The notes under the pieces were generated by a model, which saw only the letters and a program-made list of their open reading frames with translations, had not been told where the DNA came from and searched no databases. A stretch of 60,634 nucleotides of DNA, counting the filler, from Asterionella formosa (lineage: Eukaryota): NCBI GenBank assembly GCA_002256025.1. It is 6 parts of 6 records of this genome, joined end to end, with 100 filler letters (N's around TTAATTAATTAA, not from the genome) between each part and the next. Parts side by side here need not be neighbours in the genome. Positions count along the whole stretch, not along the records: positions 50,629 to 60,634 come from NKIB01009972.1; 5 more parts are not named here. The stretch is one strand, 5' to 3'. Positions 1 to 60,634 of the stretch are shown here, in pieces (position 1 is the first letter of the stretch; every line of letters starts with the position of its first letter). Both the position numbers and the translations under genes were made by a program.

Positions 1-529
1 GTGCTGTTGTTATTGGATGTATTCACTTCTGATGGAACATCACTGACGGACACGCCACTTTACCTTCTCTCAAAGTTAAGCTAACGAAAATGAATCGGTA
101 AGTTATATTCGGCAACATTGGAAAGCAACCTGAAACTTACTTATTCAAGAATTTACTGACAATTTACTATTACAGACTTATGCATCACTTGCTTTGATTT
201 GGCTGTGGTAAGTGAAGCAAGCACGAGGATACAATGGAATGGCTTGATGTTGTGTCAGTGTAACATGTCTAGCTAACAATTCATTCCTTCTCGTTGTTAC
301 TGTAGCTGCATAGGACAATAAAACCGATCAAACAACGGAATAGTCGGCGAGTTCAGAATGACACTAACAGCAGGGCAAGAGACGCAACATTAGGAGGCAC
401 TGCCTCACACATGAGTCAGAATAGAGGAAGAAAAGAGCGAGACAAGAACAATACTAAGTGAATAAGAAAAGTTTAGAGTACGCTTTAATAAACTCGACTA
501 AGTGTTGGGTTGGTTGGGCGCACTGGGGC

Positions 530-3500
530 GCGGAGCGCCCACGGAATTCAAGTGTGGTGATCAGATTGTTTCAGAAGGGCAACGGGGTTGGGTGCGGCGA
601 ACTAGGTACTGGGTGATAGTACCCTGCTGGCGCTTGTCGCGTTTAATTCGACTGGTAAGGCGGTACTGGCCAGCTCTATAGGTAGCCAGTCAGGCTTTCA
701 TTTTTGATGGGGTGAGTTGAAGACGTTGAGATAGTGGGAGACCAAAGAGATGGCCCCTCTCATCTATTGGAACTGAAAGGGGGTGTTGATATGCTGCTGT
801 AACAGCGATGACTAATGTGCTGAGTCGTTTTACTGCGGCAGCCTGAACTGTGGCTCCATGGACAAAGTCATTGTGGTCTTGCCATTGGGTGGATGAGAAG
901 GACCGGAAGCTGCGTATCATTGGGCGAGTCCAAGTGGCAGCGTTATAGGGAGTGGAGAAGCGCTGGGTGTTATAATTTGACATTGCATAGCCCCACTGCT
1001 TGGAGATATGCCCGCGAAAGACGTGATGCCACCCGATCTGTGACTGCTGTCGGTGGGCTGCATGAACCGCAGTGGCGAAAGGATCTGTGCTGAGTGGAGG
1101 TGGGAATGGCCAGAGGGTGGGACGACCCTCCTGCCAAGCGACAATACCTGATTCTAGGGCAGTGATAAGAAATGGAGGGGTCTTAAGTTTTTCAACTAGA
1201 ACTTGGCTGACTAAGGCCCAGCTTTTATGCCGGATTGCAGTGGCTGAGGGACACTGAAGAACGTGATCATTGGTTTCGATAGCAGAAGCACATCGTGGGC
1301 ACTGAGGGGTGGGGTGCTGGTGGCGGCAGTGAAGTTGCTTGTAGGTAGGCCATTGGCCATTCACGAGTTTAAACATTGCCAGTTTTCTACCGTAGGGGAG
1401 ATGGTGAAGATCTCGGGAGGAGGATACCCAATCAATAGTGAGAAAGATGTCTTCACTCCAACCATGAGTAGTGTGAAAGTATTGGAGCTGCTTTGGGGCA
1501 TAGTATTTGACGAGAAGAGTGTCTTTGAGGTGGGAGGTGACAGGGACATCCAAGATGGAGAGAGATGCAAATACTTCCGGTGAACAAGGAGAAACAAGTG
1601 GGGATGGACAGTCCATATAGGCTGAGGTGGCTAATGTGTCTGCCTGAATATTGAGTTTTGCTGAGAGAGGTAAACGAGAAAGGGGGACATCGCCAGCGTC
1701 TTGGTGACTCTTCACATGGTGGACTGATAGGTCCACCGGAATAGACGTTAGGACAACCTGAGCTGTATGCACTAAATCCCAATCTGGAAGGTGGCACTCC
1801 TGAATTGAGTAGGAGTGGGTTGTGGAACGGGTAACTAGGGCTTTGTTGTAAATATGGACTTGACCAACTATTGGAGGAGATAAGTGAAGAGAATCATGGA
1901 AGGTGAGAATGGCTCAGAGGGCATGTAGAGCCCCAAGATATCCACAACACTCGGTCCTGAAAGAGGAAAGCGGGATTGCGGTGGGGGCAGTAGTGTTGCA
2001 CCCCTTCAGTTGATTACCACTTTGGAGACCATGTATGCTCCATGAAAAGGACCCATTAGGTTCCCGGACTGAGCCATGAGTTGCGATATCGAAGTTGCTA
2101 TCTAGAAGATCAGCAAGGAAAGAGGAGATATTGGTAGGGAAGGATACTTTGCCTAGATAGTATAGTTCACATGCTGGCAGAAATTTCAGGTATTCAGAAA
2201 TGGTGGAAGGGATAGAGGTAGTAGGAGGGATAACGGGGAGGTGACTGTGATAGGCCTGGATTTGAGGATGAGGGATCCAGGAGGTGACTGTGACGGGGAC
2301 ACTGGATGGAGGGAGAGTGTCGAGGAACTGATTGGAAATGGGAGCAAAGTGCAGATGTATAGTGCGACGGTAAGGAGAGAAAAGGGAGGGATCCTGGTGC
2401 ACACGGCAATAAAGGGTGTTGGTAAGAGGGTCAAGGAGGGGGGGGGGGGGCCCAAGAGGGGTGAGACGGGCCAGCAGGATACCATTCCTTAACGCGATGC
2501 TCAGGGCGGAGGTGTGGGGACCGTTTCCTGATTGTGTACAAATAGGCCAGGATGCGACGACAAATTGTCCAGCTGGACTGACAGAGACGGGATTGTTTGG
2601 GCCATTGGAGGGTCGAGCGGCGAGAGCTCTTGTTTCCAGCACAGGCGTCTGAGGTGATCGAGCGTTCTGAGCTGTCAACTAGGTCGGAAAGAGTGAGGAC
2701 CTGAAGATATAGTCGGCATCGATTAAACTTAACAATGTCCGCTTTGGAGAAAATGGGAGTGTTTAGCAGAGCAGAAACTGCTGGCATTAGAAAGTTGTCA
2801 TTCAATCTGTCTAGGGGAAGGACCCACGGGTCTATTAATGTAACCTTGCCCTGCACCCCCTGGAGAAACGACCAGGTGGTGGTCACCCAGGAAGGCTCGA
2901 CATACTGCTCAATCAGGGAGTACTAAGGATATGTTAATGGAGGTTGAGGAAAGCCAAGGTGAAGTTGCAAAGTATCAATAGTGATGCAGAGGAGACATCC
3001 CACATTGTCTGCGGCGCACAAATGCCCTAAGAGATATGAAAGGTGATGGGTGCCTTGCATTACCCACAGTTCCGGGATCTGAAAGCCACTATGGAAAGAA
3101 GAACCGAAGATTATGGCGCGGGCAGTGGTTCGAGCGATGCCCATTTTAGAGAGAAATGTACTGACATAGGCTGTCTGGATTTGCGTACACTGAAGTTGTG
3201 TGAAGGATGTAGCAGAGAGAGTATATGAGATAGCTGGACTCCACATTGCACTGAATGCGGTGTAGACTTCTGTTCTTGTGAGTGGTGTAAGGGAGATATT
3301 TGATGCCCATTTTTTGCTTGGGTGAGACGAAAATGAAATTCTTGATGAAACCAGCCATCAGGGGCTACTCTGACGCCAAGAGAGCGTTTTCCTGTGTGAC
3401 ATTCTATTCATGGGATTGGAAAGGAAAGAGAAGATCTTCCGGAAGTCATATTGAGAGTCAAATGGGGGGAGGCTGAGTTTGGTTGAAGGGAGGGGCACCC

Positions 3501-3690
3501 ATGGCGATCCCAGGTCCAGTCCATTAAGTAGAAGAAACATTTTTGCAGGGACAGAGCGCCACCACCAGCATACAGAAGGCGCTCCCAATGCTGTGCAACT
3601 TCTGCCAACAGGAACAATATACATTGAGCCAAGTAGAGAGAGAAACGTTGAGTCACTGGCCTGTAGAATCATAGATAGCATTGCTAAATT
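530..3690 (-). mobile_element. Degenerate non-LTR retrotransposon (Ambal-like LINE), 3' half of ORF2: RT C-terminus, RNase H and C-terminal Cys/His finger; frameshifted
   Basis: Collinear minus-strand ORF pieces: AQHWERLLYAGGGALSLQKCFFYLMDW (end of RT); FNRCRLYLQVLTLSDL; RNase H-like IATHGSV..GSFSW..SSFRTECCGYLGAL and HVKSHQD..LNIQADTLA; CPRC..ETNDHVLQC; QSQIGWHHVFRGHISKQW. The 'Ambal-like' clade call is from recall of diatom LINEs. Boundaries are approximate. Confidence 0.8.
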
Positions 3691-4129
3691 TCATAGTTAA
3701 ATTACAATTCATTTCAATCCTTTTTGAACAATGATTGTGATTAGAATTATGATCATGTTTAAGATAGATATATGATGAAACAATTCGCATGATAGCATAG
3801 AGTTTAGCTGATTTTAGGATGGGTTGTAGTAATAATTTACTTTTGATGATCACAAGAAATGAAAATAATATGAGAAGGTTTATGATATTGATGAGAAATG
3901 TTGTTGATCAGTTGCTATACATTGTGTGATGATAATGTCCTTATCATCATTCTACTTCAAGGTCGGTAAAATATTAATAAATCATCATAGTTGTAGGATA
4001 ACTTGATCATAGTTTTGATCCAAAAATTATCATAAATACGAAAATCCTGTGCCACCTACTAGCGTACGATACCCTTGATCCTATATGCATGACACTTTTT
4101 ATTTGCAGATGTGACTAACTCTTCAGAAA

Positions 4130-5500
4130 TATGTCATCATCTGCTTAAAACAAAACAGTGATCATTTCGCACAGGAGGCGGAAACGAGGTTTGTAAATGG
4201 AATCTTCAGTCAATATCTGCACCAATTGCTTCGGAACCAACCCTTGCCGACTTTCAGAAAAGCTTTAAAACAGTGGCGGAAAAAACTTCCTCATCTCCTA
4301 GTAGTGGGAGACACTTAGGGCCCTACAAAGCAAGCAGCCCTTCAAGATGACAATATATGCATGGTATATGCCACACTTATGTCAATTCCCTTTGAGTTCG
4401 GTTTCACACTGAATCGATGGCTTTATGCACTGCAGATTCTGCTGAAGAAAGTCAGAGGCACACCACGAATTGAGAAACTTCGGGTTACACAGCAAATGAA
4501 GGCTGACCTCCACATGATGTTAAGGGTTCTTTTTGGATGGCGATTGATTCATTGACCAGAAGATAATAAGACCATCTTGAATCTGCAATAGGAATCACGT
4601 CCTCCTAATAGGTCTTCCATGGATGCAAAACTTATGAAGAGATTAACTTATGATGGCATTCATATACTTCGAAAGGTCGCTTGTTGCCATCATCTTCAAC
4701 AATGATGGCAAAGCAGCATTTGATTGAATGGTCCCATCCATTGGAGGATTGCGCTCCATAGACTGGGGGCTAATAAGCATGCTGTTGACAGGTTATTGGG
4801 TACTTTATAGAAGATGTCACACCGCATTTGCACAGTAATGGGGATATTCAAAGATTCTTATTCCAACATGCAAAACTGGGTACTTGGCACTCTTCAAGGA
4901 TCTGGCGCATCTACCACCCTTTGGTTGTCAATGACATGCATCCTTCTGGGAGCCATCTCTGAAAGATCCAGGGGTATCCATTTCGCCAATCTATGTAATA
5001 CGCTTCAACTCCAATTGTGAAGCAGAAACATATGTGGACGATACTGAATTATTTCTCACCTCCAATAGCCGTAATATCCAATAACTGGCTCGTGAAATGC
5101 AATCTACCGCTCAGTTCTGGGAGCAGCTCCTCTACACCACTAGGGTCGCATTGGCCCTCGAGAAATGCTTTTATGTAGTGGTAGCCATATGGCCACATCC
5201 TCAGGATTCCCCTTCCTCAAAGAAGGCATGAACACTATGGCGTAAAATTCTAGCTAGGCCTCACACTGATCAATTGACAAGCGGAAGACTTCGTATTCCC
5301 TGAGAAACTGGCTTCACCTTCCAATACATCAGAAACGGAAATACTTCTTTGATCCATCTCAACAGAGTCTCATCGAAGAAATGGAGAGTGGGATGTACAA
5401 GGTCCACAAACAAGCCCAAACAGTTTGTACCTTCCACACGAACCCGCCACCACAGTGAGTGTGCTAACCACTAGCTAAGCCATTCCCCCAGATACAAAAC
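4130..5500 (+). mobile_element. Degenerate LINE reverse-transcriptase fragment (separate copy, opposite orientation)
   Basis: LKKVRGTPRIEKLRV..ADL, GTLQGSGASTTLW, YVDDTEL (~5030) and AQFWEQLLYT..ALALEKCFY (~5110-5180), the last homologous to the minus-strand copy. Many stops and frameshifts. Confidence 0.75.
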
Positions 5501-6559
5501 TGATAGTGCACAGACAACCATCATATCCACAAGCTCAGCTCATTATGTATTAATCATTTTTATAGCGCATTCTTACTATTCTATTTCTAGAGTTGCAGTC
5601 ATTGCGCTCCATGGCCCATATAAAGTGGGGAGGTGGAAAGGGTTGGTTGGTAGTCACTTCCTCATGTGGGAGTAGTTTAAAACAAATTGTGGCAGCTTTG
5701 TTCCTGGTTCTGTTCTCTATGACTGCACTTTTTGTGTCAGCCAGAGAATAGGATGGTTAGTGTGGATTGGGTTAAAGATTTCCCGGTTGGCCCCAATTCT
5801 GGTGATTGAATTTGAAGTCTACATAACTATTGGTGATTCTAGGGCTTCCAACTCATTGTTTTTTGTCATTGTCTTCATTATCACCAAATTATTGCTTTGA
5901 GCAACCCATCCCGCTCAGGCGCAATTTCTTCATCAGTGGCTTCTTCATTTCTCTGCCTTTTTCTTTACTCTTGTTAATTTTTTGCATATTGCAAGTCTTG
6001 TATTCTTCTGCTTCTTGCACTATAATAGCGCTTAGTGTAAAGAAAGAGTTATTAAGCTTCTTCATTTCTTTTCTCTTGTTAATGTCATTGCCTGGTTCTT
6101 CTTCTGTTTGCGTTGCGTTAATTCCATTGCTGTGAACTTCCTAACTGTGTGTAGCATTTGTGGAAAACGCCAAATCAAGCAACATCCATGCAATCGCTGG
6201 TTTTCACCACTCCTGCATTAATCTTTGTTTTCTTTTCCATCTCCTCCTCTTCCTGCATTCTCTTTCTGTCGGATTTCATTACCATCTTATGGTTATGTCC
6301 CACTTGTATGTTTTGTTTTTCTTTGCCTGGTTGGCCGCTTGGATAGCGCCTTTCGTCATGGTGAATCAGTCGTTTTTAGGATTTATTAACTATCGGCACC
6401 CGGATGTCCCTGTAGCTTATGTACCACTAGATTCTGTGATCAGCGCTGTAGTACCATAGTAGTCTTTCTTAAACTCGCCTTTATACTTGGCAAAAAAGTG
6501 TAAAAATTTCAGCTCGTTAATACAGTAGATGTATACATAAACAATTACCTCTCCCTTTG

Positions 6560-7480
6560 CAGCATGCGATTGGGGACTGTCATTTCCCCCCACAGTTGTC
6601 AGAATTCACATAGATGGTTCTTCAAGGTCACGTGGTGATGGCGTCAAATGGTTCTGTCCTCAGGGCAATGGATGCAGCTCAGGGCTAGAAACTCTACAAT
6701 CATACTACCCAATTAAGTGCATATGGACATGGATGGGTTACTGGAGGCGGAAATCACATCTCATCATTGCGTGCAGAGGTTGGTGGTTTTTGGGAGGGGT
6801 GGTAGCCCTAGACACCATGTTGACTCTTCATTCCCCTGCAGCTCAAGAAAATCCTTCGTTTTCCCTAGATCTGTACCTTGACAACAAGGCTCTTGTCACC
6901 AGGATTAATTCATGGTCAACTCAAGGTCCTTCAACAACCCTGGCTTCAGATTATGGCTTACTGAATTCGGCCATGACCATTGTGGCAAAACATCACATTT
7001 CCCTGGTTCCATATCATGTGAAATCCCACTAGGATCAGGAGTTCGAGTACCACAATCTACCGTGGCAGACGAAATTGAACTGTGATGTTGATTAACTTGC
7101 TTCACAAGCACACCAGAATACCAGCACCAAAGTTCAACTAGGCTCCCTCCTGGTCACGGGGTCACATTATTCCTGGATGAGAAATGGATCACCAGCCATC
7201 ACTTCGTGGCCATTTGCGAGGCCAACTACCGCGAATCGGTACAAAAATAGATCATTTACCGCACCGACTGTGATACCAACAAAGTATATGATATGGATGT
7301 CTGGCCCACCCAAACATCATGGGCTGGAGACCAGGTCCCCTGCAGCCAATGCATTGCTGTCTTTAAACTAGAGTTTGACTTATTTGCAACAATGAAGCGA
7401 CGGAAGCAAAGTGAACCTGTAATCGACGGTCTCTGTCCCTGATGTGGCAGTTTTAATAAAGTTTTAAATCATGTGGCTGG
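6560..7480 (+). mobile_element. Degenerate LINE RNase H to C-terminal fragment
   Basis: LYLDNKALV..ASDYGLL..YHVKSH*DQ..LPWQTKLNCDVD*LAS, and a CP*C finger remnant at ~7434. Same motifs as the 690-2678 copy. Confidence 0.7.
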
Positions 7481-7944
7481 TTTGCTGCCAAAACACATTC
7501 TAGTTAACTTCATTTATTAAGCGCCATAAAACTACTCAAGTGTTAGCAGGGTAGCCCGTGTGGCGCTTCCTGGCATTAACAGCCTAGGTTGTATAAAATC
7601 TTAACCTACCCAGTATCAACCCAACAAAAGTGCTGACTTTGGGCGCTGCAAGGTGGGGAAAGGGTGGATACAGTCTCACAAATGAGAGTAGTGGAAATTA
7701 TGTGTGTTGCAAATGCCATGATATTCTGGCACTGGTGAGTTAATCTGTCCTCACATCTTGATGACTGAGGAGAAGGCAGATGGCTTTGTTTGATCTTTTA
7801 ATGAGGAATTTATTTTCCTCCCATTGGTTTGCCTTGCCTTTTGTATTATGTATGGCAGACTCTGGTAATATTGTACAGCTTTAGTATCTGCTTGGATCAA
7901 AATGAAACATGGTGACATGATCATCATGACTTTTCTTGAATGAA

Positions 7945-8405
7945 TAATGCATCTTCTTCCAGCCATTTTGTCAAGCTCCTTGAGTTTCTTGCTGTTTCTG
8001 TTGATTCTTTCATGTGTTTTAGCTGACTCATTGCATATGCTGTAGTTGTTGTGTAGCTCAAAGCGCCAGTGCAGACCAGATTCCGATGCCAGTACATCGC
8101 CAAATGTGCTCTTCAATTGAACGATGCATGTTGTTGCATTCCATTCATTTTCATCAAGTTCCTTGAGTTTCTTGTTGTTTCTGTTGATTCTTTCTTGTGT
8201 TTGTAGCTCATGGCGTACGCTGCAATAATTGTGTAGTTCAAAGCGCTAGTGGATCCCTGATTCCGAAGCCACTATATCGACAAATACGCTTTTTAATTGA
8301 ATGATACATTTTGTTGCATTCCATTCATTTTCGTCGAACTCCTTGAGTTTCTTGTTGTTTCTGTTGATTCTTTCATATGTTTGCAGCTCATTGCATACAG
8401 TGTAG
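7945..8405 (-). repeat. ~180-bp tandem repeat (~2.5 copies) that reads as a ~60-aa peptide repeat on the minus strand
   Basis: CCTTGAGTTTCTTGyTGTTTCTGTTGATTCTTTC recurs at ~7978, ~8161 and ~8341. ORFs 8246..8467 and 7751..8116 share a frame and both contain ERINRN.KKLKE.D. Confidence 0.85.
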
Positions 8406-8589
8406 AGAGTGGGTAGCAAGAGAGGTCTGACTTGTTGGCGCGGCTGTAAATATATATGGCCCTCCATGGTGAGAGGAGGTGCTTACCAGTGCTAGTAGGA
8501 TCGCTGTGATAGTACTAGTTTAGATTATTTTGTTTACATTTAGATGCCTTCAGGTTTTGTCGACATCCACGATTGGATAGCATCGACTG

Positions 8590-9420
8590 CACTTTCCTCA
8601 AAGTTCCATTCTCGGTACGCTTGATGGTAAGCGATTCTCTGGAAGACTCAATAATATCCTTCCATTCCTCTTGTGCAAATCGCGGCGACACTCGCAGCAT
8701 GGTCAAAATGACTAGAGCGTCCTCGTGTTGACCCATGGCAACTAACCACCGTGGCGAGAATAAGTGTGACAAAACACATTGCCAGATCTGCAGCAGGCCT
8801 GGAATGCATTCACCACAGTTGCAAAAGGCCCCCCAGACCACATGTCACTTTTTCATTCATGCTTTCTGCAGGGTATGGCATCATGGATAGAGGGACAGCA
8901 TGTCACTTGGGAAGGACCAATTCCCCAGGTCGACAACAAGGTTGGTCAACTCACATTCGAAGCCTTTCTCAACCAGCAAGATATCGGTTGGGACCAGGCT
9001 TTCCGTGGTAGAATTAGCCACCAATGGGGCAAAGCGAATACAAAGCATTGCCAGATCTGCGGCTTTCCTACAGACATTACTTGTGACATCCAATGTTCCT
9101 CTAAATTGATCAATGAAAAATTTATGGAGGTTAAGTATTGACTGCTGGAATGCCCGAAATAGCTTTTTGTATGAAGAATCCGATGATGAACAGATTGCCA
9201 TGTTAAGCATGGAGGTCTACAAAACTATTACAAAGTATTACAGCCATTCTGATCGAGAACACCCCGATGACAGATCATTATTCCTCCTTCCTGGCATGGT
9301 TCGAATTAAACATCATACACTGAGACAGGAATTGCTGTGGATTAAAACAGTTGAAACATAGTTACGGGCGTGGGACAATACTTAGACATCAATACAAGGC
9401 AAAGGACCTTGGCTCCGCCT
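8590..9420 (+). mobile_element. Degenerate LINE ORF2 C-terminal fragment
   Basis: LNQQDIGWDQAFRGRISHQWGKA and LWRLSIDCWNARNSFLY match the C-terminal block of the 690..1772 ORF (QSQIGWHHVFRGHISKQWGYA..QWQDHNDFVH). Frameshifted. Confidence 0.7.
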
Positions 9421-10038
9421 CACCATACAATGGGAAATTTTAGATCGCCGCCGCCCCCGCATACGCTTTCGCCCACCATAGGCTTTCTTTCTCTACTTGT
9501 TTCTCTCTTCTGTGGGCACCAATGCGATTATTAGTTAGTTTTAACCTGCTTTAACAATTGTTCCCCCCCCCCCTGTGGTGACTCGTTCAACCTTTGTGCT
9601 GATGCGTCTCCATTTCTTCGAAACCTTTTTGCTGCTTGGGGTCAATTCTTAGCCTATTGTTGTCATCTTTCGTCTCCCCCTTATTCCGGGCAAGAGTTGT
9701 TGAATAGCCAAAGATGTGCGCTTTTCCATAGTTATGTTCAGTAGTGACCTCTTCGAGATCAATCATTGAAACATTGCTTGCTCCCGTTTTACGAATCAGA
9801 GATAAATCGCTGAACGTAGATACCGATTTGTTGTTGAGATTAAGGGTATTGCAGTTTGCAGTTGCTGTCGTTGAGGAGCGAGCTGTCCGCCATGGTGGGG
9901 AGGAGGTGCATACCATTTGGTCAACACACTACCTACTAGGATTGGATCGCTCCAGCTGGAGGGATAGAGATAGTACTAGAGCCTACCATGAAACAGAGGA
10001 CTAGAGCAGCAGACTACACAGCTTTACGAGCAAGAAGA

Positions 10039-10138
10039 NNNNNNNNNNNNNNNNNNNNNNNNNNNNNNNNNNNNNNNNNNNNTTAATTAATTAANNNNNN
10101 NNNNNNNNNNNNNNNNNNNNNNNNNNNNNNNNNNNNNN
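10039..10138. other. Artificial contig-joining linker N44-TTAATTAATTAA-N44
   Basis: Identical 100-nt structure at five places; the 12-mer gives stops in all six frames. Confidence 0.98.
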
Positions 10139-10561
10139 ATGATTTCGGACCCACAGTGATGGGTGAATGTACTTGGAAAGGCATGAAACAATGACAGCTT
10201 TGCCCATTGTTGTCAAATTTCGTTTTCACACCATCCTGCAAAGATATTTTTGAGATTTTTTTGGCAGGCAGACTTCTCATGTATCTGGATTTGTAAACCT
10301 ATGTAAGCTTGTTTTCATGGATACTTCCAGAAGTCTACAGTTCTTTAGATTTAGATTAACTTTTCAGAAATGAAATATTTATTGAATTGAGCCAGGGGCA
10401 AGGGATTGAAAACCCAGACTGAATCCAGTCTATTAGACTGAAATTAGCCTAGCCGGAAAGAATCCGAAAGTAAAAATCTTTCGTCCATTCCAATTGCATT
10501 TTCTAATGTATACCCGTAGACTACAAGTACATCATCCCCGCTCGCAACCAGCAACATCACC

Positions 10562-12230
10562 ATGACAAGCCATACTGGTATCAGTGCTACCGGTAGTGAC
10601 GCTTCTAGCAGTGTCGCAAACGACGAGTTTGTAGAGGCTTACATGAACTACATTGACCAACATGCCGCCTTGTATCAAGAACGTCTCGCCCAAGCTGTGG
10701 CAATTCCATCCGTCTCGGCTGAGTTGGACCTACACTTGAGCGACATTTGTACCATGATGGAATGGACCAAAGATCACATTCTGCGTCTGAGCGGAGCTGC
10801 CGAACTTCGAGCGAATCCGGCCTCTACAGTGGACCGTCCATTGCCGCCCATTTTGGCGGGAGAATTTCAATCCTCAGACAAGAACGCAAAGACGGTTTGT
10901 GTCTATGGCCACTTAGATGTACAACCAGCGTCCATGGACGGATGGGACAGTCCGCCATTTGTACTCACAGAACGAGATGGGAAGCTCTATGGCCGAGGAA
11001 GCACAGATGACAAGGGACCTGCCCTGTCGTGGTTGTGGGTCGTGGAAGCGCATCAGGCATTGGGCATGCCACTGCCAGTCAATATCAAAATTGTATATGA
11101 GGGAATGGAAGAAAGTGGGAGTGACGGACTATTTGAATGGATTCAAAGCGAGGCAACTCAATTTCTGAAAGATGTAGATTTCTTCTGTATTAGTGACAAT
11201 TATTGGTTGGGCAAGACGAAACCATGTGTCACCTACGGACTTCGTGGTATGGCATACTTTCAACTTGCGGTGCAAGGAGCGCATCAGGATTTGCATTCAG
11301 GATCCTTTGGAGGATCAGTTCATGAAGGAATGACTGATTTGATCAAACTCATGGGGACTCTCGTTGATACAGATGGGACAATTCTTGTCGATGGGATTAT
11401 GGACGATGTCAAACTTTTGACAGCAGAAGAAGAAGCTTTGTACGAAAATCTTGATTTTAATGTGGAAGAATACAAGGATGAAGTCAAAATCTTTTCTGAA
11501 AAATTATTGTTCGACAACAAGAAAGACATCCTTTTGCATCGTTGGAGGTACCCTACATTGAGTTTGCATGGCATTGAGGGAGCTTTCTCGGGGCCTGGAG
11601 CCAAGACTGTGATTCCAGCCAAGGTCACGGGAAAATTCAGCTTGCGATTGGTTCCTCATCAAGACCCCCAAAAAATTGAAGCTTTGGTCAAGGATCACAT
11701 TGAGAAAGAGTTCCAAAAGGTAAGGAGACAAACCAAATTTTTCCATTCAGCACATATTAATTCTTTCTCACAAACCTCCAATGACTCCCATCACTCCAAT
11801 ATTCAAGTTGAATTCTCCCAACAAGATGGAGTTATCTATGCTCCACGGCGCAAAGGCTTGGGTATCAGATCCTCATCATCCCAACTACCAAGCAGCATGC
11901 AAGGCAATTGAACGTGTCTTTGGTCAAGCACCTGACATGACTCGTGAAGGTGGATCTATTCCCATTGCTGGAGCAATAGAAGATGCTACTGGTATGAATG
12001 TGTTGCTTCTTCCAGTAGGGGCGTGTGATGACATGGCACACTCACAAAATGAAAAGTATAATAAACTCAACATGATGAATGCCATCAAGGTGCTGGGTCT
12101 ATATTTACATGAAATTGCAAAAATTCCAGGTCCTAAGCCAAGTGATTGTCGATGTGTTCCCCTGACGCCTGATGAACTCATGGTTCCTGGAGCCTTTATG
12201 AGGGGATTCAAGTGCAAGTGTGAAATGTAG
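10562..12230 (+). CDS. CNDP2: Cytosolic non-specific dipeptidase (M20A, CNDP2/Dug1-type); exons 10562-11719 and 11808-12230
   Basis: VYGHLDVQPA, GRGSTDDKGP, EGMEESGS, DLHSG, WRYPTLSLHGIEG, REGGSIP, AHSQNEK. GT-AG intron 11720-11807 joins KEFQK|LNSPNKM in frame. Confidence 0.93.
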
Positions 12231-13200
12231 ATTTTAGAAAATATTTTCCATGCTTCATAAATATATTCCTATAGAGTATTGCAATACAGTATTCATATCC
12301 ATTGAGAATGCCTATGAATGCTATCAATGCATCCCAGCATCAGCCTACAGTGCTTGAAAGTAAACTAGGAAACTGCTGGTAGTTCAAATGAAAAATTATC
12401 TAAGTTATATTGAGTGCAAACACCTAATATCATTATTTTCTTCTTCAGATGTTGGAGGATGACAAAAAAGATGGCTAGATTTTCTGGAAGATCATATATT
12501 TAAAAAAAGCCAAACTGCCACAAAATTGCTTCAATGCAGTATACTGCAGGTAATAATTGTCCTTCTGTGAAGAATATATTAGTAATGTGATCCTCTTAAG
12601 AATTTGTCAATGATTGGCTCTCTTGCTCCAAGAACTACTAGGTCTACAAGGCCTGACATGTCCCTTAATCTAAAAATATATTACCAATATAGTCTGTATG
12701 ATTCTGAAATAATATTAGTGAGAGTAATGTGAATCAGCCATGTTGTGTGCTGATAATCTGAAGCTAATAATACACATGTGGTCTAAAAGTATATTGTATT
12801 TCATGTTCTTATATTTCTTCTGTTTTTTCATTTAATAATCAATAAAACATCACCATTGCGCAAAGTGCGCATGAGGGAGTTCGCATCCTGGAAAGTGTGC
12901 TTTGCATATGTACACTGTGGTATGCATGATGATGCCACCAGGGCGGTGCACCGGAATCGTATGTCCTGCTACTTATTTTCAGTACAGAATTTGATGTCGA
13001 TATCAATTCAATCCTCTTCAGTTTTGCCCATCATCGCTTATCATTAGGATTCACACAACTTTTAATGAATATTTTAGCATATAGCAATACACTCAACAAA
13101 GCGAAGGAGAGATAACGTGTGAGCTTTTGTCGATCCTATTTTCATTGCAGCATATGAAGTAAAGAAGATATTTATTAGTTTGCGAAATAATCATTTAAGC

Positions 13201-14670
13201 ATGACAATAACGAGACAGTCAGCCCGAGGGGCGCCCATGCTGGTGACCTTGATACTTTGCTTTGGTGCATTGTTGTTGATACCGGCCAAAGCGCATGTAT
13301 GCCCTATCTCCGTCCTTCCAATCATGATGCGTCCTCTTGATGTACGCGGTGGATCAGAAGGAAACCAATCTAGAAAGAAGATGAAAAAGAAGAAACCAAC
13401 GTCAAAGAAAGTCATTGCAGAAGCCATGAAGGAAAAAGATGCTGCACAGGCGCTTGGTGATGCTATTCGGTACGTATCTGGCATGACATGCATCACTAAA
13501 CCGTAGTATTCACCTTTCATTGTATTGTTCATGAAACTAAGTCAATCACGCAATCACTTTCGTTTCAGCGAACGAGCCGACATTTTACGGGCGGAGAATC
13601 CTTTCTTAGACAATCCCCTTCTCCAAAAGGTTCACCAATCAGTTTCGTCTGTCGGGTGGGCTATGGGTACATCCGATACGGTAAAACAGGACGCTAATGA
13701 CAATGATGATGGCGGTGGTGTCGAGGCATCCAAGTCGAGTGTTTTGGCCAACTACTTTTTGAATTCTCACGGGGGTGCCCATGCCTTACAATCATTGTGC
13801 AGTTTGTTGGCCGTTTTGGCATCCGTGGGGTCCATGGTATTTCATACACATCGCTTAGTCTTGATGAAACGAGCCATGATGTTGGCCATGACTAAACATT
13901 TAAGTGGAGTATTAGCAGCCACAACTGCGGCTGCCAAGGCCATTCCAGAAGTGGGCTTGCGCAAAGCAAAAGTTTGGATGGAAGAAGTTGCGTTGGATCC
14001 TGTATCGCAATATGTCTTTTATACGGCTTTGATGCTGTTGTGGTTGCCATCTTCAGCATCATCGACTAACACACTGTGGTGGTGGAATAAGGTACCCACA
14101 TTTTGTTTTGTGGGTCCCATTTTGTTGCGAGAATTCATTTCAATGGCTTTTGTAGTGTCCGATATTTTGGTCTTGTCATCATCGACGAGTGACAGCCCCT
14201 TATCTGGGATCCTTCGACTGACACAATCGACAGTGAATGCCATGTTATCTCTATTGGTTACTCCTAGAATATGGCGACAAGCCACTGCTTCCGAACGCCA
14301 AGCTATTTTAGCAAAACTTACTTCTCGAATCTCCCTGGTTTTGGAAGTACTGGTGGGTGTTGTATTGGTAATGGATGGGATGGTTTCCATTTGGGAATTT
14401 TCCATTCACTCTCCTCGACCACCTCTCTTGTTGGTACTGAAACGATGTATGTGTGCACGATTATATGTGAATTTCTTGTGGGCCCGACGAAAAAAAATTA
14501 CGAAACTAGCAAGTACTATTCGTGGTGGAGCAAGTGAATTCCCACTTTTTGTCATGGATCTCTTGTTGCACCCAGCCGCATCCATGGGATTGGACTTGAC
14601 ACCACCATCCACAAAAGGAGATTGTTCTTGGAAGGATTATGCGGTCATGGCGTTGGATTTGGATGATTGA
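13201..14670 (+). CDS. Signal-peptide-bearing multi-pass membrane protein, TMEM33/Pom33-like C-terminal region; intron 13470-13568
   Basis: Hydrophobic N-terminus LVTLILCFGALLLIPAKA, then DVRGG and a Lys-rich patch. The intron joins DAIR|ERAD in frame. ALDPVSQYVFYTALMLLW..GPILLRE..LEVLVG..YVNFLWAR resembles TMEM33. The family call and start codon are tentative. Confidence 0.6.
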
Positions 14671-14970
14671 ATGGCTCAAAATGAAGCCGACCCAAAGATT
14701 GGCATAATATAAACATGAATAGGTGATCCAAGAAATAATAAGCATTACAACGTCAAAAGTCGAGCTACTCTATACTTTACAGAATCTAGAATTAAATAAT
14801 GTGATAACCATCATGATGCTTAGTCATTGCCTTGTTCTTCATATTTTGCTAGTCCACTATTACTCCAAGACGACTCGATTGTTCGATGTTCTTTCCATTT
14901 ACTCTGATCATTGCCGCGTATGCAGATCGTGCTGGTCGACTATATTTCATCCTTTGTTTGTAGCTCTTTT

Positions 14971-16353
14971 CTATTCTTGATTTTTTTCTCGATGAAGAAT
15001 TCGAATTCCATGTAGTGCCGCTTGAAGTACGAGTGAGGATGCAATAACTACGACACTTATTGATCCCATGCCACCACCCTGGATTGCTGTGACAACGACT
15101 TTTGCAACCCAAGATCCAAAGCGCGGAAGTAACGGAGCCACTACCATCCCAGCGGCCCCACCCACTGCTGCAGAGATTCGACGACGATGTTGGATCGACT
15201 GTTCGAGGTGAGGATTATCCTCGAGGAGAGTTTGTAGCCTTATTTTAGGATCGACAACAATATGCTCTTGTGTTTGCTGCTTATTTTTGTGTGTGGACAA
15301 TGTAGAGGCCTTTGAAATGTATTGAAATGTCGATTGTGCTTTCAAGGTAGGGGCCTGTAGTGTATAGCCCATGGTTCCTTCATCCTTATTTAGTTTCCTC
15401 GAATCGTCGTCTGGAGACAAGTTCGCAACAGGCATATTTATAGCCATTGTGGTTGTTTCTGAAGTGATGGAGGGTTCAACCTCAAGATCCACCCTCATTC
15501 TGGTCCGTTGTTCCAGCGCCATTCCTTTCCATTCCTCAACAAGCCCAAGACGCCAAGGATTGATACCCACGCATGCAAGTCCAAACACTGCCAACATGAC
15601 AACTACCACAGTCCCACAATTGCCTTTTGGAGTCTTGGAGGGCAGCACTGGAGGGCTTGTCGTTGCTGTTAAGCGACTCATAATTCCTCCACCGGCCTGT
15701 ACATTTGTTTCTAGAGCACGACTTTTTTCCAACGGAATTCTTCCTTCGCCTTCGTCCAAAAGTTTCGTCGATGGAGATTCGAAAAGGGAAAGGACAGACA
15801 AGGTCCGGTCGCGTGCACGAGATCGGGCTGCACACCCCTGCAAATGTTGCAAGGTCTGCATCCCTGCCACAACCCCCTTGTAGCACTGTACTATTTCGGC
15901 ATAGGTGAGCACTTCGTCGTGGTCCACGGACGGCTTGTTCGTCAAGGTTTTGAGGACCATCATAAACTGCCGATCCGTGGTCATGAATTCGGTAGATTTC
16001 TGCTGATGCTCCATCATTTGGTCCAAGGCCTGCTGCAATTGAATGTACGTCACGCCTCGTTGCATATCCGGAACAGTCATACTTCGTTCCAATGGAGCAC
16101 TACTCAGTGCTTCCAAACGCATCAAAAGGGGTTTTACATGAGCCATTGTCGCCATATCTTCTGCTTCTTGCTGTCGCACCATTGTTTCGTATCGAAGTAA
16201 GTAGGCAATGGCCTGCCGATCCACAACTTGTTCGTTGGATGATTCCAACGGCTGTTCAGCAAAGTATTCGTCGTCCTCGTCTTCATCAGTGGTGCTGTGA
16301 ACAAGATCAGGGTTGGCCAAGTCATATGGACTCTCCCGATGAAAGGCCGTCAT
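14971..16353 (-). CDS. Hypothetical protein (460 aa) with three hydrophobic segments
   Basis: Long ATG-initiated ORF with an acidic N-terminus and TM-like stretches (VVVVMLAVFGLACVGI; ISAAVGGAAGMVVAPLL; ISVVVIASSLVLQAAL). No family recognised. Confidence 0.7.
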   Translation of the reverse strand: MTAFHRESPYDLANPDLVHSTTDEDEDDEYFAEQPLESSNEQVVDRQAIAYLLRYETMVRQQEAEDMATMAHVKPLLMRLEALSSAPLERSMTVPDMQRGVTYIQLQQALDQMMEHQQKSTEFMTTDRQFMMVLKTLTNKPSVDHDEVLTYAEIVQCYKGVVAGMQTLQHLQGCAARSRARDRTLSVLSLFESPSTKLLDEGEGRIPLEKSRALETNVQAGGGIMSRLTATTSPPVLPSKTPKGNCGTVVVVMLAVFGLACVGINPWRLGLVEEWKGMALEQRTRMRVDLEVEPSITSETTTMAINMPVANLSPDDDSRKLNKDEGTMGYTLQAPTLKAQSTFQYISKASTLSTHKNKQQTQEHIVVDPKIRLQTLLEDNPHLEQSIQHRRRISAAVGGAAGMVVAPLLPRFGSWVAKVVVTAIQGGGMGSISVVVIASSLVLQAALHGIRILHREKNQE

Positions 16354-17099
16354 AGTGAGTGAGCGATTGGTGGGATACGTTCTATTGCTAAGAATGGCGG
16401 CCGCGATTGTTCGAAATAAATGCCGGTAGAATGGTTTGAAATAATGGGTTTCTGTACTACCGGTATATGTGTGTATTGTTCTTTGTTTTGTTTTTCCGAC
16501 GTTAGCTTTGCAAAATTCAATTTGAACTCTATGTATGATTCATACTATTTTGGAGGTCGCCATCGGCCAATAACATACACCAATACGGCATAAGGCAAGT
16601 CTCGTTATTAGCAGATGATGTTTCACATCAGCAAGTGGACCAATGAAAACGACCCCTACACCTATTTGAATATTCTACACCTTTACTGATACCGCATGAC
16701 CTTTCCAATATGAACAATGACGTCATACATTAACTGCCATTTTTGCATCCTTCAACAGCCAACCACTACCCGGTAGTACCTACTGTCATGTTGGGTAATT
16801 GCAGGTAAAAATAACTGCAATTTTGCGGTCATTTTGCTTAAACAAACAATTACCTATTATTGGATAAAGACAGCTAAATTCTTAGTTCACCACAATTACC
16901 TCAACTTGCTGTGCCAGTAAACCTACTACTGGTAGAACCCGACAACCCGACCATATTAATGTGCAGAACCTACGATGCCATTAGTGAAGGATGCGCCTCG
17001 GAGAGATTTGATTCTGTTGGTAATTTTTTCACAATTGTGACAAAGCTATGGAAAGCGACTTTTCAATATGCCAACTAATGCCTGTGTGCTCCAAGATCA

Positions 17100-17580
17100 C
17101 ACAACACCTTTCTCATCATCATTGAACATCTCATCCCATGGGAGGTTTGTTCTGTCTGGTTTACTATAAGCCCCAACCAGCCAGCAATGCTGTATTTTCA
17201 TACCATGATGTGGAATCTCAAAGAATTGTATCTGGGTTGTTGGAGAGGAAATAAATTGTTTGATAGTAAATGGGAGAAATTTCCAGAATTCAGTTATTGT
17301 GAGCACTCCCTGGTGGCCAAAACGAGTAAATGTTGAAAATCCATTTGGCAATACATGATGAAATGAAAAATCTGATGGAAGATTAGTACTAGTTGAACAA
17401 GGAGATAGCCTACTTGAGGTGCCAATTCAGTAGATGGATCATTTTGGGTGCTTGATGGCAAGAGAATAGGTCTTGGGGGTCTGAGCGAAATCTAGGAGAA
17501 TAAGGGGGAAATAGAAGTGATAGAATGGGAGGGGAAGGTCATTGGAGGAGGAATAGAAGTTCATTTGAAGAAGGATCTAT
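17100..17580 (-). pseudogene. Possible highly decayed LINE remnant
   Basis: TITEFWKFLPFTIKQFI resembles TISEYLKFLPACELYYL of the contig-1 LINE, with a P/S-rich sequence before it. Weak support. Confidence 0.3.
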
Positions 17581-17604
17581 AGTAAGTAGCTTGCATAGTA
17601 TGTA

Positions 17605-17666
17605 GGGTAATGGCTTAGTGGTTAGCACACCTTCAGCAGTGGCAGGTTCAATTCCTGCATTCTCCA
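17605..17666 (+). repeat. tRNA-derived (SINE-head-like) element, copy 1
   Basis: A-box TGGCTTAGTGG; perfect T-arm GCAGG-TTCAATT-CCTGC; 3' acceptor-like ATTCTCCA; anticodon arm collapsed; T-run a few nt downstream. Confidence 0.6.
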
Positions 17667-18697
17667 CCTGTCTTTTTCATGTAGTCCCTAGGGTTCCAGG
17701 GGGTGCAGCTGACAAAAAGGCAGGTCCCATTGTACTGTATGGATGAATAAAACTGGTACTAATTTATGTCCATTTATTTTGGCATAAGTGCAATTATTGG
17801 ATAGCTTTAACATACCATAACATATAGTTGAAATTTTAGTTTGCATAGTACTGTGTAGGCAAAACAGGTTTTCTCAGGGGGGAGGTAAAGGGCAGATTTG
17901 GATTAGTTTTGCTGTGGAGGGACCAGCAGGTCTAGCAGAGCAAGTTAAGAAATTGAGGAGGAGTTGGCAGACGAGAGCTGATGTGTCGAAAATTGACATT
18001 GTGAATGAAAAGGGTGTCAGTAGCAGCGCTATTACACACTTGATCTAATATATAAAATAGGAGTGAACTAAAACAGTTTTGACAACTGGCATAATTTATT
18101 TTAGATACCCACTACTAATTTAGTTGAAATCAGCTGAACATTCAATTGCTTGGTGCTATACATACCTGCTACCCCTAATGTTGTTTTGCTACTACCAATA
18201 ATCGAGAAGGTCTACCAAATGATGCCTTAATAATTGTCATCATTGCTCAAAATAAACAATGATGGTCATTGGGTTGCTTCTGAATAATTATTCCCAATAA
18301 ATGATTAGCTTAATTAATAAGAAAGCATGTATGTAAGCTTGTCGATGTAGCCATATGCACGGCACACTTTTCCAGTTGCTATTGTTGTTTTCCCAACAAC
18401 CAGGTAATAAATGAACTCACTGCTGCTGCTCGCGTCATGGAATGATGCATGATATGTTATGTGTATTTATATGTCAATTTCACGTGAACTTCCCCAACAT
18501 TTCTGTTTGAGGCAAAGAATGGAAGTAGGTCCCACCCAAGGATGAATCAAAATCGGCGTCAGTATTCGCAATCGACCACACAACAACTCATACAGCATCT
18601 GACAGTGTTTATACACACAATGCTTCCGTTTTTGGAAAGAGTATAGATATTGATGCCGAGGCACTGTCAAGTGACCTCGTGCTGTAGTTATGTGGTC

Positions 18698-19633
18698 CTA
18701 TTCATTGGCTTTCACTACTGCCGCTGTCGCTGCTTGCAACAATGCCCTTCTGGCAGCTCGTTCTTCTGGAGTCGCATGTTCACGAAGGGCTTGACTTGCC
18801 TTGCGACGAGCCACAAGGTTCGTCACGATATACCACTTGTTCGTCGCATCCAATTTCAAAAAGCGACCACCATAAGAATGAACATAATTGACCAAGCATT
18901 GCGACAAATCCGTTTTTTCATTCTTGGGAGATGACTTGTACCATTGCTGCAAGTTTCCGACTTCATCTCGATAGCGTTTGTTGCCTCGGTGATGATTGGA
19001 CCGCCCACCGCGACCCAACAACACGTCCAATTCGGTTGGGTGTTCCACATAAACCAAGACGTGAGGTTCCTTTTTGCGACGTGCACCACCTCGTTGTTGT
19101 TTCTTTTGCTGTTGTGCCTGAACAATCGATCGTTCAATGGCTTGTTGGATCGACCAGTCCAAGGATGCATTACCCGTTTGAACGTCCAACGACGAGGACA
19201 CCAAATCCAGCGACGTGCCAGCCAAGACTGCATCGGTACTGGTAGAGTGGGGCGTCAACACCGCCGAAGCAGGACGAAGCACCTCGGCATTGTTTTGAGA
19301 GGCGGAGCCATTCGCAAAGACCACTCCAAACATTGTATTGTATTCCTTGTCCCAATCCGTAATGGGGACGGGGGGACGAGCTTTGGGCCGCCCTTCTGAT
19401 TCCAAGAGGGCCGGGACCTTGTCGTGTTCTTCATTCTCGGAATCTGATTCTTCCTCGGCAAAGACGCGCACCTGGTTGATATCGATCTCGACATGAGACT
19501 GAGTGTATTCTGCCACCCAGTCCTTCGATGTGAGCATGTCCATGGTCGTAGACTTGAGTGGACGCTTCCTCGAACTTTCGTCAGAGCTCATGGGGACGAC
19601 TGGATTGTTGCTGGCCGATGTAGTGAACGCCAC
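18698..19633 (-). CDS. DUF6824-domain protein (diatom-expanded family)
   Basis: PTELDVLLGRGGRSNHHRGNKRYR..EK..LVNYVHSYGGRFLK..WY..ARRKASQALRE. First in-frame ATG is at 19591, but a pyrimidine tract plus AG near 19641 suggests an upstream exon. Confidence 0.85.
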   Translation of the reverse strand: MAFTTSASNNPVVPMSSDESSRKRPLKSTTMDMLTSKDWVAEYTQSHVEIDINQVRVFAEEESDSENEEHDKVPALLESEGRPKARPPVPITDWDKEYNTMFGVVFANGSASQNNAEVLRPASAVLTPHSTSTDAVLAGTSLDLVSSSLDVQTGNASLDWSIQQAIERSIVQAQQQKKQQRGGARRKKEPHVLVYVEHPTELDVLLGRGGRSNHHRGNKRYRDEVGNLQQWYKSSPKNEKTDLSQCLVNYVHSYGGRFLKLDATNKWYIVTNLVARRKASQALREHATPEERAARRALLQAATAAVVKANE

Positions 19634-20173
19634 TACGCACTTTTAGGAGAGAAAGAAGAACGTCGTTGACCAGGTACCGAGGCAACGGTGGCCATGCAGG
19701 GAAAATTACTCATCATCAGTACCTGGTACCAGGTACCAGGTTCAAGCGAGGTACTGGTACCCGGTACTGTATTCCGGTATGTAGATATAGTACGTCTGAC
19801 AATCGAACAAAATATGCCAGGTAGTTGCTTATGGCTGCGAGAAGAATGTGAAAGAAGTCGTGGAAAGTGTCAGTGCAAACAACCACCAAACGGGTGCAAA
19901 CGGCTGATGGCTGTGTGCCTTTTTGGTGATACTCCGATTGCCCGTATGTATACTCCTTCCTCCAATACACGTACAACCGTACCCGTATTTAGTTTACTAC
20001 CGTGCTGGTAGTCCTACTGTACTCCGTACAGAGCAGTTTATACGATCGGTATCAGGTGTTGCTCATGCATACCAGGACATAAATCGGCCTATTATATGCT
20101 CTGTCCATGGCGAAATCCAGAGGATGCATGAGCGACGACCCAAGAATGAAATACCGCATGCGTGGATTGCACA

Positions 20174-20273
20174 NNNNNNNNNNNNNNNNNNNNNNNNNNN
20201 NNNNNNNNNNNNNNNNNTTAATTAATTAANNNNNNNNNNNNNNNNNNNNNNNNNNNNNNNNNNNNNNNNNNNN
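20174..20273. other. Artificial contig-joining linker
   Basis: N44-TTAATTAATTAA-N44. Confidence 0.98.
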
Positions 20274-20910
20274 CTTTCAGGTGATTGAGGAGATTTGTCC
20301 AACCACCACTCTTCTTCTTATACTGAAGGCATTTCTTGCATTTCCAAATTGGTGGCAGCCCATCTTCCGTTGTGTCATGGAAGAAGAAGGAGATCATAGC
20401 CTTCTGGCTCACCTGCGTAGGACTTAAAAGCGCCATTTTACGATGCAGCAGATGACGAGATTAATATAATTTGTGATTATTTTATTTTGCAGCATTTCCA
20501 GGCTGCGCGCTAGCTTTGACATGATGTACCCAAATTTTAGGTTGCTGTATTTTCACATGGAGCACTACCGGTAGTCGTAAATGATAAGACTTTTGATACG
20601 CTATGTCGCCTACGGGCATTTTTTTGTATAGACAAAATGAACTGCTAGTTTCGCTGCCTACCAAATTTTTCGACTACTCCACATTCGTTCTAGACATACA
20701 TGTGCAATTTTTGAAGCAGAGTATCTACGATGCCAGTATACTGCGAGCCTGCAAAAGTATTTTTTAGGCCTGCAGTTATATACCAGTATACTGCAGCCAA
20801 TGGCTGAACAGTATGGTTTTTCGAAACCACCGAAACAGTATACTGGTATACTGATCCAGCAAATCCCGGGGAGTTCTTATTCAATACTGCAGTATACTGC
20901 CAACCCAGTA
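20274..20910 (-). mobile_element. 5' end of a hAT-like DNA transposon: BED zinc-finger ORF start (20436 running to the contig edge) plus subterminal repeats
   Basis: FFF..WKCKKC..KKKSGGWTNLLNHL is a BED finger. Palindrome CAGTATACTG at 20734, 20784, 20836 and 20890. Putative terminus CTGGGTTGGCAG (minus strand) near 20908. Confidence 0.65.
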
Positions 20911-21960
20911 CCGGTAAGTAATCACCGACCTATGGTCAGGAGTACTGCTCCGTGTGTACCAGGTACCTGGTACCAGAGTTGTGGTGTGACTAAAATCTTA
21001 GCTATTTTTATCAAATATTTATTTAAGCCAAATGACCGCACCTTGCATGTACCCTGGCACCTGGTACCAGGTACCAGTCCACTCCTCGTCATGATTCCGA
21101 TAGGAGGTTTCCCATTTCATTGGTACCAGGCTGGTACAGAATTTACCAGTACTCTACGTGCCTGAGATCGTGTAAAACAAAGACTCGGGGTTCAACCAGC
21201 CAGATATACCTTGCTACCGGTATCATGTAAGCTATCATATCCGTACCGGTATGTAAGCTGCGGAAAATGAGAAATTTAGCTTATTTTTCTTTATAGTACC
21301 AACTCCATTCTGTACAATTTACTGTAACGCAGTAGCAAGCATTGTCCTTCGAACGGTTCGCATTTCATTTATTACGCTTCTCATCATGCCAATTACGTCA
21401 GTAATAAAATCCGTCATGGCTCAGAAACGAGTAAAACAGAGGTCGTACAGAGAACACACAGAACAGTTCGGGAAGGCAGATTTCTGATAATATTTTGCAA
21501 GATGCACAAAATCACTTGTACACTCCTACTACGTAAGGTACAGAACGCATTATATTTAGGCACCCCTTCATCTATAATAACTATGAGATCATATTCCCAT
21601 GATCTCTACATATATACTTAAACCGACGCAAACATCTGAAACATCGACCAATCAGCCTTTTTCGTTAAAACCTTCTGTCATCTGTTTTGAAAGTTGATGG
21701 GAAAGGTGTCAAGGAGTCAGCCTGAAAAACGCACGCCCAATCAAGCCTCTCTGCCAATGCAGAACTGTGTTACAGATACAACAGTTGACTTCACGACAAT
21801 GGCGCAACTAAACATATCTGCCAAACCACGGGTATCCGAAACAAATCGGGACTCTCCGCCTCAGAATATCACGAGCGATCGTCGTTTCATGCTGATGCAA
21901 CCCATTAAGCCCCGAGATACCGCCACCGGTAAGATTTCTAAACTACAAGCCGTCGTGGGC

Positions 21961-22100
21961 GCGGGCGGCCGGGGGGGGGGGGGGGGTGGGGGGGGGGGGT
22001 GGGGGGGGGCGGGGGGGGGGGGGGGGTGGGGGGGGGNNNNNNNNNNCCCCCCACCCGAAAAAATAAAAAAAACCCCCCCCCCCCCCCCCCCCCCCCCCCC
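21961..22100. other. Low-quality G/C homopolymer sequence around a 10-N gap (22037-22046)
   Basis: Long poly-G then poly-C runs flanking Ns, typical of read-end artefacts. Confidence 0.85.
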
Positions 22101-22253
22101 TCAAATTTCGGTCCAAAGCTACTTTTGGATTCCAACGAACATGCGATTGAAGGAACCTGTTCGTTTGATTGTTCTCATGAATTTCTCGTGACTCACATTA
22201 CCCATCGCCTCTTTCGGCACCTCATAGATTCTGATCATTATCAACTTACGGCT

Positions 22254-23684
22254 ATGAATCCAGAAGAAACATCAACATGCCCCCAAAATGCAATTCTTGT
22301 TCCGCAGTGCCACACTTTGAAGGCTTCCCCTATTGCCAGGCACAGGAGAGTGATCTTTCCTACCTTGTATGAGGACAGTGATTCCGGAGTCAAACCGACG
22401 ACCGAGTCTAGTGATGCGACACTTCTTCCGACGACGCATAGAAGAGTGCCCTCGTTGGATTCTTACGATCGAAATGACATGAATTCTTTAATTCCTTGTT
22501 CGCCTATGCCAAAAGCTAAGCCATGTCATAGACTAGAAAAGACTGTCGATGGCGTTCCAATTTTTCCGAAATTCCTCATCCCCTCCTTTGTACCTCGAAA
22601 AAGGACCACATCACTTTCAGAACCCGTAACTCTCTCTAGTGAAAAGAGACCAGATCCACTATGTATTCACAGAAGCAACAGCGATACTGCCAGCGATCAA
22701 ATTTCACCAGTTAGTTTTAAGCCACCACGACTTTCAATTTTTCCACGACAGAAACCAAAGGTCCTTGAACCGATCTTGAGACATAAAAAACATCCTCTCT
22801 CCAAGAGCGAGGTCAACAGCGAAGAATCCATTCCGTCGCTAGCATCGTCTGCTGCAAGTGAGGACGAATGTCACGACTTTTTGAAACATCAAGTTTGTCG
22901 ACACGCTTTAGGTCGCTCGGCTCGATTCGCCACTAGAGCAGTTTGTTTTGATCCTCGAGTGTGGATAAGGGAATTTGAGCGATCCAAGGAAGAGAGGGCA
23001 TGTACATGGTACTCGTCAGTGGATATGGATCGTTTCAAGAGAGCTGCAATTGATAGAGTCTATCAACTTGGTAATACTGAGCTAGTTCCCACGGGTACTG
23101 GTCGACTAGTTCGGCGGCCAATCCCGAAGTGCAAAGCTCTATTTACGAATCCAGCGCTTACTTTGGACGGAGAAGACGATGATGACGAGATTTCCATTCA
23201 GCGACTAAGCAAAACTGAAATGAAGAGCGTATTGATCGTGGACCCTCATGACATCTGCTTGAAACTCTTTAGTAAAGCGATCAAGTCATTGCTGCCACAC
23301 ATTGAGATAACAACAGCCCGGTCCAGTGACGAAGCCACAAAGCGCATGATGGAACATAAGCGTTTTGACATGGTGATCGTCGAAGAACGCCTTGGACTTT
23401 TTCATGGCAAAGGGGATCAAAAGAATGTATCTGGATCTGCCTTGATTCAACTCCTAGCATCTCAAGGAGGAAGCAGTTCAGAAGGAGGAGGCTGTGGGAC
23501 TCTTTGGATTGCAGTCTCTGCTCATTTTCAGAAAGACGAAGAACGAATGAGTGCTTCAGGAGCAGACTTTATGTGGGCTAAGCCTCCTCCTAATCTGAAC
23601 GTTGAAATGCGGAATAAGTTGTTAAAGGCCTTGTTGATAAAACGAGGCAAGGAGCAGACTGCCCTCACATACTTTGGTGTTTGA
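22254..23684 (+). CDS. Protein with disordered N-terminus, RVxF-like/WYS motif and a C-terminal atypical receiver (REC) domain
   Basis: First reliable ATG is 22254 (MNPEETS). SVLIVDPHD..ITTARSSDEA..FDMVIVEERL..SGSALIQLL..IAVSAH..GADFMWAKPP follows the CheY-like pattern. Confidence 0.75.
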   Translation: MNPEETSTCPQNAILVPQCHTLKASPIARHRRVIFPTLYEDSDSGVKPTTESSDATLLPTTHRRVPSLDSYDRNDMNSLIPCSPMPKAKPCHRLEKTVDGVPIFPKFLIPSFVPRKRTTSLSEPVTLSSEKRPDPLCIHRSNSDTASDQISPVSFKPPRLSIFPRQKPKVLEPILRHKKHPLSKSEVNSEESIPSLASSAASEDECHDFLKHQVCRHALGRSARFATRAVCFDPRVWIREFERSKEERACTWYSSVDMDRFKRAAIDRVYQLGNTELVPTGTGRLVRRPIPKCKALFTNPALTLDGEDDDDEISIQRLSKTEMKSVLIVDPHDICLKLFSKAIKSLLPHIEITTARSSDEATKRMMEHKRFDMVIVEERLGLFHGKGDQKNVSGSALIQLLASQGGSSSEGGGCGTLWIAVSAHFQKDEERMSASGADFMWAKPPPNLNVEMRNKLLKALLIKRGKEQTALTYFGV

Positions 23685-24615
23685 CGACGGACACGCAAAG
23701 TGTCAGTCACATGTATCAATAAATTGATCAAGGAATCTGTAAATGCTGTATGCATCCCATTAATCGAAAATGCACACACTGCGAATTATGCTATCAATTG
23801 GAAATTAATTTACGAATTTCCTTGTTTACATTATGATAGATCAGCTGGCTACTTGCGTGAGTCATATTTGATGAAAAACCAATTGTCCAAACATCTCTCT
23901 GTATGGGGAGTGATCTGAACTACCGGTACTAGAATCTGCCTACTTACAAACCACAGGTTCTTCATGAATTGAGCTTCATGCACTTGATTTCACATTGCTG
24001 GAGACTTGGGTTTTTTCTTGATGCCCTCTTAAATCCGGACCATTCCAGTGCAAAGGAGCAGAAGGATTGTAGAGGAGCTCATCCAAAGTTTTTTGGATAT
24101 CTATTACAGACTAGACATAGGGACAAGCTTCTGGTAGACTGTAGCTCACTTCTACCCAGGCTATATACAGTGTGTGGCTTGTTTCTGTAATACATACCAG
24201 TACATACTTCGTTTTCAAATATTTAGTGGATTGTAATGTGCATGGAACAAATGCTGGTTCAAACAGTTCCATTCTCCTATGAGAGGATAATTGTTGTATT
24301 CGACTACTGACACTCCTCCTGGTGTCACTATTAATTTTCCTGCCTTCCCTAATTTTTCTACCATGCTGTGAAGGAAAATGTGATGATATGCACCATATTC
24401 CTCTTGTACAGGATTTTGGGTAGCCTTCATGTACGAAAGTGTTCTTGTGTGTTTTCCTCCTCATGGAAGCCTTGACATGCAGCAATTGCATCCTTTTTCT
24501 TTATACTATCTCTTGACCCCGCCCCCTTGTGCTTGCTCAGTCGTACTACCAAGCTAGCAAGACATGAAAAAGGATTTTGATATCATTGATGCCATCAGTG
24601 ACCTCTGTTCTTAAT

Positions 24616-24684
24616 GAGAGAATGGCTTAGTTGGTTAGCACACTTTGCTTCCGAGGTTGCGGGTTCGATTCCTGCATTCTTACA
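24616..24684 (+). repeat. tRNA-derived (SINE-head-like) element, copy 2
   Basis: GAGAGAATGGCTTAGTTGGTTAGCA...AGGTTGCGGGTTCGATTCCTGCATTCTTACA. Consensus A and B boxes and a paired T-stem; no proper anticodon stem. Confidence 0.65.
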
Positions 24685-25540
24685 TGGATTTAATCAATAT
24701 GCATTACTATCATGATGTCATATGCACTCCCTCTGTTATGGTATGCCAAGTTGCAACCAAACTTTATGGCTTGGCCAATCATGAAGCACAAGCTCCGATA
24801 ATTCTCTGGATAACAGCCCCTATAATATTTTAAAAAATTCCGAATCGAATGGTGCATATAATATATGTTCTAAGTAGTCTAGAATTAGGTGAACCTGACA
24901 TCGATTTCTTTGTTTTCGCGCCTTTTTCGTAGAATTGCGCCCCGTTTGGAATGTTTGCTCTGGAACCCCCTTTTTTTCTTTGACCCTTTGTTAGCTAGTC
25001 AATAGCCTAAGCATAAGAAGAAGGCCACTAATGAAGAAAACACATCGTCGATTGCTCGTTTTGCAACCTAAAAGGGAGGCTGATGAGACTGTTGACGTGC
25101 ATAGTAGCCATCTTGTCATAAATCTGGGCATGCAACAAACCCAGCACTTAACTTTAGCTACCGGTATACTATTCAATGACGATAGAACGAAATATTTCAT
25201 GTCCAGAAATGCAGGCTCATTTGCTTATTTAGCTTTATCTAATTGGTAGTAAACTCCGATATTACACACACATAAACAGGTCAGTATGCTGGCCAGCAAC
25301 GCAATCAATAGCCCTACTAAATAATCCACATGAATTGCTCTTTAGCGTTATACTCGCCTAAATTTATTAATCTAGCTGATGCATTTGTTGTCTGCATTGT
25401 CTTGTGTAGAAAATACATAATGCTTCTAGCTACAGAGGCCTTCTTTTAAGGATGTGGATCGAGCAGCAGCCAGGCCAATTAAAAGAATTGTTGCAACTAT
25501 ACCACCAGAACAGAGGGAGAACGCTTTACCAGCACTATAG

Positions 25541-26095
25541 ACCAATAAAAGGTCAACCTTGATTTGCAAAATATCATCACCTTGATTGGAACTTACGACC
25601 TTGCTTGTATTGGGATTTGACATAGTACTACCACCAAAATCCAATACAGGGGCAACCTTGAATTGCAAAATATTGTATGATCCTTCTTTTATTGGAACTT
25701 ATCACCTTGTATTGGGACATGATGTAGTACCAAAGCGAAAACACAATACAGGGGCAACCTTGAATTGCAAAATGTCTCCATCCCATAAAGGGAAAGAGAC
25801 AAAGCCCAATACAGAGAATACTACCATGCTGTGTTGGATGATATATCCACAACAAATAAATCAAAACCTTGAATTCGAGTGAGACCCAGATTGTTTTCAT
25901 GGGACTTAACATACCAGCCTTTGCCAATACAAGGTGAACCTAGTATTGGAATGGTATTTCACCTTGTATTGGGAAACACATCAAATGACCAATACCTTTT
26001 ATTGGAAAACATTGTTTTGCCCAATACAAGGTATGCCTGGATTTGGAGGACGAAAACCGGTTGAAAATGTACCAATAATTGCCAATACATGGTAC
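25541..26095. repeat. ~100-bp tandem repeat array with direct and inverted CCAATACA(A/G)GG motifs (MITE/foldback-like)
   Basis: CAACCTTGAwTTGCAAAAT at 25554, 25653 and 25755. 15-bp inverted repeat CCAATACAAGGTGAA...TTCACCTTGTATTGG at ~25925-25972. Further CCAATACA motifs at ~25806, ~26021 and ~26082. Confidence 0.7.
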
Positions 26096-26513
26096 CTGGT
26101 ACTGGTGCTTTCGTTTCCTTTGCTGATGTTAAGCCGGGACTGCCTACCGGTAATATATCACATGCATTTGCCCTTTCATGATTGTGTCGAAGTCTTACAC
26201 TATGAAAATTTACTTGATTTGATTAACTCCATATTGACAAATAATCGTAATATTCGCACTCTTGTTGTATCCTCGAACGACTTCACAACCGGGTTTCATG
26301 TTCTTCGAGAGTCGTCTGCATCTCGTCCCGTTTCCCAGCAATCTTGATGGTGTTCGCAAAAGCGAAACCGGATCGCTTCTCATCTTCCAAATTTCGCATT
26401 TGTACCCGGTACTGGTACCAAGGTATTACCGGTATTTTACATAAGATCGCCCCTAAAAAGAAGAATCTTTCTCCCTCAATCGGATCATAAAATCAAGAAC
26501 AACTACCGGTAAT

Positions 26514-28417
26514 ATGATTCGAACCAGTTACACTTTTAGACGGGCCTTTGTTGCAGCTGCTCGCCATACTCAACTACAGTCGACGACAACAAACAAATTG
26601 TTGTTGCGTTCTTTGGTTGCTCATCAACAAGTCTGTGCTTATCATGGAACAACATCAATCCAGTCCACAGCTGTCGATCCAACGTTCACCGATCCTTCCC
26701 TGATCAAGTCCCAATTTCGAGAGCTGTTGGCGAAAGAACGAGAAGAGGCATTGATGGGAGGTGGGCAAAGGAGGATAGACAAGATTCACGCCCGAGGCTC
26801 GTTGACAGCCAGAGAGCGCATCGAACTGCTTTTCGACCAAGGGACTTTTCAAGAACTCGATCAGCTCAAGGCTCATCGATGCGCTGAGTTTGGCATGGAC
26901 GACGACAAAAATCACATCGCTGGTGATGGAATCGTCACAGGTCACGGTCTAATCAACGGACGGATTGTCTACGCATTCAGCCAGGACTTCACTGTTTTTG
27001 GTGGGTCACTCAGCGAGACTCACGCCCAGAAGATGATGAAAGTGATGAACATGGCAATGCGGGTGGGCGCTCCCGTAATAGGACTCAATGACTCAGGTGG
27101 TGCGAGAATTCAAGAAGGGGTTGACTCCCTAGGTGGATACGCTGATGTGTTCCAAGCCAACGTTGATGCATCGGGTGTCATCCCTCAAATCAGTGTTATC
27201 ATGGGACCATGCGCTGGAGGCGCCGTCTATTCCCCCGCCATGACTGACTTCATCTTCATGGTTGACAATACTTCATACATGTTTGTGACAGGACCAGATG
27301 TTGTCAAGACCGTCACCAATGAAGACGTCACAAAGGAAGACCTTGGGGGAGCTAGCGTCCACACCAAGAAGAGTGGAGTGGCTCATGACAGTTTCCCAAA
27401 CGATGTAGCCGCCCTGAGGGCTATGAGACGTCTATTGGACTTTCTTCCGAATTCCAACGACAAATCAACATTGCCTGTGAAAGATGCTACAGATCCAGCA
27501 GATCGCCTTGTCCCATCAGTTGAGAGACTCGTTCCTGACGACCCTAACTCACCATACGATATGATTGATGTGATTCGTGAAGTCGTTGATCATGGTGATA
27601 TTTTCGAGATCATGCCCAATTATGCCCAAAATATTGTTACAGCCTTTGCACGAATGGAAGGACACACTGTGGGTGTGGTTGGAAACAATCCTCTTGCTTT
27701 GGCTGGCTGTTTGGATATTGAAGCGTCCATGAAGGGTGCACGGTTTGTCCGTTTCTGTGATGCTTTCAATATTCCACTTGTTACATTTGTTGATGTTCCC
27801 GGCTTCCTTCCTGGTGTTGGGCAAGAACATGGTGGCATCATTCGGGAAGGGGCAAAATTACTCTTTGCTTATGCTGAAGCTAATGTACCAAAGGTTACGG
27901 TCATCACTCGAAAGGCTTATGGCGGTGCCTATGATGTTATGTCATCAAAACATCTTCGTGGTGACGCCAACTATGCTTGGCCTGGTGCTGAAGTGGCAGT
28001 TATGGGAGCGAAGGGCGCTGTAGAAATTCTATTTCATGGCGAGGTAAGAATGCTGTTGGCAATATCAATTGGAATGCGGAAAAACTTGTGATGAGTGTGA
28101 CCATTATTAATTGTTTCCTTAAGTACAAAGATGTGTCCACCAGCATGTTGTTTGCGATGCAGTGACTTTACTTTCTTGAAAACTTGATCTAACACTTTCA
28201 TTTCATTGTTTCTCATAAATCTACACAGGATTTGGAAAAGCATACTCTTGAATACACGTCCAGGTTTGCCAACCCAATGGTTTGTGCTCAGCGAGGATTT
28301 ATTGATGATATCATAGACCCAGGTCAAACACGTCGATACATCTGTAATGACCTCAAAGTGCTGAGAACAAAGAAATTGGACAATATTCCAAGAAAACATA
28401 ACAACATGCCACTTTAG
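26514..28417 (+). CDS. PCCB: Propionyl-CoA carboxylase beta chain, mitochondrial; exons 26514-28043 and 28229-28417
   Basis: Arg/Ser/Thr-rich presequence; [62 protein letters not shown]-terminus [12 protein letters not shown] intron 28044-28228 is in frame. Confidence 0.95.
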
Positions 28418-29187
28418 TCTCATTCACATAGTTGATACAACAATAGTTTTAGCTTCCCTGATTGCATTTATCATTTTTACTAAAACTTGATGTAAACAGG
28501 TAAAACTAGCTTAATGCTTAATTGTATTGGAACTGAACTGCATGCCTGTGAAATGCATTCAAATTCTGTTGACCCTAGATCTTCATACTTAGTCCTCAAG
28601 TAGACGAAACCTACTTCATTTTGAAAAATCAAAACAACATCAAACAAGCAAAGGGCCAACTTGTAACTCCTACTCCCTCAGGGCGAAAATAGTTTCAGTG
28701 ATTCTTAAAATTTCTCCAGGGCCATTTTGACTCCGACAGTTTTCTCCGGCGCCCGGCTCAATCGCCCTAATGTGCGAAATCACATGAGCTACATATCTAA
28801 GCATATTATATGTGTAGTAAAATTAAAAATTGGCAACTTTGTTTCAAAAAAACCTTTTTGGGCTTTTTCTATTTTCAATTATGGCCATCTTGAGCAAAAT
28901 GCAGATGCACGAGGAACTTACGTTCAATTATGATTCTGTATGATTCTGAGGCCTGGGGGGGGGGGGCATCTTCTTCCAAAAGAAAGTTTTGCTCTTTACT
29001 TTATCCCTCTAAAGGAATTCTTCAAGATTCCTGTTGATTGGACTCCAAATCATGGGGAGTAAGCAACCAGTGAAGGTTTGACTTCCTTTTTAGCAAGGTC
29101 TGCTACAATAGCCATCTTGCACTTGTTAAGGTTTGGATTTATTTCGCCTACCAGCCAGTACAGATACTATTGTGTACTAGTGGTTAT

Positions 29188-29260
29188 GAGGGAATGGCTT
29201 AGTAGTTAAGCATGTTTCCTTGTTTAATCTGAAGTTGTGTGGTTTGATTCACAATTTTTT
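29188..29260 (+). repeat. tRNA-derived (SINE-head-like) element, copy 3 (most decayed)
   Basis: GAGGGAATGGCTTAGTAGTTAAGCA...GAAGTTGTGTGGTTTGATTC followed by a T-run. The 5' 25 nt match copies 1 and 2. Confidence 0.5.
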
Positions 29261-29639
29261 AGAAGCAATTATTGGGTTGACTCCTACACTCCTTACTTTC
29301 TAAGGAGCAAACAAAACGGAGAATGAATATGCAAGGTTATGGAGTTGCTCTTTGTACGTTTCAAAATCCTACTGCTGTGTAGTTAAATAAAATCCAACTA
29401 TTGTTATTCAGCTTGTCAAAGAAACTATAAGTTCAATACATATAGAACCATTAACAACCAGTGCAAATATATATATATCATATATAAGGGGGAACGTCTT
29501 TTGATCCAATGCAGCCATGCAAAATGGCGCCGGAGACGAAACCCCCCTTATCATTACACCCTACTGTTAAAAAAGTTCATCCAGAAATATGCTAGCCAAC
29601 TCAATTGCTCCTTCCCCAGCTGCTAGCCTATCAGGTAAA

Positions 29640-30303
29640 ATTCCCGCCCGTTCCAGAGCCGCCTTCCCAATGTGAGGTATATTATAATTGTTGTCGCCAT
29701 GCAACCCGCCCTGTAATGTTAAGAAAGAACAATTTAATTTGGTTGGTTAAAAAAACGAATGCTGCCTGCACTGCCTCTATCAAACCGTCGATGTCATTGT
29801 GGGCTTCTTCCACAGAGTCCCATTGAACTGACTGTACTTCCCTAAAAAGATAGATCGTTGATATTCAAATCCGGACTGTTCGCTGGTTGCTTAGTCAATC
29901 GAATATTCCATTCTTCATCTGTTGCAGCTGCTACAAAGGGAGCAAAATCGGAACCAAAATGTGTTGAAGCAAGCATTGTCGTGCTGTGTAGATATATTTG
30001 TTTGTTTCCATCAGGCCACTTCGCTTTTATAATAGGTAAAACATTATTAACAATCATGTCAGCATATGACTGTTTTGTCACTGGGAGTGACTTGTCGATT
30101 GTCCCTGCTGCCGGTCGATAAATTGAACTTCTTTGCGCTGCTACTTGGTGCGGCACAAATGGCCAAATTCCAATTTTACCATCAAACGTACACACTTTTT
30201 CGTCGTCAAAACGCGGATGGTGTGTCACAGCAGAAAGGAACATGACCTTTTCGATATGCTCCTTATGTTTCGTCCGCCTTGTGGGAGCCTCTTCTCCATG
30301 AGC
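29640..30303 (-). mobile_element. Degenerate Tc1/mariner (plant-type DD39D-like) transposase, 3' part, truncated at the contig end
   Basis: MFLSAV..PRFD..FDGKIGIWPFV..AAQRSS.YRPAG..KAKWP..IRLTKQPANSPDLNINDLSF. Frameshifts and stops. Confidence 0.85.
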
Positions 30304-30403
30304 NNNNNNNNNNNNNNNNNNNNNNNNNNNNNNNNNNNNNNNNNNNNTTAATTAATTAANNNNNNNNNNNNNNNNNNNNNNNNNNNNNNNNNNNNNNNNN
30401 NNN
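30304..30403. other. Artificial contig-joining linker
   Basis: N44-TTAATTAATTAA-N44. Confidence 0.98.
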
Positions 30404-31128
30404 ACGAGCTAGCCAGTACATGTTGGCTTACCATGCTCTTGATTCTGGCTTATTTGAACCAGAACTGCAACAGCAGCGCTCCAAGCATGGCCCTGTCGAA
30501 ATCGACAACCTTATAAAGAAGATGAAGACACATCGATGTGCCTTGGACTTCGATTACAAGTTTGTAATGAATGTAGATGAATAAAGCGATCGCTGATGTT
30601 GTTATATGCTTGTCAACATTACGTAAACTCATGCATGAATATATTTATCCATAAAATATTCCCTATGCTAATTATCTATCATACTAGGGCTACGGTGGCT
30701 ACTATAAGTACTCTGAGCATGATTCCAGCCATAGGGACCAGTAGTCAAGAATTGCCTCAACTACCGGTATGTATACCAGCGGTGCTACATCTTCATACCT
30801 GGAAAGTATTTTATGTACATATATGAATGAACTGGGACTTTGCTTCTTCTCATTTTCCACTCCAGCACACAAAAACAGTTGTGTCTCTCTCCGCCCTCCT
30901 GTACATTTAGTTATTGAGAATCGGGCACTCTGAAAGACTTGTATTCCTACCACTGCGAAGAGACGATCTCCCACATTCAGAATCGTAGCTCGCACCAATC
31001 GTGTACGACTACGACGAGTGAGACACAACAAGTATATTTAAAACAAATATCGTGGTGCTGTCGAGTACCGGTATTTGTCGAGTCGAACCCCACAGACTTC
31101 AACAAGGGCAGCTTGAGGTGAACACGCC

Positions 31129-32871
31129 ATGAAAATCGAAGACGAAGATGCAGCGCTGGTTGATTCCTTCTTTTTGCCCGGAGGACTGCTGGATCCAGAG
31201 CACTATGAAGACGACAGCGGCGTGGTGAAAACAATGCCACAGTTTGTTGTATCGCCGCCGTTGCCAATTCAGATGACTTCCTTACCTAGCAATCCTTGGG
31301 CTTCGGATTCGAAACAGCAAGCAGCCAAATCTACTTTGATTAGGGCTCCCTTGGCAGGCATTGCTCCTCCGGCTCGCCCGATGCATGTGTCCGCGGCGGC
31401 ACTAATAGAGAACGTGGGATTCTGCGAACCTGCCGAAACTATAAATTCCGATTTCATCGAGTCGGTAATGCGCGCTAGAGTGGCGAGTGATCCGGAAGCT
31501 GCGGAATTCTTCACATTTCGACCTCCTCCAGGATTTGAAGTAAAGCCAGACCCCCCGAGCAATAGAATTGCACCTATTGGGCCCCGGATGGACGTACCGA
31601 TACACGAAAGAATAACTGCAGCAGCAGAGTCTTCTCCTGACGACGAAGGAGACATATCGCAGTACTCGATTCCAAAAGAGTTACAAGAAAACAATTCCAT
31701 GGCCTCGTCAGCTTCATCACTTTCCACGTCCACATGGGGGAAGAAGGATGACCCTTCCACTGTCACAGCGCAGACGGAAAAGGAATCAATCGACCCGGAA
31801 ACTACCGATTCACCAGAAAATGAAATAAATTGCTATTCAAAAGCAGCGAAACCAGGAAGACCGTCCTCGATACCAGTCATCGAGGACCGGTCACCAACAG
31901 AACGATCACCTAAGACATCCCAAACTAAACGAAACAGACGATCTCGGCCACACAAACGTCCTCCACATAAGGCAACGACACCAAATAAAGATTTGCTATG
32001 CGAAGAGGACACACCAACAATCAGAGCAGTATTAGAAGAGCCGATCGCAATCGACGAACCAGAATCAGAATCCGCAACGAAATCGCTGGAAGCCATATTT
32101 AGTGGTGTCACTGTCGTCTTTTGGTTGATTGGAACCCTCATTCGCGGTGTTCTATCTCTAATCGGCAGTTTATATAATTCTACTGCGTTGGCGAGAGCTG
32201 TCCTTGCTGATCTATCAATTGGCTTGGCTCGAACGGGCGGACGTTATATTGCTATGTGTTTGTCCATCGTTATTTTGCTGTACGGTGAAGCGATCATGAT
32301 GATAATGGAAGAATTCCCGGTGGTGATTTGCTACATGTTTTTGTATCTGTCACCCTTCCATTTAAAGATCATCTCGGACTTCATATGTGCACCACACTGG
32401 ATTCCTCAAATTTTGGGAACTGTGGGTATGTGGTATGAATGTATACCATTGGAAATCCACATGGAGAAAAAGTGTCCTCTCGAGACCTCAAATTCACTGA
32501 ACGATATAAAAACAGAATCAAAGAACCCTGAAACTACTCCGAAGACAGAAATGACCCCATTACAAGCGCAACAAATGAAGTTGATACTGTCGATCATGAC
32601 GCGATACCTATTAATTGGCTTGGTTTGGTGGGACGGATTTTCGACAGAGTATGGAGTACTACTAGGCCTTTCGACGTCGGGACGATTATTGGTGGCTTAT
32701 ACCTTTTCCATCCTGCGGCGCGGCCTCTCGTCCGTACTCTTGGTGTCCTGGGCTGTCCAATTTCTGGTGGCTTGTTGGTGCCCCCAATCCCTTCTTATGG
32801 ACCAGCTTTTGCTAGTCCTTGGATTGTCAAGCATTCGAATGAACCAACACCTACAGAATATCAAGCGGTAA
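31129..32871 (+). CDS. Hypothetical membrane protein (580 aa): P/S-rich disordered N-half, multi-pass C-half
   Basis: Long uninterrupted ORF with several hydrophobic helices after ~aa 320. No family recognised. Confidence 0.75.
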   Translation: MKIEDEDAALVDSFFLPGGLLDPEHYEDDSGVVKTMPQFVVSPPLPIQMTSLPSNPWASDSKQQAAKSTLIRAPLAGIAPPARPMHVSAAALIENVGFCEPAETINSDFIESVMRARVASDPEAAEFFTFRPPPGFEVKPDPPSNRIAPIGPRMDVPIHERITAAAESSPDDEGDISQYSIPKELQENNSMASSASSLSTSTWGKKDDPSTVTAQTEKESIDPETTDSPENEINCYSKAAKPGRPSSIPVIEDRSPTERSPKTSQTKRNRRSRPHKRPPHKATTPNKDLLCEEDTPTIRAVLEEPIAIDEPESESATKSLEAIFSGVTVVFWLIGTLIRGVLSLIGSLYNSTALARAVLADLSIGLARTGGRYIAMCLSIVILLYGEAIMMIMEEFPVVICYMFLYLSPFHLKIISDFICAPHWIPQILGTVGMWYECIPLEIHMEKKCPLETSNSLNDIKTESKNPETTPKTEMTPLQAQQMKLILSIMTRYLLIGLVWWDGFSTEYGVLLGLSTSGRLLVAYTFSILRRGLSSVLLVSWAVQFLVACWCPQSLLMDQLLLVLGLSSIRMNQHLQNIKR

Positions 32872-32918
32872 TAGAAGTATAGACAGTACATCTCTTCTCC
32901 GCTTACGTATCGTAGCCC

Positions 32919-33395
32919 TTAGAACGTGCTTTCCTCCATGTCTTGCACTTCCATTGCTAGTTCTTGCAGCATAACGAGCGATGCCTCCAGGTGAGCAGCG
33001 ACTTGCTTAGCCTTGTCCAGTCGTTTCGACAGAACTTGATCTTCAAGAAAAGAAATTCGCTGACCGCAAAATCTAATCGCTTCGTTAAGACCCAGTTCAG
33101 CGTAAAATCCCATGCCGACATGGACAAAGACTTGTTGCGCATTGTCAATAGTTGCCTTGCAATAAGCAATCTCGTGTCCCAAATCAACCATACTTTCCAA
33201 TGGTTTCAGTTGAGATCCATGACTCAAAAATATTCGCAACTTGTCCATTAATTCTTTGTACTCGGCGATCTCTGATTCCGTCTCTTCCCTCGCGTTGACG
33301 GCAATCAGGAGCTCCGGTTGGAGTGTCCTATCAACAAAATTAGCGTATTCTGCCAATTTTGTTCGAAGCGTCGTAATTTCCTCTGGATCTGACAT
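32919..33395 (-). CDS. UXT: Prefoldin alpha-like protein UXT
   Basis: KLAEYANFV..LQPEL, MVDLGHEIAYCKATI..VFVHVGMGFYAELGLNEA; 158 aa, helix-hairpins-helix layout. Confidence 0.85.
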   Translation of the reverse strand: MSDPEEITTLRTKLAEYANFVDRTLQPELLIAVNAREETESEIAEYKELMDKLRIFLSHGSQLKPLESMVDLGHEIAYCKATIDNAQQVFVHVGMGFYAELGLNEAIRFCGQRISFLEDQVLSKRLDKAKQVAAHLEASLVMLQELAMEVQDMEESTF

Positions 33396-33859
33396 TATGC
33401 GGACGGTGTGTTACGCAACAATAGCGATGGGGTAGTGATACACTGCAAGCTATGCAACGGAACCTGCTTGGGTCACAGACTACATACAGTATATAATAGA
33501 AGCAGGGTGATGCCGGTAGACCATTAAATTCTTCCTGCTGTGCGAGATGTCTGTTGGCTGTCTGCCTGATGAAGGTGATGTTGGGTGGTCCTTCAATTTT
33601 CGTAGCTAGCATACGTATGTATAATGCTGTAGGAATTTGCTATGCATCATGTGGCACAATCATGTACCAGTGCTCCGTATGTAGTGGTGTCGACGAGCAA
33701 CGGTATCAGAAGCAATATTCCAACATAGAATCAAGTATCACCAAATACAAATGTTGTCGTACCAGGTCCTCTGCAAGGTACCATGTACCAGGTACTACCG
33801 AGTACGAGGTATCATTCCTATGTACTGGTTTGTGTATAAGGTAGACCTATAATACCAAA

Positions 33860-35640
33860 TCAAATATGCATACCCCTGCTGACTGACGGCTTGTGAATTT
33901 TTGGACCACTTTTATGCAAAAATTGTATTCTTCCCTCCATCTCCTGCTCCAGTCCAACCATTTCTTCCAAGGGCGGAGGATTAGCCTGTGTGTGATATTG
34001 ACTCCAAGGGAGCCAACAACTGCAGAACCACATTCCCCTTTTATGAGGATGTTGCCTAGGAGGGAGGCAAGCATTAGTAAAGATCACCAGGGAGAGGAAA
34101 TCATTGCAGTAGAGCCATCAGATTTCAAAACAAAACCCAAAGTCATATCACCAAATCCACCAACCAAGCAACCCAGGACCCCACCAGCTAAACCCAGTCG
34201 ATCTTCCAGTCAAATCATTTGTGCACCTAATCGGCTGGGCTTTGATGGCAGTCATGGTAGCGGTTACATTGCACAAGACTTCCAATTTACTCACTTCTTC
34301 TTGGCCAATGATTTTCCAATCCCACATTTCAACAAGGCCTCTTCTGCTGACCCTGAAACCTTATTCTTGTTTGATGAAGCCATGGAGGATTTTGAAAGCA
34401 AGTCTCAATGGATTGAAGCAGCTGAGACGAAAAAACCCATTGAAACATAAGGGCAATTGGATTGAATTTGACATGACTGATGCACAAACAAAGGTTCTAC
34501 CTGGCTGGAACTTGGGAATTCCATCAAGAAAGAACACCCAATAGTAGCTACTGTATATAAATTTAAGGCGCAGCACTGTGTCCGAGGTGAACTACAAGAA
34601 GTAGATTTCAACACGTATTCACCTGTTTTTGCTTGTAGTACTGTGAAACTCTTCCTTGTCTTGTCACTAACTTTGGATTGGTATACATGCTCTGTTGAAT
34701 TCAGTAATGCCTTTGTGCAAGCAACACTTGATGAGCCAGTGTGCATTCACCTACCTTGTGGCTGGGTTCAATTCATCTTGCCCAGGTCGAACCTACCTTC
34801 GCCTTTGCCGCAGTATTTATGATCTTTCAATCTCCCCCAAGGTTTGGTATGATCACCACTTTGCATTCTTGACTACCAAGGATGGTTTCAAACAGAAACA
34901 TGTGGACAAGTGCCTACTCTATGAAAGACATGTTGTTGATGACATGGGAATTGCCACAAAAAATGCAAAAGAAGTCGATATGCTAATTGAAAGACTTTTA
35001 AAGGCAGGATTTGAATTAACTTCTTGTGAACAAGTTTCTCTGAATTCTTTGGTACAAAGTTTGTGAAGGATCCAGTGGAAAAACCATAACACTAGCTAAC
35101 TCAGCGTGTATTGATCAAGAAGATCATTGATGCAACCTGAATGAGCAACAACTGCAATCCAAAGTGGACCCCAGCTACTACGCACACAGCTTGCACTTGG
35201 AAGTGATCCTGGCTGATGGAGAAGAAATTTCAGAATCATGGAGCTAGTACGCATCTATTGTTGGAATGCTCCTTTATCTTGCCACCAAAACCCGTCCTGA
35301 TATTGCATTTGCAGTCAGCCAAGTTGCCTGATTCAATCACACACCAAAGCAAAACCATGATACAGAAATCAAGACCATTGTCCATTATCTCCATTGCGCA
35401 TCTGACAAAGGTACTATTATTTGTCCAACTGGAACTTGGCAGCTTGATTGCTATGTGGATGCTGTCTTTGCTGGGTTACATGGATGTGAATCTTCTTGAG
35501 ATCCAAAGAGCATGCGGTAAAGGAGAGGCTACATCATCATGCTTTGGAACTTTACTTCCATGTGGAGATCTCAGCGGCTGCAAACTGAAATTTCCTTGTC
35601 GACTCTTGAGGCAGAGTATTCTGCACTCAGCCACAGCATG
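33860..35640 (+). mobile_element. Degenerate Ty1/copia (CoDi-like) pol fragment, RT and RNase H
   Basis: DPETL..DEAM..WIEAA, KFKAQHCVRGELQ..TYSPV, SVEFSNAFVQATL, LRLCRSIYDL..SPKVWY, SIVGMLLYL..PDIAFAVSQ, DCYVDA.FAG, ISLSTLEAEYSALS. Many stops and frameshifts. Confidence 0.88.
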
Positions 35641-36548
35641 AGCAATCGTAAGTTGGTTCAAGGTTGGTAGCAGCAAGCAGGATACCACAACCACTTTCTG
35701 TTTAGGTTTAAATGATGATGGTTTGTTCATCATTACTTGTGTTGAGGTGGTCATTAAGGTGATATATTTGTCCAAGCATTTTAAATGATAATTATTTATT
35801 GAATCAAATGAGAGGGAGAGTTGAAAGTGATGTGTACTATGTGAATCCATACTGCATAGCACTCCTAGTACTGTGAGTACATGAATCTGCAAGTACTACC
35901 AATGCACATACAGCACCAGCAAATTGATGAATCTACTTGCACTTTAATGGAAGAATCATACTGAATCTACTTGCTTTTCATAGTAGGAAGATTCATGATG
36001 GATCTAACAGCACTTTCATGGCTTGTCTGGCAACTTTAAGCGAAAAGCTATGGGTTGTAGCAGGCTTGATAACTTCCAGTGGTAGTATCATACTTGCAAA
36101 ACAATGGAAGACAACAAATAAAAGCATAATTTAGCAAATCTATACTTTTGAAAAAGCTCTCTTTCCATTGTAAAGCCAGCTGCTACACCTAGCTTACCAA
36201 GTACCGGTATTGGCCGCAATTGCAGTACCTGGTACCAGGTACCGGTACCAGGTACTGTAATTGCCATCAGGCACTCTACCTACTGCCTGGCTAGCTTGGT
36301 GCACTGTCAGCTTCCTACATACACGTTGGGAGGGAATAACACGACTGCCTCTAAGTACAAATGTGTCAGATGTGCGTACCGGTAGTAGTATGATAAGGAC
36401 GTAAGTTCCTACGTAGATTTGCGAGGGCGGAGTGATGAGTTTTAGGGAACAAACACAGCATCCCTATTTCTTTAGTCGAGAATTCAATTAACGTTTATGA
36501 CTACTTAGTTTATATTCATTCATTTCCACTAACACCTCAGTTCAATTC

Positions 36549-37514
36549 TCAAGAAAGCAGTCGAAAACTTTGTTCTTGGTCATCGACCAAACTCAATTCC
36601 TCAACATCATGTGTGCCTTCACCTTCGGACGAAATGTCGACAAGACATTCTTCGCCTTGGACCTCCGAAATTCGATGAAACTTCGCTTCGGGTAGATGAA
36701 ATGGCAGACCAGCACTTTGAAGCTTGATTCGAAAATTCGATTTCCCAGGGGCATCTGCCACCGAAGCCTCATCTGTTACTTGAGAAGTTGATGCAGTGGA
36801 AGGACACCGGCTACTGTCGGAAAACAGATGTTCGACGCTATCTTGACGAACAAGAGACAATGCAGCCATGTTTTGACTCAAGTGGCTGTCATGATCGCAA
36901 TCACTGGAATCAAAGGAACGAATGGAGGGGTTCCTTTGCCAAAAGCCCTTCCGATCACCATCACTTGAGGTCATCGAATTGATCGAGCCCCGTCGTCCCC
37001 AACTCTGTCTTCTGTCTTCATGATGTCCTTGCATGGCTTTTCCTGATCCTGGAGCATGATTGAATTCTTTTTTATGAAACAGTTTCATTGATGAATCCAT
37101 CTCCCAGACGGAATTCTGAGTAGACTTGTCGTCTCGATATACGGATGTTGTTGCACCTCGGTTTCTGGATACTTCGGGCATGCTTGATGCCTTCATCATG
37201 CCGCTTGTCGCGGTTTGAACACTGTCTTTGATACTATCGAAAATGCATTTGTCTTTCTTGTTTGGCAGAGAGTGAGACGAGGATGAGTGGAGAAGGTCCT
37301 CCATAGATATATTCATTCCAAGTGACATCCGTTGTTCATTGAGAAAGGCTGCTGCAATTGTTTTGGTGCGATGATGGCTCGTCATCCCATGTTCACTCTG
37401 TGACAGCCGTTTCTTCAACGTTCGCCAGTTTTGATCATGTTGAGATTCTGGTTGTTCATTTTGCGATGACGAGCGACATGAAATTGGAGATTCCTCTCTT
37501 GGATGAGGGGGCAT
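36549..37514 (-). CDS. Hypothetical Ser-rich, probably disordered protein
   Basis: ORF of ~320 aa from the ATG at 37514 (MPPHPREE) with RRQSW and RRGS motifs. No domain recognised. Confidence 0.6.
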   Translation of the reverse strand: MPPHPREESPISCRSSSQNEQPESQHDQNWRTLKKRLSQSEHGMTSHHRTKTIAAAFLNEQRMSLGMNISMEDLLHSSSSHSLPNKKDKCIFDSIKDSVQTATSGMMKASSMPEVSRNRGATTSVYRDDKSTQNSVWEMDSSMKLFHKKEFNHAPGSGKAMQGHHEDRRQSWGRRGSINSMTSSDGDRKGFWQRNPSIRSFDSSDCDHDSHLSQNMAALSLVRQDSVEHLFSDSSRCPSTASTSQVTDEASVADAPGKSNFRIKLQSAGLPFHLPEAKFHRISEVQGEECLVDISSEGEGTHDVEELSLVDDQEQSFRLLS

Positions 37515-37529
37515 AGTCGGTGAGATACT

Positions 37530-37860
37530 CTGATCAATGATTTGCAATGTATAGAATCAAAATTCGAAGTTCCAAAAATTATACGACGCCACCAAATCAA
37601 CTGATCAATGATTTGCAATGTATCGGGTATATTGATCAAAATTCAAAGGACTAGAAATTATACGACCAAATCGACATGTACGAGAGGGAGTAGAAATGAC
37701 CCTTTTTCTTTTCACCTACATAGTAACCTGATGTGACATTGAATGTCCATTCCCTCGTAAAAAATAGCCTTCTCCGTCCGTAAAGCAGTCATTTAACTTG
37801 TAAAATCAGACCACAACCAACTACATAGTATTCCTGATGTGATATCGAATGTCCATTTGA
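37530..37860. repeat. Two local direct duplications upstream of the Ser-rich gene
   Basis: CTGATCAATGATTTGCAATGTAT at 37530 and 37601 (~71-bp period). CTACATAG..CCTGATGTGA.AT.GAATGTCCATT at ~37716 and ~37821. Confidence 0.7.
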
Positions 37861-39081
37861 TCGTGAATGATAGATAAATTTTCATTCCATTAATTAAATT
37901 TACCCTACCGGGCATCAGAATTCTTTGTAAAACGAACAATTCTGCTCAGGATACATTGCATATATGCCAAATAGATGACAGTATCGATTGCGGTAGGCTA
38001 CTCTTCAAATGAGACATGTTAATCGGACGTGACCTCATGAGCACATTCGCCATAGCCATTTCGTGCATGAGGAATGAGCTTACGTATGTATGCGGTTCAT
38101 CGATTCCTACTATCGCCTTAATACGGGGTCATCTCCGAAATCGAGAAATAGCACACCAAATAATGCTGGACGTAAGGAAATTAAGGAGTGCATCCCAATT
38201 TTCTCGCGGTGAACGCATAATACAATAACAATATCCCACCTTACACCAGGTATAGATTACCAGTAGGAGGATTTACCGAGGGTAGGGTACTGCGCTACGA
38301 CTAGTAAAAGGCGGGGAGGTTCCGTTACCAAGTACCAGCTAGGAGTACCAGCTACCAGGTACCCTCGTACCAGGGTACGATACGATCCGATGAGTGGGAA
38401 AAGCGCACGGTACAAACCTTTGTATTGTCATTTTCTTGTGGCAAAATATAGATATATGCTAGAAGAACGTATGCATAATACCGGAATCAATTGTGCCCAT
38501 ATCATGTTTCAAGAATAATGTCTAAACTAATGACCGGCCAAAAATTTTTACTGTGCGCCTATTTTGTCGACTTGACCATTCATCACTACATAAACTGGGT
38601 CATTTAACGATCATTTACATCACGCGCGGATCGTACTCCAGCAAGTTGCGGTCATTTTGCCGAAAATGGAACGCGGCGCCGGCAAGCACTCATATTCGAC
38701 TCCCCGCTAATATTACTTAAGCATTTAGAAAACGCTAACGGTTTCGCTCTGGCCAATAAATTTCATTATTATCAAAATCTAATTTTAAAGAATAATTTTC
38801 TGAAGAAACCAGTTTCCGAACCTTGCTACGATTAGGGGGTTTTGGATTGGGGGGTTTTCCCCCCAATCACAATTTTGAGTTTCAAGACTCCTTATTCCAG
38901 AAATCTCCTAGTTTATATGCATTTCTATTTCAGTATAAGTGGTTGTGGTAAATATCAGTATGCATCATACATAGGAGAACAACATAGTACATCCATCTTG
39001 CATCCCTGTATGCATACCAGTATCAAATACCGATTCATAATGGTACCAGACTATATTGGAGGCTATAAAGACTCCGGGTGA

Positions 39082-39306
39082 CGTTGAGAGTCTGATGAGT
39101 CAAGTCGTGAAATGTTTCATGGGACTGACAGTGGGATCAAAATTAGTTGGAGTAGAAGTCTTGAATTGTATTTGGTAAGATTGAATTTGACAGGATTAAG
39201 TTTGGCAGGACCAGTTGGCAGGATTGATAGTTTAGATATAATTACAATTAGTTCACAATCTGAGAAACCTTGACTTGAGTAAGGTAGTCTTTGGAGCCCT
39301 TCAACA
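39082..39306 (+). repeat. 5' LTR of a copia element
   Basis: Begins CGTTGA (TGTTGA with one mismatch) and ends TCAACA, just upstream of gag. A PBS-like GGTTAGGACCCAG lies at ~39323-39335. Confidence 0.7.
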
Positions 39307-39382
39307 TACTTCAAAGTATAAAGGTTAGGACCCAGAGGCTGATTGTCGGTGAAAGAAAGAAAACAAAAGTTTGTAAGTCACA

Positions 39383-40418
39383 ATGGATGGATCCAAGGAT
39401 AGTGACAAGATGAGTGTGAGACTTCCAATGTTTGATGGAGACCACAAGAAATTTCAAATGTGGAATACTCGATTTAGAGCATTTGCCACTGTTAGCAGAT
39501 TTGTTGAGGCATTACTAGCTCCACAGGCTATGATGCCAGCAAGAGAAGATGAGTTGATTGATGAAACAACTGATGATGGCAGGTTGAAAGCATTGGTCAT
39601 CAGGAGAAATGGTGTAGCTATGGCTAATTTGTCAATGGCTTTCACATCTGAAGGAGCAATGGGATTGCTGTACAAGGCGATGACTCCAGAGTGGCCAGGT
39701 GGGCTTGCTTATTTGGTAATGGAAGCTCTGAACAAGAAGTATCGACCTCAAGACACAATTACAAGAGTTGAGCTCAGGCAGAAGCTCAATAAAGTGGCCA
39801 TGAAGAAAAACCAAGACCCTGCTACATTGTTTGAGCAAGTGAGTAGTATTGAGAATCAATACAATGCTCCAGGGGTCAAGATAGATGAAGGTGATTTGAT
39901 TGCTGTCATACTTGATGCAGCACCAGAAGAATACCATGCAGTACTTACATCGGAACAGAGACTTTGGGGTGATAAGCTAACTTTAAATGATTTAGAGACT
40001 GCAATGAATCAATTTTGGAGACAAGGGAAAACCCCAAAGACTAATGATGGCAATGATGCTGCTGAAATATCATTGAGTGCATTTGGAGGTGTTTGCTATA
40101 ATTGCAAGAAAAAGGGACATAAAGCCAATAAGTGTCCAGATAAAGAGCATAAAGATGGAGAAGGAACAAGACCTAAAGGAAATGGTGATAAGTTCAATGG
40201 AAAATGTAACAATTGTGGAAAAGTTGGGCACAAAGAAGCAAATTGTTGGGAGGAGGAAGAAAATAAACATAAAAGGCCAGAGGGTTTTAGGTCCAGAAGT
40301 GCAGAAACTGCAGCATCGGCAGTTGATAATGGATCAAGAGTTGAATTTCTATTGTGTGGAATGACATTTCCTACTGATCAAGCAATATTGATGGATCCAA
40401 ATGTGTGGATTGCAGATA
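39383..40418 (+). mobile_element. Ty1/copia gag-pol 5' part (gag, two CCHC knuckles, start of protease); open up to the contig end
   Basis: LPMFDG..FQMWNTRFRAFA; CYNCKKKGHKANKC; CNNCGKVGHKEANC; protease VWIAD at the contig edge; no internal stops. Confidence 0.9.
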
Positions 40419-40518
40419 NNNNNNNNNNNNNNNNNNNNNNNNNNNNNNNNNNNNNNNNNNNNTTAATTAATTAANNNNNNNNNNNNNNNNNNNNNNNNNN
40501 NNNNNNNNNNNNNNNNNN
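40419..40518. other. Artificial contig-joining linker
   Basis: N44-TTAATTAATTAA-N44. Confidence 0.98.
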
Positions 40519-40641
40519 CCTTTCCGTGACGAACATGTTGAAGTATAGAGGAGACCACCATGTAATCTTCTGTTCGTAGGCAAAAGCAAGAATTAACATG
40601 CAAACTGAGATTTGCTCCAACTGACGCTTAGTGGCAAGGGA

Positions 40642-42624
40642 CTATGCTGAAAATATATTAAAATTGGTTCTCTTCTGTTTCGACTTCGTTGGCTTTGATG
40701 TTGGTCTACGGAGTGTTGGGTTTGGAGTTGGAACGTTTGTCGCTTTGATAACATTCGCAGGAACTGATGTTGGCTGAGCCGTTGCGGGTTTGAAAGGAGC
40801 TGTTGCGATAGGCGGTAATATTGGCTTTGCAGTAGATGTAGAGGTTGGCATCACTGTGGGTACAGAAGATGGCTGGGCTGTAGGCTTCATGCTGACTAAA
40901 GCTGCACCTGGACAAGTCGAACTCTGAGTATTTAAGCGTACTGAGAGGGTCACATACTTTGGAGCCGTGGAGGTAGAAGCTACCATCGCACATGCTTCAA
41001 CTGTGTATGACCCAATTGTAGCAAATTGATTGGATGACAATGACAACATCATGGATGATTCCGATCTAGTGTCTGGGGCTGTTGCGATCGTAACCATGTT
41101 AGCCTTCTGCTTTACTTCAGAGTTAAAGCCTTCAGCAAGGTTGTACTGAATGTACAGTTGACCGACAACGACAAGAACATACTCATTGCGAGATGTCGCT
41201 GCCTTGGTATAGTCTACGAAGCCCACAAGCTTGCCAGACCACGCCCCACCTGTTCCTGGGCTGACAGTGATTTGCTTGTCAGCGTACCAGCCGAGGACAT
41301 AGTTCTTGTGGCCATTGAAGCACATGGCTGGCGATCCGGTACCAGAGCTGGCAAATCCCATCATGCAAGTCTGGTCAGCGTAAGTTTTGCCGTCTGCGTT
41401 TGAATGTTGAAGGCCTAGGTTATGACTGCAAAAATTAACGAAAGTGAGGAAGATATTCAAAAGTTACACACTTCTAGTCAGAGGTATAGGCGTACTCACC
41501 CAATTTCATGCATTTTTCCGCTGAGACTTGAGCACCGTCCTGTTGAGAGAAAAATCGAGGGATGGTAGGGCATGGTGAGAGATTTTAAGGCATTTAGTCG
41601 GTATGCTGGAATGCGGTATGAGTGAGCCGGATGCACTCACCATTGTTAAAGTAGGAGTATTGACCTGGCATAAAAGAATACGCAATCCAAGATTTTGAAT
41701 TTACCGTTTTGGATCTTAGAGTACCATAGGGCATACAAAACATGATATTGGAGAAAATGCTGCCAAGATTTGCCACTCCGAGCTTATTCTGAACCGCAGC
41801 TGTCAAGGAATTTTGAATGTCGGTGATGTACAGGCCATCAACAGATGCTTGAAGAGGAAGGTCCATTACTCCATTTGTGATGATACCAGGATATCCGCTT
41901 GCAGGAACAAACTGCAGCTTTCCAGAAGAACATGAGCTGAACTGAGCGGCCATTGAGTTCTGCTGGTTTCCAGTACCAAAGGTTACATTCGAGAGCCGCT
42001 CAAGAGAATCGTTCTGTGTTGAATTGGGGGCAGTGACACGTACGAGAAGCAAAGATTTGATTCCACTTGTCTGCACTAAATGGCGCTGCCGACTTTTACG
42101 ACTTGCAACAAAGTGAATTTCAGTATTCGGTGGAATGACAACGTAGTCCGGCCTTTCGAATTCAGTACGAATTGCAGAGCCCCCGATGATGCAAATACTT
42201 GACACTCCAGAGTCCAGTAATACCTTGTTTGCATTGACGAAAGTAGTTGGGAGGTTCAGAGAATATGACATTTCCGCCATTCCATCGCCTTCCTGGGTCG
42301 CGTGAGTGAGGCAGCGGTACCTTGAGGCGCCCACACCATCAACTAGCACGCCACTCGTGACTCCCACTTCGCAGTAAAGACATTTACCGCTTGCCCCCTG
42401 CACTCCAGGAGATCCCTGTGTTTGATCAAAACGAAATTGTTCAGCGGAATTGTAGATACACAACAGGGTATGGCGAATTTAAATGAGACAAGTTTTGCGT
42501 TCTGGTCGGCTTTATTCGCTCGCAACGCTTTCAACATTCCTTCTCGACGTACATATCTTCCTTCTCCACAAACGATGGACACCAACACGGCCAATACAAC
42601 AACGGAGAATGATTTTTCAAGCAT
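40642..42624 (-). CDS. Secreted metzincin metalloprotease, gametolysin (M11)-like, with Pro/Thr-rich tail; exons 42624-42553, 42415-41641, 41539-41500, 41425-40642
   Basis: Signal peptide. Three GT-AG introns restore one frame and give HEIGHNLGLQHS, then YADQTCMMG (Met-turn) and CFNGHKNYVLGWY. Basic RKSRQR site before the catalytic region; PTxxP repeats at the C-terminus. Confidence 0.85.
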
Positions 42625-44492
42625 TATATTTTGTTTGTGGTTTAAGATTTATGACTTGTGCGATGTTTTCAAACTGACCTCCTTCTGTACATCCACTTGT
42701 GGCAGATAAGTCGCTTTTGAATGAAGTTGAGGAAAACACATCTCTTTCGCGTGGTTTCTGTTTCTTTCTGTCCATCACACACCGCCTTCGGATTAAATAT
42801 TGAAGAATTTATTCGATGTCGGGATGGTCACTTTTATAAATGTTCTGTTTGTCGCTTAGCTGTGTCTTGGTCTGTTGAGTACCGCTTGGAAACAGTGTAG
42901 AATTGGTGCATAAAGAGTCGGTATCGATTCTGTGGAATTGTTGCCTTAAACATGTGCCGCGTACAAAGTGATCTATTCTACTCGTAAGGTCTCCCAATTC
43001 CGGTACCAGGTACAAAATTCAAATGAATGTACGCCACTGTATTTCCTGTACTGTCGTACCTGGTACATTACTCCGTTGCGATTAGCTACAAGGGATAATA
43101 TCCCTGCGATACGCGACAGGTACCAGGGGTACAGCCAGGTACCAGTAGATTATTAACCGCTACCGGTATATTGATTACAAGGGAACCAATACCAGGGTAC
43201 ATCGGAAGAACATATATACCCCTTGGACATTATCGGCTCATAAATATTTTATTCACATAACAATGGCACTGGACAGGAATTAATTGGTCCATCCTCTGGT
43301 GATTTTCAAAATTTCTGTCCCTATACTAACTGAATGCAATCCAATAGAAACATACCGGTATATACATGCAGGTATGTCAATATTGGGCGGACGTATAGCA
43401 TTTCCAGTGGAGGAGCATCTTTCTGCTTTGTCGCCAAATATATCCATTGTGCACAAGTATTTGCTTTCGATTCCTCTGCGTCACTGATCCGTTTAATATT
43501 CTATTCACTAGTCACAGTTCGGAATAGAATCAATTGATTGGAATATATGTGGTGTGTCAGAAATGTGTCTTAATAGGATGCTACATTTAAGAGTTCCTTT
43601 GCAATTTCCCTTCCGGTTGGTTCCTGGTACAGCTTCTTCGTGCCTGGTGACAGGTCCAAACTATGTTTCCCCTTTGTCCTGCTTGGCGGGGTACCGGTAA
43701 GCAAATTTTTAACAATTATTAGTCCCATCGTAGTATTCATTACTAAATAATTAGAGGTAATGATCAGGCCCATCGGAGCATAAGTGACAAATTGATATGC
43801 ACTATTCTTTTGGGTAGTACCTGATCGATAACAATGCATTTATCTTTGAATTCCGCCCTAGGTACCGTTCTTCCCATTATGTACCGTACACCTGTCATTT
43901 CTGTTCAATGGCGGTATGTATGGTTTGGATCATATTCCAGAAACGACTCCATGTCGTAGCCCGTCATGGCTGTAACACTAGTACCGTACCCATTATATTC
44001 ATTAATATACACACACTCAGGACCATTTCCTCAGGGTTGATAAAAATAAAATTTTCTGACAACGTTTCTGATTTGTCTTTTGGTTCCCTTATTGACAAAT
44101 AATTCTCGACCAAGTGATGTGCTTTATTACTTTCAACTTCAATTGGCTTTGCTATTTGGTCAGTGTGGTGGAGATGCTCTAACAGACCATGATGAACAAA
44201 TGATTTTTAATTTTCAATTTTGTACAACTGATTAACACTTTTATTAGTTTCTTAGATAGGAAACACAGGTCACTAGTTGTAGCAAGTAGCTAGTGAAACA
44301 ATTGTTGACATAGCTTTGATATTCATTGCAAAATAGCTAGCTAAAATGGAAAAATCGGTGGAAGCAAAATGGCACTCAAACGAAATGATAACATCTCCAT
44401 TATTTCTAGCCGGATCAAAACCCAAATAGTTTGTACAAAACTATTATAGTGAAAATACAATACAACCTGATTCCTTGCTAGTTTCAAAAATA

Positions 44493-47294
44493 TCACTTGT
44501 ATTTGAAGGCAACAGCAATATCATTTCCTTTGTCGAGTGATTCATATACATCCTGAACCTGCAAAAATGATGTTGTTTGAGTGAGAAGTCTTGAAGGTTG
44601 GAGGAACTTTACAAATTCCCATGCTAATGCAAAACGGCGGTCCTTGCTCCAGAGACTTGTCAATTCGGCTGGAATTTTGCTGACTTGAGAAGTCTTGATA
44701 GTCTTGTGGCTTCGATGAAAGTCAATACCAAGCTTTAGTGTCACATCAGTATTCCCATACCAAGAACCAACAATGACACGTCCACCATTTCTAGTATGGT
44801 CAATTGCAGATTGGAGTGCTTTATAGTTTCCACTGATTTCAATGGAAACATCAAAAGGGCCAGTGTTGGCTACTGATGTGGGCATTAAAGCTTCAGAAGC
44901 TCCCATGAAGGAGGCTGCAGCCAAACGATTGGGAATTGTGTCAAACACAGAAATAGTTCCAAACTCTCCTGTGGACAGCATTTGCTTGTCCCTATTCAGA
45001 ATAGCTGTCACTAACAACCCAATCAAGCCTTGCCCATATATGGCAACTTTTTCTCCCACTCGTACATTAGCATCATGAACAAGGGAAAGGGCTGTCTCAA
45101 CTGATGGCAAGAATATGGCATCCTCTGCACTGATACCATCAGGGACTAATAAAATGCTGTCACGATCACAAATGACATGTGTAGAGTGAGGGGCAAAGCT
45201 GAATACCAATTGACCCATCAACATGTCACAATCGGCAACATTTGGTCCACATCTAGTCACTCGACCCACCAAACTGTAGCCATATGCCAATGGATAGGCC
45301 ATGCGCTGATCAGTCATGCTACCAATAGTCAAATCGAGAGCAGCATCATCGAATAAACCCTTGAAAATTTTCAATTCCGTTCCAGAACTAATGAGAGAAG
45401 TGATGGATTCAATTTCAACTTGATTGGGTCCCAAATGCATATTGTCCTTTGTGTCAACGGTTCTTGTTGCAATTCCAACTTTATATGGAGCGGTGAATTC
45501 AATTTCACTAATTACAAGATTATTTTGCCCTTCGACTTTTGGATCTCGACTGTAGGCCTTAGTACTGGCTGTCTCATCATTTTCCATTGTTGGAAAAGAA
45601 AAGAGGAGGTCTACATTGGACACTTCGATTTTGGCCTTGGCTTGCTTGGAACGTTGAATCCAACCAACGGAATCCCACTGTTCTTTCATTAACGCTGGTG
45701 CACTTACGGTACCAAAGAAGTACAACATGGTATTCCACAAATATGTGTTTTGTTTTGGACAAATGCTCCAGTTGGATGGTCCACGATGAATCAATCGTCC
45801 ACCGTAAGATTGCACTGCACTCACTAGCTTGTTGGGTTCTAAATTATGACCATGTTCCTTTGATAAGGCTTCAGAATATAAACGAAAGGCCAATGTATCC
45901 GACGGCATCCTGAATGGTCCGAATGGACTAGGAGGAATAAATTGTGTCGTTCCAGCAAATGTAATTGGAAAATACAAGAGTATTTCATTATGATAAACCC
46001 TCTTCCAAACCTGTAAAAAAATTTGAAGGCTTTGTATCAAGTGATGAGGTTCCATTAAATCAGCAAAACAGCAGCCTACAATGAGCTGCGGTGGTGGTAG
46101 GTGGTCATCCATCTTGCGTACTGTTGCAAAGTCGCACATAAAGAGATACAGGGAAATATTCAATTGTCCATGTATAAATAGGACTTGGTCTCCATCCGTT
46201 GTGGTGACGTGATCATGTACTTCTGTAAATCCAAGGCGCTCCAATCGATCCTTACATGAAGAATAGAGCGCCAGATTAGACTCGAAGGCATAATAGTTGA
46301 CTTTTTGAATGGTCCCATCTAGCAAGAGTGACTTCTTTTGTTCTCCATCACCCATTATGAGTAATTGTAGCATATTGAGCAGTCCAGCTCCGACATCTGC
46401 GATTGTAATGACACCGCCTATGGCATTATTGACAACATGATCTCTCATCTTGTCCCATGTGGGTCCATGAATGGATTTGGCATCAACCAAATTTTTAGAG
46501 ACAAGATACTGGACTGTCGAAAATACATAGTCATCACTGACATGTCCCAAGGCCATGGAAATAGCCATATCGATGGTAGTGTTTGACAATGGTGAGACGT
46601 ATATTCCTGACATGCCCAAAAGTTCCCTGGCCCGCAGGAGATTGAGTTTCGAATCATCCAGTAAAATACAACTCGAGACTGGATGCTTCTGTAGAATGGT
46701 TTGATAAAACAAGTCTGGTTGTCCAGCCTTTGTTGGATATGTAAGTGGTAGAAACGTTTCGGGTGTAACGATGCCGGCCCATGGAATGTGAGCTAATCCC
46801 AATGCCCTAAGGACTCGTCGGACATGGTATTTCGGAGAATTACTGGTCAAATACATGGGATATGGAATGCAATTCAGCACATTCGCAAGACGACGTGTCG
46901 ATGCTGACGGTGGAGAGTATCCAGTTGTCGTGATGGTGGCAGAATATTCACGAGTAAGACCAGATAGATCAATGTCGGCATACACTTGCTCGTAGAAGTC
47001 CTTGAGGACATCAGCATCATTGGTACAATGTCTACGCAGCCCCTCCACTGTCGATCCATACTTGTGATGCCATTCATCGGCTTGTTCTTGTGCGACTCCC
47101 AACGTATTGCAAAAACGATAAATGCCTTGTCGTATCTGGGCTTCTATTCCGCAGCGGTCTTCTGAATACAACGTGTTGTCCACATCGATCAGCAGAATTG
47201 GAGCATGCGGAAGGCGATGCGGGTGAGTCGAGACAACCGAGATGATTGTAAAAGCATGCAACCATACTGCTAGACGAATGGTGTTGCACATCAT
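44493..47294 (-). CDS. Three-domain fusion: HAD phosphatase (SDT1/pyrimidine 5'-nucleotidase-like), class I SAM-fold domain and MDR (alcohol/threonine dehydrogenase-like) domain
   Basis: 933-aa intronless ORF. HAD motifs LLIDVDNTLY, LTSNS, TK and LLDDS; IADVGAG..YYAFES..CCFADL; ISSGTE, YGYSLVG, VETAL, GQGLIG, IEISG and VGSWYG..FHRS..SQVS. Confidence 0.85.
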   Translation of the reverse strand: MMCNTIRLAVWLHAFTIISVVSTHPHRLPHAPILLIDVDNTLYSEDRCGIEAQIRQGIYRFCNTLGVAQEQADEWHHKYGSTVEGLRRHCTNDADVLKDFYEQVYADIDLSGLTREYSATITTTGYSPPSASTRRLANVLNCIPYPMYLTSNSPKYHVRRVLRALGLAHIPWAGIVTPETFLPLTYPTKAGQPDLFYQTILQKHPVSSCILLDDSKLNLLRARELLGMSGIYVSPLSNTTIDMAISMALGHVSDDYVFSTVQYLVSKNLVDAKSIHGPTWDKMRDHVVNNAIGGVITIADVGAGLLNMLQLLIMGDGEQKKSLLLDGTIQKVNYYAFESNLALYSSCKDRLERLGFTEVHDHVTTTDGDQVLFIHGQLNISLYLFMCDFATVRKMDDHLPPPQLIVGCCFADLMEPHHLIQSLQIFLQVWKRVYHNEILLYFPITFAGTTQFIPPSPFGPFRMPSDTLAFRLYSEALSKEHGHNLEPNKLVSAVQSYGGRLIHRGPSNWSICPKQNTYLWNTMLYFFGTVSAPALMKEQWDSVGWIQRSKQAKAKIEVSNVDLLFSFPTMENDETASTKAYSRDPKVEGQNNLVISEIEFTAPYKVGIATRTVDTKDNMHLGPNQVEIESITSLISSGTELKIFKGLFDDAALDLTIGSMTDQRMAYPLAYGYSLVGRVTRCGPNVADCDMLMGQLVFSFAPHSTHVICDRDSILLVPDGISAEDAIFLPSVETALSLVHDANVRVGEKVAIYGQGLIGLLVTAILNRDKQMLSTGEFGTISVFDTIPNRLAAASFMGASEALMPTSVANTGPFDVSIEISGNYKALQSAIDHTRNGGRVIVGSWYGNTDVTLKLGIDFHRSHKTIKTSQVSKIPAELTSLWSKDRRFALAWEFVKFLQPSRLLTQTTSFLQVQDVYESLDKGNDIAVAFKYK

Positions 47295-47848
47295 GGTTGA
47301 TTGCTGGGAGCTGTTGTGATGCGTGATGGACTAAACCGGTATACCGGTACCGGAAGTAAAATAGAGCATCATTGTGATGATTGCACCACAAAGAAAACAA
47401 AGAAAATACACATCGGTACGTAGTAAAAGACAACGTTGTTGATGGCATTTGTACACACAATTATAGATACGACCGTTACCGGTGTCCGTACCGGTAAGTA
47501 TATAACTATCCGATTTACATTTCAGTCAGGATTCTGATGCCATCGTACGCGACTTCCCTCCCATCCATCCATTTTTTTTAAACATACAAGTATACACACC
47601 GTGGTACGAGGTTAGTATATTGAACATTCAGCATATGTGAAGGTATGTGTATTTAAAATATATCTATCCATTTCCATTCTATGATTGCCGAGGTGGGTAT
47701 ACCGCTATTCATGTTTTTTGGTAAGGTTTTCTTGACTGCACTATTTCATTCGATCGGACTTCTCCACCTCGTCCTCATCAGGTAAATCGTTTTGGCCAAA
47801 GCCTAATAAGCAATCACAGGTTTCTTTATCTAAAATTTCTACTACAAA

Positions 47849-49232
47849 ATGGAGTCGAAAGCGAAATCGAAACGAGGCAATAACGTCCTGTCAGAGAGTG
47901 ACAACATGGACATCACCCAGAAACGACTGAAACTATTAGCTGACGACGATACAAACCAATACAAAGGCTTTTCCTTACAACATGATGAAGACCGGACGCA
48001 CATACTCATCGAACAAGCGGAAAAGATGCCATCGAAACCTTTCTTTGACAATTATATTGCCAAACGTCGGCCATGCATCCTGGAGGGACTCTCAGCCTTG
48101 TCTGCTACCGGTAGTGACATTCAAGACTTTTTACGAACGTGCACAGACGGGATCGTTCAAGTCGAACACCGACCATCCAAACAACAACCATTTGGACAAA
48201 ACCGCACTGCTTCGCAACAGTTTGAAATGACATTGCAAGAATTTTGCAGCCAATTGAACACGCCATCCAAGGGAGAATTGCTGTATTTGTCGACGCAACA
48301 AGGCGACGAGAGTAACGATGGACCCTTCCAGACAACACCCTGTAAGGAATTACTTCAAAATAAATTCATTCCAGAAACAGTTGCNNNNNNNNNNNNNNNN
48401 NNNNNNNNNNNNNNNNNNNNNNNNNNNNNNNNNNNNNNNNNNNNNNNNNNNNNNNNNNNNNNNNNNNNNNNNNNNNNNNNNNNNNNNNNNNNNNNNNNNN
48501 NNNNNNNNNNNNNNNNNNNNNNNNNNNNNNNNNNNNNNNNNNNNNNNNNNNNNNNNNNNNNNNNNNNNNNNNNNNNNNNNNNNNNNNNNNNNNNNNNNNN
48601 NNNNNNNNNNNNNNNNNNNNNNNNNNNNNNNNNNNNNNNNNNNNNNNNNNNNNNNNNNNNNNNNNNNNNNNNNNNNNNNNNNNNNNNNNNNNNNNNNNNN
48701 NNNNNNNNNNNNNNNNNNNNNNNNNNNNNNNNNNNNNNNNNNNNNNNNNNNNNNNNNNNNNNNNNNNNNNNNNNNNNNNNNNNNNAGCGACGAGAGTGAC
48801 GAAGACGACGAACCAGAAGTTATACTTGGTATGGGGTTTGACTACAAAGATGAGGATGAAGAAAGCAATGATGACAGGAACAATGGAGAATATGACGAAA
48901 AAGACGACTTCGACGATGTTATGGGCAAGGACGACAACTGCGAAACGAGACCAGATAACTTTTCCAGAATCGAACTCGATAAGTCGGACAATGATAGCCA
49001 CTTTCCATTGTTTAAGACCTGTCGTCAAGTTACTATGGAACTCAAGGCTGGCCAATGTCTATACTTGCCAGCTGGGTGGTTTCATGAGGTGACATCCTAT
49101 GGTGGAGAAGGAGAAAAGGCGAGTACCCATATGGCGGTGAACTACTGGTACCATCCACCTGATGCACTTGACAATTATGAACAACCCTACGCGGACGAGT
49201 ATTGGAAGAAACAAGTATCTAAGTCGGGATAG
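47849..49232 (+). CDS. JmjC/cupin-like 2-oxoglutarate-Fe(II) oxygenase; middle missing in the N-gap 48385-48785
   Basis: FFDNYIAKRRPCIL, MTLQEF..LYLSTQ, then PDNFSRI and ELKAGQCLYLPAGWFHEVTS..AVNYWY, with an acidic insert. The HxD motif is probably in the gap. Confidence 0.85.
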
Positions 49233-49251
49233 TAGCAAAAGCATTGTTTTT

Positions 49252-50528
49252 TCATGTGGTTTCGTCAGCAATTGTCGCATCGTGCGACTCCTCAGCTTCC
49301 CCAAGAGCCTCCAATCCCTCGTTCAATTTGCCAAGGGCTTTGATGGCTTCGCCTTTGACATCTGCAGCGACTTGATAATTAATAATGCAAGCCATGATCG
49401 CCCAGCCTTGTTGGTCTCGGATCAACCGAACGAATAGTGCGCCGGTGGAACGATGCACATACTGGCGACCTGGCATGGGTGTGATTTCATTATTGCGATT
49501 TCGTCTGAAGGAAAAGTGGGTCGAATTTTCGACGCAAGACAAAAAGTTGGGCCTCGTCATATGAATCCCATCATCAACAAAATCGTGGTCCAAGAAAAGT
49601 TGGTATAGGCGCTTTGCTATAGATACCTCCCGGATTGTCATGATAGGGGGCGGACGATAAGGACTGAGAAATAAATTTCGAGAGATTGCGGTTTGAGGAA
49701 AACTATGAAGCTTCAATCCATATTGTACGCATCGTCGATGAAGTAACTGTACTTGGGTCTCCACTTTGCTTGAGCTTGCCACGAGCCAGTTGATCATCAA
49801 GCGGTAGGTTCTTGTTGTGTCAAACACAGCATCGAGCGCGATTTCGAGCCACTCGTAGAGGTCATGATTTCCTTTTCGCAGATCGACAATGAATCGCTTC
49901 ATATCCCTTTCTTCAGTCGTACCGTGGCGTGCCGACTGGACGGCTATAAGTGGATCTGGCCGTTCATCGGCGACAGATAATATATGTATCGTAAGTTCTT
50001 CAGGTGCTGCTCCCTTCTTCTCGCGCAGCTTCCCGAGGTACTCTAATAGTCTTTTAAACTTCTCAATGTATGTTTGCTCTGTCAAAGCATCGTTGAATTT
50101 AGGGGGAATCAGGGAAAACATGAGTCGTCGGAATCGCATTCCTGGCTCCAGTGACTTGTTTCGGTCGTCCCCTAGCGTATGATCGACAGCATTCCATTTG
50201 TATAGCTTGGAATATTTCTTGAAGCCTTGGGTCATTGGAGTATAATCCAACGTTGCAGGAGAATACATTAGATATCGGTAGTTAATCACAAGGTTGCCAG
50301 TGTCGTCGCTGTTTAAGTCTCCGTTCCCGAGTTTCGTTGATATCTTCTTGTTGTAGATAGTCACGTCAATCGTGTCAGAATTTGCATTGTATGCAAGAAT
50401 GTGGACTCGGTGACCCATCGAAAGTGTGTGCTGAATTACATTGTCTGGCTCCGAGGCCAGACTCCCCTTAAATATATTTTGGGGGTTAATCATGCCATAA
50501 TTTCTTGGCCCGCTACCGAGGTAGTCGA
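49252..50528 (-). CDS. DEPDC5: GATOR1 subunit DEPDC5/Iml1, C-terminal part (5'-truncated at the contig end)
   Basis: LSMGHRVHIL, YKWNAVD, RFRRLMFSLIP, EWLEI..FD..TYRLMINWLVAS..VQLLHRRCVQYGLKL and QYVHRSTGALFVRL resemble DEPDC5 C-terminal blocks. The frame is open up to the contig edge. Confidence 0.72.
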
Positions 50529-50628
50529 NNNNNNNNNNNNNNNNNNNNNNNNNNNNNNNNNNNNNNNNNNNNTTAATTAATTAANNNNNNNNNNNNNNNN
50601 NNNNNNNNNNNNNNNNNNNNNNNNNNNN
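50529..50628. other. Artificial contig-joining linker
   Basis: N44-TTAATTAATTAA-N44. Confidence 0.98.
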
Positions 50629-50891
50629 CCGCATGGCTGATTCTTTACAGTCATACATTCGAACGAATCGATATATCCATGCATATCTTCGACTCATACG
50701 CACCGACTTTTGCACCTGCAGGTATTGTACCCCCTGGTACTCCGATGCTTAGCTGGCTGGCTGGCTGGCTGCTCCGCGATGTATCCGCACATGTGTACAC
50801 TATCTTAGGCGCAGACGAAGAAAAATCTTTCATCAACGACTGTACTTATGATACAAATTTGTTGAAAACATAATTTCTGTTGGATCCGACC

Positions 50892-53373
50892 ATGGTGTTT
50901 TCGAATCTCTTTGTTGCATCTGAGGATGACCTCAAAAGGAAGATTGTTGATCTGAAAAAGCAGCTTCGAGAAGCTGAAGTGGCGCTAGAAGGCGTCGAAG
51001 GCGATGGCAAGGTTGAACCAAAGGGTTCTGATAACGGCAGCACTGATGTGGACGAGTCAACTCGTACCTTTGGCAAGAACGGAGTATCTTCCTCCATGTC
51101 TGAACTCATTCGTTCTCCTGTTGGTCACCGAGGCTACTTGTTCAAGTGGCAAGATCGTTCGATTGGCTGGGGAGGTACCAAATGGGCCTTACGATTTGTG
51201 TCCCTTCAACAAGGGAAAATTTCCTATTTTAGGTCGCACAATGATACTGAACCTCGCTATGTTTTGAGCTTGAGAGGGTTTGCTGTACGCGACGAGGGCC
51301 TGAAGCTCAACAGTAAACACTCTTCCAAGGGAGGGAAGCATGTGTCTCCTCCTAAAGATGAAGTTGGAGCGTACTTTCATGTCTTTTCCATATATCAGCG
51401 GCTACCTTCAGAACGAAGACGACGTGACCACGACAGGTCTCGTTTCTATGAAGACTCCACGGATTCGGATGAAACAGTAACTGAGGTAGTTCCCTTGTTA
51501 CGCTTCTCGACTCCTTCCCTTGCGGAAAAGACTCAGTGGATCACAAGAATTTCAGAATCTTGTGCTTACTGCGACACCAATGCCTTCCTTGAAGACGAGA
51601 AAGCAGCCATGGTAGAAGCAGAAAATCGCAAGGAACAGCAGATTTCCATGTACAGGGAAATGCCTCAAGCTGCTCGTGGTACGCTTCCACCTCTTTACTT
51701 TGCCCCTGCACCAGTCCCTAATCCGAGTCTCAAGCGAGTCCCATCTGGCATTACCGTCCCAAAATTAGGCTACCGAACAGCATCTGGCAGCATGGATGCA
51801 GAAAAAGTCGATGCTCGGTCCACAAAAGGCTACCCACCATCAAAGCCAATGCATCGCTCAACTGCTCCCTCTTACCTCAGTTCCGAAGCCCCAATGCAAA
51901 ATTATCGTGGCCTCTTCAATCTGGGAATAATCATATTAATTGTCAGCAATGCTCGACTACTTCTGGATACACTCAAGACTCATGGCTCTGTCTTTGATAA
52001 GTTGCCCGACCTTCCCAAGTTTGCAGTATCACATGATCGATGGGGTGAATTTCCGATTATCTCGGGTTTTGCCGTGATGCAGGTCTTTATCATTCTTTCA
52101 TTCTGTTATGAGAAATTGTTGAGTCTAAATTTGATTTCCAATACTTTAGGGATGTTTCTACACTATCTAAATGCACATGGGTGTCTCCTTGTATCGATTT
52201 ATATGGTTTGGAACCACATTGAAAATCCGTTTATTGGTGCATTAGTGCTTTTTTATGGAGTGATAACATGGATGAAGCTTGTGAGCTACCTCTTGGCAAA
52301 CCAAGACTACAGAACATCACCTGACGACACACACAAAGCAACCCTTGCTCTCGTGCATGATTTAGATGCCGAGGGTATCGAAATGGAGTACCCAAAGTAA
52401 GTTTTGAAGACTTTGGCACCCTATCTCTTGATATCTGACTGACCGTTCAAACTTCCATACATCACTACAGCAACGTTACCATTGGGAATATATACTATTT
52501 TTGGCTCGCTCCTACCCTTACCTATCAAATGGCATTCCCCAGAACTCCGCGCATTCGATTCTGGAGGATCGGTAGTCTCATTTTGCAACTCTTTGTCTCG
52601 CTTTCAATAGGAGCATTTATTGTTGCTCAAGTAACCACCCCAAACCTGATTGCCTTAGTCGATGATTTACAGGCCACTAATGGCGTGTATACATTTGAAA
52701 TTCTTACTGAATACGGCTTGAGACTTTCCATCGCGAATACATATTGCTGGCTGTTGATGTTTTACTCATACTTTCATGCATATCTAAATTTGTGGGCTGA
52801 AATTCTCCGCTTTGGAGACCGTGTTTTCTATAAGGATTGGTGGAACTCATCAGAAGTGGGGGCCTACTGGCGGCTTTGGAATGCTCCTGTGCATTATTGG
52901 GTAAGTTTGGTGGTTGCCAGTCATCTCCATGTGGTGCATGCATGCAATATGAATCATTTTCACTCGTACTCACACTATGTCAGCTTGTCAGGCATGTCTA
53001 TTTTCCCTGCGTTAGGAAAGGTATGAGCCGATCTCAAGCAACGTTCACTGTTTTCTTGATATCTGCAATCATGCATGAAGTACTTGTTAGTGTTCCGTTT
53101 CATTTGCTTCGGCCTTGGTCTTTTTTAGGAATGATGGGACAAGTGCCCTTGGCAATAACTACCAAGTACTTGTCTCGTCGCTTCCCTGGATCTTCCATTG
53201 GTAATGTTATTTTTTGGCTCACATTCTGTATCATCGGACAACCAATGGCTATTCTGATGTATACCGCAGACTTTCAATTTCGCAAAAAAGGCATAATAAC
53301 TATTGGGGAGCTTGTAGCCAACCAATGTGTACGTAAGTGGTGGGGAGGGAAAAATTGCTTTGATGAATTGTAA
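50892..53373 (+). CDS. DGAT1: Diacylglycerol O-acyltransferase 1 (MBOAT) with N-terminal PH domain; exons 50892-52396, 52471-52900, 52984-53373
   Basis: PH domain: HRGYLFKW..WALRFVSL..ISYF..EKTQWI. DGAT1: SYLSS..NYRGLFNL, WMKLVSY, APTLTYQ..FPRT, AEILRFGDRVFYKDWWN, WNAPVHYWLVRHVY, SAIMHE, GNVIFW..GQP. Introns 52397-52470 and 52901-52983 are in frame. Confidence 0.95.
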
Positions 53374-53849
53374 TTATAAGCAATAGAAGCATTGATTGAA
53401 ATCGGCGCAAGATTCCTCGGTCCCATCACTGGCAAAAACCTGAAAATTGTTGCATTAGAGAATTAATTCTTGTATCGCTCCTTGCCTTGCTACAGGAGCC
53501 ATCCAAACGAACTTTTAGGTAGTTTAGCATACAGCAGACGGTTGCATTTATTCAGTTCCATATTTAGCCAAAAATTAGGCATAGAATAAGAGAGTGACAG
53601 CACCAGTTGAAGTTGGGTATAGTTCAAATTAGTATTTTGTAGCCCTTTAACGAGAACAGAAGTATTTACTGAGATTGATTATCAGCTGGCATCATTCAGA
53701 TTGATCATACGTTGACTTTGCACTGGAGAATGGAAGTGATGTTTGTAAATTATTACTGGACGGATTTAACGTTTTCCACTGGAGACTTGTATCGTGACAC
53801 ACACGATAATCAAACCTCACTGAATACCCCTTCCGTATAATTAAGCCTA

Positions 53850-56093
53850 TCATGCTATTCGATCACCCCACGCGTAGATTGCCTTTGGTGAGTACATGAA
53901 AGGGGGAGCAACAAATCTCTTCCTTTCCGTGATACAGTCCAAAGCCTTCATAGACGATGTATTTAACAGCGACGACCCACTTTCCAAAAGAGAAGCGACT
54001 TCATCCAAATGATTCTTTGAAGCACACTTGGGAATGACAGCAACACCATGTAATAAATTCCATTGAAGAATCACCTGAGCGGTTGTTAAGTTATTCGACC
54101 TGGCAACTTCTTTAATAGTTTCATGTTCCAGCAATTGGGAATTGCCCTGTCCTAACGGAGTATGAGCTTGTAGGAGGATATCATGAGTGCAACAAAAATC
54201 AAAAAGATCCCATTGAGGTAGCATTGGATGACGCTCAACCTGATTTATCGATGGCCGAATAGAGCAAATAGATAATAATTGACGCAAGGCGTCAATATTG
54301 AAGTTGCAGACTCCGATAGAACTGACTTGTCCTTCCTTGACAAGATTTTCCATTTCTTGCCAGACTTCCGTTAAAGTGCCTGCAGCCATGACGTCGCTTG
54401 GCCAATGCAAAAGGAGGAGATCAGCTTTGCAACGACAAAGGTTGGACAGACTAGCAGAAAGCTCCTTGCGAACATCTGCTGGTTGTACAGCTCGTTTGGG
54501 CACTTTGATGATGACAAAAGTGTCCTCCTTGAGATATGTGCCAATTTCGGCTTCATTATTGTATGTAGGAGACGTATCGACAGCATTCAAACCACTTCTT
54601 ATCGCCATAGATATTGTATCTTTCGCAATGCGTTTTCCAATTTTCATTGTTCCCAATGTAATTGACGGCATTTCAACATGAGGTGCGAGTAAAAATGATT
54701 TCGGGAGTGATCGAATTGAATTATTATTATCAGACACCATTTGGTACAATGCAGCAAGTCTAGCCACTCCCTCATCTGATCGAGCTACACAAACAAAATC
54801 CAGTCCCTCTTTATACGAAGGAACCACCACTCTTCCAAGTGATATTGCAGCAATTCGAGCACCCTTTTCACCCTCCACACCTGCTGGGTGGTTCGTTCGT
54901 GTTTTGACTCTCTGGAGCACAACTTCCTTTGGAGGCTGCAAGAGGAGCGCATGGACAGGAGTTCCCGCTTGCTTTGCCACGTTGATGAAAAACGACCGTT
55001 GCTCTTCATCCAAGTGCATTCGATCCACAACGACTGATTTGCCTTGCTGTAGGTTCAACATGGCCTGGGTTTCGACTTGTTCTCGCTTGCCTGGTTTTCC
55101 GTTGTTGATTGTGTCCTGGCTCAAATGCAACCATTTCTCAGGAGAGCCGTTCAGCAGCTTGTGACAGAAAGTGGTTTTGCCAGATCCCTGTACACCACAA
55201 AGAATTAAGAGAATGGTCCCACGGAGATACCCTCCACTCAATGCTGCTGTGATTAATAAAGAATTCTTGGGTGGACTCTCAAACTTGGCCATTTCACCAG
55301 AACATTTGCGTCGGCTTGCAGTGGATGGCCCAAAGTACTCGTCTGGCGTATAAAAGCTCAAGGTTGTCCCCTTCATTTGTCCGACATTTTTGGCAAACTT
55401 ACTATCAACTCCACCTTGAGGATCCTCTGGGTTGTCTTCAATGGAGTCTCCAACATAGAATGAATCTTTAATGTTAAACTGGACTCCTCCATTTAATTGT
55501 TGTTCTATAACAGTCCACAAGTCTTTGCTCGGCTTGTGAAAGCCTGCTTTGCTATTGGTGCTTATAATGGCATGGAGTGGTCTATGGAGCTGACTCTCAA
55601 TCCATTCAATGATTGTCTTGACTCGTGTTGCATTCTTGCCAGTGAATGCCTTTCGAATGGCACCTTGGTTGGTGATGAGTACTAATTTGTATCCCTCCTC
55701 GTACCGCTGCTGGAGCGTGGCAAAGACAGACGCATTCCATAGTTCGTAATGTTCCAGTTGGCTAGGCCACAATGACGATGACCTCCATACCAAAAGCGTC
55801 CCATCGAGATCGAATGCAGCCACTTTGTCGCGAGGTCTGTCCTTTTGTGCGTGACGAAGAAGCAGGCAATCTAAATGAGTTCTCCAAGAAGTGGTAATAG
55901 GAGTCGGAGCTGGAATGATTGGATCCAGCAAATTTGGATGGATTGGGGGAGTTTGGCTGGTCTCGTTCCCTTCATTCGTTGCGCCCACCGGTACTACTTT
56001 TGGCTTGTTACTTCCAAAGAAAGAAGTAAGGGAGCTCTGTTTCTGTTGCTGTGTGCTGGATGCTTCTAGCTTTGGTCGTTTGGCCGCTGACAT
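53850..56093 (-). CDS. Polynucleotide kinase/3'-phosphatase (PNKP-like) fused to a C-terminal aldo-keto reductase; N-terminal NLS and PIP box
   Basis: 747-aa intronless ORF. KRPK; QSSLTSFF; AAFDLDGTL, ITNQGAI, KP and FYVGD..D.KFAKNVG..FYTPDEYF; CGVQGSGKTT, SQD and VVVDR; LGT, VDTSPTYNNE, K, LLLHWP, IGVCNF, NQVERHP, AHTPLG, AQVILQW and VIPK. Confidence 0.9.
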   Translation of the reverse strand: MSAAKRPKLEASSTQQQKQSSLTSFFGSNKPKVVPVGATNEGNETSQTPPIHPNLLDPIIPAPTPITTSWRTHLDCLLLRHAQKDRPRDKVAAFDLDGTLLVWRSSSLWPSQLEHYELWNASVFATLQQRYEEGYKLVLITNQGAIRKAFTGKNATRVKTIIEWIESQLHRPLHAIISTNSKAGFHKPSKDLWTVIEQQLNGGVQFNIKDSFYVGDSIEDNPEDPQGGVDSKFAKNVGQMKGTTLSFYTPDEYFGPSTASRRKCSGEMAKFESPPKNSLLITAALSGGYLRGTILLILCGVQGSGKTTFCHKLLNGSPEKWLHLSQDTINNGKPGKREQVETQAMLNLQQGKSVVVDRMHLDEEQRSFFINVAKQAGTPVHALLLQPPKEVVLQRVKTRTNHPAGVEGEKGARIAAISLGRVVVPSYKEGLDFVCVARSDEGVARLAALYQMVSDNNNSIRSLPKSFLLAPHVEMPSITLGTMKIGKRIAKDTISMAIRSGLNAVDTSPTYNNEAEIGTYLKEDTFVIIKVPKRAVQPADVRKELSASLSNLCRCKADLLLLHWPSDVMAAGTLTEVWQEMENLVKEGQVSSIGVCNFNIDALRQLLSICSIRPSINQVERHPMLPQWDLFDFCCTHDILLQAHTPLGQGNSQLLEHETIKEVARSNNLTTAQVILQWNLLHGVAVIPKCASKNHLDEVASLLESGSSLLNTSSMKALDCITERKRFVAPPFMYSPKAIYAWGDRIA

Positions 56094-56935
56094 GCTGTTG
56101 ATGTTTGTTGCAGTGCTTTATACCAGGGCTGCTGATATCGACATGTTGTGATGGTCCCCCAAATATTGTATTATGATAACCGTCATACAGTCATGTTTAT
56201 TAATATTATTATTATCGACAGAGAGCGATCTACCGTACGCACCGCGGTAAATCATTGATGGAATGATTTTGATGAAGAATTTTATGTACGGTTGATTCTT
56301 ATAGAAATATACTGGTATGATTGATACCCGGTCGTAAGTACCGGTATGTTTAATCGCTACCATCAGGTTCCTGCTATGCAAGCTGCGGTGATTGTGTTGA
56401 AACAAAAGGTTTAGCTACCGGTATCTTTGTCCCATATTAATTGCTTTTTTAAGCTACCGGTAAAGGACTGCAACTTGCTGCCAACAGGATCTCAATGGGT
56501 CATGGCAGTTTTTTACTGGTACCTGTATATACCCTGTATTGCTCATACAGTAGTAGGTCATGGCTAGTCCAAGAATTTATCAACACTAAAATACCTTATC
56601 TGAATCATATATACTATTTTGCTATGGAGCATTCATAATAATTATTCTGAGTATCTTTTGTCTGCATGGTTCTATTGTGATATCGTCCAATTCTAAATAT
56701 TAAAATTACTGTGCCTACCGGTATATATTATCATACCAGTAGAGAAATAAAATTCACAAAATAAAATCCAAGCCGTGTCGGAAGTTTTTCGTCGCTCACT
56801 TTCTCCTTTGTGAATACGAACAACAACTCACGCCACGACCTAATCGACAATCACTTTACAGGATACATTAGTCTGAAACGAGTAGCTCGTGCTGCCTCTA
56901 ATTACTGCACTACACCATTCTAACACTACCGAACG

Positions 56936-59229
56936 ATGCTCACTGCCTCTTGCGAAAACATGATTGACGACCACGACGAAGAAAACCACCACGGAGAAAC
57001 GTCCGCCTACTTCCGTTCCATGTCAACTGGTCATGATCTCAACAAGCCAATCAAGCCTAACTTGAGACGTGCTGGAACACGACGATTCTCGATCCTCATG
57101 TCAACTGCAGATCACTTTCAAGACAAGGCAGACGGGAAGTTCTACGGACCCTACGCTCACATTCGCAAGCAATTGGACTACACGTACCACAGTCACTACC
57201 AAAAGGAACGACAATGGATGCAAGACAGTATCATTGAAGAGTTCCTGGAAAACGTACAAAGCACCGACGTGTGCACCACTCCTACCGAGCCTTGGCTCAT
57301 TTACACTGTCGGAGCGCCGGGGGCTGGCAAGATACACACACTCATGACGTTGGTCAGGGACAGGAAACTTCCACTTTTGAGCTTTGTGTTGATTGATCCG
57401 GACGCGATTCGTCGACGTCTTCCGGAGTTTCAGTCTTTTGTTCAAAAGTGCCCAGACAAGGTGGATGCTTTGACCAGTAGAGAAGCAGGATACATTGTGG
57501 AAATTCTCACGTTGGCCGCCGTGCAGAGTGGTAAGAATGTCGTGTTGGATGGATGTTTGCAGTCCACCGAGTGGCATGGAGAATTTTTCGATTCGTTGAA
57601 GATTGACAACAATAAATTGAAAATTGGGATGCTTCACATTACGGCTCCACGAGACACAATCTTGCAACGTGCACTGGTAAGCTATTATTACAAGGGCTAC
57701 ACACAAAACGTGTGCTCATCTTGGGAATTGTTGGGCTTTCTCGTTTTCGATTGATTTATTTGTTCAATGCTCACCAATTCAAATCTACGAATAGGAGGTT
57801 GCCATTTACACCGGTCGTATCATTCCCGTCAATGTCATTGACCAGATTTTGGAGCAAATCCCCAAGTCGATTGTCGACATTGAGGATACCATTGATTACT
57901 TTTGCGACTTTTCCAATAATGGAGATGAGATCAAAATAACAACCAAAGGCCAATCATGGGAATCGCTATATCAAACATTTTTACAAACATGCGCATGGTT
58001 CCCTGGACAGAAAAAGGGTCAGCTTGGACAGTTGGCTACAGAAGCTGGAAGGAAGGAAGCCCTTGATGCTGCGTTGAAGGCGGCTCCATCCATCATAGAC
58101 AAGGGACTACAAAACAACAAACAGAAGCGATTTTCCGTTCTCATCAGTTCCGAAGAAAATCATAAAACGAACAACACTGAATTTTATGGTGCTTTCTCAC
58201 ACATTCGTTCAACACTGGACTACACTTATCATGCGCATTACACACGTGAGCGTCAATCTCTTCAAGATGCCATTATTAAGGACATGCTGAACTCGGCTGT
58301 TATCAAAGATGTAAATGGTGATGTATGCACTACTCCAACCGAACCTTGGATTGTCTTTACAGCGGGAGCCATGGGCGCTGGAAAGTCGTACACCATGAAC
58401 AAACTGGTCGAAGAAGGACGATTTCCATTACTAGCATTTGTCTTGGTTGACCCAGACGAGATCCGTCGTCATCTTCCGGAGTTTCATTTATATGTTGACC
58501 AATCTCCTGAATTGGCAGGGGAGTTAACGAGAAAGGAGGCCGGTTTCATTTCTGAAATATTAACACTAGCTGGTCTNNNNNNNNNNNNNNNNNNNNNNNN
58601 NNNNNNNNNNNNNNNNNNNNNNNNNNNNNNNNNNNNNNNNNNNNNNNNNNNNNNNNNNNNNNNNNNNNNNNNNNNNNNNNNNNNNNNNNNNNNNNNNNNN
58701 NNNNNNNNNNNNNNNNNNNNNNNNNNNNNNNNNNNNNNNNNNNNNNNNNNNNNNNNNNNNNNNNNNNNNNNNNNNNNNNNNNNNNNNNNNNNNNNNNNNN
58801 NNNNNNNNNNNNNNNNNNNNNNNNNNNNNNNNNNNNNNNNNNNNNNNNNNNNNNNNNNNNNNNNNNNNNNNNNNNNNNNNNNNNNNNNNNNNNNNNNNNN
58901 NNNNNNNNNNNNNNNNNNNNNNNNNNNNNNNNNNNNNNNNNNNNNNNNNNNNNNNNNNNNNNNNNNNNNNNNNNNNNNNNNNNNNATTGGCATTGGATCA
59001 AGTGCCACGATCTGTAAAAATCCTGGGACCTCTTGTCACCTACTTTTGCGAACTAAACAATGCTCCAGGTGCACCAGATATTGAATTGATGACGGATACT
59101 GAAACCTGGGAATCATTTGAGAGGAATTGGCATCAAACCTGTGCTTGGGTGCCATCGCGACGTAAATTCCTCAGGCCATCCAAGGGAAATGACCCAAAAC
59201 TAGCGCTGGGAGGAAAAAAGGTGTATTAA
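56936..59229 (+). CDS. Protein with two tandem zeta-toxin-like P-loop kinase domains; intron 57677-57794; N-gap 58577-58985
   Basis: Internal duplication: RRFSIL..FYG..HIR..LDYTYH.HY..ERQ..QD.II..DVCTTPTEPW..GAPGAGK / GAMGAGKS..FVL.DPD.IRR.LPEF..LT..EAG.I.EILTLA..QTCAW.P occurs twice. The intron joins QRAL|EVAIYTGR in frame. Confidence 0.82.
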
Positions 59230-60634
59230 TTAAGTAGGTTGTGGAGTAGTTGTTAAGATGTTGATCAAGTCAAGTTGTGTATCACACAAGGAAAACTATG
59301 CCATACATGTTTTCCTTTACCTAAATGGATATTGACATGGACAAGTGAATAGAGTGAATCGTGCTACATGTAGGAAGTATTCACATGTGTTAGTTGTAAT
59401 GTTGTAAACAGTGGATTTAGTACTATTTGTCATGGACCAAGTCTTGTGGCTGATAGAGCTGGAGAGAAACAACTCAAACAGTCTTAAACATGTACACCTG
59501 TTTAGATAAACTCATTGAAGAATATTAAAATGAATCACCTTGTCACTATACTGTATTGCTCAAGTGTCGGTAGGATAGCCAAGACTAGTAGCTCCTCCTG
59601 GCAGCAGTATAGCAGTGTAAATGGAACAGCAATAATTCATTTGGACATTGTAACTGCATAAAATCATACACTATTCCTCTTAACTATTACCAGTGCTCTA
59701 GAATCCCATGGATAAATGCTTTTCCTCCTTGCAAAGGAGTAACACCAGCAATGTCTACAGTCTCCACTGAAGGATGGCGGCATGTATAATGCTGATTGTT
59801 ACCATAATTTACAACCATTTTGTCTACTACTGCAGAGTACACTTTTGCCATCCAAGGATCGAAAAGCTCATCATCACTGCTCATCCTCAAAACCTGTTAA
59901 AAAAGGGACAAAATCTCTTGTCTTGGTGATGGCCTTTAAACAACTTATATCTTCAACAGCTGCATTGAATTGACATAAATACATTCCAAGTGCAAAGATT
60001 AGACAATTAAACATTGGATTGGGATAAGCAGGCCTTGAGAATCTTGAATGGTCACCTTTTAAATATTTATCCCTCAAAAGTGCTTGTTTTTGGTCATCAC
60101 AACGGCCATTGCAATGGCCATCACTTACCTTCTCTTATCTTATCTTTGTTCCTTACTAATGTGATCTTGTGGATTGCTTGTTCACTGCTGCTTCAAGAAT
60201 TGTAATTATGAGATGATGGTTCCTCGAGGGCACTCATTCCAATTTAGTTTTGAGCGATTTTAACATTGGTTGTCAAGGCAAGGCAAAGCAAAGATTTTGA
60301 AATTACAAAGCAAAATGCACAGGACATTTGGTCTGAGAAGGAGGAATGAGCCATGACAAGTTTGATGAACCTCAAAACTGCCAAGGAAGATAGTTAATGC
60401 TAGAATATAATTAATAACATACATTAGTAAGTGGAAAGGATTAGTAAGTTCAATTATATAGCACCATTATGAATCATATGTGGTTGAGAACAAGTATTTT
60501 CATTGCTTTGGTCCACCTTGCTTGCTTTGTGTACTTCACAACAATTATTTCAAAGTATGTATGGCCATTAGTTGAGAACAAAATGCAATGCATTCAAGAT
60601 TTAATTGCCTTTCTGTTTTCCTTCCTCCAAAGAT

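Follow-up and report, generated by a model that had tools for sequence, protein, structure and literature searches.

The diatom Asterionella formosa encodes, in one polypeptide, a DNA 3′-phosphatase, a 5′-kinase and an aldo-keto reductase (AKR), a combination of PNKP with an aldehyde reductase that is conserved yet unstudied and that, judging from sequence, might repair aldehyde-capped DNA breaks. The gene lies on the minus strand at 53850..56093 of a window of 60,634 nucleotides (the whole stretch of DNA analyzed), where ORF listing and translation give a single intronless ORF of 747 amino acids plus a stop, free of interruptions and placed exactly where the initial annotation had put it. ORF calls, RNA-library contigs and an AF2 model lay it out as a PIP-type tail, 3′-phosphatase, 5′-kinase and AKR, and the model has a mean pLDDT of 90.5 and a pTM of 0.85 over all three domains. 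PNKP is a core enzyme of single-strand and double-strand break repair, and among its known partners, which are other end processors and scaffolds, we know of no oxidoreductase. A diatom-wide PNKP-AKR with an intact active site, taken with an independent bacterial combination of the same enzymes, would thus imply an end-chemistry or damage-site-detoxification step that is missing from current repair schemes.

The PNKP-AKR gene is confirmed to be real, transcribed, contained in one ORF and conserved across pennate and centric diatoms. RNA-library contigs from four runs of four studies (X5 record 8, X3 record 6, X1 record 1 and X7 record 9) cross the kinase/AKR junction colinearly and without joints, spanning the region near 54700 where the initial annotation had asked for bridging reads, with the caveat that RNA-library contigs can contain DNA. 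Each of the 120 listed homologues carries PF08645, PF13671 and PF00248, as expected of the single fusion first proposed, and the set includes named pennate and centric diatoms as well as two MMETSP transcripts marked “type:complete,” so that the conservation sought among relatives and in MMETSP was found. It is therefore extremely improbable that the architecture is an artefact of mis-assembly or of read-through between two neighboring genes, since the ORF contains no stop or frame change, contigs from four studies are colinear with it, and all 120 listed homologues, transcripts included, share an identical architecture. The catalytic residues of all three domains are essentially invariant, which supports purifying selection, and from this conservation all three activities look maintained. 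The earlier statement that no PNKP-AKR architecture had been described holds for the literature searched, in which no paper describing it was found, but not for sequence databases, where more than 100 diatom proteins have this architecture under automatic names such as “DNA 3′-phosphatase” and “NADP-dependent oxidoreductase domain-containing protein” and where a permuted analogue exists in Myxococcota.

Residues 1-50 (55944..56093, minus strand) form an N-terminal tail that AF2 predicts to be disordered, with pLDDT below 50 at residues 1-3, 5-20, 22-24 and 26-44 and ten-residue block means of 40-50 throughout. In the homologue alignment this tail is poorly conserved save for two motifs, a basic patch and a PIP-type box. 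The NLS-like KRPK sequence reported previously is present at residues 5-8 (56070..56081, minus strand), and in aligned diatom homologues a K/R-rich patch with the consensus PAxKxxK precedes the box. The PIP-type box itself, QSSLTSFF, occupies residues 19-26 (56016..56039, minus strand), matching the coordinates of the canonical PIP box in the initial annotation to the nucleotide; it sits inside the disordered tail, where a short helix is predicted at residues 24-26, and conservation at Q19, F25 and F26 is 90% or more. Where 60 or more residues precede the phosphatase, that region was searched for a strict motif, Q..[LIMV]..[FY][FY]; 85 of 108 such homologues contain it, compared to 24 of 21600 shuffled versions of these regions, and the box thus exceeds chance. 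The 23 of 108 from which it is absent are mostly forms with a long N-terminus and DLDQT, including those of Cyclotella and Stephanocyclus. N-terminal PIP boxes are found in replication and repair proteins such as DNA ligase I, UNG2 and MSH6, with which the diatom protein has in common a Qxx[LIM]xxFF motif near the N-terminus, a disordered tail and an adjoining basic patch. The protein is probably targeted to sites of DNA synthesis or repair through this box. Among the papers listed for PNKP, PIP box and PCNA, none was, by its title and abstract, centered on a PIP box in PNKP.

The HAD-type DNA 3′-phosphatase domain spans residues 90-254 (55332..55826, minus strand), with the DxDGT motif of the earlier description read as DLDGT at residues 95-99. 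PNK3P (PF08645) matches these residues over its full profile (1-161 of 161; E 2.7e-28; 99.2 bits against a cut-off of 22), and TIGR01664 matches the domain with an E of 1.2e-23. The HAD signature of a DxDxT nucleophile motif, a motif III Lys and a motif IV Asp is present, and the corresponding residues are kept in the homologues (D95 in 115/117, T99 in 116/116, and K187 and D216 each in 121/121). The P-loop 5′-kinase domain follows at residues 295-455 (54729..55211, minus strand), as delineated by AAA_33, TIGR01663 and alignment to mouse PNKP. AAA_33 (PF13671) covers residues 295-402 with an E of 3.6e-17, and the annotated P-loop is borne out by a Walker A sequence, GVQGSGKTT, at residues 300-308, accompanied by Asp327 of SQDT and Asp357 of DRMH. 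Alignment to PDB 3zvl sets SQD327T on the “NRDT” of mouse PNKP and VVVD357R on VVIDN, and K306, D327, D357 and R358 are kept in 121/121 homologues. The kinase, with a median pI of 9.08, is the sole basic one of the domains.

Mammalian PNKP, represented by the mouse catalytic fragment (PDB 3zvl, 1yj5 and 3u7e), has the HAD 3′-phosphatase and P-loop 5′-kinase in the identical order and shares the DxDxT motif, motif III Lys, motif IV Asp, Walker A and kinase Asp. The 3zvl sequence matches the diatom protein over residues 70-381 (E 3.2e-28), and mouse PNKP is the top Foldseek match of the protein (E 4e-23), although its two PNKP domains taken together superpose only loosely (TMt 0.42, rmsd about 14 Å). 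The diatom protein differs in having an N-terminal PIP-type box instead of an FHA domain and an additional C-terminal AKR. The N-terminal FHA domain belongs only to the metazoan form of PNKP, and its absence here, asserted from the outset, agrees with a Pfam search that found no FHA family at E ≤ 0.1 in the 747-residue protein and with the predicted disorder of residues 1-50. TIGR01663, a model that takes in the metazoan FHA domain, matches residues 73-392 at profile positions 148-456 only, and its 118.7 bits fall far below the equivalog cut-off of 502.8. The bacterial Pnkp model of Pnkp/Hen1 RNA repair (TIGR04075) scored 30.2 bits against a cut-off of 750, in the kinase region only.

Kinase and AKR are joined by a linker of residues 456-472 (54678..54728, minus strand), identified from AF2 pLDDT and the bridging RNA-library contigs. 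Mean pLDDT is 76 for the block of residues 451-460 and above 90 for the blocks on either side, and so short and fairly confident a linker would fit a fixed arrangement of the domains. A complex prediction of the PNKP core (residues 60-456) with the AKR (residues 463-747), run without alignments or controls, gave no verdict in either direction, with a score of 0.00 and a mark of 0.34. PF00248 and structure comparison assign residues 473-747 (53853..54677, minus strand) to an (α/β)8 barrel, the Pfam match and barrel beginning at about 54662-54677, in agreement with the start near 54680 read initially. The Aldo_ket_red profile covers residues 478-719 (E 4.9e-34; profile positions 2-287 of 291; 118.2 bits against a cut-off of 24), and the eight strands of the modeled barrel lie between residues 473 and 689. 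The catalytic tetrad of D506 (VDTS), Y511 (PTYNNE), K530 (IIKVP) and H563 (LHWP) aligns to the catalytic positions of the solved AKRs 3b3d and 3d3f and, together with N597 and Q618, is kept in 121/121 fused homologues. The claim of a full barrel with all four catalytic residues is thus upheld for barrel and tetrad but needs qualification for the cofactor motif. Alignment to YvgN and YtbE-type AKRs shows that at residues 687-699 (53997..54035, minus strand) the canonical NADPH 2′-phosphate site, IPKSxxxxRxxxN, reads IPKCASKNHLDEV in the diatom AKR. His695, kept in 112/113 homologues, replaces the Arg that binds the 2′-phosphate in other AKRs, and the Asn position, 699, is occupied by I, L, V or A, which makes cofactor use by this AKR uncertain; the Lys of the motif, K689, is kept in 113/117, and the cofactor contacts outside the altered motif, N597 and Q618, are invariant.

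The best solved relatives of the AKR by sequence are Bacillus subtilis YvgN (3d3f) and 3b3d (E about 2e-39), and superposition on solved AKRs gave TMt values of 0.74-0.87, the highest for Escherichia coli DkgA (1mzr; Foldseek TMt 0.87, rmsd 2.2 Å). All of these share a barrel of ~275 residues, short loops and the D-Y-K-H tetrad. YvgN, 3b3d and DkgA are free proteins, whereas the diatom AKR is fused and has His and an aliphatic residue in place of the cofactor-binding Arg and Asn. The NCBIfam equivalog cut-offs for DkgA (NF008598; 149.8 against 425) and DkgB (NF008377; 121.8 against 327) were not reached. The sequence after the catalytic Lys is KVPKRA rather than the K-[LV]-W usual in short bacterial-type AKRs, which also do not have the conserved aromatic C-terminal tail of the diatom domain. 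This family-specific tail, RFVAPPFMY..AIYAW (residues 726-742; 53868..53918, minus strand), was recognized from homologue conservation; conservation reaches at least 90% at R726, P730, F732, M733 and W742, the aligned YvgN sequence lacks an equivalent stretch, and we infer that the tail may serve as substrate loop C. The AKR domain shows no marked basic character, with a median pI of 6.97 versus 6.40 for 28 stand-alone AKR-sized representatives, and a near-neutral pI would speak weakly against DNA binding.

Comparable fusions in other lineages bear on why an AKR should be attached to PNKP. In Myxococcota, a permuted AKR-kinase-phosphatase fusion was read in 10 of 12 fetched loci (for example L037:1188-3398 and L045:969-3428) and was confirmed by Pfam in all five submitted. 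These single-chain proteins unite the three enzyme classes of the diatom fusion, carry the AKR tetrad, Walker A, NRD/DNT kinase motifs and DxDGT, and again have the AKR next to the kinase. Their AKR falls in a different subfamily, with PRK10376 as its best model where the diatom domain has DkgA; their HAD domain, which contains a CxH...CxC motif, resembles GmhB or HisB; their domain order is permuted; and BLASTP identity to the diatom protein is 19-24% per domain. The different AKR subfamily, permuted order and low identity point to an independent fusion, and the diatom PNKP part had no match at E ≤ 1e-5 in 401 sampled Myxococcota genomes, so that the analogue is not a close relative. The recurrence of an AKR adjoining the kinase suggests, by analogy, functional coupling between the AKR and the PNK activities. 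The convergence argument is weakened by the Myxococcota HAD domain, which matches TIGR01656 (histidinol-phosphatase/GmhB-type; E 2.3e-23) better than TIGR01664 (DNA 3′-phosphatase; E 2e-13), suggesting that the analogue may act on small molecules. The flanks of nine Myxococcota loci (101 ORFs) held no repair genes and no conserved neighborhood, their genes being scattered (methyltransferase, CN hydrolase, acetyl-CoA synthetase, DegT aminotransferase and PHB regulator), and an additional N-terminal region of ~170 residues in three of the proteins had no Pfam match up to E = 5. A wider prokaryote scan with patterns from the diatom alignment reduced 579 pattern matches to 21 confirmed loci, 20 matching in the AKR part only and one in the HAD part only. 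The locus inspected among them, L003, is a plain 345-residue AKR, and these patterns did not find the diatom-type fusion.

The nearest AKR-less PNKPs in an exhaustive search came from chlorarachniophytes, at 37% identity for P0189, an MMETSP transcript, and 31% for P0196, a UniRef protein of Amorphochlora amoebiformis. Both share the kinase subfamily motifs DRMHL, NH..G.KG and P.Y.EGF.LIS with the diatom protein and, like it, have a second enzyme fused at the C-terminal position; the added enzyme is the tyrosyl-DNA phosphodiesterase TDP1 (PF06087, E 2e-86) rather than an AKR, and their N-terminus is FHA-like (by eye, and from the UniRef name “PNK FHA”) and has no PIP box. That TDP1, a DNA-end-cleaning enzyme, stands in the position of the AKR likewise suggests a functional link of the AKR with the PNK activities.

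AKRs convert aldehydes to primary alcohols. We tentatively propose that the protein of this probably freshwater diatom is a nuclear, probably PCNA-tethered trifunctional DNA-end-healing enzyme in which the AKR reduces 5′-aldehyde ends to 5′-OH, the substrate of the kinase. Hydroxyl-radical or enediyne attack at deoxyribose C5′ would produce a break with a 3′-phosphate and a nucleoside 5′-aldehyde; the AKR would use NAD(P)H to convert the 5′-aldehyde to a 5′-hydroxyl, the adjoining kinase would then phosphorylate this hydroxyl, and the phosphatase would take off the 3′-phosphate, leaving a ligatable or extendable nick. On this reading, the AKR would adjoin the kinase because the product of the one is the substrate of the other. 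Passages of papers including PMC3825254 describe 5′-aldehyde termini as abundant hydroxyl-radical lesions for which no specific end-processing enzyme is known, and those of PMC3825254 add that such ends are accompanied by a 3′-phosphate or 3′-PG and that their resolution “is essentially unknown.” It is somewhat doubtful that the AKR is the first dedicated DNA 5′-aldehyde reductase, acting in line with kinase and phosphatase, with the same reductase-plus-PNK logic arising independently in Myxococcota. Against 5′-aldehyde reduction speak the near-neutral AKR, its altered cofactor motif, the Myxococcota HAD domain with its better match to the histidinol-phosphatase/GmhB-type model, the lack of repair genes around the Myxococcota loci, the homologues that have no strict PIP box (23/108) and the loose superposition on mouse PNKP.

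The closest AKRs in sequence and fold are small-molecule carbonyl reductases, namely YvgN, the “putative morphine dehydrogenase” 3b3d, DkgA and a trypanosomatid prostaglandin F synthase, and this kinship, the invariant tetrad and the non-basic domain would all suit an AKR that reduces free reactive carbonyls at break sites, PNKP and PCNA merely delivering it. Candidate substrates are sugar fragments from β,δ-elimination or deoxyribose oxidation, base propenals, glyoxal/methylglyoxal, and lipid or diatom polyunsaturated aldehydes. We consider such local detoxification rather unlikely, since a substrate free to diffuse would hardly call for a short linker and a confidently modeled single chain (pTM 0.85), the placement of the AKR beside the kinase in two independent fusions is left unexplained, and the changes at the active-site rim (KVPKRA and the aromatic tail) argue for a special substrate. 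The idea in the initial annotation that diatom polyunsaturated aldehydes may be involved is weakened because it does not account for the Myxococcota analogue. The same annotation had also offered aldehydic DNA ends arising from AP sites and AP-lyase products as substrates. On this reading, AP sites, the 3′-unsaturated aldehyde that AP lyases leave and 5′-dRP would be reduced to lower their reactivity, which might, for instance, avert cross-links. No other aldehydes in DNA are as abundant, and the architecture that favors a 5′-aldehyde substrate would favor them equally. From what is known of base excision repair, however, reduction of an AP or dRP residue does not unblock the end and makes the residue resistant to β-elimination and to lyase removal, and neither PNKP activity acts on the products; this chemically unattractive role is improbable, and a full-text literature search yielded, in titles and abstracts, no paper on an AKR reducing abasic sites in DNA repair.

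Catalysis by the AKR might also be secondary to a regulatory or structural role, in which the barrel would bind NAD(P)(H) and either sense redox state or cofactor or modulate PNKP as a scaffold. The Kv-β (AKR6) subunits of potassium channels are AKRs of this kind, and Kv_beta models match the Myxococcota analogues weakly; the near-invariant His in place of the 2′-phosphate-binding Arg and the rigid single chain predicted by AF2 would be in keeping with it. We assign this role a low probability, because invariance of the tetrad, N597 and Q618 in 121/121 homologues goes beyond the needs of cofactor binding alone. It is very unlikely that kinase, phosphatase and reductase act in turn on a small molecule, for instance a sugar or its phosphate, in diatoms as well as in Myxococcota. 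The resemblance of the Myxococcota HAD to GmhB/histidinol phosphatases, the metabolic or unrelated neighbors of those loci and the presence of diketogluconate reductases among the best AKR matches would point that way, but the N-terminal two thirds of the diatom protein match mouse PNKP across phosphatase and kinase alike (E 3e-28) and also match TIGR01663, the Asp aligned to the kinase “NRDT” motif is present, as are a conserved PIP-type box and a basic patch, and the nearest AKR-less relatives are FHA-PNKP-TDP1 proteins.

With the fusion, the 5′-aldehyde-end question can be put to a direct test that takes NAD(P)H, a single recombinant protein and an oligonucleotide of defined structure. If the AKR does reduce 5′-aldehyde ends, a single PCNA-tethered polypeptide would turn a 3′-phosphate/5′-aldehyde break into a ligatable nick, a direct reversal of the C5′-oxidation end. 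Were the substrate a free aldehyde instead, the gene would still define an adaptation of repair throughout diatoms and a way of recruiting PNKP through PCNA. Among the diatom sequences are possible AKR-less forms, P0144, which ends at the linker, and P0147, which diverges just past the AKR start; each may be a truncation or gene-model error or a real stand-alone gene. The most divergent fused forms comprise three proteins only. A below-threshold FHA_2 match in P0151 (E 0.097) makes an FHA-PNKP-AKR arrangement a lead only, and ESM Atlas rows list candidate clusters for Haptophyta and Acidobacteriota.

The gene at 53850-56093 (minus strand) is one unbroken ORF of 747 codons in the ORF listing and translation, and the comparisons below show it to encode a conserved, transcribed, single-chain protein (PNKP-AKR) that bears a PIP-type tail and three sites that look catalytically active. 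Pfam places PNK3P over residues 90-254 (E 2.7e-28, whole profile), AAA_33 over residues 295-402 (E 3.6e-17) and Aldo_ket_red over residues 478-719 (E 4.9e-34), all read from the minus strand. No FHA family was found by Pfam at E ≤ 0.1, in agreement with the initial annotation, which had reported an intronless ORF lacking that domain. The motifs it had listed are likewise all where it placed them: KRPK (residues 5-8) and the PIP-type box QSSLTSFF (residues 19-26, 56039-56016) are read directly in the minus-strand translation, followed by the phosphatase motif DLDGT (residues 95-99), the kinase P-loop GVQGSGKTT (residues 300-308) and the AKR tetrad D506, Y511, K530 and H563, which lies in register with the solved enzymes 3b3d and YvgN (3d3f). 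Among NCBIfam models, the eukaryotic PNK-3′Pase model spans residues 73-392, and the AKR region is matched best by DkgA and DkgB, the protein scoring under the equivalog cut-off of every model matched. The defining residues and the order of the domains make the protein a PNKP family member, with a C-terminal third that belongs to the AKR superfamily.

The fusion is seen well beyond this assembly. Part of the stretch occurs in 17 public RNA runs, mostly freshwater or lake metatranscriptomes, and in 6 of them half or more of the sampled words are found. When contigs from four runs, each of a different study, were placed on window 53500-56500, each run yielded one contig piece running colinearly across the kinase/AKR junction near 54700 (X5 record 8, 54157-56070; X3 record 6, 53959-56195; X1 record 1, 53500-54835; X7 record 9, 53500-56373, at 95-99% likeness), although RNA-library contigs of this kind may include DNA and are no proof of a single transcript. 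No joints were reported in the contigs of these four runs across 53500-56500, and hence no intron is seen. Of 8000 candidates scored in a word-indexed protein search, 148 proteins had E ≤ 0.001, and PF08645, PF13671 and PF00248 occur together in all of the 120 homologues listed, two of which are MMETSP transcripts marked 'type:complete'. The named sources comprise both pennate and centric diatoms: Cylindrotheca closterium, Nitzschia inconspicua, Pseudo-nitzschia multistriata, Epithemia clementina, Amphora coffeaeformis, Mayamaea pseudoterrestris, Cyclotella cryptica, Cyclotella cf. meneghiniana and Stephanocyclus meneghinianus. In the ESM Atlas, the query falls in a 98-member cluster in which all three Pfam families are present and Bacillariophyta is the commonest phylum. 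Mis-assembly or read-through of adjacent genes, which would make the architecture an artefact, is therefore a negligible prospect.

Conservation, counted in an alignment of the query and 120 homologues, extends to each putative active site. All 121 sequences share the AKR tetrad together with N597 and Q618, as well as K306, D327, D357 and R358 of the kinase, and the phosphatase retains K187 and D216 in 121/121, D95 in 115/117 and T99 in 116/116. The AKR cofactor motif IPKSxxxxRxxxN reads IPKCASKNHLDEV in the query, with the Arg replaced by His695 and the Asn by Val699, so that the canonical NADPH 2′-phosphate motif is not matched; because 112 of 113 homologues have His695, the altered site is a family trait rather than decay. 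Two further features mark the family: KVPKRA follows the catalytic Lys immediately, at the place of K-V-W in YvgN-type AKRs, and the C-terminal tail is a conserved aromatic one, RFVAPPFMYG..A.YCWG. Of the 108 homologues with at least 60 residues N-terminal to the phosphatase, 85 carry the strict PIP motif in that region, compared with 24 of 21600 shuffles. Most of the other 23 combine an N-terminus of 250-520 aa with DLDQT as the phosphatase motif, and Cyclotella and Stephanocyclus proteins are among them. Orthologues of the Cyclotella and Stephanocyclus type (P0055, P0060, P0063 and similar ones) have N-terminal extensions of 300-500 aa that lack the strict PIP box and hold Ser- and acid-rich stretches such as SSSSSEEDDEE, with DLDQT replacing DLDGT.

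An AlphaFold2 model built on a 94-sequence alignment has a mean pLDDT of 90.5 and a pTM of 0.85; it shows eight AKR strands and a kinase-AKR linker that falls no lower than pLDDT 76, with pLDDT < 50 over most of residues 1-44 and a short helix at the PIP box. Mouse PNKP (3zvl) aligns to diatom residues 70-381 (E 3.2e-28), with Asp327 matching the Asp in the mouse 'NRDT' kinase motif, and is the first Foldseek match (E 4e-23), yet the two-domain fit is loose (TMt 0.42). The short bacterial-type AKRs 3b3d and 3d3f align to the last 283 residues (E about 2e-39), and solved AKRs match the AKR part with TMt 0.74-0.87, E. coli DkgA being the best.

An exhaustive HMMER search of 1.84 billion representatives gave 175 matches at E ≤ 1e-30, the top ~60 rows being fused forms or their fragments, with stand-alone AKRs and PNKPs lower. 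In a Pfam scan of 25 chosen rows, P0143 and P0151 (34-37% identity) proved to be more divergent three-domain PNKP-AKR proteins; with P0251 they make up a small alanine-rich group. These have no PIP box and a possibly FHA-like N-terminus whose Pfam match is under threshold (E 0.097); in P0151 the phosphatase motif has degenerated to DLEHT, losing the second Asp of DxDxT, and the GDS motif is also gone. The nearest AKR-less PNKPs are P0189, a complete MMETSP transcript, and P0196, named in UniRef from the chlorarachniophyte Amorphochlora amoebiformis. Each joins a PNKP with an FHA-like N-terminus to a tyrosyl-DNA phosphodiesterase 1 (PF06087, E about 1e-85) in one chain of ~1120-1160 aa, a PNK3P-TDP1 combination found only in these two among the 120 rows listed. 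TDP1, whose action generates a PNKP substrate, occupies the C-terminal position held by the AKR in the diatom protein, so that in another lineage this place in the PNKP subfamily is taken by a bona fide DNA-end-cleaning enzyme.

A second fusion of AKR, kinase and phosphatase was found in Myxococcota, when sequences were examined because the ESM Atlas had shown bacterial clusters with AAA_33 and an AKR. PF08645 matches occur in 79 of 401 sampled genomes. Twelve such loci were fetched, selected for their position in long open frames, and 10 of them encode proteins of ~730-830 aa with the order [about 170 aa]-AKR-P-loop kinase-HAD phosphatase (L037:1188-3398, L039:3055-5358, L045:969-3428, L046:1197-3488, L041:706-3366 and five more); Pfam bears out this order in all five submitted. 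The kinase is PNK-like and matches positions 362-504 of the NCBIfam PNK-3′Pase model, the phosphatase carries a CxH...CxCRKP motif, and the ~170 aa at the N-terminus are without an assigned family. A sixth submitted protein, L044:2875-4512 (minus strand), has PNK3P alone; it is the best bacterial match to that profile (E 2.4e-24, whole profile), has no kinase or AKR, and bears a hydrophobic, signal-like stretch before PNK3P. Relative to the diatom protein, the Myxococcota order is permuted, the AKR is of another subfamily (best model PRK10376), and BLASTP identities are 24% for the AKR, 23% for the phosphatase and 19% for the kinase; the diatom PNKP part had no match in the 401 genomes. We read the two fusions as independent in origin, and in both the AKR adjoins the kinase.

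We favor the view that the diatom AKR reduces nucleoside 5′-aldehyde DNA termini. The AKR would convert such an end to a 5′-OH, the substrate of the fused kinase, and the 3′-phosphate formed with the lesion would pass to the fused phosphatase. This is preferred because the 5′-aldehyde is the sole DNA-borne aldehyde reducible to the exact substrate of the kinase, because it co-occurs with the substrate of the phosphatase, because it would account for the AKR adjoining the kinase in two independent fusions, and because it parallels the PNKP-TDP1 fusion, in which the added enzyme yields a PNKP substrate. No enzyme has been assigned to the lesion, either: PMC3825254, which describes enediyne breaks with a 5′-aldehyde together with a 3′-phosphate or 3′-PG, calls the resolution of 5′-aldehyde ends 'essentially unknown'. 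The initial annotation had instead proposed reduction of AP sites or AP-lyase products, which we regard as unlikely, since the DNA end would stay blocked.

Several observations count against 5′-aldehyde reduction. Contact between the AKR and DNA is something we infer; the median pI of the AKR domain is 6.97 (6.40 for stand-alone AKRs) versus 9.08 for the kinase domain; and the nearest AKRs are small-carbonyl reductases. An AKR that is brought to the damage to detoxify free aldehydes locally, also among the original proposals, is accordingly a possibility to be taken seriously, if a doubtful one. The unusual cofactor site of the diatom AKR is a further point against 5′-aldehyde reduction; a Kv-beta-like cofactor sensor, set beside the invariant tetrad, is nonetheless improbable. 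Caution also comes from Myxococcota, where the HAD domain scores higher with histidinol-phosphatase/GmhB models than with the DNA 3′-phosphatase model and no conserved or informative gene neighborhood was found around nine loci; that kinase, phosphatase and reductase together serve a small-molecule pathway nevertheless strikes us as quite improbable.

The initial interpretation is thus borne out in part, its observations having been confirmed while the biochemical role remains a prediction. Its statement that no PNKP-AKR architecture had been described holds for papers, none having been found in the open-access literature searched, whereas databases already contain the architecture under automatic names. 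That literature also yielded no diatom work joining a polynucleotide kinase with an aldo-keto reductase and, judged by titles and abstracts, none of the papers listed deals with a fusion of the two enzymes or has the PIP box of a PNKP as its subject. For a question still open in strand-break repair, we consider the gene a sound, specific and cheaply testable lead with a predicted biochemical role.

A pair of apparent P-loop kinase genes lies immediately upstream of PNKP-AKR on the opposite strand. The one at 56936-57754 (plus strand) matches Pfam Zeta_toxin (E 2.9e-16) and AAA_33, and a P-loop stretch at about 58350-58577 (plus strand) shares with it, by eye, the pattern ...GAGK...LPLL.FVL.DPD.IRR.LPEF...; the two look like paralogs. 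The second runs into an assembly gap, an N run at 58578-58985 within an apparent coding region. On the other side, at 52529-53373 (plus strand), is an MBOAT-family acyltransferase (PF03062) containing FYKDWWN. Its profile match is divided over two overlapping frames (52529-53026, profile positions 144-241; 52837-53373, positions 241-334; both plus strand), which suggests a short intron or a frameshift.
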